12,432 nt of DNA from Candidatus Helarchaeota ASGARD archaeon Hel_GB_B (GTDB taxonomy: Archaea > Asgardarchaeota > Lokiarchaeia > Helarchaeales > HEL-GB-B): contig SUPR01000096.1 of the NCBI GenBank assembly GCA_005191425.1, forward strand, positions 1 to 12,432. Direction: 5' to 3'. The notes beneath the pieces were generated by a model. The model was not told the origin of the DNA and did not search any database. It worked only from the letters and a program-made list of their open reading frames with translations. The translations under genes were made by a program, and so were the position numbers. Every line of letters begins with the position of its first letter. The stretch's first letter is position 1. Shown one piece after another: positions 1 through 12,432 of this stretch.

Positions 1-376
1 TGCTAATAGAGATAACACCATGTACTTCATTTGGAAATTGGCAAGCTAAATACAATGCTAAAATGCCACCCATAGAATGTCCAATTAAAAATATTTTATC
101 GACTTCGTTTTTAAAATCTAAGAGCCACTGTTTTAATGCATTTATCCAGTCCTCTACTTTTGTTTTGTATAGGTCTTCTTTTGTGGTCCCGTAACCTGGA
201 AGTAAAGGAGCAAATACGGACATTCCAGTTGCTTCATAAATATATTTTCCCATTTCTCGCATATCAGATGCAGAGCCACCGCCACCGCCGTGGATTAGTA
301 TAACGCCGTTATTTGACCCTTTAAAATGGAATCCTTCAGCGCCTTTCAATACATTTTTAGGAGTTTTTAAGTTCAT
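1..376 (-). CDS. Alpha/beta-hydrolase (carboxylesterase / monoacylglycerol-lipase-like, Est30/YvaK type), C-terminus truncated by the window edge
   Basis: Not in the ORF track. Hand translation from ATG at 376: MNLKTPKNVLKGAEGFHFKGSNNGVILIHGGGGGSASDMREMGKYIYEATGMSVFAPLLPGYGTTKEDLYKTKVEDWINALKQWLLDFKNEVDKIFLIGHSMGGILALYLACQFPNEVHGVISIS... It has the GxSxG elbow GHSMGG (65..82) and the 'AP.LPG.GT..EDL....DW' pattern. The frame stays open to the edge. Confidence 0.9.
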   Translation of the reverse strand, partial: MNLKTPKNVLKGAEGFHFKGSNNGVILIHGGGGGSASDMREMGKYIYEATGMSVFAPLLPGYGTTKEDLYKTKVEDWINALKQWLLDFKNEVDKIFLIGHSMGGILALYLACQFPNEVHGVISIS

Positions 377-452
377 AATTAAAATTCTATATTACCAAAT
401 ATAAATAATATAATTAAGAATAAAAATAATAAAAAATTAAGAAGATAAAAAA

Positions 453-1493
453 ATGAAAGATCTTCCAATAATAAGGAATTTTAAAAGAAGGCGTATTTCA
501 AGTCATGACCCAACTCATGGAAATAAAGATTTTTTAGTTATTAAGAGAGATGAGAAGAGGGTTATTGCGGATATCGGCGGGCCGGGTTGTATTGTACATA
601 TTTGGTGTACAATGGATTGCAGTTCAAGATATTATCTAAGAAAAGTAGTATTGAGAGCTTATTGGGATGGAGAAAAAAGTCCAAGTATTGAAGTCCCGAT
701 AGGTGATTTTTTTGGGATTGGGCATGCGATTTGTAAGAATTTTGTTTCGATGCCTCTTTCAATGTCTCCTGAAAATGGTCGTGGGTTTAATTGTTATTTT
801 CCAATGCCATTTGAGGAGCGGGCAATATTAGAAATAGAGAACGAAGCAAAATCCACGCTATTGTTTTATTTTTATATTGATTTTGAACTATATGATAAAT
901 TGCAAGAGAATATGGGTAGGTTTCATGCCTGGTGGAATCGAGAAAATCCATGTGAAGGCGTTTCAGATGAACATTTTTCAAATAATGTGAGCTTTTTGTT
1001 GCAGGGTAAGAACACGGATTTTTCAAAAAATTATTTGATTTTGGAAGCAGAAGGGAAAGGACATTATGTTGGATGTAATATTAATATTCACAATTTAAGA
1101 GAGACTTCAGAACATAATTGGCCCGGTGAAGGTGATGATATGATTTACATTGATGGTTCTGAGCAACCAATAATTTATGGAACAGGAACTGAGGATTATT
1201 TTAATTCTGCATATTGTCCAACTCAAGAATATAATTCATTATATCATGGAATAACGCTACCTGGAGGTAAAAATTGGTCAGGAAAAATCTCTTACTATCG
1301 GTTTCATATATTAGACCCAATTTATTTTGAAAAATCAATAAAAGTAACAATTGAGCACGGACATGCAAATAGATTGGCTAATGACTATAGTTCAACAGCC
1401 TACTGGTATCAGATTGAGCCGCATAAAAAGTTCAAACTATTATTGCCGGTAAATGATAGATTACCTAGGAAATTACCTAAGGAAATAGTTTGA
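453..1493 (+). CDS. DUF2961 / glycoside hydrolase family 172-like protein
   Basis: 346 aa with family motifs GPGCIVHIWCT, LRAYWDGEKSPSIEVPIGDFFG, NCYFPMPF, WPGEGDDMIYIDG, GTGTEDYFN, YRFHILDPIYF, IEHGHAN and YSSTAYWYQ. No signal peptide is evident. Confidence 0.9.
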   Translation: MKDLPIIRNFKRRRISSHDPTHGNKDFLVIKRDEKRVIADIGGPGCIVHIWCTMDCSSRYYLRKVVLRAYWDGEKSPSIEVPIGDFFGIGHAICKNFVSMPLSMSPENGRGFNCYFPMPFEERAILEIENEAKSTLLFYFYIDFELYDKLQENMGRFHAWWNRENPCEGVSDEHFSNNVSFLLQGKNTDFSKNYLILEAEGKGHYVGCNINIHNLRETSEHNWPGEGDDMIYIDGSEQPIIYGTGTEDYFNSAYCPTQEYNSLYHGITLPGGKNWSGKISYYRFHILDPIYFEKSIKVTIEHGHANRLANDYSSTAYWYQIEPHKKFKLLLPVNDRLPRKLPKEIV

Positions 1494-1804
1494 AAAAATG
1501 AAATATGAGACAAATATCAAACAAAAACAGTAGTTACCAGATTTAAAATTCTAAGAAACAAGATTTGAAAAAATATTCAAATAATAATTAAATTTTTAAT
1601 ATTGATTTAAAACAATTTTTTAAAATTTAAAATATTTAACTGCTTTAAAAGCTCATAAATATAAATATTGAAAAAATTTAAAGAAATTAATGTTTCATTT
1701 TTAAATATAGATCATAATTTAATTTAAAAAAAAATAAAAAAATATAATATAAATTAATAGACTTGAAAAAATAGGTCAAAAAATTATTATTTTTAGTGAT
1801 ATCA

Positions 1805-2992
1805 ATGCGAGATGTATATATAGTAGATTATTTGAGAACAGCATTTTCAAGGTCAAGGCCAAGGCAACCTGAGCGAGATGTATTTAATTGCTATAGAGCA
1901 GATGATCTTGCAAGTTTTGTGTATGAGGAGCTTGTAAAAAGGACGAAAATTAATCCGGAAGAGATTGGAGATGTATTAACGGGGTGTGCTTTTCCAATTG
2001 GGGAGAATTGGATGTATGGTGGTAGGACAGTTAGTTTATTAGCTAAATTACCGTTAAGCGTCCCAGCAGCTGGAATTGATCGTCAATGTGCGTCAAGTCA
2101 AACAACAATTCAGTATGGTGCAATGGAAATAATGACTGGATTTTCAGATATAGTGCTTGCGGGAGGGATGGAACATATGACCCATCATCCGATGGGTGAA
2201 GGAGTAAAGCCAAGTCCAAAGTTAGGGCAACATCCTAGTGGTTTTGAAGCAGCGGTAGCAATTAATATGGGTTTAACAGCTGAAAAATTGTTTAATGAAG
2301 TAAAAGATAAGATAACAAGAGAGGATATGGATAAATGGAGTTTAAGGAGCCATGAACTAGCCGCAAAAGCTGTTGATGAAGGGTATTTTAAAGGAGAAAT
2401 ACTTCCCGTAGAGGTCACATTGGCAGACGGTACTAAAAAAATTATTGATGTTGACCAGTCCATTCGTCGTGGTGGGACAATGGAAAAAATGGCTCAATTG
2501 AAACCTGCTTTTAAGAGAAAAGGTAATATTACAGCGGGAAATTCGTCGCCCTTAAATGCTGGAGCAGCAGGAGTTATTTTAATGACAAAAGAGCAGATGG
2601 AGAAATATAACTTAAAACCATTGGCTAGAATAGTTTCTATGGCAGTCGCAGCAGTAGATCCAAGTGTAATGGGAAAAGGGCCCGTACCTGCATCGAAAAA
2701 GGCATTAGAACGAGCTGGGCTAACTGTAGATGATATCGATTATTGGGAAATTAATGAAGCTTTTGCAATTGTTACACTATATTGTATTGACCAATTAGGA
2801 ATAGACCCAAATAAGGTAAATATAAAGGGCGGGGCTATAGCGTTAGGACATCCATTAGGGGCTAGTGGAGCTAGATTAACCGGGACTTTAGCTCGAATAT
2901 TAAATCTCGAAAAAGGAAAATACGGACTTGCAAACCTCTGCGTTGGTGGAGGACAGGGAACAGCAATTGTAATCGAACGAGTAGAAGATTAA
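1805..2992 (+). CDS. Thiolase (acetyl-CoA C-acyltransferase, FadA/AtoB-like)
   Basis: Contains the nucleophile motif DRQCASS, NEAFA, GGAIALGHPLGASG (catalytic His) and CVGGGQG (catalytic Cys). The ORF track starts at GTG 1796. ATG 1805 is preferred because GTGAT lies 4 nt upstream of it, as at other genes here. Confidence 0.95.
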   Translation: MRDVYIVDYLRTAFSRSRPRQPERDVFNCYRADDLASFVYEELVKRTKINPEEIGDVLTGCAFPIGENWMYGGRTVSLLAKLPLSVPAAGIDRQCASSQTTIQYGAMEIMTGFSDIVLAGGMEHMTHHPMGEGVKPSPKLGQHPSGFEAAVAINMGLTAEKLFNEVKDKITREDMDKWSLRSHELAAKAVDEGYFKGEILPVEVTLADGTKKIIDVDQSIRRGGTMEKMAQLKPAFKRKGNITAGNSSPLNAGAAGVILMTKEQMEKYNLKPLARIVSMAVAAVDPSVMGKGPVPASKKALERAGLTVDDIDYWEINEAFAIVTLYCIDQLGIDPNKVNIKGGAIALGHPLGASGARLTGTLARILNLEKGKYGLANLCVGGGQGTAIVIERVED

Positions 2993-3000
2993 ATACTATT

Positions 3001-3019
3001 TTATTTTACTCATTTTTTT
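3001..3019 (+). terminator. Possible archaeal oligo-T terminator after the thiolase
   Basis: TTATTTTACTCATTTTTTT (T7 at 3013-3019) just after the stop at 2992. Weak evidence in such AT-rich DNA. Confidence 0.3.
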
Positions 3020-3099
3020 AAAATTACTCGTAATATTAGTAATCGAAATAATTTTGGATTCGAATTAAATTTTCATAAATATTTGATGGTGGGAAACAA

Positions 3100-3822
3100 A
3101 TGCTTTTAGAAAATATGACCTGGAAAGAAATCGAAGATTATGTGAGAAAAAATAAAGTTATATTAATACCTACTGGTGTATATGAGGAGCATGGTTTTCA
3201 TCTTCCAGTTTCTACGGATAATGACATTGGTATGTATATATCAAAAAAAGTAGGAGATAATTTAGATTTAATTGTTGCGCCATTAATTCCATTTGGAATC
3301 TCCAGAAAAACAAGGGAATTCCCTGGTTCTATTATGCTACAATTTGAAACTTTTAAACATCTTATTGAAGATATTTTGATAAATTATTTAGAAAATGGTT
3401 TTAAAAAATTGATAATATTTTCTTTTCATGGCTCCAGCAATCATTTAATGGCTCTAAACGAAGCTGCATATACAATTAAAAGAAAATGGCGGAACGAGCC
3501 AGATGTTCATATATACATAATATCAAGTAAAGATATTAGTGATAACAGAATTTTTAAATTATTAAAATCAATTCCAATCCATTCAGGAGAATTAGAAACA
3601 TCTATTATGTTATATTTATCAGAAAATCTTGTAAAAATTGATAAAGTTATAAAAGAAGAACCAAAATTTCCTGATTATGAGCTATTATTAACAGGACGCC
3701 CTTGGATGAAAAGTGGAGTCATGGGAGACCCTGTAAAAGCTACAAAAGAAAAAGGTGAATCTATTATAAAGTTTTTTATTGAAAATTTAACCAATAAAAT
3801 TAGAAAAATTATTGAAAATTAA
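3100..3822 (+). CDS. Creatininase-family amidohydrolase (creatinine amidohydrolase / ArfB / MftE superfamily)
   Basis: Motifs ENMTW, IPTGVYEEHGFHLPVSTD, FHGSSNH, HSGELETS and SGVMGDP match the family pattern. The substrate cannot be determined from sequence. Confidence 0.9.
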   Translation: MLLENMTWKEIEDYVRKNKVILIPTGVYEEHGFHLPVSTDNDIGMYISKKVGDNLDLIVAPLIPFGISRKTREFPGSIMLQFETFKHLIEDILINYLENGFKKLIIFSFHGSSNHLMALNEAAYTIKRKWRNEPDVHIYIISSKDISDNRIFKLLKSIPIHSGELETSIMLYLSENLVKIDKVIKEEPKFPDYELLLTGRPWMKSGVMGDPVKATKEKGESIIKFFIENLTNKIRKIIEN

Positions 3823-3849
3823 ATACTCCAAGGGGATATAATAAAAAAA

Positions 3850-4203
3850 TTATTCATATAATGTCCCAAGCCATCCTTCATCATTTCCTTTTTCATCAAG
3901 AATATTGAAATTAGTAACGACCAAGATTTCTTTTTTTTCTCCTTCTTCTTCAACAATTTTTTTTATTTTAATCATTCTTATATAATATATAGCATTACAA
4001 TTTCTACATTTTACTTTGTAATCAATTATTTCCTTTTTTGATTCGTCAGACTCTTCTATGTTAATTTTTTTTTCAAGAAATTCTAATACAAATTTATTTT
4101 CCATTGAGCACCTAATACAAGCCTTAATATTTATTGGTTGGAATCCCCTTCTTCCTAATGGAATGTAAATTGTGTCTGGTAATTCATCAGCTAAATTTGC
4201 CAT
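3850..4203 (-). CDS. Hypothetical protein with two CxxC motifs (putative Zn ribbon)
   Basis: 117 aa ORF with CIRC...CRNC and a GTGAT motif 4 nt upstream of its ATG. It fills the gap between convergent and divergent neighbours with no overlap. Confidence 0.8.
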   Translation of the reverse strand: MANLADELPDTIYIPLGRRGFQPINIKACIRCSMENKFVLEFLEKKINIEESDESKKEIIDYKVKCRNCNAIYYIRMIKIKKIVEEEGEKKEILVVTNFNILDEKGNDEGWLGTLYE

Positions 4204-4482
4204 TTAGATCACATATACTTTGTAAATTTTTTAATTTGTTCATGAATTAAATTGTTTAATTATAAATTTAATTATATAAAAACAAAACCTAAATTGAATA
4301 AGAATTTAATTGTAAATATTAGTATCTAATTTAAAAAAAAACTATATTAATGGATAAGTTAATTTTTAAATTAAATAACAGAACTTGAAATGTGAAAATA
4401 GAAATAATATATTTATTTTAATAATGTATTCATTTTGTAAGAGATTAAATATACAATTTTGTATAGTTTGAATTTTTACTAT

Positions 4483-4500
4483 CAGAAATTTTATATAAAA
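4483..4500. promoter_or_regulatory. Candidate archaeal BRE-TATA promoter (the TATA part is palindromic, so either direction is possible)
   Basis: CAGAAAT-TTTATATA fits the BRE+TATA pattern, and TTTTATATAAAA (4489-4500) is a perfect palindrome. It lies in the divergent spacer. Confidence 0.35.
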
Positions 4501-4917
4501 ATTAATTTTTTTTTATTTACTTGGCGAAAAATGAATTACCTTAAAATCTACGGCTAATACTTTGAGAAAAAATCAATAATATAGCTTAATTCCAAATTAT
4601 TATTTAAAGAATAGATTTTGAAGACTTTTAAATATTAAAGAGAATAAAATCTATAAAAAATAATATAGAAAAATAAAGACATGATAAGAGATAGAAATAT
4701 ATTTCAGATCATTTATCAGTCTCAATCTTTTTTAGAAAAAAAATTAAATTGTGATATAGTTATAACATGATTTCGGAAAAATTTAAATAATTATTTTAAA
4801 AAACCTTTATAGTTTAATCTAAGAAAAATGTGAAATTATGTTTCAATTTTTAATTTTTAAATGATAGTTAAATTAATAGTGAAAAATTATAAGATATTAA
4901 AAAGATATAAAATATTA

Positions 4918-4922
4918 GTGAT
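4918..4922 (+). promoter_or_regulatory. Archaeal Shine-Dalgarno-like GTGAT upstream of argG
   Basis: GTGAT-N4-ATG, the same spacing as at 1796-1800 (thiolase) and 4208-4212 on the minus strand (Zn-ribbon gene). Confidence 0.6.
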
Positions 4923-4926
4923 ATAA

Positions 4927-6171
4927 ATGTTTAGGGCTACATATTCACCGAAGATAGAAGATTTGAAGAATAAACCAGTAGTTTTGCTATATTCAGGTGG
5001 GCTGGATACAAGTACGATGTTAGTTTGGTTGCAAGAAAATTATAAATGTGAGGTAATATCATGCACAGTTTCAATTGGTCAGAAAGGAAAGGATTTTAAG
5101 CAATTAGAGGAAAAAGCATATAGATTAGGCGTAAAAAAACACTATACAATAGATGCGCGTGAAGAATTTGTAGAAAATTATCTATTTCCAGCTATAAAAG
5201 CAAATGCTTTATATGAAGGTGCATACCCATTGCATTCGGCATTGTCGCGTCCATTATTAGCCAAATATGCGATAGAAATTGCAGAAAAAGAAAATGCAGT
5301 AGCAATAGCTCATGGATGTACAGGAAAAGGTAATGACCAAGTTAGAATAAATATTACAGCCTTTACATTAAATCCAAAAATAAAGATAATTCAACCAGTT
5401 GTTGAGTGGGGCTTTTTAAGAGACCAAGAAATCGAATATGCGCACAGCCATGGAATTCCAATTCCAGAAAAGTCAGTTTATTCAATTGATGAAAATATAT
5501 TTGGAAGGAGTATCGAATGTGGAGAATTAGAATTTCCAGATAAAGAGCCACCTGCCGATGCATTTGAGTGGACTACTGACCCAAGAGAAGCGCCAAATGA
5601 CCCAGAATATGTAGAACTAACATTTAAGAGAGGGATCCCAATTAAATTAAATGGGGAGTCGATGAATGGCTATGAATTGATCCAGAAATTAAATGAAATT
5701 GCTGGAAAACATGGAGTAGGTAGAATAGACCATTTGGAGGACCGAATTGTAGGGCTTAAATCAAGAGAGCTTTATGAAAACCCAGCAGCAGTTGTTTTAA
5801 TAAAAGCTCATAAAGATTTAGAAAAAGGAGTATGTACAAGTCAAGAAGTAGATTTTAAAAATATGGTAGACCAGCGATGGGCATACATGTGTTATGCAGG
5901 ATTATGGTTAAATCCATTAATGGATGATTTAAATGCATTTATAAATGAAGTAAATAAAAAAGTGAATGGGACAGTTAAATTGAAATTATTTAAAGGAAAC
6001 GCCGAAGTAGTAGGCAGAAAATCAAAATGGCTACTTTATGACTATAAACTTGCTACATATGAAGGAATTTCGACCTTCAATGAAAAAGCTTCATATGGTT
6101 TCATTGAGCTATGGGGATTACAAACAAAGATGAGCTATCAAATAAAAAAACAAAATGAAAATGAAGATTAA
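4927..6171 (+). CDS. argG: Argininosuccinate synthase
   Basis: Motifs LYSGGLDTS, ANALYEGAYPL.SALSRPL, AHGCTGKGNDQVR, YSIDENIFGRSIECG and GKHGVGRIDHLEDRIVGLKSRELYE. Confidence 0.97.
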   Translation: MFRATYSPKIEDLKNKPVVLLYSGGLDTSTMLVWLQENYKCEVISCTVSIGQKGKDFKQLEEKAYRLGVKKHYTIDAREEFVENYLFPAIKANALYEGAYPLHSALSRPLLAKYAIEIAEKENAVAIAHGCTGKGNDQVRINITAFTLNPKIKIIQPVVEWGFLRDQEIEYAHSHGIPIPEKSVYSIDENIFGRSIECGELEFPDKEPPADAFEWTTDPREAPNDPEYVELTFKRGIPIKLNGESMNGYELIQKLNEIAGKHGVGRIDHLEDRIVGLKSRELYENPAAVVLIKAHKDLEKGVCTSQEVDFKNMVDQRWAYMCYAGLWLNPLMDDLNAFINEVNKKVNGTVKLKLFKGNAEVVGRKSKWLLYDYKLATYEGISTFNEKASYGFIELWGLQTKMSYQIKKQNENED

Positions 6172-6308
6172 TAACTTACTTTTTAAATCTAAATAATTGG
6201 AATTTTAATGTAAATTTTATTTAAAAATATCAAATAAGTTAAGAAATTATTTTTATTATGGTTTAGTTTCAAATAAAATTAAATTTTTGTGAGATGTTCC
6301 TTCTATTA

Positions 6309-6323
6309 CAGAAATTTTATTTA
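6309..6323 (+). promoter_or_regulatory. Candidate internal BRE-TATA promoter for argH-lysW-lysX-lysZ-lysK
   Basis: CAGAAATTTTAT(TTA) lies in the 195-bp argG-argH gap, about 45 nt before argH. It is identical over 12 nt to 4483-4494. Confidence 0.35.
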
Positions 6324-6366
6324 TGAATAATTTATTGAATATATCTTATCCATAAAATTCTTAAAA

Positions 6367-7887
6367 ATGATTAAAATGACTGAAAAGCCTTGGTCTGGTA
6401 GGTTTGATTCAGATATAAAAAAAGAAGTATTAGATTATTCTGTAGGAGACGATATTGATTTAGATAAAGAATTAATAATTCACGATATAATTGGAACTGA
6501 AGCTCATGATATAATGCTATATAAAGTTGGAATTTTGAAGGAACAGACCATTAAAAATATATTAACTGGGCTTGAGAGGATTAAAAAGTTAGTTTTAGAA
6601 AATAAGTTTATATTAGAGAAAAATTTTGAAGATGTACATATGAATATAGAAAAAGCAGTGATTAATTATATTGGAGAAGATGATGGAGGAAATATACATA
6701 TTGCAAGGTCTCGAAACGACCAAATACAGCTTGATTTACGTTTATTTATGCGAGATAATATTATAGAAATTTTGGAACAACTAATAAATTTAATAGAATC
6801 ATTAATAAATAAGGCGAAATCTAATTTAGATACAATTATGCCAGGGTACACACACTTTCAATTAGCTCAGCCAATTACATTTGCGCATTGGAGTATGTCA
6901 CATGTAGATGCCTTTATTCGAGATTTTGAAAGTATTAATACAGTCTATAAACAAATTAACCAATCACCTTTGGGTGCAGCTGCAATGGCAGGTGTAAGTT
7001 GGAAAATTGACCGAAAATTAACAGCAGATTTACTCGGGTTTGATAGTGTTCAGGAGAATACATTAGATTGTATTTCATGTAGAGGCGAATTTATTGCAAA
7101 ATTATTGAGTAGTTTTTCTATTTTAATGATACATCTTAGTAAAATATCCGAAGATTTTATCCTGTGGTCTACGAGGGAATTTAATATGGTTGAAATCAAC
7201 GATTCATTTGCGACTGGAAGTAGTATAATGCCACAGAAAAAAAATCCAGATATCTGTGAGTTAATCAGAGCTCGCACTACTGTGCTTAACTCATTATTAT
7301 TCCAAGTTTTAAATATAATTAAAGGACTTCCATCAGGATATCATAGAGACCATCAAGAAACTAAATATCCTTTAATTAAAAGTATTAAGATAGTAAAAGA
7401 ATCAATATCAATAATGACTGGATTAATTAATACAATAATATTAAAAAAAGATAGGATGAATGAATTAGTAAATAATAATTTTATAGCTGCTACAGAAGTT
7501 ATGGATTATTTAGTAAAACATGGAATTCCTCTTAGGACTGCCCATAATATAGTAGGAAAATTTATTAAAGGTCTAATAAAAAATTCAGTATATTCATTAA
7601 ATCAAGCTAAAGTTGAAATATTAAAAAATCTTGTCAAAAATGAATTACAGATAGATTTAAAAATAACTCAAAAAGAATTTGATGATTTAATAAATATTGA
7701 AAATATTATTAAAAATAGAAATTTAATTGGCGGTCCTGCTCCAGAAGAAGTATCAAGAATGATAAAAGATAGGACTGATAAAATTCAAATTTATAAGAAA
7801 ATAAATGAACAAATTAAAAATAAAAATAAGACAACAAAATTAAAACTAAATGAATTGGTTAAATCTATAATAAATGGAGGTAAATAA
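6367..7887 (+). CDS. argH: Argininosuccinate lyase
   Basis: Motifs PWSGRF, HIARSRNDQ, MPGYTHFQLAQP, SPLGAAAMAG and the fumarase-superfamily signature GSSIMPQKKNPD. The true start may be ATG 6376 (TGAT-N4-ATG spacing). Confidence 0.96.
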   Translation: MIKMTEKPWSGRFDSDIKKEVLDYSVGDDIDLDKELIIHDIIGTEAHDIMLYKVGILKEQTIKNILTGLERIKKLVLENKFILEKNFEDVHMNIEKAVINYIGEDDGGNIHIARSRNDQIQLDLRLFMRDNIIEILEQLINLIESLINKAKSNLDTIMPGYTHFQLAQPITFAHWSMSHVDAFIRDFESINTVYKQINQSPLGAAAMAGVSWKIDRKLTADLLGFDSVQENTLDCISCRGEFIAKLLSSFSILMIHLSKISEDFILWSTREFNMVEINDSFATGSSIMPQKKNPDICELIRARTTVLNSLLFQVLNIIKGLPSGYHRDHQETKYPLIKSIKIVKESISIMTGLINTIILKKDRMNELVNNNFIAATEVMDYLVKHGIPLRTAHNIVGKFIKGLIKNSVYSLNQAKVEILKNLVKNELQIDLKITQKEFDDLINIENIIKNRNLIGGPAPEEVSRMIKDRTDKIQIYKKINEQIKNKNKTTKLKLNELVKSIINGGK

Positions 7888-8067
7888 TTGACAAAAAAGG
7901 GTACATGTCCATCATGTTATTTTGAAATAGAAGTTAATGATGATGTAATATTAGGAGAAATATTAGAGTGTCCTGATTGTTCTTCGGAATTAGAAATCAT
8001 AGAAATTAAGAATGATGAAGTAGTTTTCCAAATTGCAGAAGAAGTCGAGGATGACTGGGGCGAATAA
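7888..8067 (+). CDS. lysW: LysW/ArgW amino-group carrier protein (59 aa)
   Basis: Not in the ORF track. TTG start directly after the argH stop, with GGAGGT at 7876-7881. Translation: MTKKGTCPSCYFEIEVNDDVILGEILECPDCSSELEIIEIKNDEVVFQIAEEVEDDWGE. It has two CPxC motifs, 18 of 59 residues acidic, and a C-terminal DDWGE (canonical EDWGE). Confidence 0.97.
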   Translation: MTKKGTCPSCYFEIEVNDDVILGEILECPDCSSELEIIEIKNDEVVFQIAEEVEDDWGE

Positions 8068-8090
8068 TTGAATAAATTGGTTGTGATGAA

Positions 8091-8978
8091 TTGCATTTTA
8101 CTTTAATTTGTAATAAAATTAGCTGGGAAGAAAAAGAGATCATAAAAGCTGCTCGTAAGAGGAATATAGAATACGACATAATTTTAAATCATGACTTAGT
8201 ACTTGACTTAGAAAAAGAGCATTTCGATACAGACATATTTCTACAGCGTTCATTGAGCTATTTTAGAGGATTATATATTAATGCAATTCTAGAAAACCAA
8301 GGATATAGGGTAATAAATTCGTTTCATTGCGCGCAAATTTGTGGAAATAAATTACTAACGACATTAGAATTAGTCAAAAATAAAATCCCAACACCAAAAG
8401 CCTATTGTGCATTTACAAAAAAGGGCGCTTTAGAAGCCTTAGAAAATTTAGGTTATCCTGCAGTAATTAAGCCAATAGTAGGTTCTTGGGGTAGATTAGT
8501 AGCACTTCTTAAGGACAGGGATTTTGCAGTTGCAGTTTTAGAAGATAGAGAAACATTAGGGCAACTGTATCATAAAATTTTTTACTTACAAAAATATATT
8601 TGGAAGCCAGCTAGGGATATTAGTGAATTTGTTTCCACTAGAGACGAGCCACCAAGAGATATTCGAGTTTTAACTATAGGTAATGAAGTAATAACTGCGA
8701 TGTATCGATATGAAATAAAGGATGATTGGAGGAGTACTGCAACATTAGGAGCTCGTAGTAAGCCATGTAAAGTTACACCCGAAATGGAGAAAATTGCCCT
8801 AAAGGCTGCAAAAATAGTAGACGGAGAAATTTTGGGCCTGGATTTAATGGAAACAGACAATGGTTATTTAATTCAAGAAATTAACCACACTTCAGGATTT
8901 AAAGCAGCCTCTTGGACGACAGGTACTGATATTGCAGGTAGGATTATTGAATATTTAATAAAAGAATGTAAAAAATGA
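8091..8978 (+). CDS. lysX: LysX/ArgX-type ATP-grasp ligase ([LysW]-glutamate or [LysW]-aminoadipate ligase)
   Basis: Motifs ISWEEKEII, CGNKLLT, VIKPIVGSWGRLV, RDIR, GLDLME and QEINHT. It is adjacent to lysW, with a TTG start and GTGAT upstream. Context with argGH favours an ArgX role, but specificity is not established. Confidence 0.93.
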   Translation: MHFTLICNKISWEEKEIIKAARKRNIEYDIILNHDLVLDLEKEHFDTDIFLQRSLSYFRGLYINAILENQGYRVINSFHCAQICGNKLLTTLELVKNKIPTPKAYCAFTKKGALEALENLGYPAVIKPIVGSWGRLVALLKDRDFAVAVLEDRETLGQLYHKIFYLQKYIWKPARDISEFVSTRDEPPRDIRVLTIGNEVITAMYRYEIKDDWRSTATLGARSKPCKVTPEMEKIALKAAKIVDGEILGLDLMETDNGYLIQEINHTSGFKAASWTTGTDIAGRIIEYLIKECKK

Positions 8979-8990
8979 AATGATGAAAAA

Positions 8991-9818
8991 ATGAGTATAG
9001 TTATCAAGTTAGGTGGTAAATTATTATCACAAGGAGAAATGTTCAATAATGTTATTATAGATATTGCAAATATAATTAAAAAGTCTAATAAAAAAATTGT
9101 TTTAGTCCATGGTGGTGGCCCGCAAATTAATCAAATGCTAGAAAAAATTGGTAAAAAACCCCGCATTGTGAAATCAGCTTCTGGAATGGAAAGTAGAATC
9201 ACAGATAGGGAAACTGTCGAAATTGCTCAAATGGTCATGGCAGGCAAATTAAATAAAGATCTGGTAGCAAAGTTTGAATCACTACAAATTAAAGCAGTAG
9301 GTTTATCTGGAATTGATGGCAGTTTAATTAAATCTAAGAGAAAAAATAATTTAAGAATAATAGACGAAAAGACAGGTAAAAAGATCGCTTTTCACGGCGA
9401 CTTTAGTGGGAATATTGAAGAGATTAATAGCTCGTTAATTGATTTATTATTGTCAAACAATTACCTTCCAATTATAGCTCCAATTGGGATCGGGCATGAA
9501 TTTGAACCATTAAATTTGGACGGCGATAGAACCGCAGGTCATATTGCATCTGCTTTAAAAGCGGAAACATTATTTCTTTTTACTGACGTGCCCGGGATAT
9601 TGATTAATGGTAAAATTATTGATAAATTAGGAAAAGAGGAAATTGAGTCTATTTTACCAAAAGTGGAAGGCGGGATGAGAAAAAAAGTTTATGCCGCAAA
9701 TGAAGCGCTTAAAATGGGGATTAAATCAGTATTTATAGGTTCCGGGCTAATAGAAAATCCAATTTCTTCAGTGTTAGATGGTCGGTCAGGCACAGAATTA
9801 TCTTGGAAATTTGTTTAA
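8991..9818 (+). CDS. lysZ: [LysW]-glutamate / [LysW]-aminoadipate kinase (LysZ/ArgB)
   Basis: Amino-acid kinase fold motifs VIKLGG, LVHGGG, SASGMESRITD, AVGLSGIDG, LNLDGDRTA, FTDVPG and GGMRKK. The LysZ-type GKKI..HGDFSG segment is present. Confidence 0.93.
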   Translation: MSIVIKLGGKLLSQGEMFNNVIIDIANIIKKSNKKIVLVHGGGPQINQMLEKIGKKPRIVKSASGMESRITDRETVEIAQMVMAGKLNKDLVAKFESLQIKAVGLSGIDGSLIKSKRKNNLRIIDEKTGKKIAFHGDFSGNIEEINSSLIDLLLSNNYLPIIAPIGIGHEFEPLNLDGDRTAGHIASALKAETLFLFTDVPGILINGKIIDKLGKEEIESILPKVEGGMRKKVYAANEALKMGIKSVFIGSGLIENPISSVLDGRSGTELSWKFV

Positions 9819-9835
9819 TAAAATAATAGGAACGA

Positions 9836-10951
9836 ATGATTTTGTTAGATGAAATTACATATATTAAATTATTAAAAGATGCATTAGAAATTTTTTCTCC
9901 TTCAGGAAAAGAAGAAGAGATGTCCCAATTTTTATTTAATTTGCTTCAAAAGCTTGGGTACTCAAATGTAAGGATAGACAGGATAGGTAATGTAATTGGT
10001 GAAATTGGTGAGAATAGACCAATTATTTTATTATCATCTCATTTAGATACAATTAATGACAACCTCCCTGTTTATGAAGATGATGAAAAATTATATGGAA
10101 GAGGTGCTGTAGATGCTAAAGGTCCATTGATGGCACTTTTACTTGGGGCATCAAAGTTTAGTAAAAAAAAATTGAATGGAAAAATAATTTTTGCAGGGAT
10201 TGTGCAAGAAGAAATTAGTACAAAAGGAATTGATGAATTCTTAAACAGTGGGGTTCAAGCAAACTATGCAATTTTTGCAGAACCAAATAATACAAACAAT
10301 ATTGTCGTTGCTTATAAAGGGAGGGCATTACTTCAAATAGTTATGAAATCAAAAAAGGGTTCAGGTCATCCAGCAAGTGCATGGTTATTTGATAATACTA
10401 TTGAACTTGCTCATTCATTTTATTTAAAAATTAAAGAGTTTTTTAATATCAATTACAGAGGTCGTACACCCTATTTTAGTGCAATACCTACAATTACTGA
10501 ATTCTACAGCTCCGAAGGGAAAAATGTCATTCCATCAAGAGCTAAATTTTATATTGACCTTAGATTTCCAATTGGTATTAATTTTAATGATTTAATTTCT
10601 GGTATCAATAAATTAAAAGAAGATTTTATTAAGTCAAATAATTGTATTATTGACATTGAAATTTTAAGCCTTGTATTACCATATTCAACGGACCCAAAAC
10701 AAATTTTTATCCAGAAATTATCAGAATCTATTGAAAAAGTTTTGAACGTCAAAAGTAAGTTAACAAGAAAAACTGGCACTACATTTATGAATGTTATAGG
10801 TAATAAATTAGGAATTCCAACAATAAGTATAGGGCCAGGAGACCCAAAGTTAGAACACACTAAAGAAGAATTCATTTATAAAAAAGATTTTTTAAATGAA
10901 ATTAAGATAATAGAGGATTTTATAGAAAATTTCTTAGGATTGCAAAATTGA
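9836..10951 (+). CDS. lysK: [LysW]-ornithine / [LysW]-lysine hydrolase (LysK/ArgE, M20 family)
   Basis: Motifs SPSGKE, HLDT, YGRGAVDAKGP, QEE, EP, RKTGT.MN and GPGDPKLEHT, with the M20 metal ligands present. It is the last gene of the lysW cluster. Confidence 0.9.
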   Translation: MILLDEITYIKLLKDALEIFSPSGKEEEMSQFLFNLLQKLGYSNVRIDRIGNVIGEIGENRPIILLSSHLDTINDNLPVYEDDEKLYGRGAVDAKGPLMALLLGASKFSKKKLNGKIIFAGIVQEEISTKGIDEFLNSGVQANYAIFAEPNNTNNIVVAYKGRALLQIVMKSKKGSGHPASAWLFDNTIELAHSFYLKIKEFFNINYRGRTPYFSAIPTITEFYSSEGKNVIPSRAKFYIDLRFPIGINFNDLISGINKLKEDFIKSNNCIIDIEILSLVLPYSTDPKQIFIQKLSESIEKVLNVKSKLTRKTGTTFMNVIGNKLGIPTISIGPGDPKLEHTKEEFIYKKDFLNEIKIIEDFIENFLGLQN

Positions 10952-11953
10952 AACTAGTAAACCTTTTTGTAAATGTAATCTATTTTCTGCTTGATCATAA
11001 ATAATTGAGTGGGCCCCATCACAAACAGAATCTGTTGCTATTACATTCCTTCTAATGGGCATACAATGCATAAAAAATGAATTTTTATTGGTCAAGTCCA
11101 TTAATTGGTCATTACATATCCAATTTTCCCTATATGGGATTCTAAGTTTCTTTTCTTTTTGAGGGTTGCCATACTCTTTTAATGAGCCCCAAGATTTTAC
11201 ATAAACAATATCTGCGCCGGCATATGCATCTTCTAAAGTATTTGTAATTTCAAATGAACTCCCATTTTTTGAAGCATTTTTTTTTGCAATATTAATTATT
11301 TTATCGTCTAGTTCAAAACCTGGTGGATGGACTAGTGTGACGTCCAGACCAAACCTTGTTGTCGCTAGTAAGGTAGAGTTAGGGACACTGACAGGTAAAG
11401 GTCTTGGATGATATGCCCAAGATATTACAAACTTTTTATTTTTAAGGTTATTCACTTTTTCTTTAATAGTCATAATATCAGATAGCGCTTGACATGGATG
11501 ATATAAGTCATCTTCAAAATTTATTATTGGTATTTCACTAAACTTTTCAAATTCCCTTATAATTCTATTAGCTTCACCATATTTCCATTTAACTACGTTA
11601 GGAAATATTCTAATTCCAATCGCATCGGCATACCGTGATAAAACTTTGGCAGTGTCCTTAATGCTTTCACTTTTTCTTCCAACCCAACTTTTATCTGCAT
11701 CAATATAAATTGCATGACCACCAAGCTGTGTCATTCCAACCTCAAATGAATTCCTGGTCCTTGTTGATGGGCTAAAAAATAACATAATAAGCGTATAACC
11801 TTCCAACTTTTTATGTATATTATATCTTCCCTTCTTAAATGTCTTTTTTAATTCAAATGCCTTATTTAAAACATACTCTAACTCATCTTTTGACCATTCT
11901 TGAGTTGTAATCAAACTTTTATTTTTTAAAAAGACCATTGACCTCACAATCAT
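10934..11953 (-). CDS. argF': N-acyl-ornithine carbamoyltransferase-like (ArgF'/AOTCase family), not a canonical OTCase
   Basis: Has the transcarbamylase motifs STRT and HPCQ plus AOTCase-type features RIFP..V.W, SWAYHPRPLPVSVPNS, YAGADIVYVKSWG, HCMPIRRN and AENRLH. It lacks the OTCase GDGxNN and DxWxSMG motifs. The likely start is ATG 11938, with GTGAGGT upstream. Confidence 0.88.
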   Translation of the reverse strand: MIVRSMVFLKNKSLITTQEWSKDELEYVLNKAFELKKTFKKGRYNIHKKLEGYTLIMLFFSPSTRTRNSFEVGMTQLGGHAIYIDADKSWVGRKSESIKDTAKVLSRYADAIGIRIFPNVVKWKYGEANRIIREFEKFSEIPIINFEDDLYHPCQALSDIMTIKEKVNNLKNKKFVISWAYHPRPLPVSVPNSTLLATTRFGLDVTLVHPPGFELDDKIINIAKKNASKNGSSFEITNTLEDAYAGADIVYVKSWGSLKEYGNPQKEKKLRIPYRENWICNDQLMDLTNKNSFFMHCMPIRRNVIATDSVCDGAHSIIYDQAENRLHLQKGLLVSILQS

Positions 11954-11977
11954 AACATGAATTGAAGTTATTAATTA

Positions 11978-12403
11978 TTACCATAATGCATCTTTTGTGC
12001 GTTGTTCAGGAGTATCTTCAAATATTTCTTTTATCATATCACCAAAATTACTAAAAATATTTGTATCACCATTCCAAGTATCAATAATATCTTGAAATTC
12101 TTTCTTAAACATATCTTCAACAAATTTTAAATTACTAATTATTAACTTGTTTTTAATTCCTTTTTTTGACCGCGATATAAACAGAATACCCTTGTAGCCT
12201 TGAAAGATCGTCAATTTTGAATCACCCATTATAATTGTTTTTAATTTCTTTTCACCTAATTGCTGAATAAAAGAATTAAGTGCACTAAAAAAGCCACCAA
12301 ATAACACTGGATCTATTTTATCTCCTTTAGTTAGGTTAAATAATGTAATTCCTGATGGATGTACAATCCAAATCTCTTCTATCATCCTCATTTTTTCAGC
12401 CAC
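11978..12403 (-). CDS. Stand-alone longin-like domain protein (Asgard-type eukaryotic signature protein)
   Basis: The pattern IWIVHPSGITLF...DPVLFGGFFSALNSF...I.MGDSKL...LFISRS...F.KEF...WNGDTNIFSNF resembles Asgard longin / sigma-adaptin-like domains. This is pattern recognition only. The start could be GTG 12403, ATG 12391 or ATG 12385. Confidence 0.7.
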   Translation of the reverse strand: MAEKMRMIEEIWIVHPSGITLFNLTKGDKIDPVLFGGFFSALNSFIQQLGEKKLKTIIMGDSKLTIFQGYKGILFISRSKKGIKNKLIISNLKFVEDMFKKEFQDIIDTWNGDTNIFSNFGDMIKEIFEDTPEQRTKDALW

Positions 12404-12432
12404 TTGTTTTTGTTCTAAAGATTCATTTCAAA

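Follow-up and report, generated by a model that had tools for sequence, protein, structure and literature searches.

Knotted transcarbamylases acting on acylated ornithine are recognized by a proline-rich loop, an extended 120s loop and a 240s loop cut to one lysine (K252) that works with E144; their proline-rich loop obstructs the 240s-loop motion by which ornithine carbamoyltransferases (OTCases) bind ornithine (PMC4581275). The group is further marked by an extended 80s loop and a trefoil knot in the second domain. Two types are told apart at three positions: E92, N185 and K302 in AOTCase versus A/S/P/V/Q, P and V/I/E in SOTCase (PMC4581275), and E92S/A/P/V mutants bind N-succinyl ligands (PDB 3L02–3L06). 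The LysW carrier route of Sulfolobus, Thermococcus and haloarchaea (i.e. LysW, ArgX/LysX, LysZ, LysY, LysJ and LysK) feeds a canonical ArgF. Here we describe a locus of Candidatus Helarchaeota archaeon Hel_GB_B (SUPR01000096.1:1-12432, 12,432 nucleotides, hereafter the window) in which a LysW cluster adjoins a transcarbamylase of the knotted type. It contains the following features:

4927..6171, plus strand: argG, argininosuccinate synthase (NF001770, 535.6 bits, cut-off 334; also a Pfam match)
6367..7887, plus strand: argH, argininosuccinate lyase (TIGR00838, 505.2 bits, cut-off 279.5)
7888..8067, plus strand: lysW (argW), type B carrier protein, a zinc ribbon (PF21344, 47.3 bits; TTG start; translation and subtype comparison)
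8091..8978, plus strand: lysX/argX, ATP-grasp ligase of the type B lineage (TIGR02144, 290.7 bits, cut-off 275.6)
8991..9818, plus strand: lysZ, [LysW]-glutamate/aminoadipate kinase of the type B lineage (NF010659, 257 bits, cut-off 223)
9836..10951, plus strand: lysK, M20 hydrolase, predicted to release the product from LysW (TIGR01902, 213 bits, cut-off 163)
10934..11953, minus strand: argF', knotted-type carbamoyltransferase, proposed [LysW]-L-ornithine carbamoyltransferase (profile scores, motifs, pocket residues and structure model)
10934..10951, no strand: 18-nt overlap of the convergent lysK and argF' 3' ends (ORF coordinates)
11978..12403, minus strand: orf141, a small gene lying 24 nt upstream of argF' and oriented like it

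ORF calls and family profiles agree with an earlier sequence-only reading that argG-argH-lysW-X-Z-K ends in an overlap with a transcarbamylase; the two genes meet convergently and are therefore not co-transcribed. The LysW translation has two CxxC motifs, an aromatic pair (Y11-F12) after the first of them and the C-terminal tail EDDWGE, and a genome search found no other lysW. The closest solved relative of LysK is the [LysW]-lysine hydrolase 5XOY (E 6e-40). Outside the cluster, lysY (partial, at the contig end) and lysJ lie together on contig C157, so that the EDWGE-type carrier, LysX, LysZ and LysK of the window and LysY and LysJ of C157 make up a LysW carrier system. Contig C48 bears a second lysX(3' end)-lysZ-lysK-argF'-orf137 copy with the same convergent arrangement (60–84% amino-acid identity), which may be a paralogue or a co-binned relative (bin contamination 4.9%). 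The orf141 product belongs to no Pfam or NCBIfam family and gives only faint longin/SRX-like matches; its paralogues occur on contigs C48 and C93. Rfam, promoter and terminator scans of the window returned nothing relevant.

We then compared ArgF' with the known transcarbamylase families. Both Pfam OTCace_N and OTCace match it; it exceeds the cut-off of the N-acetylornithine carbamoyltransferase model NF003384 (348.5 versus 288 bits) and falls below that of the OTCase model TIGR00658 (259 versus 280.85 bits). The superfamily motifs STRTR (63–67), HPCQ (152–155) and HCMP (296–299) are present, and the key residues of the carbamoyl-phosphate motifs are invariant across 75 members of the ArgF' clade. 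The sequence-only reading had noted the lack of a DxxxSMG ornithine loop, and indeed the ArgF' translation contains no SMG motif. Its further mention of AOTCase hallmarks holds in part: YHPRP (181–185), KSWG (253–256) and HCMPIRRN (296–303) are all found and the enzyme is of the acyl-ornithine type, but the three discriminators are those of SOTCase and the 80s loop is as short as in OTCases.

The proline-rich loop of ArgF' reads YHPRPLPVSVP (181–191), alignment with AOTCase is gap-free in the 120s region, and the ornithine-side residues K253 and E147 (K252 and E144 in AOTCase) are invariant among the 75 clade members. Instead of Glu92, Asn185 and Lys302 (X. campestris numbering), an HMMER alignment to 3KZC-type chains places S95, P187 and I305 at the discriminator positions; every clade member is SOTCase-type there (S in 73 and A in two; P in 75; V in 62, E in 10 and I in three). 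H182 (75/75), K/R184 (69/75), R301 (71/75) and R302 (75/75) are also conserved and lie in HPxP and RR motifs that would match the SOTCase succinyl anchors H176, R178 and R278, a correspondence mapped through the motifs and not by direct alignment to the B. fragilis enzyme. By contrast, the 80s loop, expected to be extended in the knotted AOTCase/SOTCase group, is about 10 residues shorter than in X. campestris AOTCase and short in all 75 members, and the carbamoyl-phosphate (CP) motif STRTR is OTCase-like. The best solved relatives are the X. campestris AOTCase structures (E 3e-82, 279 bits, 40% identity), followed by P. furiosus OTCase (212 bits), and the structure model (pLDDT 95) superposes on AOTCase at a TM-score of 0.88–0.90. 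The mean net charge of the clade is +2.7, about 12 units more positive than in the paralogous AOTCase-like clades (−9.7 and −10.7); LysW has a net charge of −15. Judged by these sequence features, ArgF' is an acyl-ornithine-type enzyme of the knotted type and not an OTCase.

The adjacency of argF' and lysK, which had been expected to be conserved, recurs in convergent form in six Asgard lineages (i.e. this window, L005, families f19 and f9, and the Jordarchaeum- and Freyarchaeota-labelled MAGs); loci L005, L064–L069, L134 and L135 share this layout. The argG and argH genes are part of the cluster in four of the six (this window, L005, f19 and Jordarchaeum). In family f2, argF' is unlinked to lysW. 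Two genomes of genus g8, which by Pfam seemed to hold ArgF' without LysW, turned out with a type B LysW profile to encode a divergent LysW-like gene (tail EEDWRE); they have no clear LysX. No lysW was found near the bacterial relatives of ArgF' (40–47% identity; Zixibacteria, Halanaerobiales, Caldilineae and Acidimicrobiia), so that association with LysW is confined to the Asgard clade. Some of these bacterial genes have an M20 gene upstream.

Phylogenetic trees set the carrier genes of these clusters apart. ArgF' of the genomes compared forms a single clade (support 98). LysX of the ArgF'-linked clusters and of genus g3 is separated from that of complete lysW-X-Y-Z-J-K clusters (support 99), and the LysX of this window groups with the other ArgF'-linked sequences (99). 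LysZ divides likewise into types A and B (support 97); the corresponding LysK split is weak (58). The aromatic pair after the first CxxC is seen, along with an E[ED]DWGE tail, in each of the 15 LysW sequences that come from ArgF'-bearing contexts, and the other 15 all lack the pair; this alignment was assembled from individual loci, since a word-based homologue search with LysW gave just six proteins. In these comparisons ArgF' goes together with a separate lineage of LysW, LysX and LysZ, here called type B.

The genome-wide gene complement bears on the pathway in both directions. ArgJ was not found in the source genome, as anticipated, and turned up in three of 151 Asgard genomes, none of which has this ArgF'. 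The source genome encodes lysA, and LysW is therefore not needed for lysine. The expectation that a canonical argF would be missing proved wrong: an OTCase is encoded on contig C164 (TIGR00658, 415 bits), and 14 of 18 sampled ArgF'-bearing genomes, one of them closed, have one, among them all those where argF' adjoins lysW. The standard LysW route therefore needs no ArgF' to be complete. A catabolic role of this OTCase gained no support: arcA and arcC were not found in the source genome, and the gene lies in an eIF6-prefoldin-ftsY housekeeping context in two ArgF'-bearing genomes. Such a role does not account for the redundancy. Genus g3 (four genomes, 89–100% complete) has ArgF' and single copies of lysY, lysZ, lysK and lysW, and searches of these genomes gave no OTCase match and no ArgJ. 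Its sole argC-type and sole argB-type genes found are of the LysY and LysZ type, which leaves no visible source of small-acyl ornithine.

A co-fold of the transcarbamylase with LysW, which the sequence-only reading had called for, was run with two ArgF' chains. It scored 0.62, the best of three controls scoring 0.31; the mark applied is one that 58 of 80 solved complexes attain, as do two of 110 mismatched pairs. At least 59% of contacts are shared between runs, with a partner pLDDT of at least 75. Confident contacts join P183, R184, P264, Q265, K268 and R275 of ArgF' to C10, Y11, F12, C28, D30 and C31 of LysW, and in the model the type B aromatic pair rests on the proline-rich loop, next to the acyl pocket. 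The C-terminal tail of LysW is not among these contacts, and LysW also scores 0.31 with an unrelated protein, which makes it somewhat sticky in the model. The PDB contains no LysW–transcarbamylase complex.

Our results suggest, with somewhat better than even probability, that this is an arginine-dedicated type B LysW system whose last carrier-bound step is carbamoylation. In such a route, (i) LysX would attach a glutamate to LysW at its C-terminal Glu; (ii) LysZ, and then LysY and LysJ encoded elsewhere, would yield LysW-gamma-L-ornithine; (iii) ArgF' would use carbamoyl phosphate to carbamoylate ornithine at its delta-amine while it is still tethered, which would yield LysW-gamma-L-citrulline; and (iv) LysK, for which we infer LysW-citrulline as the substrate, would free citrulline for ArgG and ArgH. 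The SOTCase-type pocket is counted in favour of a LysW-ornithine substrate because a succinyl group is similar to the gamma-glutamyl linkage with LysW. Together with it, the missing SMG loop, the synteny, the type B clades, genus g3, lysA without ArgJ, the co-fold and the charge tip the balance modestly towards this route. Counted against it are the canonical OTCase, the convergent genes, the unlinked argF' of f2, the tail outside the contacts, the short 80s loop, g8 and the weak LysK split.

A possible alternative is that ArgF' works as a second ornithine carbamoyltransferase on free ornithine, which LysK would release as happens in Sulfolobus and Thermococcus; the use of free ornithine would then have re-evolved on the knotted scaffold. 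The short 80s loop and STRTR motif make such use possible, P. furiosus OTCase ranks second among the solved relatives, and g3 could still make arginine without an OTCase. We nevertheless consider this unlikely: ArgF' lacks the DxxxSMG loop, the proline-rich loop of knotted enzymes blocks the ornithine-binding movement of the 240s loop (PMC4581275), residues mapped by motif to the SOTCase acyl-anchor positions are kept in 69–75 of 75 members, the enzyme would duplicate the OTCase of 14 of 18 genomes, and the LysW co-fold passed its controls.

Use of free N-acetyl- or N-succinyl-L-ornithine, in a small-acyl arginine route or salvage beside the LysW system, seems quite improbable, given the missing AOTCase discriminators, the near absence of ArgJ from Asgard genomes, the LysY/LysZ-type genes of g3 and the presence of argF' in the lysW clusters of six lineages, even though the NF003384 score, the SOTCase-type residues, the bacterial relatives away from lysW (some with an upstream M20 gene) and the two g8 genomes would fit it. 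There is also little to recommend the idea that ArgF' carbamoylates another amine, carrier-bound or free and unrelated to arginine, its position being an inherited but uncoupled gene order: argG and argH are in the cluster in four of six lineages, K253 and E147 on the ornithine side are invariant, and g3 would be left without a route to citrulline. It draws on the many uncharacterized AOTCase-like clades of Asgard archaea and bacteria, often in tandem pairs or beside ATCase-like genes, and on the convergent orientation of lysK and argF', and we regard it as very improbable.

On balance we lean towards carbamoylation on the carrier. The Asgard clade would then consist of [LysW]-L-ornithine carbamoyltransferases and type B LysK would be a [LysW]-citrulline hydrolase, forming a third acyl-citrulline route to arginine with a carrier protein as the N-protecting group, and the sole citrulline route in at least one genus. 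If true, carbamoylation of protein-tethered ornithine would be a new enzyme activity, carrier-protein-mediated amino-acid synthesis would gain one step, and the automatic label 'N-acetylornithine carbamoyltransferase' on the named Asgard relatives among the best 120 database matches would need correction. It would also show how the acetyl-, succinyl- and LysW-protected arginine pathways are related, in the archaea most closely related to eukaryotes. The literature searched, which covers few subscription journals, gave no description of LysW-bound citrulline.

Compared with known systems, X. campestris AOTCase (PDB 3KZC, 3KZK and 3L02–3L06) is the top match to ArgF' in sequence and fold, and the equivalents of its K252 and E144 are kept. 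However, where AOTCase carries E92, N185 and K302, ArgF' has S, P and I/V; its 80s loop is about 10 residues shorter, and its CP motif is STRTR, not SMRTR. The SOTCase (ArgF') of Bacteroides fragilis (PDB 1JS1 and 2FG6/2FG7) shares the proline-rich loop, the missing SMG loop and the discriminators S, P and V/I/E; residues of Asgard ArgF' in HP(K/R)P and RR would correspond, by motif mapping, to its succinyl anchors H176, R178 and R278, and an M20 deacylase acts afterwards in its route as in the proposed one. Its similarity to ArgF' is just 143.6 bits, below that of AOTCase or P. furiosus OTCase, and its 80s loop is extended where the Asgard one is short. SOTCase acts on free N-succinylornithine in a succinyl-glutamate pathway, whereas Asgard ArgF' has a lysW/X/Z/K context and the proposed acyl group is the gamma-glutamyl terminus of a protein. 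With the LysW/AmCP route of Sulfolobus, Thermococcus and haloarchaea, the locus has in common the gene families and the EDWGE tail. It differs in its type B lineage, the X-Z-K order, lysY and lysJ usually outside the cluster and the aromatic pair of LysW. It is also joined to an acyl-ornithine-type transcarbamylase, and release from the carrier is proposed to come after carbamoylation, not before it.

The window carries an arginine–LysW gene cluster that runs into a knotted-type transcarbamylase gene, here called argF′, with the following features:

453–4203 (all genes within this interval, upstream of the arginine cluster), genes for a DUF2961 protein, a thiolase and a hydrolase of the creatininase family, plus a small minus-strand ORF
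4927–6171, plus strand, argG
6367–7887, plus strand, argH
7888–8067, plus strand, lysW (59 codons, two CxxC motifs, tail EDDWGE)
8091–8978, plus strand, lysX
8991–9818, plus strand, lysZ
9836–10951, plus strand, lysK, an M20 hydrolase releasing the product from LysW
10934–11953, minus strand, transcarbamylase argF′ (339 codons)
11978–12403, minus strand, orf141, 24 nt upstream of argF′ on the same strand, with only faint longin/SRX-like Pfam matches

The 3′ ends of lysK and argF′ are convergent and share 18 nt, and the ArgF′ translation contains YHPRP, KSWG and HCMPIRRN but no SMG motif. The argG–argH–lysW–X–Z–K row overlapping an SMG-less transcarbamylase, as described in the sequence-only reading, is thus borne out. 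The window has a GC content of 28–30%. A 720-bp intergenic stretch upstream of argG (4204–4926, ∼19% GC) has no Rfam matches and may serve to regulate the arg–lysW operon. No connection to the arginine cluster was seen for the genes at 453–4203, where the small minus-strand ORF has a Churchill-like Pfam match below threshold. No family could be assigned to orf141. It has paralogues on two other contigs of the same genome (C48, 38% identity, and C93), and in f2 family relatives (L070 and L136) its slot holds a 141-aa gene without detectable similarity to it.

The nearest named ArgF′ homologues belong to Asgard archaea labelled Lokiarchaeota, Helarchaeota, Freyarchaeota, Jordarchaeum or Promethearchaeota, and every named one among the closest is automatically annotated as N-acetylornithine carbamoyltransferase. 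Against the NCBI AOTCase model ArgF′ scores 348.5 bits, above the cut-off of 288; against the OTCase model it reaches 259 and stays below the 280.85 required. Its top solved relatives are Xanthomonas campestris AOTCase chains (E 3e-82), onto which its AlphaFold model (pLDDT 95) superposes with TM 0.88–0.90. AOTCase and SOTCase are told apart by Glu92, Asn185 and Lys302 in the former and A/S/P/V/Q, P and V/I/E in the latter (PMC4581275). In a HMMER alignment the corresponding ArgF′ residues are S95, P187 and I305, and 75 clade members have S (73) or A (2), P (75) and V (62), E (10) or I (3); from these residues the acyl pocket is predicted to be of the succinyl type, not the acetyl type. According to PDB titles, E92S/A/P/V mutants bind N-succinyl ligands. 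On chemical reasoning, the gamma-glutamyl linkage at the LysW C-terminal Glu is much like a succinyl group (CO-CH2-CH2-COO-).

We then compared the gene neighbourhoods and lineages of relatives. lysK and argF′ also converge in an uncultured-archaeon MAG (L005), in the Asgard families f19 and f9 (L064–L069) and in MAGs labelled Jordarchaeum (L134) and Freyarchaeota (L135), usually with argG–argH–lysW–lysX–lysZ ahead of them, so that the adjacency proves to be conserved. Genomes of f19 and f9 contain, beside argG–argH–lysW–X–Z–K and convergent argF′ (L064–L069), a second, complete lysW–X–Y–Z–J–K cluster (type A; L099, L100 and L113), which is the form that Asgard genomes lacking this ArgF′ have. 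Each system has its own LysW subtype, with tails GEDWGE and EEDWGE. LysW from ArgF′-bearing contexts has an aromatic pair (YF, YY or FF) directly after the first CxxC and a tail E[ED]DWGE in 15/15 cases; the pair occurs in 0/15 other LysW, most of which end in GEDWGE. In trees, type A LysX and LysZ are set apart from those of ArgF′-linked clusters and genus g3, with support of 99 and 97, while the split of LysK is weak (58). ArgF′ of all ArgF′-linked genomes falls into a single clade (98), and several other AOTCase-like clades from Asgard archaea and bacteria lie outside it. Genes of those other clades form tandem or divergent pairs (Asgard L079–L082 and L092–L094; bacteria L009, L011 and L021), some adjoin ATCase-like genes (L084, L085 and L090), and their proteins are acidic and distinct from the LysW-linked clade.

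As contig C180, the window belongs to a MAG of 3.54 Mb (completeness 93.7%, contamination 4.9%). This genome has lysA, meaning that diaminopimelate supplies its lysine and LysW serves arginine there; it also encodes ATCase and carB, and contig C157 carries lysJ and a lysY truncated by the contig end. ArgJ, arcA and arcC were not found in it. Contig C48 (7 kb, with a lower GC of 25.4%) holds a second lysX (3′ end)–lysZ–lysK with convergent argF′ and orf137 (L032 1–3552), at 60–84% amino-acid identity to the window copy, and is either paralogous or derived from a related population that was co-binned.

Of 151 Asgard genomes that are 80% complete or more, 18 carry the ArgF′ clade. ArgJ, whose absence had been proposed as a check, occurs in 3/151 and in 0/18 of the ArgF′-bearing genomes. 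The proposed co-occurrence with lysW holds in part: LysW scores above the Pfam cut-off in 16/18, and the other two (genus g8) have only a divergent LysW-like gene that ends in EEDWRE rather than EDWGE (in G127, L137 1156–1389, minus strand, CxxC-YF motif) and no clear lysX. The expectation that no canonical OTCase exists elsewhere in the genome fails: one lies on contig C164 (TIGR00658, 415 bits), and 14/18 ArgF′-bearing genomes have one, including a closed genome and every sampled one with lysW-adjacent argF′. In two families the canonical OTCase directly follows ftsY in an eIF6–prefoldin–ftsY–OTC row (L148 4974–8285; L149 7259–9560), which is a housekeeping context, unusual for an arginine gene. 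No OTCase matches were found in the four genomes of genus g3 (89–100% complete), where ArgF′ is the only OTC-type gene and lysW, lysY and lysX–lysZ–lysK are single-copy. In g3, citrulline must be formed via ArgF′, and no source of an ornithine skeleton is visible other than the LysW-bound one.

Co-folding with LysW, another check proposed earlier, gave a positive result. Two copies of ArgF′ (75-row alignment) with LysW (17 rows) scored 0.62 versus 0.31 for the best of three controls (LysW with an unrelated protein, 0.31), passing a mark reached by 58/80 solved complexes and 2/110 mismatched pairs; runs share at least 59% of contacts, with partner pLDDT of at least 75. Confident contacts involve (i) in ArgF′, P183 and R184, which lie in the proline-rich loop next to the acyl pocket, together with P264, Q265, K268 and R275; and (ii) C10, Y11, F12, C28, D30 and C31 of LysW, including the aromatic pair specific to the ArgF′-linked lineage (type B). 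The LysW tail is not among them. Partners in solved LysW complexes are LysZ, LysY, LysX and ArgX only; the pass is therefore not memory of a like complex. The predicted complex supports ArgF′–LysW binding without demonstrating it. Mean net charge is +2.7 in the ArgF′ clade versus about −10 in paralogous clades, and LysW carries −15; a basic clade facing an acidic LysW weakly favours pairing.

We lean cautiously towards a model in which ArgF′ would carbamoylate LysW-ornithine to LysW-citrulline. This model accounts for the type of pocket, the adjacency kept across lineages, co-inheritance with the special LysW/LysX/LysZ lineage, the pattern in g3 and the co-fold result, but not for OTCase retention in most ArgF′ carriers. 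Alternatively, ArgF′ could be an isozyme that uses free ornithine while keeping a knotted scaffold, a possible but rather improbable reading to be set against the succinyl-type pocket. The same pocket, and the acetylornithine annotations, would suit an enzyme for small-acyl (succinyl or acetyl) ornithine, which we consider unlikely given that the ornithine skeleton visible in g3 is LysW-bound and that ArgJ was not found in the 18 ArgF′ carriers. Action on an unrelated substrate appears very unlikely alongside the argG–argH neighbourhood and the g3 citrulline supply.

In the literature searched, we saw no account of citrulline bound to LysW or of a LysW-dependent transcarbamylase, and a 2025 study of how the LysW pathway evolved mentions neither citrulline nor carbamoylation. 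Compared with known enzymes, the three motifs initially noted as AOTCase hallmarks are present, but the label needs correction, since the discriminators are SOTCase-type and the 80s loop is OTCase-like. In SOTCase, the succinyl group is anchored by H176, R178 and R278; matched by motif, their putative counterparts in HP(K/R)P and RR are conserved in the ArgF′ clade. Unlike both AOTCase and SOTCase, ArgF′ has a short 80s loop and the CP motif STRTR, both OTCase-like; it is a distinct variant with most, not all, features of the knotted group.

Follow-up and report, generated by a model that had tools for sequence, protein, structure and literature searches.

A short-loop Asgard transcarbamylase encoded beside LysW-pathway genes and its possible action on LysW-bound ornithine

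The DNA analyzed in this work (the window) is a stretch of 12,432 nucleotides from the Asgard archaeon Candidatus Helarchaeota Hel_GB_B. Its reverse strand carries the gene for a transcarbamylase, P0001, which on the grounds of its sequence and structural model we assign to the trimeric knotted-type carbamoyltransferases, as a member of an Asgard short-loop lineage of the AOTCase/SOTCase family. Its fold family, motifs and clade, as well as the synteny and genome content described below, were observed directly. The function that we favor, giving it about an even chance of being correct, is that of a LysW-ornithine carbamoyltransferase, after which LysK would release citrulline rather than ornithine. 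A limited literature search turned up neither a LysW-ornithine carbamoyltransferase nor LysW-citrulline. If the proposal is correct, it would extend by one step the LysW carrier system, so far known to end at ornithine or lysine, and would represent an archaeal protein-carrier counterpart of the acetylcitrulline route of Xanthomonas and the succinylcitrulline route of Bacteroides. P0001 would also have no known precedent as a transcarbamylase acting on a protein-bound substrate. The principle of blocking ornithine, used by the bacterial ArgF' enzymes, would have a protein-carrier version among the archaea most closely related to eukaryotes, and a systematic mis-annotation would be corrected, the name N-acetylornithine carbamoyltransferase having been given to more than 100 Asgard proteins.

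Family, fold and phylogeny of the transcarbamylase

The gene and the motifs encoded within it are given below, with the equivalent residues of the Xanthomonas campestris (Xc) AOTCase and the Bacteroides (Bf) SOTCase.

10934..11953, reverse strand: transcarbamylase P0001, 339 aa (translation, NCBIfam profile, solved relatives, AF2 model)
11756..11767, reverse strand: STRT carbamoyl-phosphate motif, residues 63-66
11654..11701, reverse strand: 80's loop DADKSWVGRKSESIKD, residues 85-100, with W90 (Xc W77), R93 and S95 (Xc Glu92)
11576..11593, reverse strand: VKWKYG, residues 121-126, part of the extended 120's loop
11375..11413, reverse strand: proline-rich loop YHPRPLPVSVPNS, residues 181-193, with H182, R184 and P187 (Xc Asn185)
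11186..11197, reverse strand: KSWG, in place of the OTCase DxxxSMG, with K253 (Xc Lys252, second-substrate binding)
11129..11164, reverse strand: basic helix PQKEKKLRIPYR, residues 264-275, surface where the LysW globular domain is predicted to dock
11039..11068, reverse strand: HCMPIRRNVI, residues 296-305, an HxLP motif with Met for Leu, with R301 (Bf SOTCase R278) and I305 (Xc Lys302)

The segment singled out in the preliminary description, 11654-11701, translates to the 80's loop at residues 85-100 of the open reading frame. The database entry for the protein begins at Met6.

The motifs of the transcarbamylase superfamily are complete in P0001 (STRT at 63-66, the beta4 Arg R115, HPCQ at 152-155 and HCMP at 296-299). 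The protein scores 348.5 bits against NCBIfam NF003384, the AOTCase equivalog model with a cut-off of 288, and 259 bits against the OTCase model TIGR00658, which is under the cut-off of 280.85. NF003384 fails to separate the Asgard short-loop lineage from AOTCase. The closest solved relative is the Xc AOTCase (3KZC and mutants; 278 bits and approximately 40% identity by HMMER), and the AF2 model (pLDDT 94.7) superposes on 3KZM and 3KZK with a TM of 0.88-0.90, the value for the knotted structure 3KZK being 0.89. The HMMER alignment confirmed two differences described earlier, STRT against SMRT in Xc and VKWKYG against VDWSKD. The canonical OTCase of Pyrococcus furiosus (ArgF, 1A1S; 212 bits, TM 0.85) shares with P0001 the STRT motif, a loop of nearly equal length and the carbamoyl-phosphate site, but P0001 does not have DxxxSMG, this position reading YVKSWGS, and it carries both a proline-rich loop and an extended 120's loop. 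These two loops are marks of the knotted transcarbamylases (PMC4581275). The 120's loop, FPNVVKWKYGEANRII, aligns with the Xc loop, while the OTCase of the same genome shows a 10-column gap there.

In a phylogeny computed with LG+G4, the Asgard short-loop sequences group with the bacterial long-loop AOTCase/SOTCase sequences in a single clade within the knotted transcarbamylases (support 92), and a quick C20 tree with the loop columns removed recovered the same clade with an SH-aLRT of 97. The bacterial long-loop sequences are monophyletic (99), and the bacterial side of the tree includes a Xanthomonadales AOTCase cluster; the Asgard sequences, the P0001 lineage among them, fall outside this characterized clade. 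Monophyly of the Asgard short-loop sequences was not resolved by the quick C20 tree. Judging by the sequences compared, the short-loop lineage is confined to Asgard archaea; the representative search, which returned no match above 48% identity, served for outgroup sampling only, and another database holds many relatives at 55-75%. The short loop and STRT look ancestral, since both are common to OTCases and other knotted clades. At the STRT position the bacterial AOTCase/SOTCase relatives mostly read SLRT, and a few of them SVRT or SMRT. The 80's loop of AOTCase and SOTCase could then be seen as an insertion gained in bacteria by a short-loop ancestral form, and P0001 is neither a hybrid nor a deletion derivative of AOTCase. 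The preliminary suggestion of a lineage intermediate between OTCase and AOTCase holds loosely, in that P0001 joins the AOTCase/SOTCase clade, and the name hybrid is not retained.

The 80's loop and the second-substrate pocket

The preliminary description held that the loop keeps its Trp and has lost about a dozen residues, the specificity site included. The Trp is kept (W90, equivalent to W77 in an Xc loop that matches the sequence given there), and the loop is indeed shorter, by 10 residues relative to Xc AOTCase in the HMMER alignment and by 11 according to the span from His80 to Thr101, which is 22 residues in P0001 against 32-34 in 32 bacterial relatives. The gap, however, sits between the Trp and the G-x-x segment, ahead of the specificity position, which is retained: Xc Glu92 corresponds to Ser95, which is invariant and followed by an invariant Glu96 (Xc Glu93) among the 28 Asgard short-loop sequences tallied. 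The basic residues that had been reported are present (K88, R93, K94 and K99), but the loop is basic in a relative sense only, with a net charge of -1 in the Asgard clade against -4 in the bacterial AOTCase/SOTCase. Only at position 93 is a basic residue particular to the LysW-linked subclade; this position is K or R in 14 of 14 LysW-linked members, Tyr in the sister subclade that is not linked to LysW, and D, G or T in bacteria. Three residues of the basic helix, K268, R271 and R275, do not vary across the Asgard clade.

According to a review of the family, the AOTCase signature Glu92/Asn185/Lys302 is replaced in SOTCase by A, S, P, V or Q, by P, and by V, I or E, respectively (PMC4581275). 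P0001 has Ser95, Pro187 and Ile305 at these positions, which is the SOTCase pattern and not the AOTCase signature; in the same tally of 28 sequences Pro187 never varies either, and position 305 is occupied by V, I or E. The succinyl anchors of the Bacteroides enzyme were matched to P0001 by motif position: H182 and R301 do not vary, but position 184, the counterpart of Arg178, does so within the LysW-linked subclade (R in nine, N in three, F in one and K in one). A pocket of the SOTCase-like type, Ser/Pro/(Ile/Val/Glu), would suit a -CO-CH2-CH2-...COO- arm, a feature common to the succinyl and gamma-glutamyl groups.

P0001 has likenesses to both bacterial enzymes. Xc AOTCase is its best sequence match, with equivalents of W77, E144, K252, R298 and R322, a proline-rich loop, an extended 120's loop and the RRN segment in common; the two differ in the three signature residues, one of which, Lys302, we take to be a carboxylated lysine in the Xc enzyme, and in STRT for SMRT. 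SOTCase belongs to the knotted family as well and, like P0001, is encoded beside arginine genes; equivalents of its E142 and K236 and, as matched by motif position, of its H176, R178 and R278 are found in P0001, and its -CO-CH2-CH2-COO- arm resembles the LysW gamma-glutamyl link. In contrast to SOTCase, P0001 has STRT instead of SLRT, reaches only 143 bits against the solved chain, branches outside the bacterial clade and does not conserve the Arg178 equivalent in its subclade.

The pocket could also be taken as that of a small-molecule N-acyl-ornithine transcarbamylase, using N-succinylornithine, N-acetylornithine or another small acyl derivative made by an unrecognized acyltransferase. The published SOTCase pattern, the match of H182, R184 and R301 to the succinyl anchors His176, Arg178 and Arg278, the NF003384 score and the database names of the relatives, all of which are AOTCase, are points in favor of such an enzyme. 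We nevertheless consider it rather unlikely, as the 80's loop, which shapes the acyl pocket in both characterized enzymes, is 10-11 residues shorter, the neighboring genes belong to the LysW pathway, and neither an acetylglutamate nor a succinyl route was evident in the genome. None of 11 genomes searched yielded ArgJ, and none of five an ArgA-type synthase above the cut-off, in searches limited to these two enzyme types, of which short GNAT-type synthases and the succinylglutamate synthase newly proposed in a bioRxiv preprint (10.1101/2024.10.14.618325) form no part. The glutamate-kinase-type genes found were LysZ-like only, and the one gene found for the aminotransferase step was lysJ, next to lysY on contig C157 of this genome, the assembly of which is 93.7% complete.

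Gene neighborhood and routes to citrulline

The genes that adjoin P0001 in the window are as follows.

4927..6171, forward strand: argG, citrulline-using step
6367..7887, forward strand: argH, citrulline-using route
7888..8067, forward strand: LysW carrier protein, 59 aa, TTG start, C-terminus DDWGE (NF041070, 62 bits)
8091..8978, forward strand: LysX/ArgX-type ligase (TIGR02144, 290.7 bits)
8991..9818, forward strand: LysZ kinase (NF010659, 257 bits)
9836..10951, forward strand: LysK hydrolase (TIGR01902, 213 bits), convergent with the transcarbamylase gene with an 18-base overlap

The transcarbamylase gene lies tail to tail with lysK in seven of seven loci of the subclade, found in this genome and in two GTDB families (f19 and f9), and the order there is (argG-argH)-lysW-lysX-(lysY)-lysZ-lysK. 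In one Helarchaeote the short-loop gene is located 3 kb from the LysW cluster. The sister subclade, which has the same loop and signature, is without LysW adjacency, and four other Asgard transcarbamylase clades have no adjoining LysW genes. Since LysA is present, the LysW cluster probably serves arginine synthesis. A protein of 141 aa encoded upstream of the transcarbamylase (11978-12403) was considered as a part of the system and rejected, being conserved only in the two copies of this genome; it gave weak longin-like matches only and is unlike the small ORF beside the sister subclade.

Several features of the locus could also be explained if P0001 worked outside arginine synthesis, or catabolically, and its nearness to the LysW cluster were an inherited gene order. 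Being convergent, the gene and lysK are not co-transcribed. Families f19 and f9 have an extended synteny in common that includes the unrelated larC-larB-larE genes upstream of the transcarbamylase, so these loci are not independent. A GFO/IDH/MocA oxidoreductase is encoded repeatedly, next to the sister subclade, next to the Helarchaeal copy and on contig C48, and several other Asgard knotted transcarbamylase clades are found in ygeW-like catabolic settings. We regard this explanation as quite improbable: the ornithine-site residues E147 and K253, and the RRN segment, match AOTCase/SOTCase, the linkage to the LysW cluster is kept in at least three different flanking contexts, and one Lokiarchaeial genus has kept argG without any other citrulline-making enzyme. 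In four genomes of this genus (three of them 98-100% complete) we found LysW, lysX-lysZ-lysK and argG and no canonical OTCase; the short-loop enzyme is their sole ornithine-type transcarbamylase, a finding that we also count in favor of a LysW-ornithine carbamoyltransferase. Its gene does not adjoin lysX-lysZ-lysK.

A canonical OTCase above the curated cut-off was found in this genome (contig C164) and in all five of the other LysW-linked genomes tested, in a housekeeping prefoldin-ftsY context. Its presence counts against the function that we favor, as do the variation at position 184, the unlinked sister subclade, the orientation of the gene relative to lysK and the dependence among the f19 and f9 loci. 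The possibility that it is a catabolic enzyme was dropped, as a search for catabolic marks found neither arcA nor arcC. With this OTCase present and free of such marks, the textbook route, in which LysK frees ornithine and OTCase converts it to citrulline, is complete, and P0001 is not needed to fill a gap. Known LysW pathways, that of Natrinema among them, free ornithine ahead of ArgF.

This background, together with STRT and a loop of OTCase length, favors P0001 being an OTCase isozyme that uses the free L-ornithine released by LysK, as the knotted-fold equivalent of ArgF. In the Lokiarchaeial genus without OTCase, where the short-loop enzyme is encoded away from lysX-lysZ-lysK, it could replace ArgF. 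We think such a role unlikely on balance. The absence of DxxxSMG and the score under the OTCase cut-off argue against it, as does the presence of every knotted-family loop in P0001. The acyl-pocket positions lack an Asgard-specific conserved acidic residue for the free alpha-ammonium group, Ser95 and Pro187 being invariant and position 305 only sometimes Glu. Further, a true OTCase coexists with the short-loop enzyme in at least seven of 18 sampled clade-holding genomes, and may do so in seven more that have a second transcarbamylase match.

Proposed reaction and predicted complex with LysW

In the reaction that we propose for a LysW-ornithine carbamoyltransferase, P0001 would bind carbamoyl phosphate via STRT, R115, HPCQ, HCMP and R325, with W90 contributed by the neighboring subunit, and the ornithine part of the second substrate via E147 and K253. 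The delta-amine of an ornithine blocked at its alpha-amine would then be carbamoylated. Most likely LysW itself provides the blocking group, in the gamma-carboxyl of its C-terminal Glu, in which case LysW-citrulline would be formed and LysK would free from it the citrulline used by ArgG and ArgH. Docking of the acidic carrier would be permitted by the 80's loop, which is short and less acidic, and by the conserved basic helix (K268, R271 and R275). Because the substrate of P0001 is one that we infer, the order of the pathway steps has the same standing.

The proposed LysW-Glu-tethered substrate and the docking of an acidic carrier on a basic surface would liken P0001 to the LysW-dependent enzymes LysX/ArgX, LysZ, LysY, LysJ and LysK of Thermus, Sulfolobus and Thermococcus (3VPB, 3WWL/3WWN, 5EIN/5EIO and 5K2M), with which it has the gene cluster in common. 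It would differ from the pathways described for them, in which LysK frees ornithine ahead of carbamoylation. We know of no transcarbamylase that acts on a LysW-bound substrate, and no transcarbamylase-LysW complex was found among solved structures.

A complex of two P0001 copies and LysW was examined as a prediction. The co-fold reached a model confidence of 0.62, against 0.25 for the best of three controls. Of 80 solved complexes 58 attain the mark of 0.62, as do two of 110 mismatched pairs; these counts hold only roughly for this case, given that our own alignments were used and that the job differs from those of the calibration. The runs share at least 89% of contacts, and the pLDDT of the partner is at least 78. 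The suggestion, made in the preliminary description, that a more basic pocket could admit the acidic LysW tail gains support from this co-fold, from the lysK synteny, from the succinyl-type signature and from the failure to find an acetyl route. In the predicted complex Gly58-Glu59 of LysW lie near E147 and C297-M298-P299, that is, at the second-substrate site (expected error 7-8 A), and the zinc-ribbon knuckles of LysW rest on P183-R184, residues 264-265, K268 and R275 (expected error 1-2 A).

The 80's loop and family assignment of P0001

P0001, the 339-aa transcarbamylase under study, passes the NCBIfam equivalog for N-acetylornithine transcarbamylase (AOTCase; 348.5 bits vs a cut-off of 288) and fails the model for canonical ornithine transcarbamylase (OTCase; 259 bits vs 280.85). 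Its AF2 model (pLDDT 94.7) gives TM scores of 0.88-0.90 to 3KZM/3KZK and 0.85 to the P. furiosus OTCase. The proline-rich loop and extended 120's loop, which are sequence marks of the knotted transcarbamylases (Shi, Allewell and Tuchman, PMC4581275), are both present, and KSWG occupies the place of DxxxSMG in OTCases.

The translation of 11654-11701 (minus strand) is exactly DADKSWVGRKSESIKD, P0001 residues 85-100; STRT lies at 63-66 and VKWKYG at 121-126. A HMMER alignment to the AOTCase of Xanthomonas campestris (Xc; 278 bits) bore out most of the preliminary description: STRT stands in place of SMRT, VKWKYG in place of VDWSKD, the Trp is kept (W90 aligns with Xc W77) and the loop has 10 residues fewer. 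The segment from His80 to Thr101 has 22 residues, vs 32-34 in 32 bacterial relatives. The specificity site, which had been described as deleted, proved to be retained, the gap falling after the Trp and ahead of the G-x-x segment and Xc Glu92 and Glu93 corresponding to Ser95 and Glu96. Neither residue varies among the 28 Asgard short-loop sequences compared position by position; a 74-sequence alignment shows no change at Glu96 and at least 90% conservation of Ser95. All 14 LysW-linked members tallied have K/R at position 93, where the sister group has Tyr and bacteria have D/G/T, and the net charge of the 80's loop is -1 in Asgard vs -4 in bacterial enzymes.

Three positions separate AOTCase from N-succinylornithine transcarbamylase (SOTCase), being Glu92/Asn185/Lys302 in the former and A, S, P, V or Q/Pro/V, I or E in the latter (PMC4581275). 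Because Ser95, Pro187 and Ile305 of P0001 match the SOTCase pattern, its acyl pocket is, judged by these residues, of the succinyl type. The succinyl anchors of the Bacteroides enzyme (His176, Arg178 and Arg278; PMC4581275) have probable equivalents, by motif position, in H182, R184 and R301; H182 and R301 are invariant, and position 184 is variable in the LysW-linked subclade (R in nine, N in three, F and K in one each). The HxLP motif reads HCMP (11059-11068, minus strand), with Met replacing the Ramachandran-outlier Leu, in P0001 and the second copy in its genome, on contig C48; the 12 other LysW-linked members tallied have HCLP.

Gene neighborhood of P0001 and its relatives

The source assembly of the window (contig C180) comprises 3.54 Mb in 182 contigs, with 93.7% completeness and 4.9% contamination, and the closest protein relatives are named as Asgard archaea (Lokiarchaeota, Helarchaeota, Freyarchaeota, Jordarchaeum, Hodarchaeota and Thorarchaeota). 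The genes are as follows.

Genes of the window
453-1493, DUF2961 protein
1796-2992, thiolase
3100-3822, creatininase-family amidohydrolase
3850-4203, small Zn-ribbon protein, weak Churchill-like match
4927-6171, plus, argG
6367-7887, plus, argH
7888-8067, plus, LysW (small carrier protein), 59 aa, TTG start, C-terminal DDWGE
8091-8978, plus, lysX
8991-9818, plus, lysZ
9836-10951, plus, lysK
10934-11953, minus, transcarbamylase P0001, 339 aa, convergent with lysK, 18-base overlap
11978-12403, minus, small protein, 141 aa, upstream of P0001, weak longin/SRP-alpha-N-like Pfam matches (E 0.02-0.09)

No connection between the four genes at 453-4203 and the argG-lysK cluster was seen. The 141-aa protein, a counterpart of which also adjoins the C48 transcarbamylase, resembles by eye the C-terminal part of a membrane protein adjoining the canonical OTCase on contig C164, and is absent beside the P0001 orthologues of GTDB families f19 and f9.

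In all seven subclade loci examined (the window's own genome and six genomes of f19 and f9), the gene lies tail-to-tail directly after lysK in (argG-argH)-lysW-lysX-(lysY)-lysZ-lysK, and a Helarchaeal member lies 3 kb away from a LysW cluster of the same type. The transcarbamylase gene and lysK are convergent and thus not co-transcribed. Since f19 and f9 share the unrelated larC-larB-larE (nickel-pincer cofactor synthesis; L039-L043) on the other side of the gene, downstream of its locus, they are not independent samples. None of the four other Asgard transcarbamylase groups adjoins LysW genes: the sister group neighbors a GFO/IDH/MocA oxidoreductase and an HDAC-family deacetylase, and two further groups adjoin amidohydrolases and a PLP enzyme in a ygeW-like setting. 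Such settings among relatives may suggest a function of P0001 outside arginine, which we consider unlikely.

Other Asgard families contain divergently paired knotted transcarbamylases (L049-L058, e.g. G011:C23 229593-231669), one of the SLRT long-loop type and one of the STRT no-Trp type; these pairs adjoin amidohydrolases and a PLP enzyme and resemble ygeW-type catabolic clusters. A second cluster end in the window's own genome (C48:1-3552) contains the 3' end of lysX together with lysZ, lysK and a gene for a 137-aa small protein; its transcarbamylase gene is convergent, and the product shares 75% identity with P0001. Collinear with window 8850-11930 (71.6% nucleotide identity), this copy lies on a 7-kb contig of 25.4% GC (vs 29.9% for the window) and may be a genuine paralogous cluster or come from a co-binned relative. 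One homologue (L069, DATKTP010000241.1) is labelled Candidatus Deferrimicrobium, a bacterium; this assignment is probably wrong because the contig encodes SecE, Spt5-NGN and JAB and matches a Helarchaeota contig (L067) in gene order.

The proposed arginine route and predicted LysW binding

The absence of lysY and lysJ from the window is explained by contig C157 of the same genome, which carries both (15111-16753; lysY cut by the contig end) apart from the lysW cluster. LysA is also present, so lysine is probably made via diaminopimelate and the LysW cluster probably serves arginine. ArgJ was found in 0 of 11 genomes tested and an ArgA-type synthase in 0 of 5; therefore no recognised N-acetyl-ornithine route is visible, and LysW-gamma-Glu-ornithine is predicted to be the only blocked ornithine that these genomes should make. 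That P0001 is a small-molecule succinyl- or acetyl-ornithine enzyme, the former in keeping with the succinyl-type pocket, is unlikely. We favor as the best-supported mechanism, at about even chances, that P0001 would carbamoylate ornithine while it is tethered to LysW, and that LysK would then free citrulline for use by ArgG and ArgH. No paper describing a LysW-ornithine carbamoyltransferase was found in the literature searched.

A canonical OTCase, encoded on C164 (414.7 bits) in the own genome, occurs also in each of the five other LysW-linked genomes tested, which counts against the necessity of P0001. In those five it lies in a prefoldin-ftsY-OTCase context, and this order is conserved in f19 and f9 (L059-L063), away from other arginine genes; arcA and arcC were looked for and none was found to mark it as catabolic. 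That P0001 is instead a knotted OTCase isozyme using free ornithine is unlikely; its score against the OTCase model lies below the cut-off. Four genomes of one Lokiarchaeial genus (G019, G030, G142 and G103; completeness 98-100% in three) encode LysW, lysX-lysZ-lysK and argG, lack a canonical OTCase and contain the sister-group short-loop enzyme as their sole ornithine-type transcarbamylase, which favors a role in arginine synthesis. This enzyme (L045-L048, L086-L089) adjoins a GFO/IDH/MocA oxidoreductase, a small dsDNA_bind-like ORF and an HDAC-family deacetylase that might remove the acyl group from an acyl-citrulline.

Two P0001 copies (alignment A1) were co-folded with LysW (alignment A2), with three controls. 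The score of 0.62 vs 0.25 for the best control is a model confidence and not a measurement; by a calibration that holds only roughly (own alignments, our job being unlike the calibration), 58 of 80 solved complexes and 2 of 110 mismatched pairs score that high. Contact agreement among runs was at least 89% and partner pLDDT at least 78. LysW Gly58-Glu59 is predicted at the second-substrate site, near E147 and C297-M298-P299 (expected error 7-8 A), and the two zinc-ribbon knuckles on P183-R184, 264-265, K268 and R275 (1-2 A). K268, R271 and R275 do not vary across the Asgard clade, and their conservation in bacteria is lower. Because the partners in solved LysW complexes are only LysZ, LysY, ArgX and LysX, the co-fold pass is not recall of a like complex.

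Origin of the short loop

Asgard genomes contain a radiation of knotted transcarbamylases, in which five groups were separated. The window's group has STRT and the loop K-x-W-[IV]-G-[KR]-x-SESIKDT, its Lokiarchaeial sister group has SIKDSWIGYxSESIKDT, and the loops of the other three are unlike these. In a 98-row tree the Asgard short-loop sequences group together as one clade (SH-aLRT 99), and its sister (92) is a monophyletic clade of long-loop bacterial sequences (99), which includes a cluster under the name Xanthomonadales AOTCase that carries the Glu/Asn/Lys signature. A tree without the loop columns (C20 mixture model) recovered the union of both (97) and the bacterial clade (99) and did not resolve Asgard monophyly. 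Since the loop is 20-24 residues long in OTCases and in most other knotted clades, many of which have STRT, the short loop and STRT would most simply be ancestral and the long loop a bacterial insertion. The term hybrid transcarbamylase is thus apt for the appearance of P0001 and wrong for its history.
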